This document shows positions 1-64,000 of a stretch of 64,000 nt of DNA, in pieces. A model generated the notes under the pieces. It was not told where the DNA came from and searched no databases. It was given only the letters and a program-made list of their open reading frames with translations. Numbering within the stretch: the first letter of the stretch is position 1; each line of letters begins with the position of its first letter. The translations under genes and the position numbers were made by a program. Origin of the DNA: an uncultured delta proteobacterium. GTDB lineage: Bacteria; Desulfobacterota; Desulfomonilia; Desulfomonilales; Desulfomonilaceae. The stretch covers positions 1,472,001 to 1,536,000 of the forward strand of contig CAWBKB010000001.1 of NCBI GenBank assembly GCA_963789265.1. Reading direction: 5' to 3'.

Positions 1-69
1 CCAGGTCTCCCGATCCCAGGGGTTTCGAGCCCCATGTGGAAGGCGTAATGCTGGTCAGCGGAGTGAGTT

Positions 70-846
70 ATGTGGGAAGCCATTGTGGCACAAGTGCTAA
101 AAACATTGGGCAACTACGCTTGGCGTTTAGTTGGAGCCCTAATCATCATCCTCGTAGGCTTCTGGCTAGCAAAATTGATCAGGAAGACTCTAATGCGGGC
201 ACTCACAACTCGAAAACTTGACCCTACGGTTATCTATTTTTCGGACAGCAGCCTTCAGGTTCTCCTGTATGGTGTGATTCTCATTGCAGCGCTCCACAGA
301 TTGGGAGTTGAAACTACCTCCCTAGTGGCGATGCTTGGAGCTGCCGGTCTTGCCATTGGGTTTGCTCTGAGACAACAAATGTCAAACGTTGCATCAGGTC
401 TGCTTATCATCATTTTCCGACCATTCAGGGTGGGAGATTACATTGACGGTGGGGGCTCCGCGGGCACAGTCGAGAAGATCGAATTGATGTCCACCGAGGT
501 TCTCACACCAGAAAACGTTACCGTAATCATACCCAATTCGAAGCTGACAGCGGACAAGGTCATCAACTACTCCCGTCGGGATACCCGCCGACTGAGAATA
601 GTAATCGGAGTGACCTATAAGGCTGATCTCAAGGCCATCAGAGATGCTCTGCAAAAAATCGTTGAGGGAGAGGATCTGATCCTGAAGGACCCGCCGCCAA
701 CCATCACTATAAAGGAGCTTGGGGACAAGGGGATAAAGATTGAAATCAGAATGTGGGTAAAATCTGAGGATTATTTGAAAGCCAAGGTCCAATTGAACGA
801 GAAGATTAAAGAACGATATGATTCTGAAGAAATCCCATTCCCTTAA
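70..846 (+). CDS. mscS: Small-conductance mechanosensitive channel (MscS family)
   Basis: Three TM helices, GAAGLAIGFAL, SNVASGL..FRPFRVGDYI and IPNS..VINYS motifs. Confidence 0.92.
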   Translation: MWEAIVAQVLKTLGNYAWRLVGALIIILVGFWLAKLIRKTLMRALTTRKLDPTVIYFSDSSLQVLLYGVILIAALHRLGVETTSLVAMLGAAGLAIGFALRQQMSNVASGLLIIIFRPFRVGDYIDGGGSAGTVEKIELMSTEVLTPENVTVIIPNSKLTADKVINYSRRDTRRLRIVIGVTYKADLKAIRDALQKIVEGEDLILKDPPPTITIKELGDKGIKIEIRMWVKSEDYLKAKVQLNEKIKERYDSEEIPFP

Positions 847-1210
847 TCTGCGGTTAAGGCCAGGGACTATGCGCATGAATGTCTTGTCCAGCTTCTTCCT
901 GTTGTCCTGAACAGCCACCAGATTATGTGCCACTTGTTAAGGTAGAGGTATAGTGCCTTGATCTCCTGGTAGAGGGAAAGGATTTCCGGGTGTAGTGCCG
1001 GCGATCCAGGTTGTAAATATGGCCTCAGGAGTGGGTGGGCGATACCTTGATACGGCCATACTCTTTCCTCCACTTATAAGTACTGCCAAGCCGTGTTCGA
1101 GTAAGGATGGCGAGGACATGTTGGCTTATGGAAGCGCCATTTAGGTGCTCCTTTCTCGATGTATTCTGTTTGTGCCTAAGATATAGAGCGCCCCCGCTTG
1201 GGCACGCCTA

Positions 1211-1312
1211 TCACCCTACGCCAAGCATGCACCGAATTAGCAGCTCCAGGATAACGTAGAGCCACCGCATCGCCTCCAGCGTGACCACGATGCAGTCCAT
1301 GAAAATTCCCAT
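1211..1312 (-). CDS. Small hydrophobic peptide, 33 aa (MGIFMDCIVVTLEAMRWLYVILELLIRCMLGVG)
   Basis: Read manually; GAGGAG RBS upstream of the ATG; below the ORF-track cutoff. Confidence 0.4.
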   Translation of the reverse strand: MGIFMDCIVVTLEAMRWLYVILELLIRCMLGVG

Positions 1313-1380
1313 TTGTCTTACTCCTCTTCATTGCGGCGGCAGGGTTCACCCCACGACCCCTTGCGGGGCCGCTCGGGTGT

Positions 1381-1479
1381 TCACTTACGCGCCTTTTTTG
1401 ATTTCTTCGTTGTTTCTATAAATATCTCTGCCGCAGCCACCAGCAACGCGAACAAGAAGTTGACCACTGCTCGCTTCAT
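1381..1479 (-). CDS. Small membrane peptide, 32 aa (MKRAVVNFLFALLVAAAEIFIETTKKSKKARK)
   Basis: Strong AGGAGGAG RBS; hydrophobic helix plus basic tail; paralog at 2492-2617. Confidence 0.55.
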   Translation of the reverse strand: MKRAVVNFLFALLVAAAEIFIETTKKSKKARK

Positions 1480-1862
1480 TGTCGGCTCCTCCTTTCCGCA
1501 CATGCGTCTTCTATTCCCTTCATGATTGCCCCACTAACCCCTCAATTTTAAGAAGGGGAAAGAACAGAAGAAGAAAGCGGAAAGGACGATCAATTCTATT
1601 CCTCGGCCTGGTTGATGATATGAGCGCTTCATGGCAAAGCTCAAGCTTATGAGGCATTTCTTTTGATCCGGCCATTCCCCTCAATAGAGACCCACTTACC
1701 GTGAAATGTAGAACACCGGATTATTACCGTGAGGAGGTTCACCGTTCTCCTGGCACACACAACGGCCCTATGTGCCAATAATGCTTGATTTATGGGTGGC
1801 AGCACCTTATTGTATCGCTCGTTTCAAGAAACTAGTGACGAGGTAATGGCGAGGCAAGAGAA

Positions 1863-2347
1863 ATGAAAATGATGGACATAAGAGAGAAAATCCTGAAGGA
1901 ACTGGACAATAAACCCGGCGACACGTTTCCGTATCGGCAATTGCTCGTGCCATAGGCTCGAACAACAAAGGAACGAATGCAGCTTTGGGCAAGCTTTTTA
2001 AAGCAGGTCTTATTGCGCGGCTGCAGAAAGGAGTCTATTCGAGCAAGGCCCGCTCTCCAAAACCAACAGCAGTCCCCGAACCTCTAAGACCGAGAAAAAC
2101 AGCAACAACGGCAAAGGCTGCTAAACCCGTCCCCGAGCCTGCCGAACTTACCCCGGCGCCGACCTCCCCGCTCTCTATAATTACACTCGATCTCCTCGTC
2201 GAAGGAGAACAATCCAAAATAGATGCGAGCGGATTTCTGGGGAAGGTCCTTGAAAATAGGTCTGTCCTCGATGCACGGGTGAGTCAAATAACGGCCGCAG
2301 ATCAAACGAAGCTCAAGATACGGTTTTCATTTCCAGACGATGAATAG
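1863..2347 (+). pseudogene. Winged-helix DNA-binding protein, frameshifted near 1925-1930
   Basis: MDIREKILKELDNKPGDT continues in another frame as SVSAIARAIG..LGKLFKAGLIARLQKGVYS; one T appears missing from a T run. Confidence 0.6.
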
Positions 2348-2467
2348 CACAGATATTCGACGTATTCCGGAGTGCCCTTGATTCAATCGAATCCCTGTCT
2401 AGGATCTCGACGGCGGCCCGAGTGATGCTCTGCGGTATTCGTGTACACACCTCCTCTCTTTGATCAG

Positions 2468-2536
2468 GGATATCCCTCAAGGATTTTCCCACTAGACCCT
2501 CAAATATAGAGAAGAGGGGAAGATGCAGGCGGGAGC
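2468..2536. repeat. ~70 bp direct repeat, copy 1 (copy 2 at ~3946-4016)
   Basis: ggatatccc..ggattttccc.ctag.ccctcaaatatagagaagaggggaagatgca.gcgggagc is present in both copies. Confidence 0.85.
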
Positions 2537-2617
2537 GGCCACGCACCGAGACATTCTTCTGAAAATCGCCGCAGCTACCAGCAACGCGAAAAAGGAGTTG
2601 ACCATTGCCCGCTTCAT
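2492..2617 (-). CDS. Small membrane peptide paralog, 41 aa (MKRAMVNSFFALLVAAA...)
   Basis: Same RBS and N-terminus as 1381-1479, different C-terminus. Confidence 0.45.
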   Translation of the reverse strand: MKRAMVNSFFALLVAAAIFRRMSRCVAAPACIFPSSLYLRV

Positions 2618-2928
2618 TGTCGGCTCCTCCTTTCCGCACACACGTTTTCTATTCCCCTCCACCCCCCTCAAAATATAAGAAGGGGAAACAGGATAAGATA
2701 AGAAGTCAAAGAGAGACGAGACATGCTTACCGGCCTGAGTTTTGTACCGTGTACGCGAAAAAGACCTCTTCCTGCGGGTTTCTTTTGGTCGGATTAGTCC
2801 TTCAAAGAGTTTTCCTTTGACTCTGGTGTATAACAATAACCTTGGATCTTTTCGAACGGCTTCTTTGCCGGACAGATAGGCTCGAAACAATATGGCTTGG
2901 GGATCAGGTGAAGGAGGTGGAGGAAGAG

Positions 2929-3822
2929 ATGGGCTTGCAGATTTTTATAGGATCATGGCTCTCTCGCGGCCTCGAATGGTTGGAGCATGGATCGAAAGTC
3001 TTCTTGATTGTCGCGGCAATCCTTCTGGACGTTCTGATTGGGCTGCTGGACCATCTCACTGGGTACGAGATTTCCTTCTCCATATTTTACCTGATTCCCG
3101 TTTTCCTGGTTAGCGTGTCCAAGGGCAAAAGTGAAGGAATTTTAATTTGCTTAATCTGTGCAATTACGTGGCTGGCCACTGACCTGATAGGTGGCCATAA
3201 TTACTCTCAGATCTGGATACCGTATTGGAACGCACTAATGCACTTCAGTTTCTTTCTCGTGGTGAATTTGTTGCTTGTTTCAATCAAATCTTCAATGGAA
3301 TCCCTAAGTGACATGTCCAGGACGGATCCCATGACGGGCGCATTGAATATGAGAGGATTCGTCGAGAGAGCACATACGGAGACCGTAAGGGCTTTGAGAT
3401 ACGGACATGCAATCACCGTAGCGTATTTCGACGTGGACGATTTCAAAAAAATCAACGACAAATATGGCCACAGTATTGGTGATGAAGTTTTGACCCGAAT
3501 TGCGGAACGGACTTCACAGGGGATTCGGAGGACCGACATCTTGGGTCGTCTGGGCGGCGATGAATTCGCCATTCTTTTTCCCCAGACCGAGTTTGAATCG
3601 GCCGAAGTAGTCTTGAAACGCATCAATGAGCTCCTATCGCAGGAGATGCGACTTCAGGGCTGCTCAGTCACTCTTAGCGGCGGAGCCGTAACCTTCAAAT
3701 TTCCGCCTGCCTCCGTAGATGAAATGATAAGAAAGGCAGATAATCTCATGTACGAGGCCAAGAGACGAGGCAAGAACAATTGGGCTTTTGCGACCATACC
3801 AGACGGAGACCGAAGAATTTGA
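2929..3822 (+). CDS. Membrane-anchored diguanylate cyclase (GGDEF)
   Basis: N-terminal TM helices; DxDxFKxIND.YGH, RRTD I-site and intact GGDEF. Confidence 0.93.
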   Translation: MGLQIFIGSWLSRGLEWLEHGSKVFLIVAAILLDVLIGLLDHLTGYEISFSIFYLIPVFLVSVSKGKSEGILICLICAITWLATDLIGGHNYSQIWIPYWNALMHFSFFLVVNLLLVSIKSSMESLSDMSRTDPMTGALNMRGFVERAHTETVRALRYGHAITVAYFDVDDFKKINDKYGHSIGDEVLTRIAERTSQGIRRTDILGRLGGDEFAILFPQTEFESAEVVLKRINELLSQEMRLQGCSVTLSGGAVTFKFPPASVDEMIRKADNLMYEAKRRGKNNWAFATIPDGDRRI

Positions 3823-3945
3823 CTTGGGCTCAGCTTCTGTGTCAAACGTGCAGTGATGTCATTCATTCGATGGCTTTTGCCGCGTATTCTCCCTGATCCA
3901 TCATGGCAAACCCTCCTTTCCTGGATGTAGGGCACTTTTTTTCGC

Positions 3946-4016
3946 GGATATCCCCTCAGGGATTTTCCCTCTAGCCCCTCAAATATAGAGAAGAGGGGAA
4001 GATGCACGCGGGAGCC
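3946..4016. repeat. ~70 bp direct repeat, copy 2
   Basis: Near-identical to 2468-2536. Confidence 0.85.
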
Positions 4017-4154
4017 CGCGAAGGTGTTATTTGGAGGACTTGTTAAGAGGGACAAGTCAGACAGTGCGGGACAGCAACCAGAAAAATGGACATCGGAACG
4101 TGCCGGGCTGGGGCATCATTCGGCGCACCTGCTCTCCTATCTTTTTATCGGTAG

Positions 4155-4330
4155 GATGCAGACAAATGCGCTTTTCACCTTAGCGGTCGCCACGGTGGCG
4201 GGTCAGTGAAGTAACATGGCTACAGCAACAAGTCCAATCTTAAGCTTTTGCGAGAGGCGATTTTGATTCTTCCAGGTTCCGTCGAGGTGGGATCGGGAGG
4301 ATATTCGGTGGCGTCGGGGGAGGAAATGGG
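4155..4330. repeat. Diverged ~175 bp intergenic repeat (other copy 9652-9826)
   Basis: Shared blocks gatgc.gacaaat..cttttc..cttagcggt..cacgg.ggcgggtcag, tacagc..aagtcc, ttgcgaga and tattcgg. Confidence 0.7.
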
Positions 4331-4536
4331 AAGGGACGGAGTGAAAATGCGGGAAAGTAGCTAGAGAAGACAATGTCAGCGTCTCAGGAAGGCCGCTGTA
4401 GCTGTTTTGTGAATTCTCTCTTTCGACCACCCGGAGGATGACATTACAAGTTCGGCCAAGATAAAAACGGTTCTGCCTGCCCTCCAAAGCTTATACTTTA
4501 TCCCTGCCGGTATCGCGACCGCTCTTTCTATACTCC

Positions 4537-4998
4537 TCACATCTTAGTCTTAATTCTTTCCCGATGACCTGCTGTTTCCGCTGCCAATTTGTCGAGCGCC
4601 TCAAGATACTCCGGCTTCTCCGTCCTTATAGCTCCCAGATATTTTTGCTCAATTACGGTGCGCTCGATTTCGTAAGCGGCCGCTAGCGCCTCATGCATTG
4701 TCAACCTGCCTGCCATGAATTTCTCAGATTGTGAGTGCACGTGGGAAACAAAAGCCCTGAGAGTGCAAGCGGAAATCGTTCCCCGGACCTAAACTTGTGG
4801 GGCTCTCGAATTATATTTTCATGCAGTTTTACCAGCACATCAGCGTGCAAGAATTCGTCGTGTGCAAGACCCAACCAGAATTCCGAGTCATGGGTAAAAA
4901 TCTCTGAGCAACTCCCATAAAACTCTCCAACCGTCTTCTCCACCTGTACCAGAGCATCTGCTGTCCGGATCACTTCTTCCATACGTCGCTCCGCCATG
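4537..4998 (-). pseudogene. Ferritin/rubrerythrin-like four-helix protein, frameshifted near 4780
   Basis: E..VGEFY, FW.GLAHDE..H in one frame; AYEIE..VIE and LAAETAGH in another; break at a G/C homopolymer. Confidence 0.6.
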
Positions 4999-5485
4999 AG
5001 CAACCCTCTTTTTCTTTCACCGCAAGCGGTAATGAATCGGAGGATTGGATCTATTAGAGACCTTCTGTATCATCTGCCGCTGCCACATGCAACGGCAGGC
5101 GGACTTTTGAGGCAAACATTCATTTAGAAGCTGATTCTTGTTCTAGCAAGGAGCGAAACGACGAAGCAATCACGTTATTATACGCTCTCAATTCGTGAGG
5201 TTGTTTTCAACCTGGTCCATCATTAGCTCCTCGTTTCTTTCTCTACCAGACCGTAAACCTGCGGCCTGCATTTGCAGACGCTGCTTCCCGCGGCCGTTTA
5301 CTGTCCTGCGACGGGTCAGCAAAGACAACAGCGGGCAGTCAATCGGCTATGGCTTCATTCTCTTCAGTACATCAATATTCTCCTCAGGATCAAGCCGCCT
5401 AGTATAATGGGTATACGATTGATGAGAACCCCAAGCTATACGGAGGTGTCTTAACAACATAATTGTTAACCTGGGGGAATCTAAT

Positions 5486-5806
5486 ATGACCGCGAACAAG
5501 AACACGCCTGGTAATAAAATGGCTGAAGCAAACAGGGATGCCCACGAGCGAGGGAGGCCAAAAAAGGAGCCTAATGGTATGGAAAGAGTGAGTGAAGAGT
5601 TGCTCCTCAGTAATAGGGAGGTCTTTTCGGTGGGTTTTCCCAGTGATCAGTCTCTGAACGAGATTACCAGGGAACTAAAACGATTTTTCATCGAGGCAGC
5701 ATTGCGGCGATCTGGAGGCAGTAGGCAAGGCGCTGCTCGTTTGCTAAAGATTTCCCGTTATTCTCTGAAGCATTACATGAAGGCACTTAGTTACGACGGG
5801 GAATAA
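5486..5806 (+). CDS. Fis-type HTH (HTH_8) protein
   Basis: FIEAALRRSGGSRQGAARLLKISRYSLKH. Confidence 0.75.
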   Translation: MTANKNTPGNKMAEANRDAHERGRPKKEPNGMERVSEELLLSNREVFSVGFPSDQSLNEITRELKRFFIEAALRRSGGSRQGAARLLKISRYSLKHYMKALSYDGE

Positions 5807-5922
5807 CCGCGGAGAGTGGTTTAAGCCTTTCGGGCGATGATTATAGAGCCCCATAGGGTCCGGATAGTCAAGAGTTGCGGCGATGATCGCCGAAAAACCA
5901 ATTACTAAGAGGAGGGAACCTC

Positions 5923-6117
5923 ATGAACCCCGAACAAATGGCTCACTGGGCGTGGTCCCATGCGTGTGAGAAATGCCAGACTGAAGGCGATTGCGAGATT
6001 GAAGAGTGCCTGAACGCCCAGGAAGTCTCAGATTTTCTGAAGCGTGTTGTTCGATTCGAGGGCAAAGACAACTCCGGAAAAGCCGTGAGAGGCTGGTTCG
6101 TGCCGGACCGGGTATAG
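5923..6117 (+). CDS. Small Cys-containing hypothetical protein
   Basis: GAGGAGG RBS; CEKC..C...C. Confidence 0.5.
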   Translation: MNPEQMAHWAWSHACEKCQTEGDCEIEECLNAQEVSDFLKRVVRFEGKDNSGKAVRGWFVPDRV

Positions 6118-6374
6118 ACGCCGTGCCGACGACAACTTTGGATTCTTAGCTGTTTTGTGTGGGCGCCTCTTAGCACGAGGACTCTATGCCTTTCATGCCG
6201 CTAGGCGATTCACCTTTTGATTTACTCGAACCACGAGTTCTATCCCCTGTTTTTTTATAGCTTGCATAATTGCTTGAATCCAAAGAGGATCAGCGGCATC
6301 TCAATATACAAACGTGAAAAAACGGAGGCCCAAAACGTCGCGAATTAACCATCAAAGGATCAGGAGACCGAACC

Positions 6375-6677
6375 ATGGATCTGCAGACTTATTGTGACAG
6401 CATGTCGAGCGAACTGACCGCGTGGAAAGCCAAGGTCTATGACGTGGACAGGAAATTGGACAAAACTCCCTCGGGAGACAAAACAAAGGTAGTTCCGCAC
6501 GTCAACGAATTGCACATGATCATCGAGGAGCTTGGCGGCAGAATCACAAAACTGAGGACCGAGTGCCCAACAGTATGGGAACCTGAGAAAAAGGAGTTGG
6601 AACTCAAGGTTACTCACTTGAAGAAAGAGTGGGAAGAAGTTTGGCACAACGTATCCCCCGGCGATTTTGGCGGATGA
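6375..6677 (+). CDS. Conserved hypothetical coiled-coil protein
   Basis: AGGAG RBS; first gene of the apparent operon with the Hsp20 genes. Confidence 0.75.
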   Translation: MDLQTYCDSMSSELTAWKAKVYDVDRKLDKTPSGDKTKVVPHVNELHMIIEELGGRITKLRTECPTVWEPEKKELELKVTHLKKEWEEVWHNVSPGDFGG

Positions 6678-6705
6678 AACTAAGGCAAACATCATGGGAG
6701 TGACT

Positions 6706-6948
6706 ATGGAACGCTTTGAATACGAAATCAGCACGCATAGGGGAAATGCGCTTACCAAATTGGCATATTTTTGCTCGCAGGAGGGAGAGTGTTCGGTGGA
6801 GGAAGTGCGCGACGAGCAATCAGAAATTCTCGTGGATGTTATGAATGAACGCGGCTTACAAGGATGGGAGCTTATTCAGCTTGATTTCGGTAAGGAGGGG
6901 GTAATGGCCTTCTGGAAGCGCAGACTCGCTTCTAAGGTGATTCCGTAG
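6706..6948 (+). CDS. DUF4177-like hypothetical protein
   Basis: FEYEI...MNERGLQGWELIQ...FWKR pattern. Confidence 0.65.
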   Translation: MERFEYEISTHRGNALTKLAYFCSQEGECSVEEVRDEQSEILVDVMNERGLQGWELIQLDFGKEGVMAFWKRRLASKVIP

Positions 6949-7032
6949 TGACGCCATGGCCCTTTTGTCTGGTGATCGGTCTCACGCAGCACGTGCTGAC
7001 TGAAGACGCAAACTCAGAAAGGAGACGGAAGA

Positions 7033-7494
7033 ATGATTCGATGGAGACTTGGCACAGATCCGACCTGGCAGGAACTTGAGCAGCTTCAAAGGAGCATGGA
7101 CGACCTATTCAATGCGGTGACCAGCACGCGCAGACCGTCACTGGATCAGTCATGGCGAGGGGCGCGACTCTTTCCGCTCCTAAGAGTGAGGGATTTGGAC
7201 CAGTCGTATGTTGTTACTGCGGAAATTCCGGGAATGAAGACCGACGATCTCGAAATTAAGATCGAAGGAGACACGCTCATGCTGAAGGGAGAACGAAAGC
7301 CTCAGGGGGCCGGTGAGGAGATTAGCTATCACCGTCGCGAACGGGCAGCCAGGACTTTCCAGAGAAGCTTGACCCTTCCCGTCAAAGTGGACGCCGAGAA
7401 TGTCAGCGCAACATATAAAGACGGTATCCTTACCGTGACGTTGCAGAAGGAAAAAGCTGCGTTGCCTCGACAGATCACGGTCAAGGCGGAATAA
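7033..7494 (+). CDS. Hsp20/alpha-crystallin small heat-shock protein
   Basis: AEIPG, YHRRER..FQRSLTLP and ATYKDGILTVTL motifs. Confidence 0.93.
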   Translation: MIRWRLGTDPTWQELEQLQRSMDDLFNAVTSTRRPSLDQSWRGARLFPLLRVRDLDQSYVVTAEIPGMKTDDLEIKIEGDTLMLKGERKPQGAGEEISYHRRERAARTFQRSLTLPVKVDAENVSATYKDGILTVTLQKEKAALPRQITVKAE

Positions 7495-7528
7495 GTAATC
7501 ATTGATTGCCAGTAAGGAGGAGACGCAC

Positions 7529-7930
7529 ATGGCGGACCAAGAGCTTGAGGCTAGGCCAAAACAGCATGCAAAGCTCCCCAAAGGGGAGCTCACTCAAGAA
7601 GGTATGTATTTTGAGCCAGCCGTGGATATTTACGACACGCCTTATGAGCTGGTACTCTTGGCCGATATGCCCGGAGTCAAAACGGAGGGCGTGGAAATCG
7701 ACCTCAAAGATGACACCCTGACAATTATGGGAAAGGTTCATGATGTAAACGACCAAGGGGAACTGATACTGGCCGAGTACCCGGTAGGAAATTATTTTCG
7801 CACCTTCTGCCTCACGGAGGTCATAGACCAGAGCAAAATAACTGCAGCCATGTCTGACGGGGTGCTCAAACTCACAATGCCCAAGGTTGAGAAAGCCATT
7901 CCGCGCAAGATCCCTGTTACAACAGATTAG
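7529..7930 (+). CDS. Hsp20/alpha-crystallin small heat-shock protein
   Basis: PAVDIY, ADMPGV, Y.RTF.L and DGVLKLTMPK motifs. Confidence 0.93.
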   Translation: MADQELEARPKQHAKLPKGELTQEGMYFEPAVDIYDTPYELVLLADMPGVKTEGVEIDLKDDTLTIMGKVHDVNDQGELILAEYPVGNYFRTFCLTEVIDQSKITAAMSDGVLKLTMPKVEKAIPRKIPVTTD

Positions 7931-7948
7931 GTGTGCCTGTCATTGGTG

Positions 7949-7977
7949 GGGGAGCTTTTCAGGCCGAAAGCTTCCCA
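7949..7977. terminator. Hairpin between convergent genes, probable terminator
   Basis: gggagcttt-tcaggccg-aaagcttcc inverted repeat after the Hsp20 pair. Confidence 0.55.
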
Positions 7978-8149
7978 CACTCTATATCCTTAATTTCTTC
8001 TCTAAAAAATTCCCATTTCCTCTGACTTTGAACATTTGAAGCGAATTTTAGTGATGGCAAGTCCGAGCTCAAGTGACCACTTGAGCATGAGTCCCCTCGA
8101 TCCCGCCACAGGTAGCCGTGCTGAGCCACAATCGGAGGTACTTTCGTCA

Positions 8150-8632
8150 TTACATTTTACTTGGCGAAACTTTCGACGGCCGCCATCCGCCTTCCATTTT
8201 CAGCCCGAGCACCCTCTTGAAATCAGCAGCGTGTTCCAGTGCCCGAGTCAGTTCGTCTCCCCCTCGGCCCAACGATTCTTTCCACTTTTGCTTCTCCACA
8301 GTGCCAAACACAGTGTACTGATTACCAATGATCTCAGGTGCACGTTTCTCGAACGTTGGAACAAGTTCGTCCTCCAGCTCGTCCTGGTGCGCGATGATGA
8401 GTTCGCAAGGGGAGCAGTATCGGCAGGTCTTGCCGAGCGCCAAAAACCCGCCATGTTCGATATGAATCAATAGAGCGAATTTCCTCATGTGGGTCGGTCG
8501 CTGGCAAAGTGGGCACCTACTTAGGCGGGCATTCTTGTGAGGATTCAAAATAAACGTGAACCGTGGAGGAAGCTTCCCCACAGTGCCTTTTGGCACATGA
8601 CTTCCGGATACGTCACTTTTGTTTGCGCCCAT
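8150..8632 (-). CDS. Hypothetical protein with Zn-binding Cys pairs
   Basis: CPLC and CRYC..C in a 160 aa ORF. Confidence 0.65.
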   Translation of the reverse strand: MGANKSDVSGSHVPKGTVGKLPPRFTFILNPHKNARLSRCPLCQRPTHMRKFALLIHIEHGGFLALGKTCRYCSPCELIIAHQDELEDELVPTFEKRAPEIIGNQYTVFGTVEKQKWKESLGRGGDELTRALEHAADFKRVLGLKMEGGWRPSKVSPSKM

Positions 8633-8869
8633 TATTCTCTATCCTGTGCCACCACTTTTTTCGTTAGATGACCTGGCCAGAATCTCCTTAAAGTGGCCAA
8701 TGTACTTGTCGGCGTCAGGCTGACGAAGGTCTGCTGCCTCCGATTGCGCTCTGGGGGTTGTGGTGAGGGTGGCACCTGCACCCCACCATCTATAAGCTTT
8801 ACCATGCAGGCCGGGGCCTGTTTCTCTTTCTCTGTACATGGCGCTTGATTTTCTTCAGCGACGGGCAAA

Positions 8870-9304
8870 CTACAGCCGGCTAGCCTCATTCGCGCTCAAT
8901 GCTACGCGAGCGTGGACCAGTTTTCGGTACTTCTCCGCGACCTTGGCTTGATCACCTTTGGAGAGCGCATTCAGAATGTCACCCTCCAGCTCAGCTACCT
9001 CCAGCCTCGAATAATAGTCAAGAGTTTCTTTGAGATGAGCCAACACGATCTTTCCTGTCAGCAAAGGATGATTGTTGGTAACGTTCGCATCGGGGAATTG
9101 CAGTCCGTGCTCCAACTCGACTTCCAGACCACGACGGAACTCATCGGCAGTTATTTGAGTCGCCTCCGCCCCGACGGCGGTCTGTATGACTTGTGCCTCT
9201 TCAACGGCGACGGCAGCCTCTGTCAGCGACGTCCAGTCCCGAATGCCGAGTTCACGGCACACCCTCTGTACTTCCTCGGTCGTAATGTATTGTGGCAGTT
9301 TCAT
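8870..9304 (-). CDS. Hypothetical protein (DUF5661-like)
   Basis: GLEVELEHG...TGKIVLAHLKE..DYY.RL motif. Confidence 0.7.
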   Translation of the reverse strand: MKLPQYITTEEVQRVCRELGIRDWTSLTEAAVAVEEAQVIQTAVGAEATQITADEFRRGLEVELEHGLQFPDANVTNNHPLLTGKIVLAHLKETLDYYSRLEVAELEGDILNALSKGDQAKVAEKYRKLVHARVALSANEASRL

Positions 9305-9651
9305 CCCATCCTCCCTGGAATCATGCGGCGGTTTTGCCATTACGGGTGTCTTCGGACTGGTGCCGGTTGCAGGCTGGTTTCTCTGGCCCCGAAAAGATCC
9401 CCGCATGTCTCACCACGATACCCGCTGGATGCAAAACCGTCGTCACGTTGCTCAAAATGGCTGTTGTTTCTTGCTGTTGAACGTAACTCACCTCACGTTC
9501 CTCGGTCAAGGACAATATTCGACGTTACTCATAACCCGAAGACGGCATGGCAGTACTGAGCCAAAGGAAAGGCTGTATCTTCTTGGGAATGCTACTTCCT
9601 AACGTGAGCCGACTTATCAGCGCTCCCGTTCTTGCATGTTTTTCTTGGCAT

Positions 9652-9826
9652 GATGCGGACAAATCCACTTTTCGTCTTAGCGGTGGTCACGGCGGCGGGT
9701 CAGCAATATGAGATGATTACAGCTTTAAGTCCCATCCTTAGCGTTGCGAGATGCGGATTTCATTCTTCTCAGTTTCTTCGAGATCGGATCGACAGGGTAT
9801 TCGGGCGCAGACGGGAATGGAATGGG
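9652..9826. repeat. Diverged ~175 bp intergenic repeat (other copy 4155-4330)
   Basis: Visual alignment with 4155-4330. Confidence 0.7.
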
Positions 9827-9985
9827 TGCGGGCGAACTTGATAGTGCGAGAATCCGCGGTCGGCTCGCTTCAGCTATGTGCCTAGGGGCACCTCCTTGCA
9901 GATAACGAGTACAGAGGGCAAGGGAGGAGATAGCGTCTGCGAACCCTTGCCCGACCGGCCCTCATGCTAATTCACAAACAATCTA

Positions 9986-10306
9986 TTACCAGCGGGATCC
10001 TCCGCCGCCGCGTCCGCCGCCGCCGTCTCGCCTTCCACCGCCGCCGCCCCGAGAGTCGGTCTTGGGTTTAGCCTCGTTCACTGTCAGGCTCCTGCCGCCG
10101 AGATCCTTGGAATCCAGAGCCTGGATCGCCTTGAGACCTTCTTCGCGGTCGGACATTTCGATGAATCCGAATCCCCGAGACTTGTTGGTAAACTTGTCAA
10201 CGATAACCTTGGCGGATACTACTTCCCCGTAGGTTGCGAACAGGCCCTTGAGGTCTGCCTCACTGGTATCGAAGGACAGGTTTCCCACATAGATTTTAAT
10301 ACTCAT
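9986..10306 (-). CDS. RRM RNA-binding protein with Gly-rich tail
   Basis: RNP2 IYVGNL, RNP1 RGFGFIEM, GGGR tail. Confidence 0.95.
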   Translation of the reverse strand: MSIKIYVGNLSFDTSEADLKGLFATYGEVVSAKVIVDKFTNKSRGFGFIEMSDREEGLKAIQALDSKDLGGRSLTVNEAKPKTDSRGGGGGRRDGGGGRGGGGSRW

Positions 10307-11100
10307 TCTCTAGCTCCTTTAGAAAAGGCGCGCCACACGCTATGCGAGAGTGCATTTGCAAATACGAACACGGGCTCTTTGTGAACGGGGATCAACCGGA
10401 TGGAATTGCGGTCTGAAATCCTCTACACGGGGCCTATGTCCAGAATCCTAATCCTTGCATGACGCCCGTAGTCACTGCGAGGCCAACTGGAGAAACACAA
10501 GTTAAGGTTCAATACGGAGGCTAGGGGCTAAGGCTTTAGTTGTCAAGCGATTGTATTCGTAACCTGCAATTCATTTTTATTCTTGCATTATATCAAAGAC
10601 CCACGCCTGTTCCGTTCGGTAGAGCCCTCCAGTTGTGCAGGGATTGTAAGATCCTGACGTGCCCGTGGTCGCTGAAGGCCCTCCTGGGCTACTGGTCACA
10701 CCCAGGCACACATCGGGGTTAAAGCTCTGAGAACCATTCTCCGCGAGTTTCCACTTTCGGGCATATCGAGTATCCGGAAGTTCCGTCAGCGCGTCTATGG
10801 CGTTCTGGTTGCGCGAGAACGCAGGTCATAGCAAGATCTTCGCCGCATCCTTTCGGTTCCCCATCGGCAGATGGATCTGTTTCGAATCGGTAGCAAGACT
10901 GCAAATAGGCTACGCTACTGGAATATTTATAGGAGGAGCACGTGAAGCTCAAACAGAGCGAATTCTCTCAGAAAGGCACCCTAAGCGCCGCATAAGAAAA
11001 GAGTCAGCAAGCTGGAATACTCGATGTTATGGTTACAGCGACTTCAGATCCTAAAAGTGAGACCGATCCCAGCGTGATCCTTTTAGTTATGCTGCCGCCA

Positions 11101-11517
11101 CTACCCATCATCCACCTTTCCTCTCAGTGCTTTTACTCGTCCTCGTTTGGCTTTGCTTTCCAAACGCTTTTCCTGGGACCCTTGCGTTGGCTTCGTCTCG
11201 TGCCGTCGTTTACGGGAAACCATTACGCGCCTGATGAGATCTCGGAGCCTATCAAGTGCATCTTCTCTATTCTTCAGTTGGGTGCGATACCGTTGCGCCT
11301 TGATGATGACGACGCCTTCTTCCGAAATACGATGATCCTTTACCGTCAATAGCCTTTCTTTGTAAACATCGGGTAATGATGAAGCCTTGATATCAAACCG
11401 CAGATGAACGGCGGTAGAAACCTTGTTCACATTCTGGCCACCAGATCCTTGAGCACGTACAGCGTGAACGTCAATCTCTTCGCTTGGGATCGTTATTTCG
11501 TTTGGAATTTCCAGCAT
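11101..11517 (-). CDS. arfB: Alternative ribosome rescue peptidyl-tRNA hydrolase ArfB
   Basis: GSGGQNVNKVSTAV, RTQ..NREDAL and basic C-terminal tail. Confidence 0.93.
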   Translation of the reverse strand: MLEIPNEITIPSEEIDVHAVRAQGSGGQNVNKVSTAVHLRFDIKASSLPDVYKERLLTVKDHRISEEGVVIIKAQRYRTQLKNREDALDRLRDLIRRVMVSRKRRHETKPTQGSQEKRLESKAKRGRVKALRGKVDDG

Positions 11518-11563
11518 GAATCAAGCGACTTTGTGAGACAAGACAGCCTTAGTAAAATGCCAC

Positions 11564-12010
11564 TCATGATCCGAGGAGACATTTCTCTGAACTGTTGTGT
11601 CCGTCGTAATATCTCGCCTCTATGAGGTTGCCTTCTGGGTCCCGAAAATAGATTGACATCCCTTCACCATGAGCGCCCCATCGCTGAACAGGTCCCTCTG
11701 TTATCGGAACGGCGTTAGCCTTAAGTCTTTCCAGTAGGTTCTGCCAAGTCTCCTTACTCAACGCAATACAGAAGTGGTTCAAGTTTTCTCGGCCTTCCCC
11801 CGCCCGAGCGCTTTTCTCCCACATCGTTTTCGGGAACAGGTCGATGATTGTGTCCGCATTCAGGCGTACCGACGGGAAGGGTACCTTCCCGGCTCGATAT
11901 TCTTCCAGGCGCTCAGTCGGAAACTTAAGTACTGTCGAATAGAAAGCGATCATCTTCTCATCATCTTTCATGTTCAAAACAATGTGGTCCATAACGCATT
12001 GCATATTCAA
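11564..12010 (-). CDS. VOC/glyoxalase family protein
   Basis: DHIVLN, NHFCI and SIYFRDPEGNLIE motifs. Confidence 0.9.
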   Translation of the reverse strand: MNMQCVMDHIVLNMKDDEKMIAFYSTVLKFPTERLEEYRAGKVPFPSVRLNADTIIDLFPKTMWEKSARAGEGRENLNHFCIALSKETWQNLLERLKANAVPITEGPVQRWGAHGEGMSIYFRDPEGNLIEARYYDGHNSSEKCLLGS

Positions 12011-12076
12011 TCCCTCCCAAAAAAGTCACGAGGACTCCGAGATCTCAGGACTGAGACCTACCATGCCCCATTTCCG

Positions 12077-13736
12077 TCACTCAAATTCCACTTCCAAGGG
12101 CACCAAGGGAAACTCCACGGCATTTGTCATGATCTCTTCCATCAGAGTACGAGTCCGCTCAACTTCTTCTTTTGGTGCCTCAACCCAAACGGCATCGTGT
12201 ATGATCATGACAATACGGCATTTCATCTTCCGCCTTTGAAATATAGCTTGGAGGCTTACGAAGGCCAACGTCAGGACATCAGCTTCAGCCTGTTGCAGTA
12301 CCTGTGGCTTTCACCCGTCGTTGCTCGGACACGCCGAATTCCTGGTCAAATCGTCGTCTTCGCCCTACATAGGATTCGACATAACGGTCCTGGGGCTCTT
12401 TCTTCTTCAGATCAGCCATAATCCCATCCAAATACCTCTTAGCCACCGAATATTTAGACCAGAAGGCGTTAATATAACCTTGGGCCTTACGGGTACCCGT
12501 GTTCAGCTTCTGCCCGAGGCCCCAAGCGGTCATTTGGAAGAGTATGCCGAAATTCACCTCTTTGGCCAGGTCTCTTTTCACTTTGTCTGTTGCGCCCTGA
12601 ATACCGCACATCTCCGCGGTCAACCAATGTACGTCTTTACCTTCACGGAAAGCCTTTACCAGTTCAGGGTCTCTGGAAAAGTTCGCCAACAGGCGGAGCT
12701 GGATTTGTTTGTAGTCCGCCTTCAAAAAGACACAGCCCGGAGCGGGAATTAAGAGCGGCCTGCAGATCTCCTTGTTAACGTTTTGCACTGGCGGATCTGA
12801 TGCATAGACGCGACCCGTGCGAGACATGACCTTCCATTCAGGGTGCACCCGAGTGGCACCCGCTGCTTCCTCAAGAAATCGCAAATCTATAGACCTGTCC
12901 TGCCATTCCAATATCTGGGCTGCTATAGGATGTTTTGGGGCTAAGCGCTTCAAGTCTGCTCGTGTTACCACTTCCTTGTTACCGCCACGCCATATTTTCC
13001 GACCCCGGAGCAAATCATAAACATCCCGTTCGGACCATAGATTCATCTCTCTTCCGCCAGTGATCTCATCGGCCAATGCTTTACTTTTGTTGAGAGCATC
13101 CCGGTATGCCACTGCGGCGGCAGCGTGATCTACCCCGATCCCGTAACGGCTCATCTGCAAAAGCATTAGGGCGAGGGCCAACTGGATATAAAAATAATTG
13201 AATTTAAGATCCGGGTCGGCTTCGTGGATTAGTTCGAGCAGTTCATAAGCCAAATCGTATATCAGGTGTGCATCGTAAGCCAGCATACCGCGGATTGATT
13301 CAGGGTAGGGATTATCAGCAAGGACTTTGTGCCATAGCGGATAGTCTTCGGACAAGTATTCGTGTACCAAATGGCTCACAGAGTAATCTTTTTTATATCC
13401 CTCTGAATTCAGCAAGTAAGCCATTAGCTCCGTATCAAGGATAAGATCTGTACGAGTGTGCTCATCTCCGAGGCGCAAATCTCGCCATATACGGCTGATG
13501 CCGTGCACTGCTAACCGGCACCTTTGCGGCTCATACAAGAATTTCTTGATAAGCTGAAATTCTTCAAGACTGACATCTACACACGCATGTTGGACTGATA
13601 GGCCGTACAAGCCGATTATTACTCTATCGTGAAATATGAAAGGAGCTGTAACAGCCACAGGAGTTTCAAGCTGGACAAAATCATTGCTCTGGTTGAGATC
13701 TTCAAGGCTATGAAAGACTTTTAGCTGTATACCCAT
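12077..13736 (-). CDS. Stand-alone family A DNA polymerase (PolA-like), +1 frameshift at 12301-12302
   Basis: TGRV..SDPPVQN, motif A ADYKQIQLRLLA, motif B AKEVNFGILF; removing one G joins ATVLQQAEADVL and motif C IIHDA. Confidence 0.85.
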
Positions 13737-13883
13737 GAATACTCAACTTCTGTAATACTATAATACCGTAGAGCTACTAGTACTATTATTAATAAGGAGA
13801 GGGGGCAAGGTGCAGGGGGGATATAACATTATAAGGGTGGTACCGATTTCTACAATAAGCTGATATCATTAGTTAAAGACCTG

Positions 13884-14945
13884 TCACGTATATACTTGGA
13901 ACTTGGGCGAGGACCGCACCACCCAAATGCCGTCTCGTATGGCAAGCAAGCCCACTCCCTGAAGGTGCTTTCGATGAATTCCTATCTGCTTCGGAGTGAC
14001 TTGTAACTCACGGGCAATGGCCACATCGGTCAGATGGAGCTTCCATTCATTGCGGCGGGCAGCCTCTTCCTGCTTGACCAGCAGCCATAGATAGAGGCGC
14101 ACGGCTGCACTGTTGATTCGGCTCAGGATTCGGTCGTCAACGATCTGCGGCCAGAAATAAGCGAATTCGTCGGAAAAAGTGCGAGTGTGCTTCAGTTCAA
14201 CCCTTTCAGAGCCACTTATCAGTTCTTCCGCTTCCTTTATAAGCTGGGGCACGTGCTGACGGCGCATGTTGCTGTAACGCTGAATGAGATCGAGAAGCTT
14301 GGCCTTAGGAACTTCGTAACGGACTATTTTAGGCTTTTTCTCCACACCGTGTGCCTCGAATTTGCCGACCTTACCGAACTCTTCGGCCACGATGGTCATG
14401 GCGGAAGCTACTGAGCGGAATCCATGAAAGATCTGAATTAGGCTGTATATGTCCACAGGGCTGATGCGGTTGGGATTACGGCCGTTCAGCTTGCATCTCG
14501 TACGCTGGCACTCCGTGGAGTGGCAATCAAAGCCGACCTCCCCCTGTGAAGTAATGGCCATCTCAAGGGCTTCCGCATACCAAGTGTCAGGATCGCCTAC
14601 ACCCTGGATTTTGTATTTCTTCCTTATTTCTGCGGATAAGCGCAAAGGCTTTTGAAACTTCGGGACCAGGCAATCAAAAATCAGGGTGGGGCCGGAGAGA
14701 GTTCCATGCTCGGCATACCGTGTTCTTAAGAAGTCTCGGGTCAGTTCAAAAAAGCGCCAGTGTTTGATCGTCTGCGGGTCCCATGTTCCCTTTGCGCCAG
14801 GTTCCACAAAAGAGAGGTCCCCAATCTTTGGCGCGGGCTGCTCATCGGGTACAAAAACGTTATAGGTCTTCCCATACTCGTGCCATTGCTTGAGCAAGGC
14901 GTCTCTTTGATCGTTAGATTCTTTGGGATCTTCCTTTGAGTTCAT
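13884..14945 (-). CDS. Hypothetical replication-associated protein (CHC2-like Zn region plus C-terminal HTH)
   Basis: FDCHSTEC...DIYSLIQIFHGF.S...A..IVAEEFG; C-terminal AVRLYLWLL...DVAIARELQVT...L..VGLL. Confidence 0.55.
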   Translation of the reverse strand: MNSKEDPKESNDQRDALLKQWHEYGKTYNVFVPDEQPAPKIGDLSFVEPGAKGTWDPQTIKHWRFFELTRDFLRTRYAEHGTLSGPTLIFDCLVPKFQKPLRLSAEIRKKYKIQGVGDPDTWYAEALEMAITSQGEVGFDCHSTECQRTRCKLNGRNPNRISPVDIYSLIQIFHGFRSVASAMTIVAEEFGKVGKFEAHGVEKKPKIVRYEVPKAKLLDLIQRYSNMRRQHVPQLIKEAEELISGSERVELKHTRTFSDEFAYFWPQIVDDRILSRINSAAVRLYLWLLVKQEEAARRNEWKLHLTDVAIARELQVTPKQIGIHRKHLQGVGLLAIRDGIWVVRSSPKFQVYT

Positions 14946-15225
14946 TCCGGTGCTCGACACTTGAATAGTTGTCGCTCACTTTAGTACAAGCAAGGCATGC
15001 GGAGGAACCTTGTTTCCTGTGGGCGTAATTGGCCGCGAGATTCGTCCTATAAGGGGTCTAGAATGGATTCTGAGAGAAGTTAAAGATTGGGGTATGTCTT
15101 AGAGCATGGTCGTTTTTCGAACATTTGGAAGAGATACGGTTTGCGCGAGCTTTGGGAGCAGGTTTTCTGAATAGGCCACAGAACCTCGGATACCGGGCTT
15201 AGCTCACGTTCTACCGTGAAATGTC

Positions 15226-15573
15226 CTAGCAGTGCAGAGGCCGTACTGTCGAGCCTGAAAACGTGCCAAAACTTGTCTTTGGCACAGAGTAAGCTGGCCC
15301 GCCCCAATTGGCATCTCCGTTGGACTCATGCTTGCTCACGGAATTCACGAGCTTTTCTCTAACCGCCATAAGTAAGCCCTCTCCGGCGAGCAACCCTCGC
15401 GGGCTCTTCTCTGAGGTGAGCTGTTTGAAGTTCTGGGTGTAATAATTGGAAGGACCTAATAGGGTGAGAAGGGCACCGAACGCCAGTATTTGCCAGTTGA
15501 GGAAGGCTCGAAGATCAAACCCATTGTGCAGCATAGCCTCGGCAGCACTGATGAGCTTGTCGAGGGATTCCAT
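15226..15573 (-). CDS. Hypothetical protein
   Basis: GGAG RBS; 115 aa ORF. Confidence 0.6.
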   Translation of the reverse strand: MESLDKLISAAEAMLHNGFDLRAFLNWQILAFGALLTLLGPSNYYTQNFKQLTSEKSPRGLLAGEGLLMAVREKLVNSVSKHESNGDANWGGPAYSVPKTSFGTFSGSTVRPLHC

Positions 15574-16401
15574 TTCTCCGCCTCCTTTTCACAACTGTCA
15601 TGAAGTGACCGCGGTGCGGATAGAATGTTCCCTAGGGTCTAGGAAAATTATAAGGGTCTTACGGAGGAATGTGTGAAAAGTGACAAGTGTCTCCAGGGAG
15701 GCTTGCAGACCCTTCTCTTTAGTCTTACTGTCTTGCCGCCCAACAACGGCTTCTTGCGGCGGTTCTTGGAAGAGACGCAGAATATGCTCAAGGCAAGAGC
15801 AATGAGAATGAGTGGCCTCCTGAGAAGGATCAATGAATCAGGACAGGAAACCGAGGCTCTGCTCAGAATAGCTGCCGGCAGGATGGAAGCTGCCCAAGCA
15901 AAGCCTTGAGAAAGACCCGGTAGGATTCAACTCCGCAGGTCTTCTAAATGTTTTCATGCCCCCACGTCTCCCCAACCGATGAACTGTCCACCTCTGCAAG
16001 ACGGCTCTCATTACTAATTTTGAGTTATTCGCTCGGCAAAAGTTGAAAACTAAACAGAAGGACCTGCCAAAACGTAAGGCCATCGGCGAAAGTTTGCTTG
16101 ATCTCCCCTTCCAACTGGCACTTCCAGTTTTCCGGCCATGTCCGGCCCTCATTTATTGAGCTTGATCATTCCTCAGTCTCCGATGCCGGACTTTCATTGC
16201 CCCGAACCAATCCGAAGAGGTCCGTCTAAATAACGATAATGCTAGTTTTTGATCAGTAATTGAAAAAAGGGAGGCATTTTCAAATCAATTGACTATAATA
16301 ATAATTGTTCTTAAAGCGGCGGCGATTAATTATCACATGAGATGTGCCTTCCCGCAAAGATCATTCTCATCTGAGCATGAAGGTGGCGCCGGAGGCGACT
16401 A

Positions 16402-16749
16402 ATGACAATCGAAAAGGACGGCCGCAATGTGAATGCAAGGCAAGCCGTGACATTGATCCGCAGCTCGATGACTAACGTGGAACTGCTGCACAGGTTGAAG
16501 ATCAGCCCCAAAGGATTCAGCGATCTGTTGAGCCAGCTTTTCCAAAAGAAACTGATAGGAGAAGAAGATTTGAAACGCAGAGGCTTACGCTTCAAAATCC
16601 TGAAGAAAGAGCAAATCGCTGCCGTACCAATTAAGCCTTCACCGGCTTCGTGGGAAGACGACGAGTATGAATTTCCCGACACGGTTGTTTTGACCGACCT
16701 GCTCACCCCCCTGCATACCGATTCCCTGCCGCCAAAACTACGCCGCTGA
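16402..16749 (+). CDS. Hypothetical protein with the recurrent short helical (HTH-like) domain
   Basis: GGAGG RBS; domain shared with 41881-43092 and 43135-43311. Confidence 0.65.
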   Translation: MTIEKDGRNVNARQAVTLIRSSMTNVELLHRLKISPKGFSDLLSQLFQKKLIGEEDLKRRGLRFKILKKEQIAAVPIKPSPASWEDDEYEFPDTVVLTDLLTPLHTDSLPPKLRR

Positions 16750-17364
16750 TCGAGTACTTTCACGTACCTCGACTAATATTGCGAGTTCCTTTATCAGTGA
16801 ATCATATTCTACCTGGACTTTATCGGTGTAGCTCGAAGCAGATCTAATCACCCACATGCAACTCTATGAAAGGACGTCTCTTTCCGATAGTCAGATAACC
16901 AGAGCATTTGTCGAGTCGGAGAAAGCCATAGCGGAGCTGGATTAGATCACTTTCACGTTCCGGATGACGGGGAGCGTACTCAATTTAACTCTCCCGACGT
17001 CGGGAAAGTTCCGTCGGACGGGGTTTTCAGACGGGGCGAATTGAAAAAAATTAAGCCCTTCATTTTCAACAAGCGCCCCTTAATGGAGGATGAATCGTTT
17101 GTCTCTGGTCGTGCATCAAATACTCCAAGAGCCGAACGTTCGGAGGTGTGTACGATTAGGGGAGGTAAGTTCTCAATACCGTTCGTTTCTAATACATATG
17201 ATTCAGAAGATTTGAAGTTGAATGCTGCTTTGGCCTTAGGTTAAGGAGAATTCGATACTGCCCTGAATCATGGTAAAGATAAGAAATTTGTATAAAGACG
17301 CTGGAAGGACCAATGAGAACCAATGTAAGACGACAATCCTCTTCGATCATACTTCTCGGAGGAC

Positions 17365-18072
17365 ATGGAAATGAAAAACTTAAGCAAAGTAGGTATTGGC
17401 ACAATCCCCCTTCTATTACTTCTATTTGTGATTTCAGGAGTTGCTAGAAGTGAAGAGGTGCCTGCGATTCCAGCAGGTGCTAAGGCTTTCGTAGCCAAGG
17501 TTTCGGCAAATAGGAACTGTCTATTAGTACGTAGCCAGGCTGGCGAGTCTTCAAGAGTGGTCGGCTGTCTTCCGCGATGTAAGAAAGTAACACTGACAGG
17601 TAATTCAAACGATATATGGGTACAGATGTCTGCCCCCATATCTGGCTGGGTCAATGGGTTGTTCTTAGATCCTAATCCAAGAATATGTAATTTAGGGTCA
17701 TATGCCGGGGTAGCTCCATATGATGGCCCAGATCCCAGCCTGTATCCAGAGGACTATTTTGACTGGTGGAGTTCTCCTAGATGGGCTTGGTACTGGCCTT
17801 GGTGGTGGCATTACAGACACAATCGATACCATTTCTTCGCCCATCATCATCCTCGGAAACATCACGGTCACTACAAATATGTCCATGTTGGGCACCATCC
17901 GGCTCACCATGCTGTACGCCATCTTGAAAAACCTCACCAGGGGGGAAAACACGGTGGTAACAAATTCGCTAGACCTCACCATGGTGCCAAGAGATCCGCT
18001 GTGCATCACCATCGTGGTGGATTCCATAGAGCCGCTGGCCATGGTGGAAGACATGGTGAAAGACACCGATGA
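17365..18072 (+). CDS. Secreted SH3-like domain protein with Trp/Tyr segment and His-rich tail
   Basis: Signal peptide; CL.VRS....SRVVGCL..W....P.SGWV; His/Gly/Arg-rich C-terminus. Confidence 0.7.
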   Translation: MEMKNLSKVGIGTIPLLLLLFVISGVARSEEVPAIPAGAKAFVAKVSANRNCLLVRSQAGESSRVVGCLPRCKKVTLTGNSNDIWVQMSAPISGWVNGLFLDPNPRICNLGSYAGVAPYDGPDPSLYPEDYFDWWSSPRWAWYWPWWWHYRHNRYHFFAHHHPRKHHGHYKYVHVGHHPAHHAVRHLEKPHQGGKHGGNKFARPHHGAKRSAVHHHRGGFHRAAGHGGRHGERHR

Positions 18073-18455
18073 GCTAGTTTAATCAACCGAATCTGATGGG
18101 ATAGCATCTTCTGGGATTAAACGGCGCTTTAGGTTGGTCCTGAGCAGCCGACGATAGAGATGACCTGGTGGTGGATTCGTTCCTCGGATCTGGCACAATT
18201 GCGCTCGCTTGTCAAAGACTCAATCGAAGGATCGTCCGTCCCTTCTCGAAACGAGTATGAACGTGATGCATTCCCCGTCCTGTGATCCCGAAACAGTGAT
18301 AGACTATGCCCGTGGACATGACTTCCTCGCCTTCTCAGATTCGTTACAAAGCCAAGAAGGCAGGAAATCATGTCCTTTTTCACTTTTCAACTAAGGTACA
18401 CACTTACGCGAAGATCCGGAATTAAGAAACTACAATCATAGAAGAGTTAATCAAA

Positions 18456-18674
18456 ATGCACCAGAATTATAAGTGGTTGCATCAGAAACAATTGCTCTCT
18501 CAGTTGGAGAGATGGGGAAAAAATATTCAAGACCGCATCGAATGGCAACGTAAGAAAATTGACGAAGAACCGACGTCAGAGGAGGACGACAAATCCGTCA
18601 AGGAACCTCAATACCGAGAGCCTCTGGACTTGCTGAAAAGGAAATTACATAAAATGGCTAGATATGATTACTGA
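18456..18674 (+). CDS. Hypothetical protein
   Basis: 72 aa charged ORF just upstream of ncRNA candidate A. Confidence 0.45.
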   Translation: MHQNYKWLHQKQLLSQLERWGKNIQDRIEWQRKKIDEEPTSEEDDKSVKEPQYREPLDLLKRKLHKMARYDY

Positions 18675-18724
18675 CGTGATAAATTCAATCGTCTACGAAC
18701 CTCTTTGCTTGATAAAGGGCCTGA

Positions 18725-19010
18725 TCCCGACACCCGAAATGGTCTTTGCAACCGTTGCACAAAAGGGAGGCGATTCTGCCCAGGACAGAAATCACGGAAC
18801 CCTCAGGTTCAGGCAACCGGCAACGGTGAGTAAAAACGTGACCGGGTAATCACAACCCCCGGCCGGGACACCGTAAGGTGCATTGCCTCTTTTGGGTATC
18901 CCCCGGTAACCTTGAGAAAAAGAAGGCATCTCTCACGAAGCGTGAATCTCGGAAAGAGTCGTGAGAGGTAGCGTCTCCGGCGAAAGTCGGCGAGGTTATG
19001 AAGGATACCC
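18725..19010 (+). ncRNA. Candidate large structured ncRNA, copy A
   Basis: Homologous to 43314-43596 and 50488-50737; covarying stems and GNRA loops. Confidence 0.7.
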
Positions 19011-19042
19011 AAATTCCACAGACCCATTACCTGACCGTCAAT

Positions 19043-20155
19043 TTATTTCCTTATCTGCCCCGACGGTTCGTATGAATCCCCCGGACCGACCCCGTAGAAA
19101 AATACGACAAGTCGGTAGGGAGGCACGAAATCTCTCTTGTAAAACTCATAGACCGTGGGGCTGATTTTCTTGGGTTTGCCGGAAAAGCAAAGAGATATGA
19201 TCTCATCGGGGGTTTCTTTTTCGATCCGCAAGGTAAACGTTCCTATAGGCCCTTTCCAGTTCCGGCCGGTGCCCAGGATATACTCGACATTCTTCACGTT
19301 AAAATCCACTATCTCGGCACCTTTGGCAGCGAGGTCTTCGAGGTTCTTAGCTATTGCCTGCCTTGTTCGCTGGTCCAGACATGCCTCATGTCTACCGTGA
19401 TCAGCGAACCAGTGCGGTGTGGGTACCGGTACATGGCGATAAACTTTTTGATAGTCCTCAGATAAGTAGCCGAACTCCTTGTTATAGGCATTGCCGCCGT
19501 AAGTTCCGACGACTGGGTTGTAAGAAATCTCTACAACGGTTTCTTTTCCCGCAGGAAAGGTCTGCTCCTAAAATGCCGTTTCGGCGACCTCTAAGTCACT
19601 TATTTGCTTTCCCTTAGCCCAAATGAGATTGTATACAGCATTTTCTTGATCTTTCGTGAGATCAGCCTCATCAGCTTTACCAAAGATTTGTTTGTCGAAC
19701 AAACCGAGTTTCCTTAGCTGAGCCGTCACATCGTGATCAACAACTACGGCCTTGCGAACGACTCCTGGTGCTACCGAACGGCCATCTACCCAAACCTTAA
19801 AAGTTGCCATAATAAACGCAGAACCATCAGCATCCGGAAGCCAGGGACGGGGAGCTACAGGAAATGCGACCGTTGTTTTTATGTCTTTGAGAGATTCGTT
19901 TCGGAAGCGAAATTTAGCTCGTACTGCTTTTGTGGAAATCTCCAAAATCTCTTCGAGCAATCGGATGTCTGCACTCTTGGTGAAGGTGATTCCGCCTGCG
20001 CCAAGACGAGCGGTTGTTTCGTTGGAGAAAGCCTCAGTTGCCGATACCAATGTCGCTGTAACAATTATCAGTTCAGCGAGAAACACTCGAAAGAAAAGGT
20101 GCGTCACGTCGATAATTCTGGAGGTGTTCACAAAGGCCAAGCGATGATCTTTCAT
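19043..20155 (-). pseudogene. DUF4424-like secreted protein with in-frame TAG at 19568-19570
   Basis: GAGGITF..E.LEIS..FRF.N then *EQTFPAG...VEYILGTGRNWKGPIGTFTL in one continuous frame; TAG sits where W (TGG) is expected. Confidence 0.75.
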
Positions 20156-20319
20156 TTTTTTCCGTCACCTCGCAAAGGTATTATTGAGCGAAGTTTGGCG
20201 AAATATTGGAGAATTTGGAGTCATAATCGGCCGGGGCCTGGTCTATTTCAAGCCTACAAAGATGTCCAACCGGCAGGATATCTGGTCTTGACTTCCGAAG
20301 CTATTAGTAGGACCTGCCT

Positions 20320-21450
20320 CTACTGCTCATACTGCTTTCGGGACTTATCCCCCTTCCACTTTTCCGCAAATTCTCGCGTGATTCCTAAGTACTGGTCCCC
20401 GTACATTTCGCTACGTTCGATATAGGTGTTTTCCCACCACTCATTCCATGTACTGATGAAAATCCAGTCAGGATGGCTTTGGATCGCGGCCTCAAGAGTG
20501 GCACGATACGATGCTCCATTATCTCGATCTTTAGATTGTCCCTTTCGCCCTGGCAATCGGCTTTCGTCATAACCGGGTTGAGCAGTGGCCGCCCAAATCT
20601 TGGGCGTGGAGATGTCGGCCAAGAGTGGGTAATATAGCGTCGTTCGCCGAGCCCTACGGAAAACTTTTGCAGGATTTGGAATAGTGAACACACCGTACTC
20701 GTGCAAACCGTCAAACACATCGAGAGCCGCTATGTTCCGCCCCAATGCCAGATACACGGCATTTAGCCCTTTGTCACGGAGTTCCCCAAAAATATGTTTC
20801 CACATATCGAGCGGTACCTTCTGGGATGTCCAAATCACAATCAGCGGTTTCCCATCCACTTTCATGAAGGAGGGATGGTCGCGATAGGTGGAAATTACAT
20901 AAGCGAGCCACTGAAATATCTGGTCTTCGGTCCTTGGTTTTCCGTGCTTCAGAGTCTCAAAGTATATGCTAACAAGGAATTTCCTGTGCCTGGCGATTTG
21001 CAGCAGGATCTTCAGGTTCTTATCACTGTATGTCCCCGGCCCCCACCAAGATGAAATGAAACCATCAATACCGGCACTTTGAGCCTGCTCGACCTGGCGA
21101 GCTACGGATTCTGAGTTGGATGAAGAGTAGGGAGAGACCGGGTGATCTTTGAGCTTGGGATTTGACCAATCTCGAAGATGGTACCAAGGATAATAAAATG
21201 CCCAAAGCAGCTTTCGGTCAAGGACATGGCGAATTCGCTTTCGAAGCGGTTGGGTGTTCCTTAAGCCGGTAAGGTCAACAGAGACACTCAGAGAATTTCG
21301 ATATGGGTCTCCCGGTACAGAGCCATAATGATCGATTTCTCGAACAAACTGCGGTCCATTCGCGGAGACATCGTACACTTTCAAATTGCTCCGATTGGAG
21401 CTGCCTTTCCGCAAAATAAATTCGGAAGTATTCTCTTGACAAACCCACAA
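20320..21450 (-). CDS. Glycoside hydrolase, GH99/GH71-like; N-terminus probably truncated by IS1595
   Basis: AFYYPWY, AGIDGFISSWWG, PGYDES and STWNEWWENTYIE motifs; poor start codon adjacent to the IS. Confidence 0.75.
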   Translation of the reverse strand: MWVCQENTSEFILRKGSSNRSNLKVYDVSANGPQFVREIDHYGSVPGDPYRNSLSVSVDLTGLRNTQPLRKRIRHVLDRKLLWAFYYPWYHLRDWSNPKLKDHPVSPYSSSNSESVARQVEQAQSAGIDGFISSWWGPGTYSDKNLKILLQIARHRKFLVSIYFETLKHGKPRTEDQIFQWLAYVISTYRDHPSFMKVDGKPLIVIWTSQKVPLDMWKHIFGELRDKGLNAVYLALGRNIAALDVFDGLHEYGVFTIPNPAKVFRRARRTTLYYPLLADISTPKIWAATAQPGYDESRLPGRKGQSKDRDNGASYRATLEAAIQSHPDWIFISTWNEWWENTYIERSEMYGDQYLGITREFAEKWKGDKSRKQYEQ

Positions 21451-21498
21451 GAAACTATTATATTAGGGGGCATAGGGTGAATTAAAGGGGTTGCCAAG

Positions 21499-22446
21499 AT
21501 GAATCTAGCAGAACTTACAAAGATGACGGAAGCACAAGCTAGAGAATTTCTTGAGGAAGTTCGCTGGCACGGAAATCCTACTTGTCCTCACTGCGGGGGG
21601 ACTGACGCGTATCAACTCCGTGGAAGCGCAACGCGCCCCGGTGTTTGGAAGTGTTCGGCTTGTCGTAAGCAGTTTACTGTGACTGTGGGGACGGTCATGC
21701 ATCGCTCTCATCTCCCTCTTCGTACGTGGGTTATCGCTTTCCATCTTATGTCTTCCTCTAAGAAGGGAATTTCTGCCCTACAACTTCAAAGAGTCTTGGG
21801 AATTGTTAACTATAAGAATGCTTGGCATCTAGCTCATAGAATAAGGCTTGCAATGACAGAGGGCTTAGGAGTCTTCCCCTTGAAGGGAACCGTTGAAGTA
21901 GATGAGACTTATGTTGGGGGCAAGCCGAGAAAAGAGAGCAAGGGCAGCTCAGAGAAGCCAAAGAAAAAGTCTAAGCGTGGTCGTGGGACTGATAAGACTC
22001 CTGTGCTAGCTTTGGTAGAGAGAAACGGTAACGTAGTCTCTAAGCCCATAGAAAGAGTTAATGCTTCTACCCTCAAAGGTGCTATCAAGGAAATGGTTCA
22101 CAAAGATTCTTGTATCATGACCGACGAATGGTCTTCTTACACTGGTATTGGTGAGCATTTCAATGGTGGTCATGAAGTAGTGAAACACAATGACGGTGAG
22201 TTTGTCAGAGGAAATGCGAGCACCAATACGGTAGAATCTTACTTCGCACTGTTGAAGAGAGGCGTCCACGGAGCATTCCATCACGTGTCTAAGACACACT
22301 TACACAGATACTGCGATGAATTTTCTTTCAGGTGGAATCATAGAAAGATTGACGACGGTGAGAGGACAGTTTGCATTATTCAGGGTATAGGTGGAAAGAG
22401 GCTTGTATATGCTGATTGCAGGGGATTAATACATGAGCACAACTAA
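21499..22446 (+). CDS. IS1595 family transposase
   Basis: Zn ribbon CPHC/CSAC, SSKKGISALQL, VEVDETY, IMTDEW, NTVES and EFSFRWN motifs. Confidence 0.93.
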   Translation: MNLAELTKMTEAQAREFLEEVRWHGNPTCPHCGGTDAYQLRGSATRPGVWKCSACRKQFTVTVGTVMHRSHLPLRTWVIAFHLMSSSKKGISALQLQRVLGIVNYKNAWHLAHRIRLAMTEGLGVFPLKGTVEVDETYVGGKPRKESKGSSEKPKKKSKRGRGTDKTPVLALVERNGNVVSKPIERVNASTLKGAIKEMVHKDSCIMTDEWSSYTGIGEHFNGGHEVVKHNDGEFVRGNASTNTVESYFALLKRGVHGAFHHVSKTHLHRYCDEFSFRWNHRKIDDGERTVCIIQGIGGKRLVYADCRGLIHEHN

Positions 22447-23842
22447 TGCTGAGCTTGAGGAATGGATGAGAGTACCCCGCGAGGGTGTTCTAGAGTTCAA
22501 GGCGGCAAGGAACCAGTATGACCGCGAAAAGGTGTATGGTTATAGTGTGGCAATTGCGAATGAAGGTGGGGGCAAACTCATTCTTGGTGTGAGTGATTCA
22601 CTTCCTCGTCAGGTGGTTGGAAGTAATGCGTTTCGCAACATAGGTAAGATTACTCAACAGCTTTTTACAAAGCTTCCCTTTCAGGTAGATGTGGAAGAAT
22701 TGCCACATCCAGACGGACGTGTAGTGATATTTCACATACCTGCCCGACCTATAGGTACTCCTTATGAGCTTGACGGAAAATTTCTAATGCGCGTGGGTGA
22801 ATCTCTAGTTCCGATGTCTTCGGACCGTCTCCGACAAATATTGGATGAGGGTAAACCTGACTGGTTTTCTGAGGAGGCTAAGAACGAATGTTCATCAGAT
22901 GATGTAATACAATTGTTAGATGTTCAGAGCTATTTTGACTTAACGAAAACATCGCTTCCAACAACGCGCGATGCTATTCTGGACCGATTTGAACAGGAGA
23001 GTTTGATTCTACGAAAGGGAGAATTCTGGGCAATAACCAACTTGGGGGCTATCCTCTTTGCTAAGAATTTAGAGCACTTCGTTTCTACTTCTCGTAAAGC
23101 TCCGAGAGTGATTGTGTATCCTGGAGTTGATAAGACGGATACCGCTCGTATTGATGAATTCAAGAAAAAAGGATACGCCGCTGGTTTTGAGTCTCTCATA
23201 GACTTTATCAATGGACAGATTCCAACAAATCCAACTATTCTCAAAATCTTGCGCGACGAAAAGAAAATGTTTCCTGAGATTGCTATACGCGAGGTTATAG
23301 CAAACGCCCTTATTCATCAAGATCTTACAGAAACAGGCATGTTTGTAATGGTGGAACTTTACTCAGACCGACTGGAAATCTCAAATCCTGGGGCACCGGC
23401 TATCCCGCCCGAACGATTTATTGATGGGTACAAAGCACGTAATGAGCGGTTAGCGGACCTAATGCGGCGTATGGGCATTTGCGAAGAAAGAGGTAGTGGA
23501 ATAGACAAAGTCATTCGTTGGGTGGAAGTATATCAACTGCCTGCTCCTGTTTTCCGAGACGGTCAGCAGGATACCCAAGTAATTCTGTTCTCGCACAAAG
23601 AGTTTGAGGATATGGACCGCTCTGACCGCATTCGAGCCTGCTACCAACACTGCTGCCTGCGCTATGTCATGACAAAAGGTATGACTAATCAGAGTTTGCG
23701 TAAAAGATTTGATCTAGATAAGAATCAGACACATGCAGTCTCTCGAATTATTGCGGCAACAGTCCAAGAAGGACGAATCAAATTGGCTGATACGGGGACG
23801 ACCTCAACCCGATACACTAAATATATTCCATCATGGGCTTGA
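22433..23842 (+). CDS. AlbA_2 (Schlafen-like) plus HATPase_c_4/HTH protein
   Basis: LEFK..SVAIANEGGGKLILGVSD; AIREVIANALIHQD, LEISNPG, RNERLA and CEERGSGIDK motifs. Confidence 0.85.
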   Translation: MSTTNAELEEWMRVPREGVLEFKAARNQYDREKVYGYSVAIANEGGGKLILGVSDSLPRQVVGSNAFRNIGKITQQLFTKLPFQVDVEELPHPDGRVVIFHIPARPIGTPYELDGKFLMRVGESLVPMSSDRLRQILDEGKPDWFSEEAKNECSSDDVIQLLDVQSYFDLTKTSLPTTRDAILDRFEQESLILRKGEFWAITNLGAILFAKNLEHFVSTSRKAPRVIVYPGVDKTDTARIDEFKKKGYAAGFESLIDFINGQIPTNPTILKILRDEKKMFPEIAIREVIANALIHQDLTETGMFVMVELYSDRLEISNPGAPAIPPERFIDGYKARNERLADLMRRMGICEERGSGIDKVIRWVEVYQLPAPVFRDGQQDTQVILFSHKEFEDMDRSDRIRACYQHCCLRYVMTKGMTNQSLRKRFDLDKNQTHAVSRIIAATVQEGRIKLADTGTTSTRYTKYIPSWA

Positions 23843-23953
23843 GGTGCTCTTTGCAAGCAAATCCAAATTCTCGTGAAAGAAACACCTAACTTACAGTAAT
23901 CTCTGGGGATGTTTCTTTGCACGCAAATCCTTAACGGGTTTTTGGAGTTAAAC

Positions 23954-24130
23954 ATGCAAAACAAAAAACAACGTCTCAAACCTCTATCACTCTACGGCTT
24001 AGACCTAAAAGAAGCCCTGCACGCCATGCTTTCAGTTGACCCGAGAAAGCTCAAGTTGCTGGAAGAGAAGACAGAGGAGCAGCATTCAAACCTAGGACGA
24101 GACGCGAAAGTGAAGGACATACGAAAATGA
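23954..24130 (+). CDS. Small IS1595-associated hypothetical protein
   Basis: GGAG RBS; PLSLYGLDLKEALHAMLSVDP; lies just inside the right end. Confidence 0.5.
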   Translation: MQNKKQRLKPLSLYGLDLKEALHAMLSVDPRKLKLLEEKTEEQHSNLGRDAKVKDIRK

Positions 24131-24210
24131 CCTGTTTGTCCTCTACACATGTGGAAAGAGGCGTCTTTATATCATTCCATCTATAGGGGTCTTGCCCTCG
24201 GACGTTGCTC

Positions 24211-24495
24211 TTAGTTGCTCCTAGAGGAATTCAAATTGATGGAATTGGTTGTGGGGTTTTTCCCTTTATAGGTGTTGCTCTTAGTGGAATTAATAGTAGT
24301 AGGTTTTTTCTTGAAGCTCGCATTGCTCTTAGAGCTAGCAATAGTGGTAGCGTCGCTCGGAGAGGGGCTGGAAACATCGCTCGAATTGCTCTTAGAGCTA
24401 CGAACAGTAGTCCCTGCCTGAGCCCCGACGATTGAAACTACGGCAAGAAATAGTCCTGCTACTAGAATGATAAGTCCTTGTCTTAGTCCGGTCAT
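24211..24495 (-). CDS. Secreted peptide with four S(S/T)(K/R)SN repeats
   Basis: GAGGAGG RBS, signal peptide, then SSKSN, SSKSN, STKSN and SSRSN. Confidence 0.7.
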   Translation of the reverse strand: MTGLRQGLIILVAGLFLAVVSIVGAQAGTTVRSSKSNSSDVSSPSPSDATTIASSKSNASFKKKPTTINSTKSNTYKGKNPTTNSINLNSSRSN

Positions 24496-24575
24496 GATCC
24501 CTCCTCGTGTTGTATTGTCGGCACGTGCCTGTTGAAAAAGAGTAGTTGTCAAGCGTCCCTGCTTCCTAACCTGGG

Positions 24576-25118
24576 TTAGACATACAGAAAGGAGAAAGGG
24601 TTCGCGAATTTCATATAAATTTTATAGGAAATTATTTCAGAGGGCAGCGTGGGTTTGTCAAGAGAATAATTCCGAATAAATTTAAAAGCCTCATTTACCG
24701 CGGCCGGCGTGAGTGCGTAATCAACTGTAACACCCACTCGCTGCCTGGATTTTGCTGCGTTGAGTGGCTGACGCAATGCGAGTCGGCAGGAGTTTGCTTG
24801 CACTCGATTTGGATTGCCGTTAACAGATATCACCCTTGCGGTCAGGATCTTTGCTGGATTCTTGACAATCAGCGCTGCCCTGTCGGACGTGGTGGAATAT
24901 TTTATCCGCAGACGATAGAAGGAAATAGTTTCCGGGATTGATCTTCCGGGAATTTGCCTAGCAATGCATGTTGTTTCTTCTGCGGCAACCCGCCCTGTAG
25001 AACCTGGGTCGATTTCTTGGACAGATTCCGCCGAAGCCGCTGCAAGGAGCCAGAGCAGTATCAGTACGCTCACCCAAGGTTGGAGCCATTTCAAATGGTA
25101 CGACGTTCTCAAGTCCAT
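24576..25118 (-). CDS. Secreted hypothetical protein
   Basis: Signal-peptide-like N-terminus. Confidence 0.55.
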   Translation of the reverse strand: MDLRTSYHLKWLQPWVSVLILLWLLAAASAESVQEIDPGSTGRVAAEETTCIARQIPGRSIPETISFYRLRIKYSTTSDRAALIVKNPAKILTARVISVNGNPNRVQANSCRLALRQPLNAAKSRQRVGVTVDYALTPAAVNEAFKFIRNYSLDKPTLPSEIISYKIYMKFANPFSFLYV

Positions 25119-25190
25119 TTCCCTTGTTGTGTGCTACCCAGCATTGCGAAGTATAGAAGGCAGTCCGTCGGGTTATCCATCAAGTCAAGA

Positions 25191-27333
25191 TCATTTGTTC
25201 GTTTTCATCTCAAGTTTTCCTTTTGTGCCGATGGCAAAATCTAGTCCTCCATCGCTCAACCAGGCTTTTGCTACCGAATTTTTCTTTAGATACGCATCCC
25301 AAAACTTTGTCGTAATCATTCTCACCATTTTATGGACAGGTCCGTTGTGTACGTTTGCCGGAGCCGATGGTTTATCGGGCAGATTTGTCCGGTCACTCTC
25401 ACTCAGCATGATCAAGTACCTGATCGCCTCCGTTAATGTGGTCATAAGGCGCGCGGTGATCGTCCAGTTGCCTGTCTGCTATCTCCCTATTAGCTTGCGC
25501 ATGTACAATATGGAGAATGGGTATTGCTATCTTTGCAAAAGCCGAGTTCTCATGAGCTTTTTGACGGTGCGGCACGTCAGGGTCCAGAAGCGCGGCAGCC
25601 TTGATCCTGGTATCCATGAACGTCTTCTCATGGCCTTGGGCTGTATAGAAAACCTGACCTATGACGGCAAGAGCCGTCACAGCTCCCAGTCCGACCCCGG
25701 CCATGCCTATGCAGTTCAGGTCTATTCTCCCCTTTAAGTGACGGTCGTCAACGTTCAGCCTTTGTAATTGATCAATGGCAAAGCTCACATCGCGAGTGCG
25801 ATTCCAGAACATCTTCCATTTTTTGAGCGGCGGGCCGGCAGCCTTTAAGGCCGGGTTGACCGAACCAGCATCCGTTCTTTTATGCTGGAGATGTACAGAG
25901 ATGTATCCACTAGCTGCCCAATGCCTGCCTAAATGCGAACCGCTCTCTCGGGTTCCTCTCAGCCCGTGTGAAAAGATGATCGCCGGAAAGGGTCCGTTGC
26001 TGCCTTCCGGATAGTATATCTTCACTGGTAAGGCTCTATTTCGGCTCTGATCCAACCAATTCTCTTCCAGGACAGCGACTGCGTATCCAGGTGGTCCCGT
26101 TTGCCGCGCCCTTTGATAAGAGGAAAAGAGTGCAATGGTAGCAGCGACCAAAGCAATACAAATGCCCGCAACGATTAGCCTCTTGGCGTACAACGTCTTT
26201 GATGGAACGGTTCCAAATACGTCAGTTGAGGTAACGGTCTGAGCTTTTGTTGCGGTTGCACAAGTTGGGCTCCCGGTATTTTGCGATACATTTTCGGATA
26301 CCTCCTGCTCCACTTCAGCCGGTGACGGAGGGCTTACGTGGACAACACCGGAATCAACGAGAGGCTGGGTAATACCCGCCGCGCCAGAAGTATGTCCGCC
26401 AGCAAGCGATGCGAGTAATGATCGAGCCGCTTGTGTTCGTTCATGGCACAATCCCGTCTCCTGAACGAAAGCAATTCGAAATTCTTTCACCGACTCGAAA
26501 CGATCTTCGGGATTGTGCTTCAGAGCCTTAAATACACATGGAGGAACACCCGGGCGGTCGGTCTCGTCTTCAGGAACTTTGCCAGTGAGGGCATAATAAA
26601 CGGTGGCACCCAGCGCGTATATGTCCGATGTCTCAGAAACTTCCCCCCTGCCAGCGTACTGCTCTGGGGGCATGAAGCCAACGGATCCCATTACCAACCG
26701 CCTTGTAGCAGTGGTGGTATCACCAAGGGCTGCCCTGGCGATGCCGAAATCACATACCTTGATGTCTCCCGATGGCCGTACGAGAATGTTGGCAGGCTTG
26801 ATGTCTAGATGGATTACGCCTCGGGAATGAGCGTACTGTAGCGCGTCGCAAACTTGGAGGAAAACCGCGCCGACCAAATCTATGCCGCCTTCGTGGTCTC
26901 TCTTGAGGATCGTGTGAAAACTCGTACCAGGAACATATTCCATGACCACGAAGTGCCTGCCCTTGTTTATTTCGAGATTGTATATCTTTATGATGTTTTC
27001 GTGGGTAAGCTCCCGAGAAATAATTACTTCCTTTTTTATCAACGTGACCGCGTTTGCATAATTGTTCAGGTCGCGATGCAGCATTTTCAGAGCCACCGGC
27101 ATGTTGCGAAGACTTATTTGGCGCGCCTCGTAGACCTTCCCCGCGCCTCCTCTACCTATCAACCTGACAATATTGTAATCCCCTGCCACAATTGTTCCCG
27201 GGGGCATTACCTCGCCAAAGTCGGCCGGCAGCTTGACTTCTTTCCCATTTATCACAACTATTTTCCGGCAGACCGGACATGAGGTCACGTCAGCGTCTAT
27301 TGGAGTTCTGCACTTGGGACAAAATGTGCTCAA
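25191..27333 (-). CDS. Membrane Ser/Thr kinase fused to an alpha/beta-hydrolase-like domain, +1 frameshift at 25419-25420
   Basis: Zn ribbon, GRGGAG, VALK, HLDIKPAN, DFG, TM helix, then FSHGLRG..HWAASGY; removing one G continues DQYLIML...FWDAYLK. Confidence 0.85.
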
Positions 27334-27490
27334 AACATGCTCCCTGATATGAACTGCTCCGCAAAATGTCTAAAATGCCACGCAAGAAGTGTTAGTTGGC
27401 ATGAAGGAGGCGACTTCTTGCCGGGTGGAATCCAATTCACCGAGAAAACATTTTCCTCAATGAACTCATGGTCTCAATAGCCTGCAAGCC

Positions 27491-29155
27491 CTACTTCTTG
27501 CCTCCGTATGCCTTCAGTAGATCTGCGATCTCCTTATGACCATGCTTCTCCGCGATTGCAAGAGGTGTCTCACCAGCATCATCTCTGGCGTTGATATCAG
27601 CACCTTCTTCTAAAAGCATTTTTACGACTTCAGGACGACTGGTCTTAGGGTCTCCAAACCAGCCCGCACTCGCAGCCGCCATCAATGCCGTCCAACCGTT
27701 GTCGTCCTTTGCGTTAATATCGGCGCCTTTTTCCAAGAGCATTTTTACGACTTCAAGATGACTGGCCTCGGGATCTTCAAGCCCGCCACCGGCAGCCGCC
27801 ACCAAGGCTGCCTCAAGGTCCTCAGTTGCTCCTTTCTCCAGAAGCACTCTCACAACATCCGGGTGACCATTTGCAGAAGCTTCGAACATCGCCCTCCCTC
27901 CACCTACAGCCTCTGCATTGAAGTCTGCCCCTTTTGTCAGGAGCAATTTTACGACGTCGAGATGACCTTTCTCAGACGCGGCCATTAATGCAGTCCAACC
28001 ATTTTCGCTCTTTTCATTTATATTGAGCCCTTTGTTCAGAAAGAATCGAACCATTCGAGCCTTGCCCTTCTCGGAAGCCAACATCAAGACCGTAAGCCCC
28101 CCATCGTCTTGGATATAGTACTTCGCATTGATATCAGCCCCTTTTTCGAGGAGAAGCTTGACTACCTGGAGATGACCCTTCTCAGAGGCCGCCATTAATG
28201 CCGTCCAATGATAACCGAAGCTCTTTTCATTGATCTTAGCTCCTTTGTTCAGAAGGAATCGAACCATTGGAATGTTGCCCTTCTCGGAAGCCAGCATCAA
28301 GACCGTCCATCCCGGGTCGTCCTGAGTTCTGTTCCTATACTGTGCATTGACATTAGCACCTTTGTCCAAGAGGCTTTTAGCCAATGTCAGGTCGTCGTTC
28401 CTGATAGCCTCTATCAATGCCTTGTCCTTGTAGCCGGAACCAAGCGCATTAGCGCCATGCGCTTTGAGCAATTCCACGATTCGGACATCCCTCCTTAATG
28501 AAGCTGCTCCCAATGCTGTCAAACCATTATCATTTTGAACATTGACCTGAGATCCGTATTTGAGAAGTAGCTTTGAAATGTCATAGTACCCATGCTCACA
28601 CGCCATTATCAAGGCTGTAGAGCCGTAAGAGGTCTTTGCATTGACCTCAGCCCCCCTTTCTAGAAGCAGTCTGGCTACCGGGAGTTTAACTCTCTCAGGA
28701 AGCTCAACCGGATCATTATCCGTCACTGTCTCCGCAAGCTCATTCAGGTCACTATTCGTCACAGTAGCCATCAATGCCGTCCGTCCTGCACTATCCGTTG
28801 CGTTAACGTCAGCGCCGTAGTCCAGAAGCAGTCTTACTACATCCAGACGACCACTTTCAGAAGCCGACATCAGTGGCGTCTTCCCATCCATCATCTTTGC
28901 GTTGACATCCGCTCCCCTGGAGAGGAGCATTTCTAGAATAGCAAGGTGGCCCTCGGACAAAGCAAGGCTCAATGCATCGGGGTCCAGGGAATTTACATCG
29001 GCTCCCTTTTCCAGAAGTTTCTGCACCTGTTTCAAGTCATTGCAAATGACGGCTTGTTCCAACGCCTCGCCTTGTTTCCCATAGACTGCCGAACAAAACA
29101 TCGTCAGCATGGCAAGCAGCCCAGCATATAACGGAAGAATTGCAAGCTTGCGCAT
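27491..29155 (-). CDS. Secreted ankyrin-repeat protein
   Basis: Signal peptide and many TALMAAS..GH..VVKLLL.KGADIN repeats. Confidence 0.93.
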   Translation of the reverse strand: MRKLAILPLYAGLLAMLTMFCSAVYGKQGEALEQAVICNDLKQVQKLLEKGADVNSLDPDALSLALSEGHLAILEMLLSRGADVNAKMMDGKTPLMSASESGRLDVVRLLLDYGADVNATDSAGRTALMATVTNSDLNELAETVTDNDPVELPERVKLPVARLLLERGAEVNAKTSYGSTALIMACEHGYYDISKLLLKYGSQVNVQNDNGLTALGAASLRRDVRIVELLKAHGANALGSGYKDKALIEAIRNDDLTLAKSLLDKGANVNAQYRNRTQDDPGWTVLMLASEKGNIPMVRFLLNKGAKINEKSFGYHWTALMAASEKGHLQVVKLLLEKGADINAKYYIQDDGGLTVLMLASEKGKARMVRFFLNKGLNINEKSENGWTALMAASEKGHLDVVKLLLTKGADFNAEAVGGGRAMFEASANGHPDVVRVLLEKGATEDLEAALVAAAGGGLEDPEASHLEVVKMLLEKGADINAKDDNGWTALMAAASAGWFGDPKTSRPEVVKMLLEEGADINARDDAGETPLAIAEKHGHKEIADLLKAYGGKK

Positions 29156-29239
29156 CGCGAACCACTCCTAGACGATTGACTGCGGTCATAGCGAGAAAAG
29201 TCTACCTCTCTGACATCCTTCAAAATAAAGGATGCGGAC

Positions 29240-30295
29240 TCACGGTTGGTTTTTCGCAGTTTCTGATTTGGGTGCGTCCATTCTCACCAGAAGCCACTTC
29301 CGGGCATTAGTCGGTCCAAGATGAACCAGTACTTGGGTTTGAGCTTGGGTAAGATTGTACACTCCTGTTTCCATAATCATCTTCTCTTCCGGCCCGCTAC
29401 CTACCATCCATGCTGCTCGTTGGGTTTGCCTGTCTACGCTCCCATGAACGGGTCGGGTATTCTTCGTGACTACATTGTAAAATGTCCCAGCAATTGCGCC
29501 TTCTTTACTTATAGCGAGTTGCAGAATTGCGTGTGGAGAATCCGCATTCGGACGTTGGAGGGCGAAAACTCCCAAGGGCATCCATTCTGATTTCTCAGAA
29601 ACTCCTGGCGGCTCGTTCAACGCAAGGGTACGGACGTATTGATAGTACTGGTCCGCTGAATACTGTCGTTTTCCGTTAAAATAGACACCATCGTCCTGGT
29701 AATAGATATTAGTCCCATAATCATACGGAATGGGCGATGACCAAGCTATGCCGGGTAGCCACCCCGTTAAGGCCACCCAATTACAACGTCTCCACCAGTA
29801 ATAGGGGCCGTGATGCGCCCACCAATGAGGATACCACCGAATATTGGTTATGTTCGTGACAGAGTGATTTTGCCACCATCGTGGAGTGAAGGCGATTCTG
29901 TGACTCGCCGTGAATTGGGTGCGAACACCCCGAGCCATCCGCGCCAGTCTGGCGGGATTGGTAGGCTTCACAATGTTGTGAGGACCATGCAATCCGTGGA
30001 CAGGCCCCCCTGGGTTGATTCCTTGTGGATGCCTGTGAACTTCTTTTAGTCCATGTGGCGTAACGTGAGGATGATGCTCCACTGCTTTCGGATGTTGTGC
30101 ATGATGCAAGGGGCTTTTGTTGGGATCGTGATGGGCAACGGCCTGATGCTTTTTGGGGTGGCTCTTTGCCTGATGATGAGCCTTTGCACTACCGGTGTGA
30201 TGTCCTCCCTCTCGTTTGCCAATCGCCCATGTGGTTCCGCAAGACAGAGCTACCAGTGCGACCACGATAAGAATATTGACTGGCGGTTTTTTCAT
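29240..30295 (-). CDS. Secreted protein with His-rich N-terminal region
   Basis: Signal peptide; His/Pro/Lys-rich stretch; YDYG..Y, WMPLGVFAL and GSVD..TQRAAW domain. Confidence 0.75.
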   Translation of the reverse strand: MKKPPVNILIVVALVALSCGTTWAIGKREGGHHTGSAKAHHQAKSHPKKHQAVAHHDPNKSPLHHAQHPKAVEHHPHVTPHGLKEVHRHPQGINPGGPVHGLHGPHNIVKPTNPARLARMARGVRTQFTASHRIAFTPRWWQNHSVTNITNIRWYPHWWAHHGPYYWWRRCNWVALTGWLPGIAWSSPIPYDYGTNIYYQDDGVYFNGKRQYSADQYYQYVRTLALNEPPGVSEKSEWMPLGVFALQRPNADSPHAILQLAISKEGAIAGTFYNVVTKNTRPVHGSVDRQTQRAAWMVGSGPEEKMIMETGVYNLTQAQTQVLVHLGPTNARKWLLVRMDAPKSETAKNQP

Positions 30296-30896
30296 GTTCG
30301 TTCCTCTCCTCCTTACTTTGGGCTCATACTCTAGTTTTGTTTCTTCTCAGATCGCTTCCCAATAATCTTGATCTCCTCTATGTTGGGTACCAGCCGACTC
30401 TTATACACACGCGCAGAGGTACTCCAGACAAAAGTCTTCTTGTTGACAGGCTCGTAAATGTTAGTCTCGGAGCGTTCCGGCAACGGATAGAGTACCGGTT
30501 ACTAAAACTAAGGTGACAATGACTAAACGGCTCATGCCCACACTCCCATTCATTGCAAATAGAAACAGCCCCTCGAAGTTTGTTTCGTCTCCGATTCTCG
30601 GATCGTCCCCAAAGCCCCAGCCACCCGAAAAGAAGATTTGGCTGCCCCTGGTTAGGTGATTTTTCCGTAGGCTGATTATTCTATTGGACGATGCGAGGTT
30701 AATGTTGTTAAAAGAAATCTTTTTGAACTTTGTTCGTCTCATAGTATCGGAGACCTCTTAACAGCATGACAGATTTACTACCCAGTGTTGTTTTTCACAT
30801 TAAATTGACTGATTTTTTCTGATTATTTGGGACAGAGCGCCTAGTTTTTCAGATTGTTTTGACTGGGCCGGGTGGTCCGGCCCGGTGATAGGTTGT

Positions 30897-31706
30897 TCAA
30901 AAGATTTCGGTAGCTGCGAGTCTGACGTGATCTGCGGTGACGATGGTGGATTGGTTGTTTGCCGCTGCGACGAGAGCGCCTCTTGCCAGATGGTTAGCCT
31001 TCCTGAATGTTCCTCCTGAGCCTTGATGGATTGCGGTGATCGCAGCGTCGTCAAAGAGGCTGGATTTGACGCCTGTGAGAGAGAGATGGTGAGAGAGGTA
31101 CTGTTCCATCTCCTGCCTGCTGACCGGCTCCATATGGCTGCGTGCGACGATTCGTGACGCGAGCGGAGCGGAGGTTTGATACATGAGCTTGTCGATGAGG
31201 TTGCTCCGCCCGGTCAGGACAATAGGCAACCACGGTTTTGAGTCAGCCTCGAAGACGGTGATGGTGTGGATCTCGGCAAAGACCTCCAGACGCATCAACG
31301 ATGCCTCATCGACCACCAGCACGATCTTCATCTTCTTTTCCAGGATCACTTCCCGTACTGCCTTCTTGATAAGGCGCACCATGATGGCTTTCTGTGATCC
31401 CGCCATGTGAATACCGAATTCAGCGAGGAAGAGCCGATAAAACTCCAGAATGGAGCCTGAGCAGGCAGTGATCCACACGGTCTTGTATTCGGATGGGTGG
31501 AGCTTTGAGATGACGTACCTGAGAGCCGTGGACTTTCCCGATCCCACCTCGCCGGTGAGGGTCGCAATAGCTCCCAACCTGACCGTATAGTCAAAGCGCT
31601 CTTTGATTGCTGCAATGTCTTGGGTTTCCAGAATGTCCTTGATGTTTATGTCGGTGGGGAACGCCTCCCGGCTCATGCCGAAGAAAGATCGATAGTTGGT
31701 GCTCAT
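30897..31706 (-). CDS. ExeA-like AAA ATPase (transposition regulator)
   Basis: Walker A GEVGSGKST, Walker B VLVVDEA; ATGA overlap with the transposase. Confidence 0.9.
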   Translation of the reverse strand: MSTNYRSFFGMSREAFPTDINIKDILETQDIAAIKERFDYTVRLGAIATLTGEVGSGKSTALRYVISKLHPSEYKTVWITACSGSILEFYRLFLAEFGIHMAGSQKAIMVRLIKKAVREVILEKKMKIVLVVDEASLMRLEVFAEIHTITVFEADSKPWLPIVLTGRSNLIDKLMYQTSAPLASRIVARSHMEPVSRQEMEQYLSHHLSLTGVKSSLFDDAAITAIHQGSGGTFRKANHLARGALVAAANNQSTIVTADHVRLAATEIF

Positions 31707-33004
31707 GTACGGTCCTTCTTTCCCCAAAGACTTCCACCTTGGTATTTTTCTGCCTCCTCGGAGGATTGAAGCTCTATATTTCGCCACTTGTCCCGTTTCA
31801 CCCGGCTATTGACGTGGATATTTACTGGGGCAGCCATGCCGAAAGAGACTCCGCCGAGCATGATCTCGACCTGATCCGGCTCTTGTTCGTGATATAGAAG
31901 GGCGACTTGTTTGCCTATGAGGGGGACAGGCGCTTCAAAGATCCTTCCGTCCAAGCTTATGGTCCTGTCTTTTGCTACTCTTCGTCGCACGGTCTTGCGA
32001 AAATAGTCCCTGAGATTGCGGGGAGTTTCTCTCAGGCATTCCATACGTGACGTAAACCGGGCAAAGGGAGTCTGGCCGGTGGAAGAATGTACCCGCTGGT
32101 GGTAGATGTCACCCAGCCAGAAGAAGAGGGCTTGATTCAGATCGGCAAGCGTAGTGCCTTTGAAGCCGGACAGAAAATCGCCCCTCACTGTGCGGAAGAA
32201 CCGCTCGATTTTCCCTTTGCCTTGTGGCTTGTACGGCCGTGCATGGATAAGGGCGATCCCGAGGCTCGCGGTGACATGCTCCAGGTGATGGGAACGAAAG
32301 GCGCTCCCATTGTCGGTATAGATTTTCCTGGGGAGTCCTCTGGTCAAGAGGGCTTCCTCAAGGGCTTTCAAATACGATGGAAGCGACTCGGTGAGATAAA
32401 ACTCGGCATGAGGAACCAGGCGAGAGTGATCGTCGATGAATGCAAGGAGATAGGTTTTCCTCTTCTTCCCCTCGTGCTCCACGCTCGGGCCATGCATGCA
32501 GTCGGACTGCCACAGATCGTTCGGTAACTCAGCTTCGAATTTCCGTCGATCTTCGAGCCTGGCCTCATCTCCCTTCATCAGACCATTGGTTCTCAGGAAG
32601 CGGTGTACCGTTGTAGCGGTGAGAGTGATGCCAGGCGATACCAGTCGTCTCTTGTTCATCTCACGGATCAGCCGGGCGACCGTTGCCTTGGAAAGCTCCG
32701 CCCTCAAACGGATCAAAGCCAAACCGGTCTCTTCATCTATGGCGCGGCTCTTCCCATGATCTGATCTATCATGGTTAGCCAGCGCCTCCAGTTTGCCGCC
32801 AGAGTCTTTGTAGAGCTTCACCCAGCGCAGGATAGTGCTCCGGGTAATACGGGTCTTGTCCGAGAATGGAATCACCCATTTTCGGTCGCACTTGTCCCTT
32901 ATGAGCCTCTCCTGCTCGCCAGGTTCGAGCGCCGCATGTCCTACGAGGTCATGAATCACCCCGAACCGAAACGTTGCAATCTGCTTTTTCTTATCTTCCT
33001 CCAT
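31703..33004 (-). CDS. DDE (rve) transposase with Mu-like C-terminal domain
   Basis: WQSDCMHG, FIDDHSR, YTDNGSAF and GKGKIERFFRT motifs. Confidence 0.93.
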   Translation of the reverse strand: MEEDKKKQIATFRFGVIHDLVGHAALEPGEQERLIRDKCDRKWVIPFSDKTRITRSTILRWVKLYKDSGGKLEALANHDRSDHGKSRAIDEETGLALIRLRAELSKATVARLIREMNKRRLVSPGITLTATTVHRFLRTNGLMKGDEARLEDRRKFEAELPNDLWQSDCMHGPSVEHEGKKRKTYLLAFIDDHSRLVPHAEFYLTESLPSYLKALEEALLTRGLPRKIYTDNGSAFRSHHLEHVTASLGIALIHARPYKPQGKGKIERFFRTVRGDFLSGFKGTTLADLNQALFFWLGDIYHQRVHSSTGQTPFARFTSRMECLRETPRNLRDYFRKTVRRRVAKDRTISLDGRIFEAPVPLIGKQVALLYHEQEPDQVEIMLGGVSFGMAAPVNIHVNSRVKRDKWRNIELQSSEEAEKYQGGSLWGKKDRT

Positions 33005-33108
33005 CGATCTGCCTCCTTGGGTATGTTGTCTGGGGTGGTACTCCCAAGACAATCCCAGGACAACGACACTCTTCGGTAGGGTGTGTGAGCGTCGATGGAC
33101 AGTGCAGA

Positions 33109-33555
33109 TTAGATGCGACGGGAAACCGGGTTCTCATTTTTGAGTATCAGCTCATCGAATCCCTCCAGCAGGCGTTTGCTCCATTCCTGCCCAAACCGGG
33201 CACACACTCTCCGTGTAAGAGACCTCAGCCAATGGCCCTGCCGAGACCGTGAAATGCCTGCGGGCCATCTCCCATGCTCCAGCCTGAAAGCGATGGACGA
33301 ACGGACCGTCTCGATAGACGCTTGTACCCGTTTGAAATAGCCCGATGGTCGCGCCCTCATCACGCACCTGCACTCCGGGCAGCGATACCGTCGCAAAAAG
33401 AGCTGTTCAGAAAAACCGTCAAAAAAGGCAGGGACAAAGCCATGATACCAGACCCGACGCCCCTCACACCGAGGGCACGCCTCCGGTCTCGGCCAAGGAA
33501 AATCCCGCCCCCTCGCAACTATCTCCTTGATGGAAACAAGAACAGGGAATATCAT
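33109..33555 (-). CDS. Zn-finger accessory protein (DUF6431-like)
   Basis: CPRC..WYHG..RRYRCPEC; first gene of the transposon. Confidence 0.75.
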   Translation of the reverse strand: MIFPVLVSIKEIVARGRDFPWPRPEACPRCEGRRVWYHGFVPAFFDGFSEQLFLRRYRCPECRCVMRARPSGYFKRVQASIETVRSSIAFRLEHGRWPAGISRSRQGHWLRSLTRRVCARFGQEWSKRLLEGFDELILKNENPVSRRI

Positions 33556-33782
33556 CAGAACATCCTTTTGTAGGGCCTTACGGCCCGTACATGTTTCGGG
33601 CGGTAGCTCCGTCAAGCCACCGCCCTCTTCATTCCGTCCATCTATTCTGATATTTTCCCCTGCCAGGTCAACCTATTCTGAAAATTTCACCCCTTTTCTG
33701 TCCATTCAATTCGAAATCCTACACAAGGTTCAGACTACCCCTTCTTCGCGTCAGCTATGATCATGTAGTCAAGCGAGAAGGG

Positions 33783-34262
33783 GTGGCTTTTCTCGAATAT
33801 ATGATAGACCTTCACTTCGGAGAGGAGGCTGTCAAGAAAGGAATAGAAAAAGGACTGTTTGACCCTGATGAAGAGTACTTTCCCGGTATCGAATTCCCAG
33901 GTACTACGAAACTGCATAAAGAGATTCACAACCATGGCGTTTACGCCCCTGGAGATATGCTAAGGTTTCTGAATGAGGAGGAGAGGGAGACTCAACTTTG
34001 GTATCGTGTCCAAGATGAATCCCTAAACTGTCCTACACCTCCTGAACAGGGTCCGTGCAAAGCAACTGTCCAGTTAAAGATTCTAAAAGGTTGGAAGCAG
34101 CCGCAAGAGATTCTTTCCATCAAACGAACAGCAATTCTAACGGACTGCTCTCCGAATCTCGATATTCTTGGAGTCCACGGGTGGCATATAGCATTGGAGT
34201 TTGCAGAGTTCCTATGCTTTCAGGAACTCATGGGAAAGGTTGACAATCTGCTCCACTCGTGA
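33783..34262 (+). CDS. Hypothetical protein
   Basis: 159 aa ORF. Confidence 0.45.
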   Translation: MAFLEYMIDLHFGEEAVKKGIEKGLFDPDEEYFPGIEFPGTTKLHKEIHNHGVYAPGDMLRFLNEEERETQLWYRVQDESLNCPTPPEQGPCKATVQLKILKGWKQPQEILSIKRTAILTDCSPNLDILGVHGWHIALEFAEFLCFQELMGKVDNLLHS

Positions 34263-34593
34263 AGAGAGATTCCTAGGAGAACAAAATAGCGGCATGAGCG
34301 ACGGGACGAGGAATAACCGATGGGAGCCAACTCTCTGAAAAAAGATAGAGAAACAATTATGTTGGAAAGTAGGGAATCCAGATTGATGCTGTGGGACCTG
34401 CTACGATTGAGGTATCCCCGATGGAACCTGATCGAGAGACCAATTGCGGTGGACGAAATACGGATAGAACTCAGGCAAGTCCTAAACCTCTTTTATCCTG
34501 GGCGAAAGAAATCGACCTTCAAGATATGGCAGCGTTTGAGGTTGTGGCCCCCACCGGAAATTCTTCACGATTGCCGGGATAAGGAGATTGCAG

Positions 34594-34914
34594 ATGACGG
34601 ACGAAGAGAGCATCCGAATTGATGACAAAAAGGTTGGGGAGGTTAATCGAATAATGGCTTCCCTGGGCTTTCATCTGTATAAATCTCTCGATTCTCCGAG
34701 AGGTCTGGGTCAGTTTACGAGCCTGATCATGTATGTGCATGGAGATACCGAGGAGTCGATGTTCGTTTCATTTCCAAATCGGGTAGAAGCCGAGCGAGGC
34801 ACTGGGATCACCATTGAGGCAGAATACCGCGACAAGTCAGAGCTATGGGCGTCTTTAAGCGAATTTGAGGAAAATGTGGCATCGTGGATGGAAGAATGCA
34901 GAGGTAGATCATGA
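34594..34914 (+). CDS. Hypothetical protein
   Basis: AAGGAG RBS. Confidence 0.5.
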   Translation: MTDEESIRIDDKKVGEVNRIMASLGFHLYKSLDSPRGLGQFTSLIMYVHGDTEESMFVSFPNRVEAERGTGITIEAEYRDKSELWASLSEFEENVASWMEECRGRS

Positions 34915-35349
34915 GTGAATAAGTCCCTCAGCGTGTTTAGCCAGCCTGTCCTAACCCTTTTCGATTGTGCGAGGCACATAAAAAACCTCGACGGGTGCTA
35001 CCGGTTATCCCCCCTAGCACTGAAAAGAGAGGGCTAGCACGCTGGCGGATCCAACATAAACGTGCTGAGCAGGCCAGGAAAGAGATACCGGTACTGTCAC
35101 CACATTTTCGTTGCCTATTCTGCACATCATCTGGTAGCCTGCCCGCATTCAATTTCCTGCCTCATTGGCTTACCTCCAGTAGCTATGAGTGCTGCCCGTT
35201 GGTTTGGCAGCGGGCTTCTTTTTTTGGGGGGAGTCCCCAAAACGCCCCTGGTATCATGAACTTTTGCTCTGGCCTTGACTTCCAGGCGGCCTGGTGGTGG
35301 ACCCGTTCCGCAGTAGGGGTATCCCAATTGAGATCGAGAACGTAAGAGC

Positions 35350-36624
35350 ATGTCTCTAAATATCGGGGAACAAAAACGACCAAGCAGGCAAAGTCTATAC
35401 GCGCTGGATTGCCTCAATTTCTTTCTTGCTGATGTTCGTACAGGCGTCGGACCATTTCTGGTGACTTATCTCCTAGCCGTTCACCACTGGAACCCTGCTG
35501 AAATTGGGGTAGTGATGTCCGTTATGGGAATTGCCAATCTCCTTGCAGACACCCCATGTGGGGCATTGGTCGATACAGTCAAAAGGAAGCGCCTCTTGAT
35601 CGTTGCCGCCGCCTTGTTAATGGGCGTTAGCTGCACTTTTATAACGATTTTCCCAACCTTTTATTGTATCAGTGCGGCGCAGATCGTCAACGGGGTCGTA
35701 TCGGCTCTTTTCGCTCCGGCTCTAGCCGCTATCACGTTGGGCATCGTGAGTCAACCAACGTTCGCAAGTCGGATCGGGCGTAATGAAGTCTTCAATCATG
35801 CGGGAAATGTTGCTACTGCTCTATTGGCCGGTATAGTGGGACATCTCTTGGGACAAGAGTGGATTTTCTACTTGGTTGCGATTATTGCGGGTGCCAGTGC
35901 TGTGTCCGTACTTTTGATTAGAAACGATGACATTGACTACCTCCGATCGCGAGGGGGCGCTCTAAAGATAACACCCGACGGGGTGGTTGCTTTGGGTATA
36001 AGAGCTTTATTCGCTGACCGAAAGATCTTGATCTTTGCCGTTGCCGTGACTTTGTTTCATTTCGCTAATGCGGCAATGCTCCCTTTGGCAGGACAATTGC
36101 TCACGCGGAATAACGAGAGATTTGCTTCCCTTAATATGTCGGCATGCATCGTCGCCGCCCAACTGATTATGATTCCCGTGGCTTTTTTATCTGGCAAATG
36201 GGGCAACACCTGGGGCAGAAAACCCATTTTTATGATAGGTTTTGCAATTCTGCCTATCCGAGGCTTTCTCTATATCCTGAGTGATAATCCGATCTTCATC
36301 GTTTCTGTACAATTGCTTGACGGGATTGGGGCCGGTATTTTCGGAGTGTTGTCAGTCGTTGTGGTAGCCGATCTCACCCAGGGGACAGGACGATACAATC
36401 TCGTGTTGGGAGCTATTGCCACTGCTCACAGCATCGGGGCCTCACTCAGCAACGTGGTGTCAGGCTATATTGTGCATGCTTGGGGCTTCAATACAGGCTT
36501 TCTGTTTCTCGCCTCTGTTGCGGCATTGGCCTTGGCTATCTTCGGCTTGATGATGCCTGAGACCAAGAGACTTCAGCCGATTTCAGCGGCATCCCTTTCG
36601 GAAGAGATAAAGAATTCATCTTAG
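35350..36624 (+). CDS. MFS transporter
   Basis: About 12 TM helices; NFFLADV..G.GPF, GRNEVFNHAGN and FHFANAAMLPL motifs. Confidence 0.92.
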   Translation: MSLNIGEQKRPSRQSLYALDCLNFFLADVRTGVGPFLVTYLLAVHHWNPAEIGVVMSVMGIANLLADTPCGALVDTVKRKRLLIVAAALLMGVSCTFITIFPTFYCISAAQIVNGVVSALFAPALAAITLGIVSQPTFASRIGRNEVFNHAGNVATALLAGIVGHLLGQEWIFYLVAIIAGASAVSVLLIRNDDIDYLRSRGGALKITPDGVVALGIRALFADRKILIFAVAVTLFHFANAAMLPLAGQLLTRNNERFASLNMSACIVAAQLIMIPVAFLSGKWGNTWGRKPIFMIGFAILPIRGFLYILSDNPIFIVSVQLLDGIGAGIFGVLSVVVVADLTQGTGRYNLVLGAIATAHSIGASLSNVVSGYIVHAWGFNTGFLFLASVAALALAIFGLMMPETKRLQPISAASLSEEIKNSS

Positions 36625-36737
36625 TTTCTTCGAACTATGCTCCATCAGTGTTGGACTGAGTCGTCACTCCGGGATCACGGCTGGGCAGATTCGGCAACAT
36701 GGTGAAGTAGATAGGCAAGGTGCCTGATTCAGAATAA

Positions 36738-36950
36738 AAACTTCTGGCAATCATCAAGACCAGCCTCATCGCCGGAGAGGACTTAATGATCTCCGGCTTC
36801 GGAAAGTGGAACGTCAAGTCAAAGCACGCCAGGCGTGGCAGGAACCCTCAAACCGGCGAGGAGATGGTGCTTGATGCCCGTAGAGTCGTGACCTGGAGTT
36901 ATTCGCCGGTATTGAAGAAGGCGGTGAATGTGGCTGGGAAAACGTCTTAG
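36738..36950 (+). pseudogene. 5'-truncated integration host factor alpha-like gene
   Basis: KLLAIIKTSLIAGEDLMISGFGKWNVKSKHARRGRNPQTGEEMVLDARRVVTW; preceded by an in-frame TAA and lacking the N-terminus. Confidence 0.8.
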
Positions 36951-36965
36951 ACAGTCCTGCTATAA

Positions 36966-37886
36966 ATGAAACGAGAGCTGATGATGTCGCGAAAATCCCA
37001 AAAGAAAAAGACCAAAGGGACAAAGCCGTCGGACTGGATCAAGTCCAGGCAGAGGAATCAAGAACTCTTTCACGACACAAATTTTGTCTCTTACAGGCCG
37101 GGAGAAGAGAAGATGTCCGAAGATCTGACAAAGATCGTGAATGATGCGACGATAGCAATTTACAAGTGCCAGCTCTCCATTGGTGGAGATCAGGCCGCGA
37201 TGGAGGCTGGGAAACGTGGGGAACACATAGCTCCGTTCGTTTTATACCAGCACATCATTGCAATGGCAGATGGTGTTGCGGTCTTGATCTCACAGGATCG
37301 TTCAGCGGGGTCAATGGTGCCCCTTCTGCGCAGCATGTTCGAAGCGGTCCTATTCTTGGAATACATATTAGAAGGGAATTATGAGGAACGGTCTCTCTCC
37401 TGGTTTTGCTCCTACATCCACAAGAGCATTGAACGTTACGAGCTAATAGACCCGTCAACACCCAAAGGAAAGGAACTATTGAAAACGCTGGGGGAGGAGG
37501 GGACACTGGACTCTTTTCACCCTGATCCCGCACCAGGCACTGTTGTCGAGAAACTCAACAGAGTGTTGGTCAACGAGCTATCTGAGGTGGAAAAGAAATA
37601 CAAGAAAGGCAAAGACTGGTACTCGTCGCTCGATAATGGTCCTAGTAACATACGCGAACTCGCCCGCCATCTTCACAAAATGGGCCATTACCTTCTCCTC
37701 TATCGGCACTGGTCTTCCACAATCCACGCCTCGGATGCGTCGCATTTTCTGACTAAGAACGCGACCGGAAGGCTCGCATTCCGTCCCCGAGAACAGCCTG
37801 AGCTGATTGCACATTATGGCCACGCTGCTACCATGTTTATGAAAATGGCTACGTCATCAATGACTAGGAAGTTCATTCCTGGTTAA
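36966..37886 (+). CDS. DUF5677-like (HEPN-related) protein
   Basis: LLRSMFEA..L.YI; W.....NIRELA...YLLLYRHWSSTIHAS. Confidence 0.65.
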   Translation: MKRELMMSRKSQKKKTKGTKPSDWIKSRQRNQELFHDTNFVSYRPGEEKMSEDLTKIVNDATIAIYKCQLSIGGDQAAMEAGKRGEHIAPFVLYQHIIAMADGVAVLISQDRSAGSMVPLLRSMFEAVLFLEYILEGNYEERSLSWFCSYIHKSIERYELIDPSTPKGKELLKTLGEEGTLDSFHPDPAPGTVVEKLNRVLVNELSEVEKKYKKGKDWYSSLDNGPSNIRELARHLHKMGHYLLLYRHWSSTIHASDASHFLTKNATGRLAFRPREQPELIAHYGHAATMFMKMATSSMTRKFIPG

Positions 37887-38164
37887 GACCTCAGTTGGTG
37901 ACGTATATCTACACCTTTGACAATTGAAAACGAGTCAACGGCAGCTTCATAGGAATGACGTAGCGCGCCGATTTTGACCTGGGCAACGTTTGGTGGGATT
38001 CGCTCCGGCCCCCTCTCAGATCGCCTCTGGTTGCCTCTGAGTCAAAGAGGATCTGCTGGAGCGGATTGCTTTCCGAGATTCTACTCAAGACTGTACGCTG
38101 ACAGTCTCTACAACCGTGACCAACCCTTCCTCCATCACCGCTAAATTGCCTTGATACCATCCGA

Positions 38165-38226
38165 TGGTAATCCCATACCACTAATTTCTTGACCAGCACA
38201 ACCTCTGCGTGGTATAGCATTACCAC
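38165..38226 (+). promoter_or_regulatory. Promoter with paired GTGGTA-N6-TACCAC operators
   Basis: TTGACC at 38189; palindrome 38209-38226 over the -10; second palindrome at 38165-38181. Confidence 0.6.
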
Positions 38227-38317
38227 AAAGTAATTGTCTTCTAGGCCCTATCCTGGCTTCCGTTGGCTATGAATAAGAGCCTCTGCGCTCAAATCAAAGC
38301 CATACGGAGGAGAGAGA

Positions 38318-38677
38318 ATGAAGCCCAAGAAACAGCAAACCAACCCCAAAGCGCCCGCTACCACATCTTTACCACAATGGCTGTTAGAAGAGTCCGACAC
38401 GCTCAAAGACATGATTGAGTGGTGGAAATCGAGAGAATCCGCCAGTATGGATGCAGCCGGTCGCAGACCGTTGTTCGTCGGGAAAACCAAAAATACTGGA
38501 ATCAGAGTCAATGAGACGATCTTGGAGAGAGCCGTAGAGAAATCTAAGCGTGAAAGAGCGAAAACGGGCGGTAATCTCTCGCAGCTTATGGAATGGCTCT
38601 TATGGATTTACATCGGCAGCCCGGAAGATGTGGTGGAAGATCCGCATCCGCCAAAACAAAATACCCCTACCGGGTAA
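38318..38677 (+). CDS. Putative DNA-binding protein, paralog 1
   Basis: RP.F.G...NTGI.....RA.E..K....TGG..S.L.E.LLW...G.PEDV motif shared with the next gene. Confidence 0.7.
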   Translation: MKPKKQQTNPKAPATTSLPQWLLEESDTLKDMIEWWKSRESASMDAAGRRPLFVGKTKNTGIRVNETILERAVEKSKRERAKTGGNLSQLMEWLLWIYIGSPEDVVEDPHPPKQNTPTG

Positions 38678-38733
38678 CATGATACCACTTTCTGATTGAC
38701 ATAGTGGGGATGAGTGTGGTACTAAGTTACCAC
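38672..38733 (+). promoter_or_regulatory. Second promoter with the same operator geometry
   Basis: TTGACA at 38696; GTGGTA-ctaagt-TACCAC at 38716-38733. Confidence 0.6.
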
Positions 38734-39213
38734 ATAAAAACCGGGAGGGTGTCCGCGGTGTCAGCAGAAAGCCAGCCCATTCACAAAACGGCTGAAAAGG
38801 AAGGGTCACTCCTCGATTGTCCCCCTAGCACCCTATCCTCACCTGAAGATCCTTCCGAACAAGATACCGACCCAGACAGCCCCTGCGAGGCCGAAAAAGG
38901 CGGAGAGAAGTCTCCTCTGGGGGAGGATGATCTCGACACTTTGAAGCGGATGGTGGAGGAGTACAAGGCCCATCGCGTAGATTTCACCAGTTTGCCCAGG
39001 CGTCCGCGATTCAAAGGACCGAGGATCAACACCGGTATCACTATTCGCGCTGAGATAAGAAATAGAGCATTGGAAAGGGCTAAAGCGGATCCCGATGGTA
39101 CGGGAGGCGGGAACTTCAGTGGACTGATTGAGCTGCTGTTGTGGGTGTTTCTGGGGTGTCCCGAAGATGTCATAGACAGGGCTGCTGCATCAGAGAGCGA
39201 TCCTCAAGAATAA
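38704..39213 (+). CDS. Putative DNA-binding protein, paralog 2 (start uncertain)
   Basis: Same conserved motif as 38318-38677. Confidence 0.65.
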   Translation: MGMSVVLSYHIKTGRVSAVSAESQPIHKTAEKEGSLLDCPPSTLSSPEDPSEQDTDPDSPCEAEKGGEKSPLGEDDLDTLKRMVEEYKAHRVDFTSLPRRPRFKGPRINTGITIRAEIRNRALERAKADPDGTGGGNFSGLIELLLWVFLGCPEDVIDRAAASESDPQE

Positions 39214-39315
39214 TTTTCGGACTTTGTCCCTATCTGACACACAAGGGTGAGAAACTAGGGGGGGACGCCCCTGAAGAAGGAATCGTATCTCACAAGGTCA
39301 TGAAAGGGAAATCTT

Positions 39316-39558
39316 ATGAAGACGATTCTGACGGTGCTGATCTTGCTCTGCTTCCCTGTCTTCGGGTTCGCTGCTGACAAGACCATCAAAGGCGAAATCA
39401 GGGATAGTTCCGGGAAACTGCTTTACAAGAGCTATACCAGAGGCAATACGACCGAGACTCGTGATCCGATGGGAAAATTGGTCACGAAGTCCAGGACAAG
39501 AAACGGTAAGACCGAGGTCAGGTCTCCGAGTGGGAAACTTCTGTACAAGGCGAAATAA
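39316..39558 (+). CDS. Small secreted protein with E.RD..GKL repeats
   Basis: Signal peptide and three beta-hairpin-like repeats. Confidence 0.7.
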   Translation: MKTILTVLILLCFPVFGFAADKTIKGEIRDSSGKLLYKSYTRGNTTETRDPMGKLVTKSRTRNGKTEVRSPSGKLLYKAK

Positions 39559-39596
39559 CCGGAATTCATCTACAGAGGTTGAAAAGGAGAATCTTT

Positions 39597-40145
39597 ATGA
39601 GGCGGATATTCTCTTTGTTTTTTTTTATTTCTATATCCCTCGTTTCGACTGTCCTGGCTCAAACGAGCGATCCAGGGGCTTGTGACATCAATCGAGCAAT
39701 TTTCAACAACGACCTAGACCGGATCGAGAAGCTCCTGGACGCCGGATGCGACGTGAACGGGAAGTGCGGGGGCGAGACGCCGCTGCTGGCTGTCTGCAAG
39801 CTCATGGGAAGCCCCGTTGGAGACGAGCAAAAAGCAAAGGTGATACGGATTCTCCTTGAAAGAGGCGCAAATCCGAATACTCAGGACAACCTGGGAGAAA
39901 CCCCTTTAATAAAAGTGTTGAAAATCTCTTCTGCCGATAATCTCTCCGTCTCAGTTATCGAACTCCTGCTGGACAGAGGAGCCGATCCCAACGTGAAAGA
40001 CCGAACTGGCAAATCTGCGATCCAAGCAGGTTTGACCCACAACAACAGGCAGGTATCAGACGTTTTTGCCGCATATCTGAAACGTCAGAAGCAAGCCCAG
40101 CGGGAGGTACAGCCTGCCGCTGAGAGAGACGTTCAGCAGAAGTGA
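39597..40145 (+). CDS. Secreted ankyrin-repeat protein
   Basis: Signal peptide; GETPL and LLDRGADPN repeats. Confidence 0.85.
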   Translation: MRRIFSLFFFISISLVSTVLAQTSDPGACDINRAIFNNDLDRIEKLLDAGCDVNGKCGGETPLLAVCKLMGSPVGDEQKAKVIRILLERGANPNTQDNLGETPLIKVLKISSADNLSVSVIELLLDRGADPNVKDRTGKSAIQAGLTHNNRQVSDVFAAYLKRQKQAQREVQPAAERDVQQK

Positions 40146-40249
40146 TCAGAATATCCGGTCAACGAAGCGCAACAGGATTTCGGGGTACAAGGCAATAGAG
40201 CGACTTCCTCAGACGATCCGAGACTAGGCTGTAAAAGGGGCGGGGTTTA

Positions 40250-41296
40250 ATGGGCTTATTGGGGAGGTTATTCGGGAAGAAATCAGATGACGGCTCTCAG
40301 GCTGCTAAGGACGAGCAGCTTGCCTGCCTCTATGAAGCCTGCTCAACTGGGAATCTTCCCATCATCAGCGATCCTCCGGTGATCCTGAAAAGAGGCGAGA
40401 CGGCACATTTCGTATCCCCCGTCGCCGTGATCGAGCAGAAAACCGATATAACAACTTATCGAGCCTATGCCGGGACTCGTTTGAAGATAGGAAGCCTCCC
40501 CATCTACCTTGGAGGAAGTGCGCCGAAGAAGGTCTCCAACGAAGCTCTGACTCCGATGGGTGACGGCTGGCTTATCATCACGAACCGGCGGGTTGTCGTC
40601 TCAGGAACCAAGATCAATTACAGCACCCAACTCGACAGGATTACCAACTGGAAACTGTTCACAGACGCCATTCAGATACTGTGGGAAGGGAGATACGGCG
40701 GCAGATTCTACAAAATGGATGATCCAAGAGTTCCTGCCCTCATACTTGAAACCCTCATATCAGGGGTCCCGTCCCCCGAATCAGTGGGGCTGGACTCAAG
40801 TGTGTCTCCAACGACTCCTGAAGACTTCGTGTATGCGGCTTCGGAGGGGCTACTAGACGTTGTGGTCGAAAGCCTGGACAAAGGCATGGACCCTAACACA
40901 ACGGAAGACGATCACGGCTTCACCGCTTTGATAGCTGCCGCAAGCAACGGACATTCCGACCTGGTGAGCCTTCTTCTTGATGTAGGCGCGGATCCCGACG
41001 TTAAAACAGACCTTGGCTACACGGCTTTGATGTTTGCAGCTTTGGACGGCTACGTCGAGACAGTAAAACTTCTTTTAGGTGCTGAGGCCAAGGTGAACGT
41101 CAAAAACGATGAAGGCGCAACGGCACTGATACTCGCAGCCTTGAATGGTCATTATGAAGTCGTGGAAAGCCTGCTCCGAAAAGGAGCCAGGGTAAATCTT
41201 AAAACCAAAAATGGAAGAACTGCTCTGGATGCTGCCATCTATGGGGACCACGCGGAGATAGCAGAGCTTTTGCGGGCGTATGGGGCGAAGGGTTGA
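40250..41296 (+). CDS. PH-like N-terminal domain plus ankyrin repeats
   Basis: G.LIITNRRVV followed by about four ankyrin repeats. Confidence 0.85.
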   Translation: MGLLGRLFGKKSDDGSQAAKDEQLACLYEACSTGNLPIISDPPVILKRGETAHFVSPVAVIEQKTDITTYRAYAGTRLKIGSLPIYLGGSAPKKVSNEALTPMGDGWLIITNRRVVVSGTKINYSTQLDRITNWKLFTDAIQILWEGRYGGRFYKMDDPRVPALILETLISGVPSPESVGLDSSVSPTTPEDFVYAASEGLLDVVVESLDKGMDPNTTEDDHGFTALIAAASNGHSDLVSLLLDVGADPDVKTDLGYTALMFAALDGYVETVKLLLGAEAKVNVKNDEGATALILAALNGHYEVVESLLRKGARVNLKTKNGRTALDAAIYGDHAEIAELLRAYGAKG

Positions 41297-41368
41297 GAAT
41301 CAACTACTTTTTGAGTCGCAGGGTTGTGCCTGACAACCCTAAGAAACTTCGAGGGAAGGGGTACGAAG

Positions 41369-41884
41369 ATGTCTGAGGAAGTTGTAGTTATGTCACCGGC
41401 AAAGGCTAAGCTTCAACTGGCCTTGTTAAACTCATCAGCGGCGAATCTGGAAAAGCGGGATTTCATCGTCCGGTTTACCAATGCAGGGCTTCCACAAGAA
41501 ATTGTCGTGAGGCTCGATGAATGGTGGGACAAAACCAAAATCGTTGCGGGTGAGGTCATAAACATAGGGAAAATCCTGATCCAAAAAATCTGGGAATTCG
41601 TTGCTGCCACTCCCAACATGTTGATAGGTGCGGCTGTGGGTGCGGCTATCGGTGCGTTGGTGGGTTTGATTCCGTTCATCGGCCCTCTATTAGCACCCGC
41701 CGGTATGACTATCGGGGCAGTCCTGGGTGGACTCTGGGGCTTTGAACAGGACAGGGCTAATCGTGGTGACGTCATAAAAGGGGGACCCATCGGCGTAGCT
41801 GAAAACCTGGTTGGTCTCGCTAAGGAATTTTTCAAACTCTTCGCGGGAATAATGATAGCCCTCAAAGACTACTTTGCAGCTTGA
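41369..41884 (+). CDS. Glycine-zipper membrane protein
   Basis: IGAAVGAAIGALVGLIPFIGPLLAP. Confidence 0.7.
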   Translation: MSEEVVVMSPAKAKLQLALLNSSAANLEKRDFIVRFTNAGLPQEIVVRLDEWWDKTKIVAGEVINIGKILIQKIWEFVAATPNMLIGAAVGAAIGALVGLIPFIGPLLAPAGMTIGAVLGGLWGFEQDRANRGDVIKGGPIGVAENLVGLAKEFFKLFAGIMIALKDYFAA

Positions 41885-43092
41885 TTTTACACTCAGGGGG
41901 GCGGCTCTTACAGCCGCTCCCTGAAGAAATCCGAGAGGATTTTAGGGAGGTATGTGGGGTGGAATCCAGTAAAACCAATCAACCTACCAGTGGTGTAGTG
42001 GCTCAGCCACAGAAGAAGACGGTGTCGGCAAAAGAGATTGTAGCGGATATTAAATCAGGCATGTCCGACAGATCTCTTGAGCAGAAGTATCAACTCGATC
42101 AGAGCGGTCTCGACAATTTATTTAGCAAGTTGATCTCCGCGAAATTTATCACGGAGGAGGAACTACGTGGGCGAAGGAATGTTGTGAAAGACCAGACGAT
42201 TCCTGTTCCTTCCACTATACGACAAAATGGAACCGTTGCGATTCCTCAATCACAGACTACGACTACGAGCCTTATGTCGTTTGGCTTGCACGATGTGAAA
42301 ATCGTCGCAGTAGGAGCAATCCTGGGTGGAATCAGTGCAGCAGTAGTGACCTCATACTGGGGAACCGCAAAGACTTGGACAAAATGGCTGGGCAAAGCTC
42401 ATGGAGGCACATCTTGGAAATGGATCATAGCATGCGCAATCATCGGAGCAATCCTTGCCTTCTATGTGGACTGGATTCTGAAAAAACGGCGGATAATGAG
42501 GACTTCAAATCAACCACTACCCGTAACAAAGGCTTCCCAATCCGGTAAGGTCAGTGCGGAAGAGATCGAGAAAGCCATTATAATAATGCAGCGCGCCCGC
42601 AGGGACATGTTCGGTATTGCAGGCGACATAGGGATCCTTGGCATAGGCGCAGCAGGAGGCGGGATAGCCGCGACAGCGGTAGCAGCCTTCTTTGGGGCCA
42701 CAAGGATTTGGGGGGTTACCACGGCGGCAAGATGGATGGGATTCAGTTTTCACGGAGGTACACCTTGGAAATGGATCGTAGGGTGTGCAATCGTCGGAGC
42801 AATTCTGTCCTTCTCAGTTAGCAGGCTTGTTAGAAGTGGCGCACAAGGTGACGAACGGAGGAAGAGGAATATAGATGAACTGAAGAGAGAGATCGAGCAA
42901 CGAAGGAAAGCAGCCGAGAAGTCCACGGTGGATAAGGACAAGTTTGATAAGCTCGTACAATCCCTTACGATGCTCCTGAGCAATGGTAAAATGACTCCCG
43001 AAGAATCCGATGGACTCATCAACGGGATTAAGGGCGGCAACATAACCTACGAGTTTGCTTTTGCGTCCGTTGAAGAATACCTCAAAGAATAG
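41881..43092 (+). CDS. Membrane protein with the recurrent helical domain and a duplicated Gly-rich TM module
   Basis: HGGT.WKWI..CAI.GAIL occurs twice; start uncertain. Confidence 0.7.
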   Translation: MILHSGGRLLQPLPEEIREDFREVCGVESSKTNQPTSGVVAQPQKKTVSAKEIVADIKSGMSDRSLEQKYQLDQSGLDNLFSKLISAKFITEEELRGRRNVVKDQTIPVPSTIRQNGTVAIPQSQTTTTSLMSFGLHDVKIVAVGAILGGISAAVVTSYWGTAKTWTKWLGKAHGGTSWKWIIACAIIGAILAFYVDWILKKRRIMRTSNQPLPVTKASQSGKVSAEEIEKAIIIMQRARRDMFGIAGDIGILGIGAAGGGIAATAVAAFFGATRIWGVTTAARWMGFSFHGGTPWKWIVGCAIVGAILSFSVSRLVRSGAQGDERRKRNIDELKREIEQRRKAAEKSTVDKDKFDKLVQSLTMLLSNGKMTPEESDGLINGIKGGNITYEFAFASVEEYLKE

Positions 43093-43134
43093 CTGCTTGG
43101 AGGGAGAAATAGTCCCCAGAGCGGGCTGAGTCCG

Positions 43135-43311
43135 ATGAAGAAAACCATACCAGTAGAAACGATCACTGCGGATATCAAGAATGGGATCCCGGACGCGGAA
43201 CTTATGAAAAAATACGGACTGCCGGAAGAAAGCTTAAAGAAGGTGTTTGACAGGCTGTTGAGGGCTGCGTGTAATGGGTCTCGTCACGCAGAGGTAGAGG
43301 TTAAAGAATAA
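43135..43311 (+). CDS. 58 aa protein made of the recurrent helical domain
   Basis: MKKTIPVETITADIKNGIPDAELMKKYGLPEESLKKVFDRLL...; read manually. Confidence 0.65.
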   Translation: MKKTIPVETITADIKNGIPDAELMKKYGLPEESLKKVFDRLLRAACNGSRHAEVEVKE

Positions 43312-43313
43312 CG

Positions 43314-43596
43314 CTCCCGATGACCTGAAGGATCTCTGCAACGGTTGCAGACGGGGAGGCAATGAGTCGTAGGAAAGCAATGATGGAACCCGGCGTTCAG
43401 GCAGACCCTCCAAAGGGGTCCCGTGAGAACATCACTCAGTAACCACTCTGAGCTACGGCAGGTGCGTTGGCTCTCTGGGGTATCCTCGACAGCCCTGGAA
43501 AAAGAAGGCAGCTCTCGTGGAGCCTGGACCTCTCCCAGTGAGGGTCGCGAGAGTAACGCCTCCGGTTCATTCCGGCGGGGTTGTTCGGGGGATACC
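43314..43596 (+). ncRNA. Candidate large structured ncRNA, copy C (most diverged)
   Basis: Same stem architecture as copies A and B with compensatory substitutions. Confidence 0.7.
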
Positions 43597-43743
43597 AAAA
43601 CTACTTCTAATGATGCTATTGGGCATCAACCAGAGTTTACAGGATTCTCTTTGATGAACTTCTGACGTAAGGGAATATATAGTTGGAGTCCTTTCAACTC
43701 TTCAGCATCGGCCAGCCAGTTTCGGGGCAGCCAATAAGCCTAT

Positions 43744-43876
43744 TTACGGTTGATAGCCTTTTTCTGGGCTTTCCTTGGCTCCGTGCGCCTTCAGGAGTCG
43801 TACTATCTCGACTTCACCCCTTTTCGAAGCCTCCGCCACCGCCGTCTCACCCTTGGCATTGACATCCGCTCCCTTG
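43744..43876 (-). pseudogene. 3' remnant of the DUF4424-ankyrin gene, separated by the transposon
   Basis: KGADVNAKGETAVAEASKRGEVEIVRLLKAHGAKE continues VKVLLD from 46819. Confidence 0.85.
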
Positions 43877-44046
43877 TGTAGATTTTCAAATTGTATGGAC
43901 TGAAAAGGGGTGATTTTCTCAGAATAGATTGACCTGGGGAGAAAAAATATCAGAATAGATGGACGGGATGAATGAATAGGGCGGTGGCTTGACGGAGCTA
44001 CCGCCCGAAGCATGTACGGGCCATAAGGCCCCTCAAAGGTATTGTC

Positions 44047-44493
44047 ATGATAGTCTTCCTGTCTGTCTCCATCAAGGAGATTGTGGAGAGGGGGCGGGAT
44101 TTTCCCTGGCCCCGGCCCAAGAATTGCCCTCGGTGCGGCGGTACTCGGTTATGGGGTCATGGATTTGTCACTGCCATTTTCGATGGTTTTGTTACCCATG
44201 TTTTGCTCCGACGCTGGCGTTGTCCGGAATGCCGCTGCGTGGTGAGGATTCGGCCCAGCGGATATTTCCCTCGATTTCAGGCTTCTGTTGACACTATTCG
44301 TTCGTCCATTGCCTTTAGGCTGGCAAATGACAGATGGCCTGGAGATATTCCACGGTCCAGGCAAGGGCATTGGCTGAGATCTCTTAAAAGGAGAGTGAAT
44401 GCCTTGCTTGGCCAGAGATGGAGCAGACGTCTGCTGGAGGGTTTCGATGAGTTGATGCTCAAAAATGAGCCCCCGGTTTGCCGTCGCATCTAA
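44047..44493 (+). CDS. Zn-finger accessory protein (DUF6431-like)
   Basis: CPRC..WGHG..RRWRCPEC; homolog of 33109-33555. Confidence 0.75.
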   Translation: MIVFLSVSIKEIVERGRDFPWPRPKNCPRCGGTRLWGHGFVTAIFDGFVTHVLLRRWRCPECRCVVRIRPSGYFPRFQASVDTIRSSIAFRLANDRWPGDIPRSRQGHWLRSLKRRVNALLGQRWSRRLLEGFDELMLKNEPPVCRRI

Positions 44494-44598
44494 TCTGCGA
44501 AGCCCGTCGATCCGGTTGCACCCTACCGAAGAGTGCCGTTGTGCTGGGATTGTGTTCGGGGTACCACCCCAGGCAACATACCTAAGGAGGGAGACCCG

Positions 44599-45901
44599 AT
44601 GGACGAAGATGAGAAAAAGCGGATTGCGGCCTTCAGGTTTGGCGTGATTCACGACCTGGTGGGGAATGTGGAGCTGGAACCCGGTGAGCAGGAGCGCCTG
44701 ATACGGGAGAAGTGCGACCGGAAATGGGTGATACCCTTTTCACAGAAGACTCGTATTACCCGCAGCACAATTTTGCGCTGGGTGAAGCTCTACAAGGAGT
44801 CCGGCGGCAAATTGGAGGTGTTGGCCAACCGAGGGAGGTCTGATAACGGCAAGAGTCGCGCCATAGACGAAGAGACCAGTTTGGCTTTGATCCGTTTGAG
44901 GTATGAGCTTCCCAAGGCTACCATAGCCCGTCTCTTGCGTGAGATGAACAAGCGACAACTGGTCTCTCCGGGGCTAGTCCTTACTAGATCAACAGTACAC
45001 CGCTTCTTGAGCAGCAATGGTCTCATGAAGCAGAATCAGATCACGGCCGAAGACCGCAGACGGTTTGAAGCTGAACTGCCCAATGATCTGTGGCAGTCGG
45101 ATTGCATGCACGGGCCAAAAGTGGATCATCAGGGGAAGAATCGAAAGACCTATCTCATTGCTTTCATAGACGACCATTCCAGGTTGGTTCCTCATGCCGA
45201 GTTTTACCTCTCCGAGTCACTCCCGTCGTTTCTGAAAGCCCTTGAAGAAGCCCTCTTGACCAGAGGGCTACCCAGAAAAATCTATACGGACAATGGAAGT
45301 GCCTTTCGCTCCCATCATCTGGAACACGTCACGGCAAGCCTTGGGATTGCTCTCATCCATGCAAGGCCGTACAAACCACAGGGAAAGGGAAAAATAGAGA
45401 GGTTCTTCCGAACCGTGAGGGGGGACTTTCTGTCTTGCTTCAAAGGAAATACGCTTGCCGAGCTGAATCAAGCCCTGTTCTTCTGGTTGAATGACATCTA
45501 TCATCAGAGAATACACTCCTCAACAGGGCAAACCCCCTTTGCTCGGTTCACTTCAAGAATGGAATGCCTGAGAGAAGCCCCTCACAATCTCAAAGACTAT
45601 TTTCGCAAGACCGTGCGGCGCAGAGTAGCAAAGGACAGGACCATAAGCCTGGACGGAAGGATCTATGAAGCACCTGTCTCACTCATCGGGCGTCAGGTGG
45701 CCCTTCTGTACCACGAGGGGGAACCGGAGCGAGTAGAGATCATGCTCGGCGGGGTCTCCTACGGTATGGCCACCCCCGTAAACCTCCACGTCAATTGCCG
45801 GGTGAAGCGGGATAAGGTACAGCAGCATTAGACTGGAAGGCACGGAACAATCCGAAAAATACCAGAGTGGCGGCCTCTGGGGGAAGAGAGGCCGTAAATG
45901 A
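44599..45901 (+). CDS. DDE transposase, +1 frameshift at 45816-45817
   Basis: Same motifs as copy 1; removing one G restores ...EKYQSGGLWGK and the ATGA overlap with the ATPase. Confidence 0.9.
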
Positions 45902-46707
45902 GTACCAATTACCGCTCATTTTTCGGTATGACTCGTGAGGCTTTCCCAACGGATATAAGCGTCAAGGACATCATGGAGACTCAAGATATCAAGGCTATCA
46001 AAGAGCGCTTTGATTATACGGTCAGGCTGGGGGCCATTGCGACCATCACCGGTGAGGTGGGATCGGGAAAGTCTACAGCGCTCCGGTACGTTATCTCGAA
46101 GCTTCACCCCTCAGAATACAAAACCCTCTGGATTACTGCCTGTTCAGGCTCGATCCTGGAGTTTTATCGGCTCTTTCTCGCTGAATTCGGCGTACACATG
46201 GCAGGCTCGTCAAAAGCGGTGATGGTACGCCTCATAAAAAAGGCAATACGGGAAATCATCCTTGAGAAGAAGATGAAAATCGTGCTGGTCGTCGATGAGG
46301 CGGGCCTATTGCGCCTGGAGGTCCTTGCCGAACTCCACACCATCACCCAATTCGAGGCTGACTCAAAACCCTGGCTCCCCATCATCCTTACGGGGAGGTC
46401 GAATCTCATCGACAAACTCATGTATCAAACATCCCTGCCGCTCGCTTCAAGGGGCGTCGCACGAACCCACATGGAACCTGTAGAAAGACAAGAGATGGAG
46501 CATTACCTACTCCATCACCTTGCTCTCACCGGCGTCAAATCCAACCTCTTCGATGATCCGGCCATCACAGCCATCCATCAAGGCTCAGGAGGAATATTCA
46601 GAAAGGCAAATCATCTGGCAAGAGGGGCTCTCATCGCAGCGGCCGACAGCCAATCTACCCTCGTTACCGCCGACCACGTCAGGCTGGCTGCCACGGAAAT
46701 CTTTTAA
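45898..46707 (+). CDS. ExeA-like AAA ATPase
   Basis: GEVGSGKST and VLVVDEA motifs. Confidence 0.9.
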   Translation: MSTNYRSFFGMTREAFPTDISVKDIMETQDIKAIKERFDYTVRLGAIATITGEVGSGKSTALRYVISKLHPSEYKTLWITACSGSILEFYRLFLAEFGVHMAGSSKAVMVRLIKKAIREIILEKKMKIVLVVDEAGLLRLEVLAELHTITQFEADSKPWLPIILTGRSNLIDKLMYQTSLPLASRGVARTHMEPVERQEMEHYLLHHLALTGVKSNLFDDPAITAIHQGSGGIFRKANHLARGALIAAADSQSTLVTADHVRLAATEIF

Positions 46708-46818
46708 GCAACCAAAACCGGGCCGGACCACCAGGCCCGGTCCAGACAATCTGAAAAAAACAGGAGGATTATCCCAAATAATCAGAGAAAATCGGTCAAT
46801 CTAATGTGGGAAACAACA

Positions 46819-47929
46819 CCTTGTCCAACAGAACCTTCACTGGTTCCACGTTACGACTACGTGAGGCCCACATCAGTGCTGTCCCACCATCCCTATCCTT
46901 GGCATTGACGTCCGCTCCCTTGTCCAACAGGGTCTTCAGCACCTCAACGTGACCAAACCACGAGGCATACATCAGTGCTGTCCTGCCAAAGAAACCGATG
47001 GCATTGACACCCGCTCCCTTGTCCAACAGAACCTTCACTGTCTCCACGCGACCAGATAATGAAGCCTCCATCAGTAATGTCAACTCACTCGGTGTCATCG
47101 CATTGACATCCCCACCTTCAGCCAAGAGACCTTCCACAGCAGCGGTGTCGCCTCTTCTGACAGCTTGATCTAAAAGAAAGTAGCTATCACGCTTGGCTTC
47201 ATGCTCTGAACAGAAACAGACTTCGATTTCAGCATGAGGATCACTCGGTTTGAAATCACTTATCTCGTATTTCACTTGTTTAGGGGAAATAAGTGTTTGA
47301 GTGCTTGTCGCCGGTTCTCCACGTACTCGAAAATTCATTTTGCTAGCCTGATTTCCATCTATAATAAAAACAGCCTTTCCTATCGTACCGTTCCAAAACG
47401 AACCTGTTCCGTAAATATACCTCGCGCAAATACCCTCGTATTTCGCCTTGTATCGCACGCGCGTCACCGTAGCAGAATGACCTGAAAACGTCACTTTCTT
47501 TGCCATCCAGTGATCGCCCGGAACCCCCGTGGGTTCGCCGTCTTCGTCTGAAAGAAACTTGTGGACGGAATCCCACAACCCCGGAAGATTACCTTTCTCA
47601 CTTACTTCTGTGAATTCTACTTCTTGGTCGTTAACCCAAGTTTCAAATTTAATAAATTGAAAGGTCTTACCAAAAACTTTCGGAAAACCAACCCACTCCG
47701 TGGTGGTTTCCCCAGCGTTAAAGAAGTGAAAGACAGCATCGACGATATAGCTATCGTACAGCAACTTAATAGTTACTTCTTCGGATTCCATTCTAATCGA
47801 TTGGTGGTGACCTTTTGGCGACGGACCTCCCCCAACTAATCCCATCGGCATCTCATTTGTTTCTCCCAGACTAGTGAAGAAAAGAGATGCCCCGCTCGCC
47901 AGGCACAAAAGAAGTACAAATAATCTCAT
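46819..47929 (-). pseudogene. Secreted DUF4424-like plus ankyrin protein, interrupted by transposon copy 2
   Basis: Signal peptide, IRMESEEV.I, YIYGTGSFW.G.I, then ankyrin repeats cut at the TSD. Confidence 0.85.
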
Positions 47930-48099
47930 GGGTATCCCCCGTAAAACCCATTGCCTGCTCAGTTTTAGTGTGAGCAGTCCCCCGTGACCGGACCCAGGCA
48001 AGAACCGGCGTGACGTTGATGAAAAAGTCCATTTTAGGCTGTTGCTAAATATACCTAGCCCTCCGCTGCTGCGTCAACCATTTCTTCCACCGCATCGTC

Positions 48100-48290
48100 A
48101 CCCGAACACCGTTCGGTAGTATCAAGCCAAAGCGAAGGCTGAAGCCACATGGACCTGCCACCTCCTACCGTGATATGCGACCTTCGCTCCGACTTTGATC
48201 AGACGCTTGACGAGCCATTTTAATGGCCGTTTGACTTCTTCGCCCGTCAAGTAGAATTGCCGGAGCATGTGCAGGAAGATCAGGAAACGT
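48100..48290 (-). pseudogene. IS1380-like transposase C-terminal remnant
   Basis: WLVKRLIKVGAKVAYHGRRWQVHVASAF. Confidence 0.6.
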
Positions 48291-48300
48291 AAACGTGTCC

Positions 48301-48536
48301 ACTCACGGTCACAGGCTAACCAATGATTCTTACCTGTCCTTCGAAGGGACACCTAGCCTCAAGGCGTCACCGCATGTTGTCCTTCCGTACTCGTCATCTC
48401 GTTTGTCAGCTCCCCCAGCGGATATTCTCGACAAAATTGACCTCCTGAGAACCACGTAGGGCGACGATCTGGGTCAGAGCAAGGGGTAAGGCAGGGGGCA
48501 ACAGAGGTTGCGGGAAATCGCATCTGAGTGGCTCGT
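48301..48536. repeat. ~230 bp non-coding repeat F2, copy a (copy b 50758-50984)
   Basis: Shared ccaatgatt..tacctgtccttcga.gggacacctagcctcaa, tgtccttccgtactc, ccagcggatattctc and aaatcgcatctgag.ggctcgt. Confidence 0.85.
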
Positions 48537-48722
48537 CTGCTCGACCGAACCCGGTCCCTTTCTGCTTGACGGTTTTCACAGTCCCTTATACTGTCCGAAT
48601 TGTTCCAGCAGGCATCAAGCCGGTGCCATAGATATTCCGGGTATCAGGATTGTGCCTCCCGAGAAGCGCCGCGGGAGGAGAGCAGCTTACATTCTTGGAA
48701 TCCCTAGAAATGGAGGCTCAAA

Positions 48723-49205
48723 ACGTCAAGTATAAGACACAGAGCCATACAAGGCATCAAAGCGGGGGACGAATTTTCGGTGTCACGCACTTTCACGGAA
48801 CAGGACGTGATGCAATTTGCGGACTTGTCCCGAGATTACAACCCCGTCCATCTGGAGGATCGATTCGCCAAGGCAAAGAAGTTCGGTGGAAGGATCTGTC
48901 ACGGTCTTCTCGTGGGGAGCATGCTTACCGAAATCGGTGGACAGATAGGCGTCCTCGCCTCTCATATGGACTTCGTGTTCAAGAAGCCGGTCTATTTTGG
49001 AGATACTGTGACCTGCTGTTGGACCTTCACTGAGATTGACCAGAAAGGTCGCGCCAAAGCACAGGTAGTGTTTCAAAATCAAGACGAGATCGTCGTACTC
49101 ACTGCCACTGTCAAAGGAATTATACCGGGCGTGCCGGAAAGAGCAATCTTGAAGGCTATGGTCGAAGAAGGAGATCCAACAAACAAGCTTTCCGGGAAGT
49201 TGTAA
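48723..49205 (+). CDS. MaoC-like dehydratase (apparent ACG start codon)
   Basis: DYNPVH...FGGRICHGLL, F.KPVYFGDT; GGAGG RBS before the in-frame ACG. Confidence 0.85.
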   Translation, partial: TSSIRHRAIQGIKAGDEFSVSRTFTEQDVMQFADLSRDYNPVHLEDRFAKAKKFGGRICHGLLVGSMLTEIGGQIGVLASHMDFVFKKPVYFGDTVTCCWTFTEIDQKGRAKAQVVFQNQDEIVVLTATVKGIIPGVPERAILKAMVEEGDPTNKLSGKL

Positions 49206-49229
49206 GCCAGTGGGTTGATGTCACTAAGA

Positions 49230-49267
49230 TAACGCCTCCGCTAGTCGGCGGGGTTGTCGGGGGATAC
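49230..49267 (+). ncRNA. 3' fragment (copy D) of the candidate structured RNA
   Basis: taacgcctccg..cggcggggttgtcgggggatac matches the 3' end of copies A-C. Confidence 0.65.
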
Positions 49268-49340
49268 GAAGACGATAGAATAATCACCATCGAAATCCCC
49301 AATCCTGCAGCCGAGCTATCGCTTCGTTCAAAACGCCTTT

Positions 49341-50405
49341 CTAATCTTCGAGGCGTGGCACTGTGTCTTCGGCAATGAGATCGTCAAGAATAGCAATCCC
49401 TTTGATCGGGTGTTCGTTGAGATGCGAGATCATGGGAAAGATGTGTTTCTGAGCAAACTCCAGAGCGAGCAGAACATGGCTGAAGAACCACGTCTTGTCT
49501 TGGGGCTCCCTGTCAGCCACATTCATGCACTCTAAGATTTGCTGCCATTTACTTCGCCGCTTCGACTTCTTACCTGCGAAAAGGCTCCTAGCCTGCCCGT
49601 GAGCAACTGCTGAGCGGATGTCATAAAGGTGTCCTAAGAGCGTTGTCATTTGCGTGAAATTGAGTTTTCGAGCCGTCTGATCAAAACCCCACAGATCAGC
49701 ATCCTTCACGAATTTGGTGTAATAGGCTGAGCCAATCAGTCTGAACTGCACAGAGATTTCTGCCGAGGCTCCTTGAACAAACAGACTTTCAAGACCGGCA
49801 ATCATGAGAACGACGGCTTCGCAGAGGTCCAAGTAATCGTAATAACGATATTTCCCAGAAAAACCGTTTATAGTCCAAAAAGACTTCTGGAGGAGCACGA
49901 TGCTCCCCGCCAAGGATTCGTTGCTGTGAAAGAGATCAAACCAGGCTTCAACAGAGGAATTAGAAGGAATCCAGTCCTGCTGATCGGGTCGCCGATTAAG
50001 CGAGAAACCGCTGTGAGAAGATGATTCCGTGAAAATCTCTTCGTCAGTGGCTTGGCCCTCTTTTTTTGGCTGGCCCAGCATGAAAAGCAGCTTCAGCTCA
50101 ATATCTTTTGGCAGATTCTTAGGATACGAGAAATAGAATATTTTCCGCGGACGACGATCATTCACGAACAAGGCAAGCAAAATGTTTTCCAAATCCTGGA
50201 CTGCTCGGTAAATCTCGGCGTCTTGAAAGTTGAGCCGAATTTGTCGGTTAAAAATCATGGAGAAGGAGCGGTCATCGACGCACCAATCGGCGAATCTGAA
50301 CGAGGAATATTTTGCAGTAGTGTAAGAGCCAGGCCCCACTACTGCCGAAAGCATAAAGGTTTCTTGCTCAATTTGCTGCCGCTTCAATGTTCCTACCTTC
50401 AACAT
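49341..50405 (-). CDS. Apea-like HEPN domain protein
   Basis: AGLESLF...EIS.QF and LYDIRSAVAHG (RxxxxH). Confidence 0.7.
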   Translation of the reverse strand: MLKVGTLKRQQIEQETFMLSAVVGPGSYTTAKYSSFRFADWCVDDRSFSMIFNRQIRLNFQDAEIYRAVQDLENILLALFVNDRRPRKIFYFSYPKNLPKDIELKLLFMLGQPKKEGQATDEEIFTESSSHSGFSLNRRPDQQDWIPSNSSVEAWFDLFHSNESLAGSIVLLQKSFWTINGFSGKYRYYDYLDLCEAVVLMIAGLESLFVQGASAEISVQFRLIGSAYYTKFVKDADLWGFDQTARKLNFTQMTTLLGHLYDIRSAVAHGQARSLFAGKKSKRRSKWQQILECMNVADREPQDKTWFFSHVLLALEFAQKHIFPMISHLNEHPIKGIAILDDLIAEDTVPRLED

Positions 50406-50487
50406 CTCGGTACTGTCTTGGTCGTTGTGTTGGATTGGAGCTATAGATACGACATGGAAAGAAACTTCGCAATATGATGAAGCGAAA

Positions 50488-50737
50488 GGGAGGCGATTCT
50501 GCCCAGGAAGGAAATCACGGAACCCTCAAGTTCAGGCAACCGGCAACGGTGAGTGCAAACGTGACCGGGTACACGGGTACTGCGAAGGACCCACCCCCGG
50601 CTGGGACTTGACATCGCCTCTCAAGGGTATCTCCGACAGCCTTGGAAAAAAAAGGCCCCTCCGCGAAGCCTGAACCTCGAAAGAGTCGCGAGAGTAATGC
50701 CTCCGACGAAAATCGGCGGGGTTGTTGAGGGATACCC
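50488..50737 (+). ncRNA. Candidate large structured ncRNA, copy B
   Basis: Homologous to copies A and C; perfect GTTCAGGC/GCCTGAAC long-range complement. Confidence 0.7.
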
Positions 50738-50757
50738 AAGTTCACTTGCCCTTCATG

Positions 50758-50984
50758 ACTCACGGGTTTACCCAATGATTTCTACCTGTCCTTCGATGGG
50801 ACACCTAGCCTCAACTCTCGGCACTTTGTCCTTCCGTACTCATCATCTCGTTTCTCAGCTCTCCCAGCGGATATTCTCAAAAGATGGACGCCCTGAGAAC
50901 AACGTAGAGCCACGATCTGGGGTCGGTGAAGGGTAAGGGTCGGGAGAAAAAGCACGACCCGCAAATCGCATCTGAGAGGCTCGT
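50758..50984. repeat. ~230 bp non-coding repeat F2, copy b
   Basis: Alignment with 48301-48536. Confidence 0.85.
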
Positions 50985-51292
50985 GGCTGCCGCGCTTCAG
51001 GAGCGTATTGGAGAGGCATCGTGTCGCTACCGGAAGTGGGCGGAGGGACATTTCGGGTAGAATATCTCCCTTCGCTTTGTCATGCGGGTCCGCTTAATAA
51101 CCATCCTGAAAAAATATTCACCTTATTTCATAAGGGGATTTTGTATATTTCGACTCGCTGCAAGTTGCATTCTAAACATGTTGACTTACATTCTAGTCTA
51201 CCAACCTTGTCTCTCAGATAAGACGAACCTGCCAAACATCTCTGTCACGGAAAACGTCTTTCTTACATCAACACTCAATGGAGGTGTGCAAC

Positions 51293-51472
51293 ATGATACC
51301 GGAATACCCAGCATCCATAACAATAAGGGTTCCACATGACATCCGCTCACAGCTCGAATCCATGTCTCTGAGGGAGGATAAGCCCATCTCTCGCATAGTC
51401 AGGTCAGTTATAGCAGAGGGGCTGAAACAGAAAATGGCTCCTGACAATGACTTCATCGAACTCGAAGCGTAA
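51293..51472 (+). CDS. Ribbon-helix-helix (CopG-like) protein
   Basis: GGAGG RBS; SITIRVP..IR..LE......KPISRIVR..I.EGL. Confidence 0.7.
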   Translation: MIPEYPASITIRVPHDIRSQLESMSLREDKPISRIVRSVIAEGLKQKMAPDNDFIELEA

Positions 51473-51484
51473 TCGAAAAAACAA

Positions 51485-51511
51485 AAACCCGGATGGGCTA
51501 AGTCCGGGTTT
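51485..51511. terminator. Intrinsic terminator-like hairpin
   Basis: aaacccgga-tgggctaag-tccgggttt preceded by an A run. Confidence 0.55.
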
Positions 51512-51666
51512 CACAAGAAGTTAGTTTTGGTGCCTTCTTTGCTTTGGAATGTAAGCACCTGTGGTCAGCAACAGCGGCTTGGGACCGCCATTACCGATGG
51601 GCTTTTGTATAGTATAGGCATACAGAGTGCAAAAGTCCATCGCCGGGTAACGATGGAGCGATATAA

Positions 51667-52821
51667 ATGCTAACAGAAAGACACAAAACAGAGCCAGATT
51701 TACCCCCTCAAGACCTCGTAACCGCTGCCTTGGACTACGCCCGCAAAGGCTTCCGAATCTTTCCCCTTCATTCAGTTGACGATCAGGGACATTGCTCCTG
51801 TGGAAAACAAGACTGCGGCAGCCCCGGCAAACACCCGCGGAACTGGAACGGTCTCAAGGGAGCCACCACCGACGAGACCCAAATCCTCAAGTGGTGGACG
51901 AAGTTCCCTGATGCGAACATAGGTATCCGCACCGGCAAGGGTCTCTTCGTCCTAGACGTGGATGAGGACGAAGGCGAAGATTCTCTCCGTGACCTTGAAG
52001 AGAAGTGTGGAAAACTTCCAGAGACCTGGGAATGCCTCACCGGACGTGGACGCCATATCTATCTGCTATCACCCACCGACAAATACATAAAGAGTTCAAG
52101 AAGCCTGATCGGAACCAAACTGGACGTCCGCTGTGAGGGAGGCTACGTAGTTGCGCCTCCTTCCCGGCATTACTTTGGAAACCGCTATGAATGGGAATGT
52201 ACGTGTCATTCAGAAGATATTCCTATGGCGGAGGCTCCTGAATGGATGATTCGACTCGCGTGTACGAAGAAGAGATCGAAATCAAATCAGAGGTGGGGCA
52301 GTACCTTCAAACCAGTCCTTCACATCGGGGAGCGGAACGAGACCCTGTTCAAAGAGGCATGCCATCTCAGAGACCTGGGCTTATCCAGGGAAAGGGTAGA
52401 GCATTATACACGCCTCCGCAATCGGTGTGATTGCCAGCCTCCTCTCAAAGACACGGAAGTGGAGACCATACTTCGTCAGGCATACAGATATTCCAAACGC
52501 CCCTGTCGAAAAGGCCGATTGTCTCCGGGTTCCGAGAGAGTTTTCCGTTACCTCGTGGAAAGATCATTGCATAGGGGCAACTGCTTGCTCAGCAAGGAAG
52601 AGATAGCGATTGCTGTCGGTTTGAAGAAGAGGCAGGTCTTCACCTGTATTCGCCAGTTGGAAAGACAAGGGCTATTACGGGTTCAGGAGCATAACGGTAT
52701 GGAAAGTCTATATTTTCCCCAGACCCATGCAGTACCCATGCAGTCCTTACATATAGGGGCAAGGGAAAGTACAGATTCTGAGTCCCCTATACAAGAGACA
52801 CCCCTGAGAGTCATGAAATAA
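51667..52821 (+). CDS. Bifunctional DNA primase/polymerase (Prim-Pol) with PriCT-like and HTH domains
   Basis: FPL..C.CG...C.SPGKHP, NIGI.TG..FVLDVD, TGRGRHIY, DVR..GGYVVAPPS.H, GERNETLF; C-terminal HTH. Confidence 0.88.
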   Translation: MLTERHKTEPDLPPQDLVTAALDYARKGFRIFPLHSVDDQGHCSCGKQDCGSPGKHPRNWNGLKGATTDETQILKWWTKFPDANIGIRTGKGLFVLDVDEDEGEDSLRDLEEKCGKLPETWECLTGRGRHIYLLSPTDKYIKSSRSLIGTKLDVRCEGGYVVAPPSRHYFGNRYEWECTCHSEDIPMAEAPEWMIRLACTKKRSKSNQRWGSTFKPVLHIGERNETLFKEACHLRDLGLSRERVEHYTRLRNRCDCQPPLKDTEVETILRQAYRYSKRPCRKGRLSPGSERVFRYLVERSLHRGNCLLSKEEIAIAVGLKKRQVFTCIRQLERQGLLRVQEHNGMESLYFPQTHAVPMQSLHIGARESTDSESPIQETPLRVMK

Positions 52822-52876
52822 GCAAAAGATCAATCTATCCGTAGAGACGATCCAAAGAAAGGATACGTAATGCCTA

Positions 52877-54064
52877 GTGAAATTAAAGAAATACGAACAG
52901 CAGACATCACTCATCGTAAGCAGTACCGAGAAATTCGTCCTAGAAAACGGAAATCCTACCGTATCCAAACTAATCGTCCTCTGGAACTACTGGAATAAGG
53001 AATTCTTTGACAATGCCTTCAAAGCCTGTCCCATAATGCTTCTAGCAGAGCCATCGAGACCTTCGGTACTTGGAGACTATTCGGCAGTTGGAGCCTACGG
53101 GAATAGAGCGCAGATAAGAATCAGACCGTCCCTGATGTCGGGGACACATCCCCATACTCTTCCCGGTGATGAATATGAAAAAGGCAGGTTCCTCTTCGTA
53201 GCAGACGTAGCCCTGCATGAAACGATTCATCTTTGGCAGGACGAAGTTCAGGGCGACCTTGAGCCAGCCTATCACGGGCATGGGCCTCTCTTCAGAGACA
53301 AATGCAACGAGATCGGAGAGAAGTTGGGACTCCCGCCGGTAAGAACCTGTAAGAAGAGGGGCAAGGATGCCGAATTACCGAGTTGTAGTCATTTTCCTCA
53401 CAACGTCAGACCGGACGACTATTACCAGGGAGCCTATGTTCGTGAACATGAGGAGCCTAGACCTCTCAAGGGTAGGCTGGAACGACTGCTGAAGGACTTT
53501 ACGGGTGAAGAGATCGTTCAGGAACTGAAGGCTATGGGAGTTTTGGAAACACGGCACGGGTATGGGGGACAAGATGGAAATCTGATAGAGAATCTCAGGG
53601 CTGTGAGTATCGCTGATGTTCTACAAACCGAAGAAGATCTATCAATCGTAGAACATGTAGTAGCGTCCGGAGAACAGGCTTCGTTGAAACACGAATGGTT
53701 CATTCAGGCTTTCCAGACCGCCTGCCTTGCGAGAGGCATCAGTCCAGATCTCAGGATAGATTCTTCTCTCTCCGCTACCTTGGATGCCTGGCTCGACGAA
53801 AAACTCACCCGTGGAAGCTACTTCGGAGCGAAATTCTACACCCACGAGAAGCAAAGCAGCCTGAGGGAGAAACTCTGCGAGATCGTCGCCCAGTGGGAGT
53901 TTATAGAAATCTCTGTGCTGGGGCAGAGGGTCGAGGTGCCTTCTGTTCCAGACCTCGAATTTCTCGTCTCATATCGAGAGAAACTCTTCGACTGGATTAC
54001 CGAGCAGAGAATGCGAAAAACCGAGGCAATCATGGATCGATTGCAGTTGGGAGGGCAGTGCTGA
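52877..54064 (+). CDS. SprT-like zinc metalloprotease domain protein
   Basis: WNKEFF, ALHETIH (HExxH) and HGHGPLF motifs. Confidence 0.7.
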   Translation: MKLKKYEQQTSLIVSSTEKFVLENGNPTVSKLIVLWNYWNKEFFDNAFKACPIMLLAEPSRPSVLGDYSAVGAYGNRAQIRIRPSLMSGTHPHTLPGDEYEKGRFLFVADVALHETIHLWQDEVQGDLEPAYHGHGPLFRDKCNEIGEKLGLPPVRTCKKRGKDAELPSCSHFPHNVRPDDYYQGAYVREHEEPRPLKGRLERLLKDFTGEEIVQELKAMGVLETRHGYGGQDGNLIENLRAVSIADVLQTEEDLSIVEHVVASGEQASLKHEWFIQAFQTACLARGISPDLRIDSSLSATLDAWLDEKLTRGSYFGAKFYTHEKQSSLREKLCEIVAQWEFIEISVLGQRVEVPSVPDLEFLVSYREKLFDWITEQRMRKTEAIMDRLQLGGQC

Positions 54065-54158
54065 GAGACAGTCCCGTGTATCGGGGACGCAATTAAGATT
54101 TCCAACGCCGCGAGGTGATGCGTAGCGGTCTAAAACCTGATTGACGAGGAGTAGAGAA

Positions 54159-54767
54159 ATGGACTCAGACCATGACAGTTCCCAATATTACATCGAAGAC
54201 ACGTTGCTTTTGCATTTTCTGATCGTCCGCTACACCGAAATGCTCCAACTCAAGGAGCCGAGACTTGTTCCAGTCTGGGCCGGGCTTGGTTTGGTCGCGC
54301 TGCACCAGAATAAAGAACTGGCAAATGCTTTCGAAACCCTGATTTCCTCCGACTCATATACCGTCGAAGAAGTCCTCACGTGCTCCATAGACTTCTTTTT
54401 GGTAGAGATAGACCGACTGGCGACGGCAGATGCTGCTGATTACGTGGAGAAAAGGGTCGCACGCCGTCCCCTGAGTAGGAGGACTGAAAGAAAATTCCAA
54501 TCTTGGGCTTGGCATGAAGGCAGGAGGATGAAGAAGGAGAACTGTTTCGAATACTATTCCATTTGGGAATTGGTCTCCTTCTTGGCACTGACCTCCGACG
54601 AATACATTAAAGCATTTGAGGAAAGATGCCGGTTTTCAGAGTCTCCTGAGGAAGTGAAACTCGAACAGGGGTTGGAGGTTATTAAGTCGGCAACATTTAG
54701 ACGCAGGATAGACAACACTTCTTTTCAACCGAACATGCTCAAGAGTGGCACACCAACAAATGAATAG
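54159..54767 (+). CDS. Hypothetical protein, paralog 1
   Basis: Aligns by eye with 54779-55348. Confidence 0.6.
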   Translation: MDSDHDSSQYYIEDTLLLHFLIVRYTEMLQLKEPRLVPVWAGLGLVALHQNKELANAFETLISSDSYTVEEVLTCSIDFFLVEIDRLATADAADYVEKRVARRPLSRRTERKFQSWAWHEGRRMKKENCFEYYSIWELVSFLALTSDEYIKAFEERCRFSESPEEVKLEQGLEVIKSATFRRRIDNTSFQPNMLKSGTPTNE

Positions 54768-54778
54768 GAGACCAAGCT

Positions 54779-55348
54779 ATGAAGATTACAGTCACTGTAC
54801 CCAGATCCGGCCCACGAGTGGAGCCGAAATTACTTGTGAAATTTGTCATCAGTAAATGTGCCGAAGTAATCCAGCAGAATTGGACCCAACTTCCCCCAAT
54901 TTGGGCAGCTCTTGCCCTATCCGCCATCGCTCACGACGAAGATTTCCACAGTCGTCTTAAAGAAGTTATAGCCTCGTCCTCTGTTGAGGCGGAAAAGATT
55001 CTCGTAATGTGTCGAGATATCTTCTTACCTGCCTTGGGTCAGCCCCAGGATGGACACACGCCGGAGTGTTCAGATGAGGAAGAGAACTATCACCTCCCCG
55101 ACGAGCGCAACTGCAGACGGGTTTTACGATACGCTCAGCGTGAAGGGGAGAAGATGCTCTCATCGAGAGATTATGAATTTATCAGAGTTTTCGAATTACT
55201 CTGTTGGTCAGGCTTGCAGTGCTACGCAATGAGGCTCTACCAGTTCGAGGCTTTGCGCCAGACCTTTGGGGCTGATCCCGAAAACCTTGTGCGAACAAGT
55301 GTAGAAATTATAAGGGCTACGGTTGTCAGCCCGCGAAAGAGGGTTTAG
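54779..55348 (+). CDS. Hypothetical protein, paralog 2
   Basis: AGGAG RBS; aligns with 54159-54767. Confidence 0.65.
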   Translation: MKITVTVPRSGPRVEPKLLVKFVISKCAEVIQQNWTQLPPIWAALALSAIAHDEDFHSRLKEVIASSSVEAEKILVMCRDIFLPALGQPQDGHTPECSDEEENYHLPDERNCRRVLRYAQREGEKMLSSRDYEFIRVFELLCWSGLQCYAMRLYQFEALRQTFGADPENLVRTSVEIIRATVVSPRKRV

Positions 55349-55432
55349 TTCTGCCCTTTCCAGACTAATTGATAGACAGCCGGGACAATTACTCAGAGAC
55401 CGGCGCACAACGAATTGATAAGGAGAAATCTG

Positions 55433-55687
55433 ATGGTTACAGCACGATTTCAGGAACTCATGACCCAGGGGTACGCCCTCAGCAATAGACTTTACTTCGG
55501 AGAATGGAACCCGGACGAGTTCGAGGCATGGATAAAGGACTGTCAGAGCCTTCTTGCTTGCTGCGAACCGGAGCCATATTTCCCCTCGTGTCCCGATCAC
55601 CGACACATCGAGGAGATCGTATTTCTGCTTCAGAAGATGTCGGGCGAGATTTTGAGGGGACACGTCCAATATATGGGTGTCTTGTAG
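55433..55687 (+). CDS. Hypothetical protein
   Basis: AAGGAG RBS. Confidence 0.55.
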   Translation: MVTARFQELMTQGYALSNRLYFGEWNPDEFEAWIKDCQSLLACCEPEPYFPSCPDHRHIEEIVFLLQKMSGEILRGHVQYMGVL

Positions 55688-55770
55688 GTCTTTCTTTTGA
55701 GCCTCACTTTGGGTGAAACCGGTGTGGTGGTTCAGCCCACACGAGGCATCAAATGCACGGAGGTAACGAC

Positions 55771-55983
55771 ATGTCCAGCAAAGCAAGAAAACTGCTCTTG
55801 GCTTCAGCCAGAGGCGATAATTGGAGATCAAAATTACTCTCCCGTCGCGAAGACGGAAGGGAAATGTGGGAATTCATTGATCCCTCAACCGGGGACACGA
55901 AGGCGATCCAAATTACCTATCCCGACGGACGGGTAGAGACGAACATCATCAAGCATGATTACAGCAAAGATTTCGAGGGGTAA
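55771..55983 (+). CDS. Hypothetical protein
   Basis: GGAGG RBS; abuts the next gene. Confidence 0.55.
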   Translation: MSSKARKLLLASARGDNWRSKLLSRREDGREMWEFIDPSTGDTKAIQITYPDGRVETNIIKHDYSKDFEG

Positions 55984-55984
55984 A

Positions 55985-56356
55985 ATGACTGAAACAAATC
56001 GAGAGACGGGGATCAAGAGAGCCACGGCAGACTTTTCAGGACAATATTTGGATCTCACCATACCCTATTGGTTCAGTTCGATGGCTCGACGGAGGCAGGA
56101 GAATCTGCTACCGGGAGATTACGTCACGGTTCAGGGCTTAGGCGAGAACCAAAAATTCGAACTCGTGGATGTTTTCCCTCAGTTCGGGTCTTGCCGCGTA
56201 CGAGGGATCGGTAAAACTGAGTGCCTCTTGATGCCCTGGGCCTATGTCTCGCCGTGGAAGAAGGCGCAGGAGGGGTGTACAAGTGCCTTAACGCAAGCCA
56301 TCGGAAATTGGTTGTTCGGTGGAAATCGCGTTTACCGGTTGTCAGAGCCAGGATAG
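55985..56356 (+). CDS. Hypothetical protein
   Basis: GAGG RBS. Confidence 0.5.
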   Translation: MTETNRETGIKRATADFSGQYLDLTIPYWFSSMARRRQENLLPGDYVTVQGLGENQKFELVDVFPQFGSCRVRGIGKTECLLMPWAYVSPWKKAQEGCTSALTQAIGNWLFGGNRVYRLSEPG

Positions 56357-56683
56357 AATGCTCAAGCAAAGAAAAATCCACTGGAACACGCAAACCTGCG
56401 ACGTGGAGGCTGAGGACGGGACGGTGTTTTACGATGTTTCGTGGGACGATTTGGAATTTGCGGACGATGTAGAGTGCCATCTTGCCAAAGATGAATAAGG
56501 AACCCCCGTGCTTTGGGACTCTTTCAGCGAGCGACATTAGGTAAGGTCTGCCCTGAAGCTCGGCCTGTGGCGGGAGAAATAGGTGCAACGATCACAAAAG
56601 ACTCGAAACGAATAGTAACCCGTACCGCATGGCCCCCAACGCCTTCGAGCCCAGCCATGAGTCACTTCTGCGCCGCAGCCTTC

Positions 56684-57115
56684 TCAGTAGTATTGAGACT
56701 GTGGGGGATCAGGGGCGTAATCGCCGCCAACCTGCCAATAGTGCCAAGACTGTCCAAAGTGATCGTGGGCGTATCTGGAATCGGTACAGAGATCGCTCTC
56801 GTGAAGATCACGTAAAACGAGCCAACGTAGGGGAACTGGTTGTCGGTCTCCCTTTGGTTTACGGTATGGTCTCCCGCTCTCGTATCTTATCACTCGGTCA
56901 AGGACGGCAGATAATTTAGGGTCGCGTGCGTACTGGAGTTTTTGTCGGATCACTTCGAACAACTCAAAGGAAGTCAGGTTGTTACTTTTCAGAGCCTGAA
57001 ATATCCTATCAGTGTCCCATTCGTGCCATTTGATGTGGCTGAGGGATTTTGATTTTGCCCTGAGAAGCTGGCTGTCCCTGCGTCTGCCACGTTGATTTAC
57101 CGTCCAGAAGGACAT
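56684..57115 (-). CDS. Hypothetical protein
   Basis: GGAG RBS; 143 aa ORF. Confidence 0.5.
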   Translation of the reverse strand: MSFWTVNQRGRRRDSQLLRAKSKSLSHIKWHEWDTDRIFQALKSNNLTSFELFEVIRQKLQYARDPKLSAVLDRVIRYESGRPYRKPKGDRQPVPLRWLVLRDLHESDLCTDSRYAHDHFGQSWHYWQVGGDYAPDPPQSQYY

Positions 57116-57188
57116 CTGTGCTCTCCGTATCCCGGATGATGGAAAATCAGCTCCTGAACGTGATCTCTGATCCTGCCTTTACTAAGCC

Positions 57189-57719
57189 TCACACCGTCAT
57201 ATAGGGGAAATGCGCTGAAGCATCCGGGGTCGCCGTCTGCCGGAACCTGAACCGCCCTTCTTCGTCAAACCAAAGGCTCTCACGCCGGTTCAGTACCAGG
57301 CAGACCCTCTTTTCCTCGTCTGCCGCTGTCGTTGCCGCGTACTGCTCCACTTGATCAACAGGTACGGAGTCTGGAACCCATCTACGTTGATAAACACCCG
57401 GAATAAGCCTGATGATAAGGTGAGGCAGTTCCGATTTGCTGCACCAGTCCTCGAATTGACGGTGTAGGTCTTGCCTGTCCTGCTCTATTAGCCTTTTCAG
57501 GTCTTCGTCGGAGACACTCAGGGCTTGTACAACTTTTTGCAGCAATTCGTCAGTAATTGTCCCCTCTGACTCAAAGAGATGGAGCCGCTGAACTCCCCTG
57601 TTGACATTCCTGTACCCGACAATATGAGCCAGTTCGCTGAGGCGAATCCCGCGCTGGGTGCGAACCTGTCTGATATGCCTACCAGTTTGAAGCAGACCGG
57701 TGAGTTTCCTTTGCTTCAT
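57189..57719 (-). CDS. XRE-family HTH protein
   Basis: IRQVR.QRGI.LSELAH.VGY......L..FE.EG. Confidence 0.75.
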   Translation of the reverse strand: MKQRKLTGLLQTGRHIRQVRTQRGIRLSELAHIVGYRNVNRGVQRLHLFESEGTITDELLQKVVQALSVSDEDLKRLIEQDRQDLHRQFEDWCSKSELPHLIIRLIPGVYQRRWVPDSVPVDQVEQYAATTAADEEKRVCLVLNRRESLWFDEEGRFRFRQTATPDASAHFPYMTV

Positions 57720-58250
57720 TTCTCGCCTCCTAAAACTAACTATACCATATGGTTATGTGGTATGTCTGGAAAGAAGGTTCCTAAGCACGGCGCGGATCGC
57801 TGCGTCCCGTGTCAATCTGAGTTGACACTCGACCGATCTGATGGATGCCATGACACCGAAGCTTGTTCTCAAGAGGATTCACGATAAGAGTATATGCGCG
57901 GGCATGCACGGCACCGACTATGATAGGAATTACTGGCACTGTGGACTCCTGGCGAAGATCCTTCGTACGATGCGGAACATCAGCCTCCATACTTCTGTGG
58001 GCGTTGCGGTCGGGGGATAACCTACGGATCGTTGAGAAAGAAGTACAGGTCAGGCAGATTCTACGAATGGAGGCTGTTTTGTGACCGATGCACCCTAGTC
58101 TCCAGACTCAGACCGAGATTTCCTAAAGACTTGAAAGAAAAAAGCTCAAGCGAGGGTGACCACGGCAAACGACAGATTCCCTAACTGGACATAGAACTGC
58201 ATGGAGCGTGGACAGTGCGTCTACCCTTTTGATAAAGCAGGAGAAAGCCA

Positions 58251-59006
58251 ATGCGTTGGGGTGGCTGCGCTAAGACGCCAGCAGACATCGAGATATTGAA
58301 GGATCTTAATTTTGATTTCGCAGAGATTATGCTTTCCTTATCGTCTTCACGACGGCTCTGGTGGGAATCCGGCATCAAAAACAATTTTGAGGACTTCTTC
58401 CTTGTTGCTCATGGACCGATAACAGACCCGACAGATGACGCAAGGGGTCTCTGGGACCATTACTTTCCAGCATTGAAATCTACCGTAGATACAGCACACA
58501 GGATGGGAATCAATCTGCTTACTATTCACATGGACATAAGCAGCCCTGTTCCGACATTTCTAAGACAGGAGAAGCTGCGAGCAATCGCCGAGCTGGTCCA
58601 ATATGCACAAGCTTCAGGTATAACCGTTGCGTTGGAGAATGTCTCGGAATCCGCCGTAGAGATTATGGAAGCATTCCGGGCCGCACCAAGGCTAGGGATT
58701 ACCTTGGATATTGGACACGGACAGATCCACGCGGAAAGGAATCGATCTCTTGAAATCATAGAAAATCTTGGACAATCCATAGTCCATGTCCATATCCACG
58801 ATAATGATGGGATTGACGATCTTCACCTCCCGCCGGGGAAGGGAATCATTGATTTAAGAAATATTGTTACTAAGATTCTTCGGCAGGGCTATGACGGGAC
58901 ATTCACCCTTGAAGTGGGGCATCAAGACCTGGTGTTTTCCAGAAAGTATGTTCAAGGGCTGATCGACGGTTCAGATCGTTACTCATCGTGGACGCGATCA
59001 CCGTGA
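58251..59006 (+). CDS. Sugar phosphate isomerase/epimerase (xylose isomerase-like TIM barrel)
   Basis: ALEN, TLDIGH, HVHIHDN..DDLHLPPG.G and FTLEV motifs. Confidence 0.9.
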   Translation: MRWGGCAKTPADIEILKDLNFDFAEIMLSLSSSRRLWWESGIKNNFEDFFLVAHGPITDPTDDARGLWDHYFPALKSTVDTAHRMGINLLTIHMDISSPVPTFLRQEKLRAIAELVQYAQASGITVALENVSESAVEIMEAFRAAPRLGITLDIGHGQIHAERNRSLEIIENLGQSIVHVHIHDNDGIDDLHLPPGKGIIDLRNIVTKILRQGYDGTFTLEVGHQDLVFSRKYVQGLIDGSDRYSSWTRSP

Positions 59007-59207
59007 AACCGGCTAAGGGGGAAGACTTTGCCGCCAATCTTGAACCGGACGTGAGGGAGAAGTTCATAGAAATCATAACCACATCGAAAATTGCTGGTCG
59101 ATGATCAGGAGATAAATTCACGCTCTCACATTGTTTTTCTTTTGCTCAAAGGGAGCCTCGAAGCCCAGGTTATGAATCCTCGATTATCCCGGTCTCGGAC
59201 TGACATT

Positions 59208-59888
59208 TTAGGCATCGCCCAAATCTTCGTCGCTCAGCCCGTAACGTTTTTTTACTGATTCAATCTCTAAGCGTCTGAATTCTAGTCCATCCTCCAGGAG
59301 GGCCACAAGAGCCTCTCCATCGTACGGGCCAATAATAGGGTCATGATAACGATACTCGCTTTGGCAGTAGTAACCTTCGATGGTGTTCATATACTTGCGC
59401 ATGAGGACGAGTACATCTTCAATCATCTGTCGCGATACGCCGGGCAGGGGGTCTGCCCCAGGCTGAATTGAGGCGTTGTCGAGATGCGCTATGCGCTTGT
59501 TACGATGAGTCCGAATTGCCCCACATTTACCAGGCTTGTCCGAGCTGTTGGGGACACCACAAAGCTCAACCAATATCTCGCTGAGTTTGGAGGAAAGCCC
59601 TTGGTCGCCGAGTTTCTCCACTTGTTCCTGCAATCGCAAGAGTGAAAGGTTCTCATTCCCGCCGATGGTAGCACGATCAATGAGTTTCCCCAGCGAGAGC
59701 TGGATCTCATCTATCAGTACCCCATGAATAAAGAAAAAAAACGTAGAGGCACAGCTATTTAACAATCTCACTCGCGCATCGGAGTGTGCAAAGAGCTGGC
59801 GGTAGATTTTCCACCGGGCGTGCAGGGACGTGATTTCATTCTTCAGTTGGTCGAATACGACTTTTATGGATTCAGGAACATCGTTCAT
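59208..59888 (-). CDS. HEPN AbiU2-like protein
   Basis: W..Y.QLF, L.L.KL.D, NLSL..L and IRTHRNKRIAHLD (RxxxxH). Confidence 0.75.
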   Translation of the reverse strand: MNDVPESIKVVFDQLKNEITSLHARWKIYRQLFAHSDARVRLLNSCASTFFFFIHGVLIDEIQLSLGKLIDRATIGGNENLSLLRLQEQVEKLGDQGLSSKLSEILVELCGVPNSSDKPGKCGAIRTHRNKRIAHLDNASIQPGADPLPGVSRQMIEDVLVLMRKYMNTIEGYYCQSEYRYHDPIIGPYDGEALVALLEDGLEFRRLEIESVKKRYGLSDEDLGDA

Positions 59889-59946
59889 AGCCTGTGCCTC
59901 TCATGAGACGGGTTTGGTGTGGCTTCCTCATTATACGGTCGCCGCC

Positions 59947-60519
59947 TCAAGCCTTCTGTTCAGCCTTTCGTTTGTAATCTCGTTCGACAAAATCACGTTG
60001 GCTCATCAGGTCTAGCCTCTGAGACATCTGGTTACACAGATATGCAGAATCCTCATCTGAAATGTGGTCGCAAAAGTCGAAAATCATGGATAGGACATCC
60101 TGTGCGAGACGATCCACATTGAGATGATCTAGTCCATCGAAAAAATCAAAAAGAGGAGACTCCTCCCCGGCCTTGCGGATACCGCACGCCTTTGGGAAGA
60201 TTTGATGCATTAGCCCATTTCGGAACAAGTAAACGAGAGTGTCCAAACGGGTCAAGTACTCATTTGGGAAGGAGGCAAGCGGATGGGAAAAGATAGCCTT
60301 GAAGTTACCCTTTGTGTCATCAATCTTTGGCTTCCGAGAATCCGTGCGGACGAGAAAGCCAAACAAGTCGATAATCACGAAAAGTAGCATCGCAGTGGGG
60401 ATCGTACATCCTGCAAGTCCCTCAGGGCCTTGGGGGCGCAGTCTCATCAATCGTTCTATATCGGGGATAAGATATTTGGTGACCTCCCCATGCAAAAAGT
60501 TTTCAGCGCGCGTGTTCAT
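59947..60519 (-). CDS. HEPN-like hypothetical protein
   Basis: YLFRNGLMHQIFPK (RxxxxH). Confidence 0.6.
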   Translation of the reverse strand: MNTRAENFLHGEVTKYLIPDIERLMRLRPQGPEGLAGCTIPTAMLLFVIIDLFGFLVRTDSRKPKIDDTKGNFKAIFSHPLASFPNEYLTRLDTLVYLFRNGLMHQIFPKACGIRKAGEESPLFDFFDGLDHLNVDRLAQDVLSMIFDFCDHISDEDSAYLCNQMSQRLDLMSQRDFVERDYKRKAEQKA

Positions 60520-60605
60520 AATCTCTCTCTATTTTTTGCCTGACCTAACCCATTGATTTCCCTATAGACCTCCTCTCTCCGCATGTCAACCACAAGCAGC
60601 CCCCG

Positions 60606-60780
60606 TCAGATCATCATACACCGCCAGCGGATCGGGTCATCAGCGGTAGCCCTCTGCCGAAATCTCAGCCGCCCTTCCTCATCGAACCGAACACTCTCCC
60701 GACGGTTCAGCACCAGGCAAGTCTTCATTTTCCTCTCAGACGCTGTCGTTGCCGCGTACTGCTCCAGTTGACCAGCAGTC
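60606..60780 (-). pseudogene. C-terminal remnant of a paralog of the XRE gene at 57189-57719
   Basis: EQYAATTA....CLVLNRRES..FDEEGR.RFRQ.AT. Confidence 0.75.
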
Positions 60781-60899
60781 AGACACAATCCATCAGCCCG
60801 TAGTTGCTGGCTCTTTTCCTGGACATAGCTTTATTCCTGATTGACAACTCCACCACAGAAATGGAAAACTCAAGAAAATGCCAGGAACGGAGGTCTATC

Positions 60900-61217
60900 A
60901 TGTCAGAGCCCTAACGAATCAGTCCAGAAGGGACTTACGATAGATTGAAAGCCGGGACTGCCCTTCTGGTGTGCGCCTATGACAGCGATGAGAAATTCAA
61001 GACGATGCCCCTGGAAGGTGCCATTTCCCTGAGCGCATTTCGGTCCAAACGTTCTTCATTATCTAAGGATCAGGAAATTATCTTTTATTGTGCCTGACCT
61101 GATGACGGAGCGGCTGTCGGTCAGGCAGCAAAGCACATCAAACTCGGATACAAGAATTCTAAAGTCCTCAATGGTGGCGTCGAAGCCTGGAAGCGGGCGG
61201 GGTACAGGCTTGTCTAA
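60900..61217 (+). CDS. Rhodanese-like selenoprotein (TGA=Sec at 61095-61097), with a premature TAA at 60912
   Basis: GGAGG RBS; LLVCAYD..EGAISL..EIIFYCA-TGA-PDD..GQA...GY.N.KVL.GGVEAWK in one frame; SECIS-like hairpin follows. Confidence 0.8.
61098..61130 (+). promoter_or_regulatory. Bacterial SECIS-like hairpin
   Basis: GCTGTC-GGTCA-GGCAGC stem-loop shortly after the UGA. Confidence 0.7.
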
Positions 61218-61453
61218 GGGAACTGGGGCCTAGAAAAAAGTTTCTTTTGCTCTGTCTTATAACGATTATTTTAAGCCGTTTTGGAAACTGAGGGCCTACC
61301 ACTGTCCCAGCCTAAGAACGACGAGAAAGGCCACGTACTCGCATTTCGCTGTGGAATTGGCACTGCCGAATTGATGATGGGGGTACGGTTTGCAAAAAGC
61401 GACGTATGCCCAAGCAAACGGTAAGAAATCAATTGCGAGGGGAGGAACCAAGC

Positions 61454-62188
61454 ATGCCACGAGTGGACCTAGACACGATCAGAACCAAGCAAGGAAATCA
61501 ACACGTCTGCACCGTCTGCGGATTCAATATGGTCGGATACTACCCCGAGTATTGCCCGTTTTGTGGTGCTCACCAGCGCAACTTTATCACTTCGGAAGAA
61601 TGCTCAGCCCGGTACAAGGTCCAAGGCACGCGGGTCAACGAGAAGGTCACAAGTCTCCGGTCGGAGCCTTCCTTGGGGTTAGAGCATGCGGCTTACCGCA
61701 TCGAAACGAATGGAAGTGCGTACTGGATCGACTGTCCTTCGTGTTTTGACGCCAGTCTCGACCCGGTTGAAGCCGTGATCTTTACCCATCATCATTTCCT
61801 TGGGGCTTCAAATTTGTACCGAGACCTGTTTCCAGCTCGGGTGGGAATCAACAGGTTGGACTCACTTCATAACATAAGCAAATCCTTCACTTTTGATGAC
61901 CTGTTTACCGGTAACTTCTCGATTGGTCAGATAGAGGCGTTCCACATTGCGGGACACACACCGGGATTCACATTCTACATCTTCGAGGATGCGCTGCTGA
62001 TTTGCGATTACGTTTTTCTCAAGGGAGACGGAGCGGGCCTCAATCCGTTCGGACCTCCCGTGGAAACGAAAGAAGGGTTCAACAAGATGATGGAGCTGAT
62101 ACGGGATAGGGACATAAACGTCGTCTGCGGGTATAACTACATGATCGATTTCGCCTCCTGGAAGCAACGAGCAGATCTGACACCGTAA
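61454..62188 (+). CDS. Rubredoxin-like plus metallo-beta-lactamase-fold protein
   Basis: CTVCG..CPFCGA, FTHHHFLG and GHTPGF motifs. Confidence 0.8.
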   Translation: MPRVDLDTIRTKQGNQHVCTVCGFNMVGYYPEYCPFCGAHQRNFITSEECSARYKVQGTRVNEKVTSLRSEPSLGLEHAAYRIETNGSAYWIDCPSCFDASLDPVEAVIFTHHHFLGASNLYRDLFPARVGINRLDSLHNISKSFTFDDLFTGNFSIGQIEAFHIAGHTPGFTFYIFEDALLICDYVFLKGDGAGLNPFGPPVETKEGFNKMMELIRDRDINVVCGYNYMIDFASWKQRADLTP

Positions 62189-62324
62189 ACCAATCAAGTT
62201 TGCCTACGGGTAATCCGCTGATCTGGGTTTCGGGAATTTTTCTGTCATGAGCTAGATCTTTTGACTAGATGATAAAACAGGTTCATAGGGTTCCTGTAGT
62301 CCCCGGATTTCTTCTGAGAATTTG

Positions 62325-62780
62325 ATGCCTAAAGTCTACCTCGCTTCACCCCTCGGTTTCTCGCGAGAGCAGAAGCCATATCTTGAAAGGATCAAGGCTC
62401 GTCTAGTTGAACTCGGCTATGAAGTTTTCGATCCCTGGGCGCAGCCATTCTCCAAAGCGATCCGTGAGGCATCTGGAATTGCAGATCACGATGAGCGACT
62501 CGCAGCCAACACTCGTCTCGCCAGAGATATTGGAGCCGCCAATGAAAACGGTATTAGTGAATCGGATATACTCTTGGCAGTGCTTGACGGCACAGAGGTT
62601 GATTCGGGATGCGCCGCTGAGGTAGGGTTCGCAGCAGGTATTGCTAAACCGGTTTTCGGACTAAGGACGGACTGGCGTGACTCAGGCGAGTTCGGACTTC
62701 CCTTGAATCTTCAAGTGCTTCACTTCATAGAAAAAAGTGGGGGAAGGCTTTTTCGGACCATCGAAGAGATTGAATTCTGA
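62325..62780 (+). CDS. Nucleoside 2-deoxyribosyltransferase family protein
   Basis: VYLASPLGFS, LDG.EVDSG.AAEVGFA and GLRTD motifs. Confidence 0.88.
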   Translation: MPKVYLASPLGFSREQKPYLERIKARLVELGYEVFDPWAQPFSKAIREASGIADHDERLAANTRLARDIGAANENGISESDILLAVLDGTEVDSGCAAEVGFAAGIAKPVFGLRTDWRDSGEFGLPLNLQVLHFIEKSGGRLFRTIEEIEF

Positions 62781-62859
62781 CTCGGGTCGAGAATTTCTTT
62801 CCCACATTGAGCCTACTGAGTCGCTTGAGACATCTCATGCGACAACTGTCAAGACTCGG

Positions 62860-63681
62860 TTAAGGAAGGATTGCAAAGACGCGGGCGGGAAAACCAAACC
62901 CCCGTTTGGGCTTCGCAAAACTTACGATAACCATAGCGCCATATTCCGGTACTTGATCCAGATTGGCGAGGAGTTCTATTTGGTACTTGTCCTGGGAAAG
63001 AATGTACGCTTCCAGAGAATAGTCGTCTTTGCTGGTGGAAATTCCCGGATCAGTATCCGTTGTTTCATGACCGGAAGCCGTTATGCCTCTCGTCTCGTAC
63101 AAATAGGTCAGGACCTCTTTGCTCCAGCCGGGATAATGAGCAATTCCGTTTGCGTCGGAGTTGCGCATCCTCTCCGGACTAGGCCATCGTTTTGACCAAT
63201 CCGTCCTCATAGCCACGAATGATTTTGCAGAAATTATTCCGTACTTCGATTCCCACGCTTGGACATCATCCATGTGGATTTGATAATCGGGATTGAGTTC
63301 AACCTTCCTGCTGACATCTATTACAACAAGGGGCAGTACCATTTCATTGACCGGGATTTGGTCAAGGAATCGTTTTCCCTTCGCGAAGTGCGCTGGCGGG
63401 TCTACGTGAGTGCCCCATTGACCAGGAATCTTATATTGATGAGCAAGGAATCCAAACCCCTTCGTGCCTATTCCTTCGTCATAGTAATAGATTGTCGTAC
63501 GTTCCTCGTTATCGAATCCGGGCCAATGGGGTATTCCAGGTCCGAACGCGTGCGTTAAATCAACAAACTGCTTGGATTGCAACAATCTCACAGTATCGTA
63601 GAGGCTGCGAGATTCCTCGGCAAAGGAAAGGCTGGGAACAAACACTATCAGGACAACAATCAAAAACCATCTGAGTCTCAT
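62860..63681 (-). CDS. Cyclase (kynurenine formamidase-like) family protein, secreted
   Basis: DLTH, GTHVDPPAHF, HYPGWS, ELLANL and GFPARVFAI motifs. Confidence 0.9.
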   Translation of the reverse strand: MRLRWFLIVVLIVFVPSLSFAEESRSLYDTVRLLQSKQFVDLTHAFGPGIPHWPGFDNEERTTIYYYDEGIGTKGFGFLAHQYKIPGQWGTHVDPPAHFAKGKRFLDQIPVNEMVLPLVVIDVSRKVELNPDYQIHMDDVQAWESKYGIISAKSFVAMRTDWSKRWPSPERMRNSDANGIAHYPGWSKEVLTYLYETRGITASGHETTDTDPGISTSKDDYSLEAYILSQDKYQIELLANLDQVPEYGAMVIVSFAKPKRGFGFPARVFAILP

Positions 63682-64000
63682 GATATCAGGTCTCCCTCAA
63701 AACAATGCCTATGGCTGTGAAATGACTTTGGCTCTATTATAAGGATTTCTTGCACACGTCAATTCCATCGGAGTCGGTGTACCCTTATAGGGGCTGCGTC
63801 CTCTTCTTTACTAAAGAGGTCTTTAGCAGACTCCCTCGCTATCAAAAAGGAGCGGCTTATTCCTTAATGGCAAAACTTTTGCGCCTGGAATCGAAGAGAC
63901 CTAACCTGGTCCCGATCAGGAACTCCTCAAAAACCAACCACACCGCATGCTCCCCTCGGTATCCACCGCATTCCGGTAACACCCGTGAGCCCCGTCTTCC

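Follow-up and report, generated by a model that had tools for sequence, protein, structure and literature searches.

The window analysed here is a stretch of 64,000 nt from an uncultured delta proteobacterium of the family Desulfomonilaceae, and it carries one intergenic sequence in three copies (A, B and C) and a fragment, which raises the question of what kind of element this is. A first-pass annotation, made from the letters alone, had taken it for a new ribozyme-like or RNP-scaffold RNA, or else for a structured non-autonomous mobile element. The three copies and the fragment are found where that annotation had placed them. Mutual alignment of A, B and C gives a mean column identity of 73%, and a direct-repeat scan also recovers them, as families D7, D11 and D12. 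Two covariance models were built, one per domain (R1 for domain 1 and R2 for domain 2), and together they place a complete core on the + strand in each copy (Table 1). Moreover, the 12-mer CGGCGGGGTTGT occurs three times in the window, against 0.12 occurrences expected, at 43573, at 49246 (to 49257, inside the fragment) and at 50714. The fragment aligns to R2 only partially (21 bits), with a good match in the 3′ third alone.

The core, ~255 nt long, has two domains, which together contain 12 helices and four loops of the GNRA type; in copy C the P4 loop of domain 1 is longer. Upstream of the core, a conserved leader of ~40 nt with the palindrome TGCAAC-N-GTTGCA is present in A and B and absent from C. 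It is kept in 8 of 42 aligned copies (A, B, L183, L184, L174, L019, L035 and L199). Copy B starts 3 nt past the stop codon of a 58-aa ORF (43135–43311), and the fragment lies 25 nt behind a MaoC-like gene (48780–49205). The 5′ end of the element, GGGAGGCGAU, is not the inverted counterpart of its 3′ end, GAUACC. A search for empty sites found no clean one, and the boundaries were therefore set at the limits of conservation. Upstream of copy A, the gene module (17000–18163) also exists as a repeat in other places; a DUF4424 paralogue that has no element beside it has diverged too far for alignment over the junction; and for the locus at G000:C1:1.470 Mb, none of the other six genomes of the genus offers a clear orthologous region.

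Table 1. Copies, parts and predicted helices of the element, with two neighbouring genes (positions counted from the first base of the window).
Feature	Position	Strand	Sequence, score or remark
Copy A	18725–19015 (core 18762–19015)	+	
Copy A, 5′ leader (optional)	18725–18761	+	TCCCGAC..GAAA..TGCAACCGTTGCA palindrome/hairpin P0
Copy A, domain 1	18762–18892	+	R1 141.3 bits
Copy A, P1	18767–18774/18882–18889	+	GAGGCGAU/AUUGCCUC; closes domain 1
Copy A, P2	18779–18783/18863–18867	+	CCCAG/CUGGG; added to the helices of the first-pass annotation
Copy A, P3	18792–18796/18837–18841	+	UCACG/CGUGA; encloses P3a and P3b
Copy A, P3a	18802–18804/18828–18830	+	CUC/GAG; added to the helices of the first-pass annotation
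Copy A, P3b	18816–18819/18824–18827	+	ACCG-GCAA-CGGU; GCAA loop
Copy A, P4	18842–18846/18858–18862	+	CCGGG/CCCGG; variable-length loop
Copy A, P5	18869–18872/18877–18880	+	GUAA loop
Copy A, domain 2	18890–19015	+	R2 109.9 bits
Copy A, P6	18894–18901/19003–19010	+	
Copy A, P7	18907–18914/18991–18998	+	
Copy A, purine linker	18914–18927	+	
Copy A, P8	18930–18937/18960–18967	+	CUCUCACG/CGUGAGAG
Copy A, P9	18948–18950/18956–18958	+	CUC-GGAAA-GAG; GAAA-capped
Copy A, P10	18977–18981/18986–18990	+	CCGGC-GAAA-GUCGG; GAAA loop
Copy B	43314–43602 (core 43351–43602)	+	
Copy B, leader	43314–43350	+	
Copy B, domain 1	43351–43476	+	R1 90.3 bits
Copy B, domain 2	43474–43602	+	R2 118.3 bits
Copy C, without leader	50485–50742 (core 50485–50742)	+	
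Copy C, domain 1	50485–50623	+	R1 115.9 bits
Copy C, domain 2	50621–50742	+	R2 120.0 bits
Fragment	49230–49272	+	3′ part of domain 2 (P10 and 3′ strands of P7/P6); 12-mer and partial R2 match
DUF4424 gene, split in two frames	19043–20155 (19568–20155, 19043–19309)	−	convergent with copy A; Pfam PF14415, profile 2–133 and 239–304
354-aa ORF between fragment and copy C	49341–50405	−	no match in Pfam, PADLOC or NCBIfam

In the predicted fold, the pairing GGGUAUCC/GGAUACCC that closes domain 2 extends into a stem of ~19 bp with one bulged base (P6/P7). This stem opens to a three-way junction formed by the near-invariant linker GAAAAAGAAGGC, P8 (which bears P9) and P10, with P9 sitting behind a conserved AGCCUGAAC on P8. 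The junctions of the element are purine-rich and near-invariant. All of the helices named in the first-pass annotation exist in copy A and hold across 19 to 48 copies, and its claim of covariation is borne out as well: at least two pairs are changed on both sides in every named helix, with the exception of the CUC-GGAAA-GAG hairpin, which has one per alignment. Among the copies P4 reads CCGGG/CCCGG, CUCAG/CUGAG or CCACG/CGUGG, and P3 reads CACG/CGUG, GAUG/CAUC or CGAG/CUCG, copy B carrying the compensatory variants CGUAG/CUACG in P2 and GAUG/CAUC in P3. Two further pairings were considered and set aside. GGAGGCG in the 5′ strand of P1 is a perfect complement of an invariant CGCCUCC in domain 2, yet changes on the 5′ side are never compensated, and we keep this contact as a possibility only. 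An AGGC/GCCU pairing given by RNAalifold in domain 2 involves invariant bases only and was replaced by the covarying P8.

For a test of the structure, 19 copies from 11 genomes were aligned with plain MAFFT, so that no structure guided the alignment. Here, 91.4% of 1183 pair cells hold standard pairs against 85.7 ± 0.5% after shuffling, and 23 of the 66 pairs are changed on both sides against 14.4 ± 1.9 in shuffles; none of 500 shuffles reaches either value. When the 3′ partners are slid by 1–3 columns, pairing falls to 36–41%. Two larger alignments were fitted to the models and therefore lean toward them. For domain 1 (alignment A8, 42 copies), 92.0% of cells are paired and 23/34 pairs are changed on both sides, in 174 cells against 54.9 when shuffled. 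For domain 2 (alignment A7, 48 distinct copies) the corresponding values are 92.6%, 19/35 and 57 cells against 21.7. Over all three alignments the slid controls are 31–50% paired compared with 91–93% observed, a level that 0/500 shuffles reach.

These alignments also bear on the strand. Copy A folds at −103.3 kcal/mol, with z = −4.0 on the + strand and z = −2.7 on the − strand, and a covariance model scores one copy at 128.6 bits on its own strand against 18.0 bits on the opposite one. Paired cells include 271 G-U against 96 A-C, an excess that is strong in domain 2 (210 vs 50) and weak in domain 1 (61 vs 46). The folded strand is the + strand, as had been claimed from the GNRA loops and G-U pairs. 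The same strand may also have a role at the DNA level, given that folded single-stranded DNA tolerates G-T wobble too. As to coding, minus-strand ORFs of 72–104 aa span all three copies in the window. The best alignment-anchored frame is stop-free in just 13/37 copies, copy lengths are spread evenly over the three residues modulo 3 (13/12/12), as is, more loosely, the spacing between two invariant motifs (13/9/6), and the ORF translations over the element fall into several unrelated BLASTP clusters. With the frames broken, with lengths and spacing that are not multiples of three, and with unrelated translations, these ORFs are not genes. Compensatory pairs, strand asymmetry and no coding signal are thus all found together, as in a structured RNA. 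Taken together, the element is real, multicopy, strand-specific, non-coding and structured, and its predicted two-domain, multi-helix fold is conserved by compensatory change.

Does such a fold belong to a known family? The whole window was searched against Rfam 15 (4227 models), with no match at gathering score. On 18600–19150, with E up to 10, the only matches were to mir-373 (15.3 bits, gathering score 69) and Afu_300 (14.6 bits, gathering score 40), both at chance level, and six further loci (9142 bases) gave none with E up to 5. We found no description of the element in open-access papers or bioRxiv on Desulfomonile or Desulfobacterota ncRNA, RNA motif and covariation topics, and no blastn match in phage and plasmid collections. 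On these searches the element appears to belong to no catalogued RNA family, in agreement with the first-pass annotation. A conserved two-domain fold, several diverged copies in a family of soil sulfate reducers and the lack of a catalogued match make the element a good candidate for a bacterial RNA of a new kind.

Moreover, about 300 neighbouring ORFs were compared with Pfam, and no RT, IscB/TnpB, IS110-type transposase, or tyrosine or serine recombinase was found among them; that no RT or IscB/TnpB gene is adjacent had been claimed from the letters. With regard to HEARO/IscB and TnpB omega-RNAs, no OrfB/TnpB or IscB-type domain occurs among the scanned neighbours, and with regard to IS110 bridge RNA and IS1111 seekRNA, there is no IS110-family transposase domain. 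The IS110 bridge RNA has two large internal loops; the element has multi-way junctions instead. A group II intron or retron finds no counterpart either, as no RVT_1 lies beside any copy and Rfam gives no intron or retron match, and three carriers (G027, G039 and G057) have no RVT_1 match anywhere in the genome.

GOLLD, ROOL and HEARO/IscB omega-RNA are members of a class of orphan large structured ncRNAs. Like them, the element is longer than 200 nt and has many helices, GNRA-type loops and conserved junctions, and like them it is patchy, sits in accessory or mobile regions and at times has several copies per genome. In contrast to all three, its range is much narrower (one bacterial family), it was not found on phage or plasmid records, and it has no Rfam match to any of them. 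It is also shorter than GOLLD and ROOL and, unlike HEARO, is without an IscB-type or other recurring protein gene alongside. The element stands beside these and other orphan large RNAs of bacterial mobile or accessory DNA and is related to none of them.

The range of the element was surveyed at several levels. Within its own family, the Desulfomonilaceae, the R2 search finds it in 13/70 genomes and 6/26 genera. In its own genus 3 of the 6 other species carry it, and the three non-carriers are 84–88% complete. In the sister family within the class, 0/52 genomes are positive. In a phylum sample of 151 genomes searched with R1, only the genome of the window was positive: 0/146 genomes from other families had a match, and 2 own-family and 2 sister-family genomes were also negative. 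A degenerate pattern run over one genome per species gave 97 stretches, of which 80 were model-scanned in addition to 7 viral ones, L150–L166 (short flanks) being left out. Twelve of the scanned stretches proved to be true loci, and all 12 came from Desulfomonilaceae bacterium, Desulfomonile tiedjei or uncultured delta proteobacterium, in keeping with the Desulfobacterota lineage presumed in the first-pass annotation, whilst 0/7 matches on viral contigs were real. A pattern scan of metagenomes yielded 26 contigs, with domain 2 in 20 and domain 1 in 15, and the window stretch itself is present in three DNA soil-metagenome runs of one study. The element family is therefore lineage-restricted and found in one bacterial family only.

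Each carrier genome has 1–14 R2 matches, plus fragments. In the window's own genome (6.06 Mb, 9 contigs) nhmmer finds 11 places. Among them are a further full copy just upstream of the window (C1:1469994–1470385) and, on C5, its exact duplicate, which lies in a 4.6-kb segmental duplication in inverted orientation. Others are a copy on C8, a weak one on C6, and 5′-only or 3′-only fragments on C7 and C8. Apart from that duplication, identity within genomes averages 74.9% (37 pairs, maximum 84.1%), and between genomes 73.0% (263 pairs, maximum 89.0%). Moreover, the copies of one genome are scattered on the tree. Since copies within a genome are about as far apart as copies between genomes, and are scattered on the tree, they appear to be old, with no recent burst.

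The flanks of the copies fall into types, each common to several genomes. The leader type is one. Another lies behind the 58-aa ORF (copy B, L017 and L062), a third at the 3′ end of the DUF4424 gene (copy A and two G025 contigs, 77–78% identity), and a fourth is followed by a second repeat, itself ~230 nt long (copy C and L029). As these types are shared between genomes, copies seem to stay with, or to travel along with, what flanks them. In the metagenome contig L185, a complete domain 1 is followed by ~620 nt that contain an ORF and, after these, by the tail of a second domain 1 fused to domain 2, which looks like recombination between copies. The carrier genomes also hold other abundant intergenic repeat families.

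The genes around the copies are unrelated to one another: EamA, MFS, TauE, chromate and PBP transporters, SDR, DUF4424, ankyrin, Sel1, CBAH, radical SAM, Crp and AraC-type proteins. The DUF4424 gene beside copy A is broken, and an intact one lies beside the element at L025. The 354-aa ORF, sitting between the fragment and copy C, is bracketed by direct repeats of the element. The layout is the same at G000:C7 (L037), where a CBAH gene lies on the opposite strand between two 3′ fragments. Orientations were counted on mechanical ORFs of at least 75 aa, some of them surely spurious: the downstream ORF is on the opposite strand in 27/33 loci and the upstream ORF is co-directional in 17/29. On these counts most copies lie in the space between convergent genes, where both orientations look alike, so that the placement is uninformative on the orientation of the element. 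Often the element follows the stop of a co-directional ORF by 20–100 nt (copy B 3 nt, L031 21 nt, L184 33 nt, L199 45 nt). In nine loci an HU/IHF-like gene lies one or two genes upstream, and four neighbour proteins begin with a DI(K/R)SGMxDxxLMxKY motif. A PAS hybrid histidine kinase is found co-directional and 60–160 nt downstream in 4 of ~45 loci (L238, L234, L036 and L181).

On a larger scale, the window is a plastic island, with IS1595, two copies of IS21, Prim-Pol, AbiU2-HEPN, a Schlafen/AlbA-like ATPase, a Ser/Thr kinase and several ankyrin genes. Patchy carriers and IS-rich plastic islands give the element its accessory character. Contigs with at least two R2 matches have them on the same strand throughout in 8/9 cases, at a spacing of 1–7 kb; on G038:C111 two copies are in opposite orientation. 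The GC skew of the window's own genome is too weak and noisy to call a replication-strand bias. PADLOC, run on 20 neighbouring proteins, gave a sole match (L021:278–1438), whose HNH-like N-terminus resembles endonuclease effectors and for which no RuvC part was reported, and NCBIfam gave nothing useful for neighbouring proteins. No intrinsic terminator or U-tract was seen in the flanks behind the element. By eye, and in few copies, an upstream TGATAGAAT could be read: L009 and L192 have it at 4 nt from the start of the core, and L182 and copy C have hexamers that resemble it.

How are these observations best explained? Our tentative preference, which we put close to an even chance and somewhat short of it, is for a structured ncRNA of the accessory genome, a folded-RNA module that moves along with gene cassettes and gains copies through duplication and recombination. 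The element would then work as a folded RNA, and would be neither a gene-specific cis-regulator nor a currently active transposon. It would be transcribed from the + strand, either in the tail of an upstream gene of the same direction or under its own promoter, for which the TGATAGAAT-like extended −10, 4 nt before the core in some copies, is a candidate. Some copies abut the stop codon of the upstream ORF and so may be made as its tail. Contacts of tetraloops and purine junctions could give the RNA a compact tertiary structure, and the product might serve as a stable RNA module, be it a scaffold that binds proteins, an RNA that assembles with itself or one akin to a ribozyme. It would travel with accessory gene cassettes, with new copies arising by duplication and by recombination between copies, events that would leave behind the 5′ and 3′ fragments and place direct repeats on both sides of some genes.

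Several features suggest this reading. Four GNRA-type loops and near-invariant purine junctions exceed what a terminator or mRNA stabiliser needs, which argues for action as a folded RNA. The neighbours are too varied for a gene-specific regulator. Lastly, each diverged copy is still ~92% paired, which points to selection on the copies themselves and not to decay after a burst. Several considerations weigh against it. Fragments, patchiness, clustering in islands and co-orientation are all expected of a mobile element or recombination site, and in a master-copy model the compensatory differences may reflect selection on the masters alone. The G-U excess, weak in domain 1, would also suit folded single-stranded DNA, no intrinsic terminator follows the element, neither the neighbour scans nor the co-occurrence counts brought up a partner protein, and the promoter candidate was read by eye in few copies.

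The first of these considerations leads to the alternative that fares best, a non-autonomous mobile element on whose folded RNA, or folded + single-stranded DNA, an enzyme would act in trans (an RT, an HUH/Y1 transposase or another), and which spreads to harmless sites at gene 3′ ends and then decays. We consider this somewhat unlikely. The copy number of 1–14 per genome with 5′-only and 3′-only fragments, the patchy presence across the family and genus, the enrichment in IS-rich islands and the other abundant repeat families in the same genomes all speak for it. Most copies also lie in convergent intergenic space, where insertions harm least, and co-orientation on 8/9 multi-match contigs is as expected of insertion biased by replication strand. 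Moreover, the element resembles a MITE in being non-coding, multicopy, represented by truncated copies and located in IS-rich regions. However, its copies are 57–89% identical and none are near-identical, the maximum within a genome being 84% bar the one segmental duplication, and its structure is held by compensatory change in individual copies. No terminal inverted repeats or target duplications were seen at the element ends, no clean empty site was found for comparison, and the flanks of several subfamilies are conserved between genomes. Nor is an RT, transposase or recombinase consistently nearby. As partner enzymes, an RT is present in only 10/13 carriers (and in 23/57 non-carriers), with G027 having two full copies and no RT match, and Y1_Tnp is present in 13/13 carriers yet also in 45/57 non-carriers. 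Neither tracks the element, and the mobile readings are therefore left with no enzyme partner. The first-pass reading is supported in part. A new structured element stands, whereas for a recently active, MITE-like form the data lean against it, with 74.9% identity within and 73.0% between genomes and no terminal inverted repeats seen.

A generic cis-acting element of gene 3′ ends, akin to REP/BIME and far more elaborate, is unlikely. Such an element would be an mRNA tail that blocks 3′-to-5′ exonucleases, aids termination or insulates convergent genes. The usual place just behind a co-directional ORF and facing a convergent gene would suit it, as would the long closing stem of ~19 bp, and unrelated neighbour families are to be expected of a generic module. 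REP/BIME sequences are imperfect palindromes of ~35 nt, present in hundreds of copies and linked to the RAYT (Y1) transposase. The element likewise is dispersed and strand-specific, lies at gene 3′ ends or between convergent genes, and would fold as RNA if transcribed; of the traits that define the class, it shares the position at gene 3′ ends only. By contrast, it is ~7 times longer, folds in a branched way into two domains, conserves unpaired bases as well, occurs in tens of copies and not hundreds (1–14 per genome) that are ~75% alike, and shows no tie to the presence of Y1/RAYT. A 255-nt fold of 12 helices with near-invariant unpaired purines and four GNRA-type loops far exceeds the need, no U-tract follows it, and in the four kinase loci it lies directly upstream of a co-directional gene.

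Rather improbable, in our view, is a stronger form of the RNA reading, in which the element is a self-sufficient RNA machine of the accessory genome. It could be a ribozyme or self-assembling RNA whose fold causes it to be copied or lets the adjacent gene cassette be captured and exchanged, or the RNA half of an unrecognised RNA-guided system whose protein gene lies elsewhere. If true, this would account for the co-oriented copies, the bracketed genes and the trio of HU-like gene, variable gene and element.

The same arrangement bears on an attC-like folded recombination site at cassette boundaries, where a recombinase would exchange genes between co-oriented copies; we regard this as very doubtful. 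Co-oriented copies 1–7 kb apart occur at G038:C492 (17.4/19.3/22.6 kb), G038:C135, G027:C15 and G030:C45, and G000:C1 has four copies and a fragment in 53 kb. Single genes lie between direct repeats (49230–50742 in the window, and the CBAH gene at G000:C7), and the trio of HU/IHF-like gene, variable gene and element recurs in nine loci. Like an integron attC, the element has a strand-specific fold, lies on the 3′ side of a cassette, is co-oriented per region (8/9 contigs), and varies in sequence whilst keeping its structure. However, an attC is a single hairpin of ~60–140 nt, whereas the element is a 255-nt branched two-domain fold and forms no dense arrays. Its spacing is loose and many copies are solitary, the two copies on G038:C111 are opposed, and no tyrosine or serine recombinase (no Phage_integrase match) was found among the ORFs scanned in the window or five arrays. 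Lastly, a coding or leader role, as a minus-strand small ORF or as the 5′ leader or riboswitch of the downstream histidine kinase, is barely credible, the coding half being largely refuted by the frame analysis, with no frame open in more than 13/37 copies, and the leader half facing a kinase context in only 4 of ~45 loci and downstream ORFs that are mostly convergent.

In summary, we return to the preferred reading of a folded accessory-genome RNA. Few bacterial RNAs are both longer than 200 nt and rich in covarying helices, and most of those that are understood are ribozymes, RNP cores or guide RNAs. The element has a predicted fold of 12 helices, no catalogued relative, no protein gene of its own and an unusual lifestyle, that of several old, diverged copies per genome in the plastic islands of one soil and sediment lineage, and this makes it a concrete and testable candidate for a new RNA function. 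R1, R2 and the ~50 aligned copies can seed a family of the Rfam type. Even if the element were no more than a selfish repeat, the conservation of so elaborate a fold would make it uncommon among repeats.

Directly 3′ of copy C of the main two-domain RNA element, we found a second conserved non-coding repeat of ~230-300 nt in which no sensible ORF could be identified. A further copy (80% identity) lies 2.4 kb upstream, and another is found on contig C8 of the window's own genome (G000), ~1.3 kb from another main-element copy. Moreover, the main element has the same downstream flank in G025, another Desulfomonilaceae genome. Coordinates of these and the other features are collected in the table.

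A different intergenic repeat family, consisting of two adjacent units of ~150-200 nt, is found ~50 nt ahead of the window start. This family is far more abundant than the main element: G025 has dozens of matches, and several more come from G000, G026, G027, G028 and G030. A search of this repeat against Rfam, at E values up to 0.1, returned no match. Between the gene for a His-rich protein and copy A there is a recurring stretch of ~60 nt, found again in G000 (contigs C5 and C6), G025 and G027 at 82-94% identity; a longer piece containing it is present again in G028 and G030. This stretch is a third small dispersed repeat.

The His-rich gene is itself a repeated module and encodes a secreted His/Trp-rich protein of 235 aa, a relative of which, at locus L008, has a weak match to SH3_3. 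The module has a 93% identical copy elsewhere on contig C1 of G000, and further copies in G030 (88-89%) and G027 (79%), with flanks that differ from copy to copy. The DUF4424 gene adjoining copy A is split over two frames, with positions 2-133 and 239-304 of the Pfam profile on separate ORFs, and is probably a pseudogene.

The window also contains a transposase of the IS1595 type and two oppositely oriented IS21-type pairs, the second of which adjoins a fragment of an ankyrin gene. A small RNA-binding protein gene (RRM_1) was also observed in the same island. On a larger scale, G000 has two copies of a 4.6-kb segment, inverted relative to each other and 100% identical. Besides a main-element copy, the segment carries a gene for cyanate lyase and one for MscS, the latter extending into the window. 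Either a recent duplication or an artefact of assembly could account for the repetition.

Features in and around the window (positions are those of the window unless a genome and contig or a locus is named)
Feature	Location	Strand
Copy-C-flanking repeat	50745-51060	
Same, upstream copy	48317-48536	
Same, C8 copy	G000:C8:120003-120106	
Same, locus L029	L029:1620-1950	
Abundant two-unit repeat	L038:9573-9950 = G000:C1:1471573-1471950	
~60-nt stretch	18353-18423	
Longer piece	18224-18423	
His/Trp-rich module	17000-18163	
Same, second C1 copy	G000:C1:2415333-2416138	
Split DUF4424 gene	19043-20155	-
IS21-type pair (rve transposase, AAA_22 helper)	30900-33052	-
IS21-type pair (rve transposase, AAA_22 helper)	44533-46707	+
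IS1595-type transposase	21499-22443	+
Ankyrin gene fragment	43744-44013	
RRM_1 gene	9989-10306	-
4.6-kb segment	G000:C1:1468299-1472899; G000:C5:416435-421035	
MscS gene, part in window	70-846	
Proteins with shared start motif	41881-43311; L031:895-1467; L199:1534-2766	
Possible recombinant or interrupted copy	L185:1-1232	

On one metagenome contig, a complete domain 1 is followed by ~620 nt carrying a 136-aa ORF and then by the 3′ end of a second domain 1 fused to domain 2. This arrangement suggests a main-element copy that has recombined or been interrupted.

Lastly, four otherwise unlike proteins encoded upstream of main-element copies share a ~40-aa motif at their start, (I/L)xxDI(K/R)xGxxDxxLxxKY..L..(F/L)..L. 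Pfam returned no more than a weak match to DUF433, for the 58-aa ORF ahead of copy B, and the motif may represent an unrecognised small N-terminal domain.

Follow-up and report, generated by a model that had tools for sequence, protein, structure and literature searches.

The locus and the parts of copy C

In the 64-kb stretch of DNA analysed here (the window), copy C of a repeated element lies on the + strand between a small ORF of the same strand and a convergent fragment of an ankyrin-repeat gene. The insertion sequence at 44047-46707 splits this gene into two parts (43744-44013 and 46796-48001, both on the - strand). It is related to a second insertion sequence at 30897-33052; each encodes a rve-type (Mu-like) transposase and an AAA_22 ATPase, and the first also carries a DUF6431 ORF. 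Genes typical of islands, namely a Prim-Pol primase with PriCT, an AbiU2-type HEPN protein, a Schlafen/AlbA_2 ATPase and an IS1595 transposase, are found at 51667-52821, 59208-59888, 22433-23842 and 21499-22446 of the window, and tyrosine recombinases lie ~11 kb before and ~2 kb after it; the window thus looks like a variable, island-rich region. The features at and around copy C are as follows.

43135..43311, + strand: 58-aa ORF, ending 41 nt before the core and 24 nt before the leader hairpin
43335..43351, + strand: leader hairpin just 5' of the core, palindrome TCTGCAAC-G-GTTGCAGA (from the sequence and the MFE fold)
43353-43596, + strand: core of copy C
43353..43476, + strand: 5' domain, closed by P1 (43353-43363/43466-43476)
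43367-43372/43453-43458, + strand: P2
43381-43385/43430-43434, + strand: P3
43391-43393/43421-43423, + strand: P4
43395..43402, + strand: conserved internal loop GUUCAGGC, 5' partner of a proposed 8-bp inter-domain pairing
43404-43409/43415-43420, + strand: P5
43435-43439/43448-43452, + strand: P6
43479..43596, + strand: 3' domain, a three-way junction closed by P8
43479-43496/43577-43596, + strand: P8, long stem with one bulge
43497-43508, + strand: A-rich junction strand
43506-43561, + strand: P9/P10/P11
43522..43529, + strand: conserved internal loop GCCUGGAC (family consensus GCCUGAAC), 3' partner of the proposed inter-domain pairing
43562-43575, + strand: P12 hairpin
43744..44013, - strand: ankyrin-gene fragment, convergent and downstream of copy C; the gene resumes at 46796-48001

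The 58-aa ORF and copy C may be co-transcribed. The initial annotation had proposed that copy C supplies the compensatory changes that support an RNA fold, and a direct reading of the sequence found every motif that it named in copy C in its place. TGATG (43381-43385) pairs with CATCA (43430-43434) where A and B have TCACG/CGTGA, CTCAG (43435-43439) pairs with CTGAG (43448-43452) where A and B have CCGGG/CCCGG, and TCGTAG (43367-43372) pairs with CTACGG (43453-43458) where B and a further copy, D, have CCCAG/CTGGG. A hairpin of GACCCT (43404-43409) and GGGGTC (43415-43420) stands in place of ACCG-GCAA-CGGT, the linkers GGAACCC (43386-43392) and GTTCAGGCA (43395-43403) are retained, and the 5' hairpin TGCAAC/GTTGCA occurs in C (43338-43350) as well as in A (18747-18759). 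Of the 74 pairs of copy C, 69 are intact, with 7 single changes, 5 broken pairs and 13 double changes, the highest number among 29 copies, which bears out the description of copy C as the one with the compensatory changes. The P7 hairpin is absent from this copy.

Fold, covariation and strand

The element is predicted to fold into two domains with 12 helices, on which single-sequence folds (5 copies), RNAalifold (19 copies) and inspection agree. The 5' domain is closed by P1 (~10 bp, 5' strand GGGAGGCGAU); within it P2 encloses P3 and P3 encloses P4 and P5, with P6 beside P3, P7 after P2, and a conserved 10-nt internal loop separating P4 and P5. The 3' domain is closed by P8, a stem of 18 bp with one bulge and a three-way junction on top, of which the 5' strand is the near-invariant GAAAAAGA. 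From this junction P9 leads to P10 and P11, with a conserved internal loop of 9-10 nt between the latter two, and P12 stacks beside P9. GNRA-type loops cap P11 and, usually, P5 and P7. The earlier reading of three copies is thereby extended by a closed 3' domain, by a complementarity between loops and by a repeat-like spread in the genome.

We estimated the support for this fold in an alignment of 29 distinct copies, made with MAFFT and unfitted to the structure, with the fold itself derived from these mutually related sequences. In this alignment, 91.5% of 2116 pairing cells were paired, against 38-43% when the partners were slid by 1-3 columns. Both sides had changed in 32 of the 77 pairs, and double-change cells numbered 134 against 45.5 +/- 6.5 after shuffling, with none of 500 shuffles reaching 134. 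All 12 helices were 84-96% paired and 11 of them carried double-sided changes; P9 carried none and gives little information either way. Covariance-model alignments of the separate halves, which lean towards structure because they are fitted to the half-models, gave 30 of 36 pairs double-changed and 91.8% paired for the 5' domain (40 distinct sequences; 184 double-change cells versus 56.1 +/- 6.0), and 18 of 39 pairs double-changed and 91.6% paired for the 3' domain (49 distinct sequences; 52 double-change cells versus 22.2 +/- 6.4); the observed number was reached in 0 of 500 shuffles for either domain. The covariation is clearest in P6, which has at least three versions (CCGGG/CCCGG, CUCAG/CUGAG and CCACG/CGUGG), in P4, which alternates between CUCA/UGAG and UGGG/CCCA, and in P3, which alternates between CACG/CGUG and GAUG/CAUC. 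The U-G pair that closes P8 is near-invariant (28 of 29 copies). The stems thus drift by compensatory change while the loops stay fixed, which is indicative of selection on a precise three-dimensional RNA and not on a protein or a DNA repeat. This pattern shows that the element is under selection for a precise RNA fold on the + strand, the fold being a prediction from sequence, and the covariation is strong enough to justify work at the bench.

The near-invariant internal loops of the two domains, GUUCAGGC in the 5' domain and GCCUGAAC in the 3' domain, are exact reverse complements. None of 2000 shuffles gave an 8-nt complement between unpaired segments of the consensus; the maximum was 7, obtained twice. 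Among the 29 copies, 93.7% of the cells of the proposed loop-loop pairing are paired, with no double-sided change; the variation is one-sided and compatible with wobble pairing (e.g., a change from A to G yields G-U in 11 copies). In the larger set of 40 copies, 28 match at 8 of 8 positions and a single copy carries a double-sided change, from A-U to G-C. Conservation and wobble-compatible changes give good circumstantial support, short of proof by covariation, to the view that the two loops probably pair over 8 bp between the domains, within one molecule or between molecules. This predicted contact of domains is a clear and testable structural hypothesis.

The two strands differ in how well they fold. 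The + strand of copy C folds at -112.4 kcal/mol (z = -2.66; 2 of 200 shuffles were as good), against z = -0.90 for the - strand. Read on the + strand, G-U cells exceed A-C cells by 189 to 77 overall, most markedly in P8 (95 versus 10), P1 (40 versus 18) and P12 (12 versus 2), with no bias in P9 (6 versus 10) and P10 (18 versus 12). The excess of G-U and the folding energy favour the + strand as the functional strand. A protein-coding gene was considered and rejected, as stops interrupt all six frames in 13 of 29 copies and the length of 313 of the 349 internal gap runs is not divisible by three; the element is non-coding. That selection acts on structure and not on coding sequence, as the initial annotation had held, agrees with both sets of results, in that the helices pair with double-sided changes and no reading frame is kept.

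Copies, distribution and genomic placement

Copies A, B and C are genuine repeats, since a repeat finder ties the stretch of C to 18762-18950 (A) and 50485-50731 (B), and a three-way alignment has a mean column identity of 74%. The window holds three further features of the family.

18763-19014, + strand: copy A, full core, with a leader hairpin at 18747-18759
49229..49270, + strand: relic of a 3' domain, 42 nt, model positions 202-246 (nhmmer E 9.6e-5)
50486-50741, + strand: copy B, full core, with an additional hairpin within the P6 loop

The genome as a whole (6.06 Mb, 9 contigs) carries 6 two-domain copies and a number of half-copies. Copy D lies just upstream of the window, and a span of 52 kb contains D, A, C and B, each on the + strand. 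D has a duplicate, 99% identical, on another contig and inside a duplicated block of 6.8 kb. This block (G000:C1:1467696-1474493, reaching into the window at 1-2493, against contig C5 at ~419000; 99.1% identity) reflects a recent duplication or else an artefact of assembly; the estimated contamination of the genome is 6%. Elsewhere, contig C8 carries a full-length copy with a degenerate 5' part (copy G), a lone 5' domain and a 3' fragment, contig C6 a diverged copy spanning most of the element (model positions 4-213), and contig C7 two 3' fragments. The copies in this genome are mutually only 56-77% identical. Several copies of the family look decayed (e.g., 57 of 70 pairs kept in G, 55 of 69 in locus L023 and 60 of 75 in locus L055), and not every copy need therefore be functional.

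Two other sequences lie beside some of the copies. A broken DUF4424 gene, convergent to copy A and downstream of it, occupies 19043-20155 of the window on the - strand (G000:C1:1491109-1492023) as two ORFs with one in-frame TAG; intact DUF4424 paralogs adjoin the element in another genome (G005). DUF4424 was rejected as a partner, being found in 9 of 61 genomes unlinked to the RNA and neighbouring it in one locus group only. A repeat of ~220 nt occurs at 48317-48536 and 50769-50984 of the window, 71-91% alike; its second copy begins 28 nt after B, where a - strand ORF of 89 aa overlaps it. This repeat also trails the element in loci L068 and L023, lies 1.3 kb after copy G, and is probably a small family of convergent genes.

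We then searched for the family beyond this genome. None of the 4227 models of Rfam 15 matched at the gathering threshold across the whole 64-kb window, and a permissive search over C and A returned matches at the level of chance (E 4.8 and 5.3, 11-15 bits versus thresholds of 40-69). Among the titles and abstracts returned by a full-text literature search, none described an RNA of this kind from Desulfomonile or Desulfomonilaceae. Two covariance models, R1 for the 3' half and R2 for the 5' half, each detected the element in 13 of the 70 genomes of the order, and R1 matched in 0 of 52 genomes of the sister family. When the half-model matches from the 70 genomes were joined, they gave 29 copies with both domains, and also 11 5' domains and 14 3' domains that stand alone, with a load of 1-14 copies per genome (at most 8 full copies or 14 matches to the 3' domain). 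By BLAST, 7 of 61 related genomes carry the element, and all 7 belong to one family. A pattern scan over one genome per species gave 15 loci, of which 9 match the element profile and come from Desulfomonilaceae or from MAGs labelled "delta proteobacterium"; the other 6 (Binatia, Acidobacteria, Limnocylindria, Spirochaetales and Rhodospirillales among them) have no profile match and were counted as chance. A scan of public metagenome contigs by pattern gave 23 loci, 21 of which match the profile, 19 of them substantially. Viral contigs (pattern) and phage and plasmid records (blastn) gave no match. Across the genomes searched, the element is found only in Desulfomonilaceae; its presence is patchy among close relatives, and 3 of 6 other genomes of the window's genus carry it. 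The copies form an undescribed structured-RNA family with a core of ~250 nt, of which some Desulfomonilaceae genomes carry several diverged copies. This adds a well-supported, uncatalogued family of structured RNA from poorly studied, mostly uncultured sulfate-reducing and dehalogenating bacteria of soil and sediment.

The placement of the copies follows a pattern. The nearest downstream ORF was convergent in 15 of the 19 copies examined and, once loci with shared flanks were merged, in 11 of 15, in counts taken from mechanical ORFs and with related loci that are not independent; this ORF is often 4-145 nt from the element. Upstream, the neighbouring ORF mostly shares the strand of the element, with 10-190 nt between its end and the core. 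Apart from the duplications, the DNA flanks of the copies are unrelated to one another, and between genomes of this genus the flanks have diverged too far for an alignment that would reveal empty sites. Pfam scans of the ORFs flanking the 3 window copies, 13 other loci and 4 cluster regions revealed no recurrent neighbour gene; the neighbours are ordinary and varied (e.g., transporters, dehydrogenases, glyoxalases, ankyrin proteins, kinases and insertion sequences). Complete genes resembling HU/IHF lie upstream of the element in 5 loci of other genomes (L014, L020, L041, L047 and L049). The window's own genome has five full-length, close HU/IHF paralogs that do not adjoin copies, and an HU/IHF-like fragment (36741-36941 of the window, + strand, 67 aa matched) lies 6.4 kb before C.

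Copies also occur close together in one orientation. In one genome (G080), two contigs carry three matches each, all inside 5.3 kb on one and 7.8 kb on the other, and pairs 3-4.5 kb apart occur in two other genomes (G004 and G006) and on one metagenome contig. Loci that share flanks may hold differing copies; copy G and locus L059 are 69% alike, with a near-identical upstream flank. The mosaic metagenome locus L062 (51-969) joins the 5' domain of one copy to the 3' part of a different copy across a spacer of 630 nt that encodes a predicted membrane protein of 137 aa. The differing copies at shared flanks and the mosaic locus point to recombination or conversion among copies.

Some copies have an extra leader of ~35 nt that ends in a hairpin, and the leader hairpin of C also precedes A, F5, L051, L060 and L061. 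These ~35 nt before the core, which include an 18-nt palindrome, resemble in some copies the ~65 nt after the core of others, a likeness barely above that of shuffled controls (best score 32 versus 27). A scan of the 3 window copies found no conserved promoter; one of them, B, has a sigma-70-like site that ends 8 nt before its core. A sigma-54 promoter in the leader was rejected by eye for unsuitable spacing, and no canonical terminator follows P8 on the + strand. On the - strand, a simple scan placed a terminator-like site within the 3' domain of C and B and none in that of A, with shuffled sequences giving 0.6-1.0 sites per region.

Role of the element and comparison with known systems

In our best explanation, to which we give an even chance, copy C is a member of a dispersed family of accessory structured-RNA elements and would act as a compact RNA body at a 3' end. 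The element would be transcribed as the tail of the upstream gene on the same strand, or from weak promoters of its own; gaps in which a gene runs into the RNA and a convergent gene faces it, together with the lack of a common promoter, suggest production as the tail of the upstream transcript. The + strand RNA would then fold into the branched 5' domain (P1-P7) and the 3' domain (P8 with P9-P12), pairing of GUUCAGGC with GCCUGAAC would clamp the two domains together, and the result may be a compact body at the 3' end of the RNA. On the opposite (-) strand, immediately past the P9-P11 hairpin, the sequence complementary to the invariant A-run (UUCUUUUUC) may end transcription of the convergent gene. 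This - strand terminator idea is weak, since shuffles give similar sites and lone 3' fragments are without the A-run; for the latter reason, retention of the 3' fragments as terminator modules was rejected. Should it turn out to shape the 3' ends of RNAs from both strands, the element would represent the intergenic repeat type of enteric bacteria in an unusually elaborate form. The 12-helix fold, with its GNRA and invariant loops, far exceeds what protection of a 3' end needs, which favours an RNA that binds a protein or acts as a catalyst; an RNA that binds a protein or a ligand, or is catalytic, would account for this fold and these loops equally well.

This excess of structure is what a family of trans-acting non-coding RNA genes would account for, with several paralogous genes per genome encoding the RNA of a ribonucleoprotein, a ligand-binding RNA or a ribozyme, and the convergent gaps being the places where extra genes are tolerated. 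GNRA-type loops and inter-domain pairing are hallmarks of RNAs with tertiary structure, and the element has such loops on P5, P7 and P11, a likely pairing between its domains, covarying stems and invariant loops (including GGAACC, GUUCAGGCA, GAAAAAGAAGG and AGCCUGAAC); some loci with shared flanks recur across species, and B has the promoter-like site 8 nt upstream of its core. Such genes nevertheless sit uneasily with a family in which most genomes gave no match to the element, 3 of the 6 other genomes of the genus among them, in which the copy number runs from 1 to 14 with many half or decayed copies, and in which neither a partner protein gene nearby nor a consistent promoter is found. We regard this reading as possible but doubtful.

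The element is accessory, patchily distributed and multi-copy, and it has no gene of its own; this raises the question of how it spreads and persists, and whether it serves the cell or itself. Conceivably, it could be the RNA, or the RNA-coding end, of a mobile element whose movement depends on a protein from another locus, in the manner of IscB/TnpB guide RNAs or IS110 bridge RNAs, or a non-autonomous derivative of one. Its clusters and relics, the conserved internal loop in each of its two domains, and the occurrence of four copies of the window's genome in an island-like region rich in insertion sequences would all fit, as would the leader, which resembles the tail of other copies and has the same palindrome, so that hairpins may flank the core on both sides; yet this resemblance barely exceeds that of shuffles, and no terminal inverted repeats are present. 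No transposase, recombinase, nuclease or reverse transcriptase recurs within ~3 kb of the examined copies. The TnpB-type zinc ribbon (PF07282) has 0 matches in the genome; of five RVT_1 matches none is adjacent to a copy, the nearest being ~11 kb from the half-copy on contig C8; of 12 Phage_integrase matches the nearest are ~9 kb before D and ~15 kb after B; and Y1 transposases, found in 59 of 70 genomes, show no link to the RNA. Viruses, phages and plasmids are without matches, as given above. The lone halves are about equal in number (11 of the 5' and 14 of the 3' domain), which argues against 5'-truncated retro-copies, and retro-copying through an excess of 3' fragments was dropped on the same counts. 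A mobile element of this kind is unlikely.

We consider it a rather slim prospect that the element is a compact two-domain RNA that multiplies without its own gene and whose complementary loops, GUUCAGGC and GCCUGAAC, also act between molecules, in head-to-tail dimers or larger assemblies, or in self-processing or spread that is ribozyme-like or RNA-guided. If true, the family would be a self-sufficient RNA element and not a regulator. Very improbable is an element that acts as DNA (a recombination site or single-strand origin in folding single-stranded DNA) or a decaying, functionless repeat with stems left from an ancestral palindrome: many copies are truncated or short of pairs, and one-orientation clusters are seen as with cassette recombination sites, but compensatory changes extend over 11 of the 12 helices and the tree branches deep, the G-U pairs, including the U-G that closes P8 in 28 of 29 copies, fit RNA better, no integrase lies beside the copies, and the fold is multi-branched and not a simple palindrome.

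A compact RNA body at a 3' end, our preferred reading, can be set against known systems of several kinds. The structured, 150-300-nt RNAs of mobile DNA, namely the omega RNAs of IscB/TnpB and the bridge RNA of IS110, are often multi-copy, and in the bridge RNA each of two stem-loops contains a functional internal loop. Unlike these RNAs, no examined copy of our element is adjoined by a nuclease or recombinase gene, and its loops complement each other and not, as far as seen, the flanking DNA. An omega RNA (HEARO, IS605-orfB) was rejected, as no IscB, IsrB or TnpB gene occurs among the flanking ORFs (Pfam; 3 window copies, 13 loci and 4 cluster regions), and so was an IS110 bridge RNA, as the scanned flanking ORFs contain no IS110-type transposase domain. 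A retron msr-msd or other RNA linked to a reverse transcriptase was set aside because no RVT_1 match is adjacent to any copy. An integration target resembling tRNA or tmRNA, or an integron attC site, does not agree with a branched fold of 250 nt that is no simple palindrome and has no integrase beside it.

The dispersed repeats REP/BIME, ERIC and Correia are short, simple palindromes, usually in many near-identical copies and some with terminal inverted repeats. Our element resembles them in being dispersed, mostly in gaps at the 3' ends of genes that are often convergent, in its variable copy number and decayed copies, and in a possible role at RNA ends. It differs from repeats of the REP, ERIC or MITE type in its branched fold of 12 helices, in its 1-14 copies per genome and in the 56-77% identity of the copies within its own genome; assignment to this class was rejected on fold, identity and copy number, though the convergent intergenic placement matches.

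HEARO, raiA, ROOL, GOLLD and OLE were all of unknown function at discovery, and some of them are multi-copy or linked to mobile DNA. With these RNAs our element shares a restriction to one lineage, multiple helices, GNRA-type loops, covarying stems and conserved loops. It is smaller than they are (~250 nt), is built of two closed domains with complementary internal loops and has no match in Rfam, and no ORF is associated with it, in contrast to HEARO and its link to IscB genes.

Follow-up and report, generated by a model that had tools for sequence, protein, structure and literature searches.

Large, intricate bacterial RNAs that lack an assigned function are now few, and such RNAs have repeatedly led to new biology. 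The ornate orphan RNAs, among them ROOL, GOLLD, OLE, and raiA, are roughly 200 to 800 nt long, and ROOL and GOLLD are linked to mobile DNA. A second precedent comes from the cobalamin riboswitch, with its L5-L13 contact, and from the glmS ribozyme, both of which are held by kissing-loop or pseudoknot clamps. The RNA described here is much smaller than the ornate orphan RNAs (about 255 nt, against their roughly 200 to 800 nt). It lies in a stretch of 64,000 nucleotides, called the window below. Three copies in the window (A, B, and C) align over about 255 nt, and each folds into two domains, each of which is closed by a long helix. The RNA forms a family with a common secondary structure, and a helix between the two domains is conserved and compensated across that family. 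The original prediction concerned positions 50488-50737, which start, in copy B, where the closing helix of domain 1 starts and stop where that of domain 2 stops, and proposed that a long-range pairing links the domains as a pseudoknot or a switch.

Architecture and distribution of the RNA

How widespread is this RNA? A covariance model, R1, was built from the 16 full-length copies of alignment A3. Within the window's own genome, blastn finds nine matches to the RNA and R1 finds 11. Among 70 genomes of the same family, 15 have R1 matches (19 in one of them); the order-level genome set consists of these same 70 genomes. In 150 other genomes sampled from the phylum (two of the same family and 148 outside it), R1 has no match. 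A collection of species representatives held at least 117 stretches fitting the search patterns, of which nhmmer confirmed five loci, about 112 being chance occurrences in GC-rich genomes. Among the matches listed, all five confirmed loci are in records named "Desulfomonilaceae bacterium," so that the host family of the RNA, which is related to sulfate reducers, is probably Desulfomonilaceae. A pattern scan of metagenomes returned 40 loci, 19 of which hold 21 R1 matches. Viral contigs gave two pattern matches, neither of them real, and blastn found no match in plasmid and phage collections.

At the gathering score, Rfam 15 has no match in the whole window. With E values up to 10, there is no plus-strand RNA match in 49500-52500, in 50470-50760, or in the divergent homologue L177, and the only matches are two weak, terminator-like ones on the minus strand. 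A narrow literature search on Desulfomonile together with structured or noncoding RNA found no relevant paper. Judged from Rfam 15 and this narrow search, the two-domain RNA family of about 255 nt is previously undescribed.

Table 1. Positions of the RNA, its helices, and neighboring features in the window. Helix coordinates are from the constrained fold of copy B.
Feature	Position	Strand	Remark
Copy A	18756-19019	+	229 bits to model R1
Copy C	43345-43606	+	207.9 bits to model R1
Domain 1	50488-50622	+	Copy B
P1	50488-50499 with 50610-50622	+	Domain 1 helix
P2	50502-50506 with 50601-50605	+	Domain 1 helix
P3	50515-50519 with 50560-50564	+	Domain 1 helix
GAAC	50520-50523	+	Proposed alternative local partner of GUUC; nearly invariant
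P3a	50524-50527 with 50551-50555	+	Domain 1 helix; helix 4 of the pair counts
Long-range helix, 5' strand	50530-50537	+	GUUCAGGC; in the loop enclosed by P3a, directly 5' of hairpin P3b
P3b	50539-50542 with 50547-50550	+	Domain 1 hairpin, GCAA loop
P4	50565-50569 with 50596-50600	+	Domain 1 helix
Domain 2	50625-50737	+	Copy B
P6	50625-50644 with 50717-50737	+	Domain 2, 20 bp
A-rich junction	50645-50652	+	Domain 2
P7	50653-50666 with 50686-50702	+	Domain 2 helix with 9-nt bulge
Long-range helix, 3' strand	50668-50675	+	GCCUGAAC; inside the 9-nt bulge of P7
P7c	50676-50678 with 50683-50685	+	Domain 2 hairpin, GAAA loop
P8	50703-50706 with 50713-50716	+	Domain 2 helix
Promoter-like site	50449-50478	+	ACGACA, 18 nt, TATGAT; consensus 9/12; ends about 7-10 nt before P1 of copy B
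Terminator-like hairpin and U-run	50653-50671	-	Inside copy B
Palindrome, TGCAAC-N-GTTGCA type	18747-18759		Directly 5' of copy A
Palindrome, TGCAAC-N-GTTGCA type	43335-43349		Directly 5' of copy C
Three-gene unit	44047-46707	+	Starts 440 nt downstream of copy C
Three-gene unit	30897-33615	-	
Second noncoding module	50769-50984		Starts about 20 nt past the 3' end of copy B
Second noncoding module	48317-48536		
Ankyrin-repeat proteins	27491-29155; 39579-40145; 40250-41296; 46796-48001		Four genes
Short direct repeats	1430-1521/2568-2659; 2474-2536/3953-4015		Around a GGDEF gene
483-aa open reading frame	12285-13736	-	Only family match: DNA polymerase family A, residues 212-465

For the secondary structure, copy B was folded while the 8-mers of the long-range helix were kept unpaired, and the result was projected on A5, a model-guided alignment of 55 matches. 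Standard pairs form in 85.7% of its 3961 cells. Both sides have changed in 58 of the 88 pairs, against 35.9 in shuffles, none of 500 of which reaches 58, and sliding the partners by one to three columns lowers the pairing to 33 to 43%. An earlier alignment, A4, gives the same picture. In domain 1, helices 2, 3, 4, 7, and 8 are 89 to 95% paired, with three or four pairs in each changed on both sides. The weakest helix in the counts is P1, whose value of 61% is partly an effect of the alignment, since its 3' strand varies in length. In domain 2, helix 10 is 87.8% paired and has 13 of its 20 pairs changed on both sides, while helices 11 to 14 are 78 to 96% paired. The A-rich junction, GAAAAAGAAGG, is nearly invariant among copies. 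GNRA loops (GAAA, GUAA, and GCAA) predominate in three hairpins, as far as a rough parse can tell. The terminator-like hairpin and U-run on the minus strand of copy B are accounted for by the eight A's that this copy has in its A-rich junction, where other copies have GAAAAAGAAGG.

Which strand is folded, and is it expressed as RNA? Cells with G-U outnumber those with A-C by 450 to 158, which indicates that the plus strand is the folded one. Indels of lengths not divisible by three are found throughout the alignment, so a protein-coding reading does not fit. Just upstream of copy B is a promoter-like site; a consensus scan gives three such sites in the region compared with 1.4 +/- 1.3 in shuffles, a difference that is weak alone. 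When the flanks were read by eye, extended -10 boxes resembling TGnTAnnnT were seen just before P1 in several homologues, and the promoter position of copies A and C looks degenerate.

The helix between the two domains

In the letters of the window, GTTCAGGC in domain 1 of copy B is the exact reverse complement of GCCTGAAC in domain 2, just as the original prediction had it, and a duplex of these 8-mers has a calculated energy of -12.3 kcal/mol. The partner in copy C is GCCTGGAC, giving one U-G pair, and that in copy A is GCGTGAAT, giving one G/G mismatch. Both had been described correctly, and copy A has a terminal G-U besides. Is an 8-nt match remarkable? In copy B alone it is not beyond chance, because a perfect complement of at least 8 nt arises in 19.1% of 5000 dinucleotide-preserving shuffles of its two domains. 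Only across homologues does the pairing rise above chance.

The two 8-mers were left free both in R1 and in the two collection patterns, and the alignment was therefore not fitted to the long-range helix. In A5, on which the helix counts are based, the eight long-range pairs are formed in 96.9% of 322 cells; slid controls are 11 to 50% paired. Shuffled pairings of the two strands are also 95.5% paired, both strands being highly conserved. Both sides have changed in five of the eight pairs (six cells), compared with a shuffle mean of 1.1, and none of 500 shuffles reaches five. These are crossing base pairs retained by compensatory change, a pattern that fits the pseudoknot class. A smaller homologue set gives the same picture. 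An all-against-all column scan for further long-range pairs found only correlations of subfamilies.

A row-by-row count can be made for the 38 of 55 rows of A5 in which both strands are ungapped, two of these rows being identical. The helix is fully Watson-Crick in 15 rows and differs by G-U or U-G only in 16, while seven rows have at least one mismatch (copy A, L167, L168, L175, L178, L221, and L198, the last with two). The 17 rows omitted are fragments without one domain or have a gapped strand (L201, L150, L173, L022, L174, and L154); on inspection, L201 was found to form seven pairs and one G/A mismatch. Complementarity in a larger homologue set had been fixed beforehand as the point on which the prediction would turn, and it is retained, with 31 of the 38 rows fully paired.

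All of the double changes come from only three sequences or lineages. L177 (GUCUGGAC/GUCCAGAC) differs at four pairs without any loss of complementarity; the other compensated rows are L171 (GUUCGGGC/GCCCGAAC) and L160 (GUUCAGGU/ACCUGAAC). In a tree built without the 16 columns of the helix, the neighbors of L177 are L149 and L159, both of which carry two wobble intermediates (GUUCGGGC/GCCUGGAC). As read from their sequences, the three fit a putative stepwise change in which U-A becomes C-G by way of U-G, and A-U becomes G-C by way of G-U. Position 5 has switched between A and G repeatedly in the tree, in every case with a base able to pair with the U opposite, and that partner on the 3' strand goes from U to C only where position 5 is G (two of two cases). 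Of course, many rows are paralogues or kin, so the helix counts do not represent independent samples.

What kind of contact do these changes describe? Our preferred reading, in which we place somewhat better than even confidence, is that the plus strand holds a structured RNA gene whose selected long-range helix is most likely a static tertiary clamp, not a switch. Copy B would be one gene of the family of about 255 nt, read from the plus strand, and GUUCAGGC in the junction loop of domain 1 would pair with GCCUGAAC in the 9-nt bulge of the long arm of domain 2. Selection maintains this helix, and as a clamp it would fix the domains alongside each other in a single compact fold. We infer that the two strands pair inside a single RNA chain and that transcription of the RNA is driven by a promoter of its own; we also take it to work in trans, as a catalytic or scaffold RNA borne on the mobile part of genomes. 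The likeness to large catalytic or scaffold RNAs drawn in the original prediction goes no further than resemblance. At about 255 nt, the RNA is compact enough for structure work, its architecture is well supported, and the inter-domain helix is testable. If that helix is intramolecular, it would provide a clean natural example of a clamp from a junction to a bulge.

The most serious alternative, which is possible but to which we give distinctly less weight, is that the pairing is real but takes place between molecules. RNAs would then join head to tail, domain 1 of each pairing with the domain 2 of a neighbor, to make dimers, rings, or cages. Covariation is blind to the difference between pairing within and between molecules. 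Indeed, for ROOL and GOLLD it is reported (PMC12286853) that loop pairings taken from covariation to be tertiary contacts turned out to bridge separate chains. Here, copies consisting only of domain 2 retain the bulge: at least seven copies without domain 1 still have GCCUGAAC or a near variant, which means that intramolecular pairing is not the sole reason for the conservation of that strand. One locus, L212, holds a piece with domain 1 only and a separate 5'-truncated piece. However, nothing in the data requires intermolecular pairing, and single-domain copies look like decaying remnants, L187 having lost the motif that the orthologous locus L164 retains. From the helices of copy B, each strand is estimated to be about 24 to 31 stacked base pairs from the short inter-domain linker, and an intramolecular contact therefore looks geometrically possible. 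If the 8-bp helix did act as a bridge, which we regard as a rather slim prospect, RNA-only rings or cages might result, and the RNA could be a small, multicopy counterpart of the nanocages of ROOL and GOLLD, akin to them in kind though not by sequence. RNA-only assemblies would then be extended to a much smaller RNA, and single-domain copies might serve in them as caps or competitors. A suggestion of similar boldness is that the RNA may be a new class of ribozyme, with its active fold locked by the 8-bp helix.

Could the static clamp instead be one of two states? The other half of the original prediction was a two-state switch, in which GUUC would alternate between GAAC nearby and its distant partner in domain 2. 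The local pairing is possible, as had been stated, and nearly every copy could form both. GGAAC is almost invariant and has no demonstrated partner, and an unconstrained minimum-free-energy fold chooses the local hairpin. The evolutionary evidence points the other way. Although the local pairing is possible in 94.3% of 157 cells, there are no both-side changes, and none of 500 shuffles scores lower. L177, whose long-range helix has been rebuilt in full, has acquired an A/C mismatch in its local pairing. The four bases that separate GAAC from GUUC make up the 5' strand of helix P3a, which occurs in two alternating forms and covaries in 20 to 21 sequences. Because it encloses GUUCAGGC and starts right after GAAC, the local hairpin and P3a are mutually exclusive. 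Furthermore, with the genes downstream varying from copy to copy, there is no ligand-type context for a switch. Lacking covariation and clashing with a covarying helix, the switch is not supported, and we consider it improbable, whereas the pseudoknot half of the prediction stands on its 31 paired rows and five compensated pairs. On this evidence a fixed fold is favored, with GUUCAGGC exposed in the loop at the P3a/P3b junction and docked on the bulge of P7.

It is very unlikely that the two 8-mers are conserved separately for protein or target binding, unpaired and complementary by accident, for although chance can supply a complement this long in a single sequence and both strands are highly conserved, domain-2-only copies keeping theirs, three independent lineages have changed both strands in register (six pairs altogether), the U-to-C change on the 3' strand occurs only with a partner that is already G, and single changes are mostly wobble compatible (16 rows, against seven with a mismatch).

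Genomic setting

Copies A, C, and B, together with a fourth copy 1.9 kb before the window, are all on the plus strand in a region rich in mobile elements. Its genes include those for an IS1595 transposase, a Prim-Pol, AbiU2, and a Schlafen-type ATPase, and integrase genes are located 9 kb upstream and 2 kb downstream of the island. The flanks of the RNA are mosaic, with some copies sharing the upstream side only and others the downstream side only; in one pair of copies, the shared stretch starts at the boundary between domains 1 and 2. Many pieces are 5' truncated with a constant 3' end, fewer are 3' truncated, and some have internal losses (fragment coverage along the RNA was read qualitatively only). 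The 3' flanks are partly conserved for about 6 to 60 nt in several subgroups, and the copies of one genome are scattered in the tree among those of other genomes. Many diverged copies per genome, mosaic flanks, and truncated remnants together suggest that the role of the RNA is bound up with mobile DNA.

Might the structure then work as single-stranded DNA, serving mobile elements as a site of recombination or replication? Flanks that break at or inside the element, the pattern of truncation, and the integrase genes on either side of the island would suit such a site, and the G-T bias is also compatible with one DNA strand. Yet the GNRA tetraloops and the A-rich junction are typical of RNA, promoter-like boxes are found directly upstream, terminal inverted repeats are absent, and no recombinase, HUH, or relaxase gene keeps a constant distance from the element. 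We therefore give this possibility very little credence, and a role as an integration target would not, in any case, exclude an RNA gene.

Does any gene accompany the RNA? Clustering the open reading frames of the flanks gave no gene family at a fixed position. Depending on the copy, the downstream gene is a Prim-Pol 920 nt away, DUF4424 on the opposite strand, a transposon, a histidine kinase, a glyoxalase, or an ankyrin gene on the opposite strand. A gene resembling that for HU lies upstream in five loci but was rejected as a constant partner, being absent beside the copies of the window's genome. DUF4388, the histidine kinase, and the glyoxalase recur nearby in no fixed arrangement and were likewise set aside. 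So was an RNase_H_2-like gene, found about 50 nt upstream in two loci but belonging to the core genes of 68 of the 70 genomes. This gene (PF13482) is single copy in those 68 family genomes, and extra copies with 78 to 100% identity are present in four genomes. Two of the extra copies (G080:C492:19610-20434, at L236, and G091:C63:6955-7779, at L169) end about 50 nt upstream of an RNA on the same strand.

Several other features of the region deserve mention in their own right. Two copies of a transposon-like unit are present in the window, each comprising a small DUF6431-like open reading frame, an rve integrase with a Mu-transposase C-terminal domain, and an AAA_22 ATPase. A second repeated noncoding module occurs twice in the window's genome, its copies being 80% identical over 221 nt. 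Its best reading frames shift along its length, so it does not look coding, and stretches resembling it are found 0.3 to 1.5 kb downstream of RNA copies in other genomes. A short palindrome directly precedes copies A and C, and two RNA remnants elsewhere (L184 and L008) are followed, about 60 nt downstream, by a hairpin of similar kind; this may be a trace of an earlier tandem arrangement, or of an operator or terminator in common. The density of ankyrin-repeat proteins in the island is unusual for a bacterium. One of the four has very strong repeat scores, and an ankyrin gene also adjoins an RNA copy in the genome G080. A segment of at least 3.25 kb that contains a full RNA copy is duplicated with 99.9% identity on two contigs (G000:C1:1468558-1471807, with L004, and G000:C5:417527-420776, with L003), which could be a recent duplication or an artifact of assembly or binning. 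Finally, the short direct repeats around the GGDEF gene are 90 to 94% identical, and the window contains a 483-amino-acid open reading frame with a partial match to DNA polymerase family A and no family assignment for its N-terminal part (Table 1).

Comparison with known systems

How does the RNA compare with structured RNAs whose roles are understood? In the clamps of riboswitches and ribozymes, a loop helix between subdomains fixes the global fold, as is proposed here. Unlike them, the contact in this RNA runs from a junction loop to a bulge in a helix and comprises 8 bp, and the RNA has no Rfam match. A riboswitch or other cis-regulatory leader was rejected on the ground that downstream genes vary among copies, with no conserved gene class at a constant position; a cis-regulatory role is accordingly unlikely.

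The guide RNAs of transposons (the IscB omega RNA, or HEARO, the TnpB omega RNA, and the IS110 bridge RNA) are, like this one, structured, about 150 to 300 nt long, equipped with pseudoknots, multicopy, and carried on mobile DNA. Each was considered and rejected, none of the copies inspected having an IscB, TnpB, or IS110 gene beside it. For the omega RNAs, (i) Pfam finds no OrfB, RuvC, or HNH nuclease among the neighbors of the window copies and in seven wider loci, (ii) the TnpB zinc ribbon (PF07282) has no match in the genome, (iii) the Rfam models for HEARO and IS605-orfB have no match, and (iv) the scaffold edge carries no copy-specific, guide-like segment, the 3' flank being partly conserved and the 5' flank promoter-like. 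As for the bridge RNA, the genome's five IS110 genes (PF01548) are all more than 50 kb from any RNA copy.

Retron msr/msd RNAs, the noncoding RNAs of DRT systems, and group II intron domains are also structured and borne on mobile elements, and the 5'-truncated copies described here recall incomplete reverse transcription. Unlike the RNAs linked to reverse transcriptases, however, this family includes 3'-truncated copies too. The inspected flanks show no poly-A tail or target duplication. A retron or DRT RNA was rejected, as none of the five RVT_1 matches in the genome adjoins a copy and the nearest is about 11 kb from a fragment.

By analogy, then, the closest kind appears to be the orphan ornate RNAs. 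Unlike them, this RNA is confined to one bacterial family in the collections searched and is present in several copies per genome with many truncated remnants. Like ROOL, GOLLD, OLE, and raiA, whose function is likewise unassigned, it combines multiple helices and GNRA loops with long-range loop pairing recognized from covariation.
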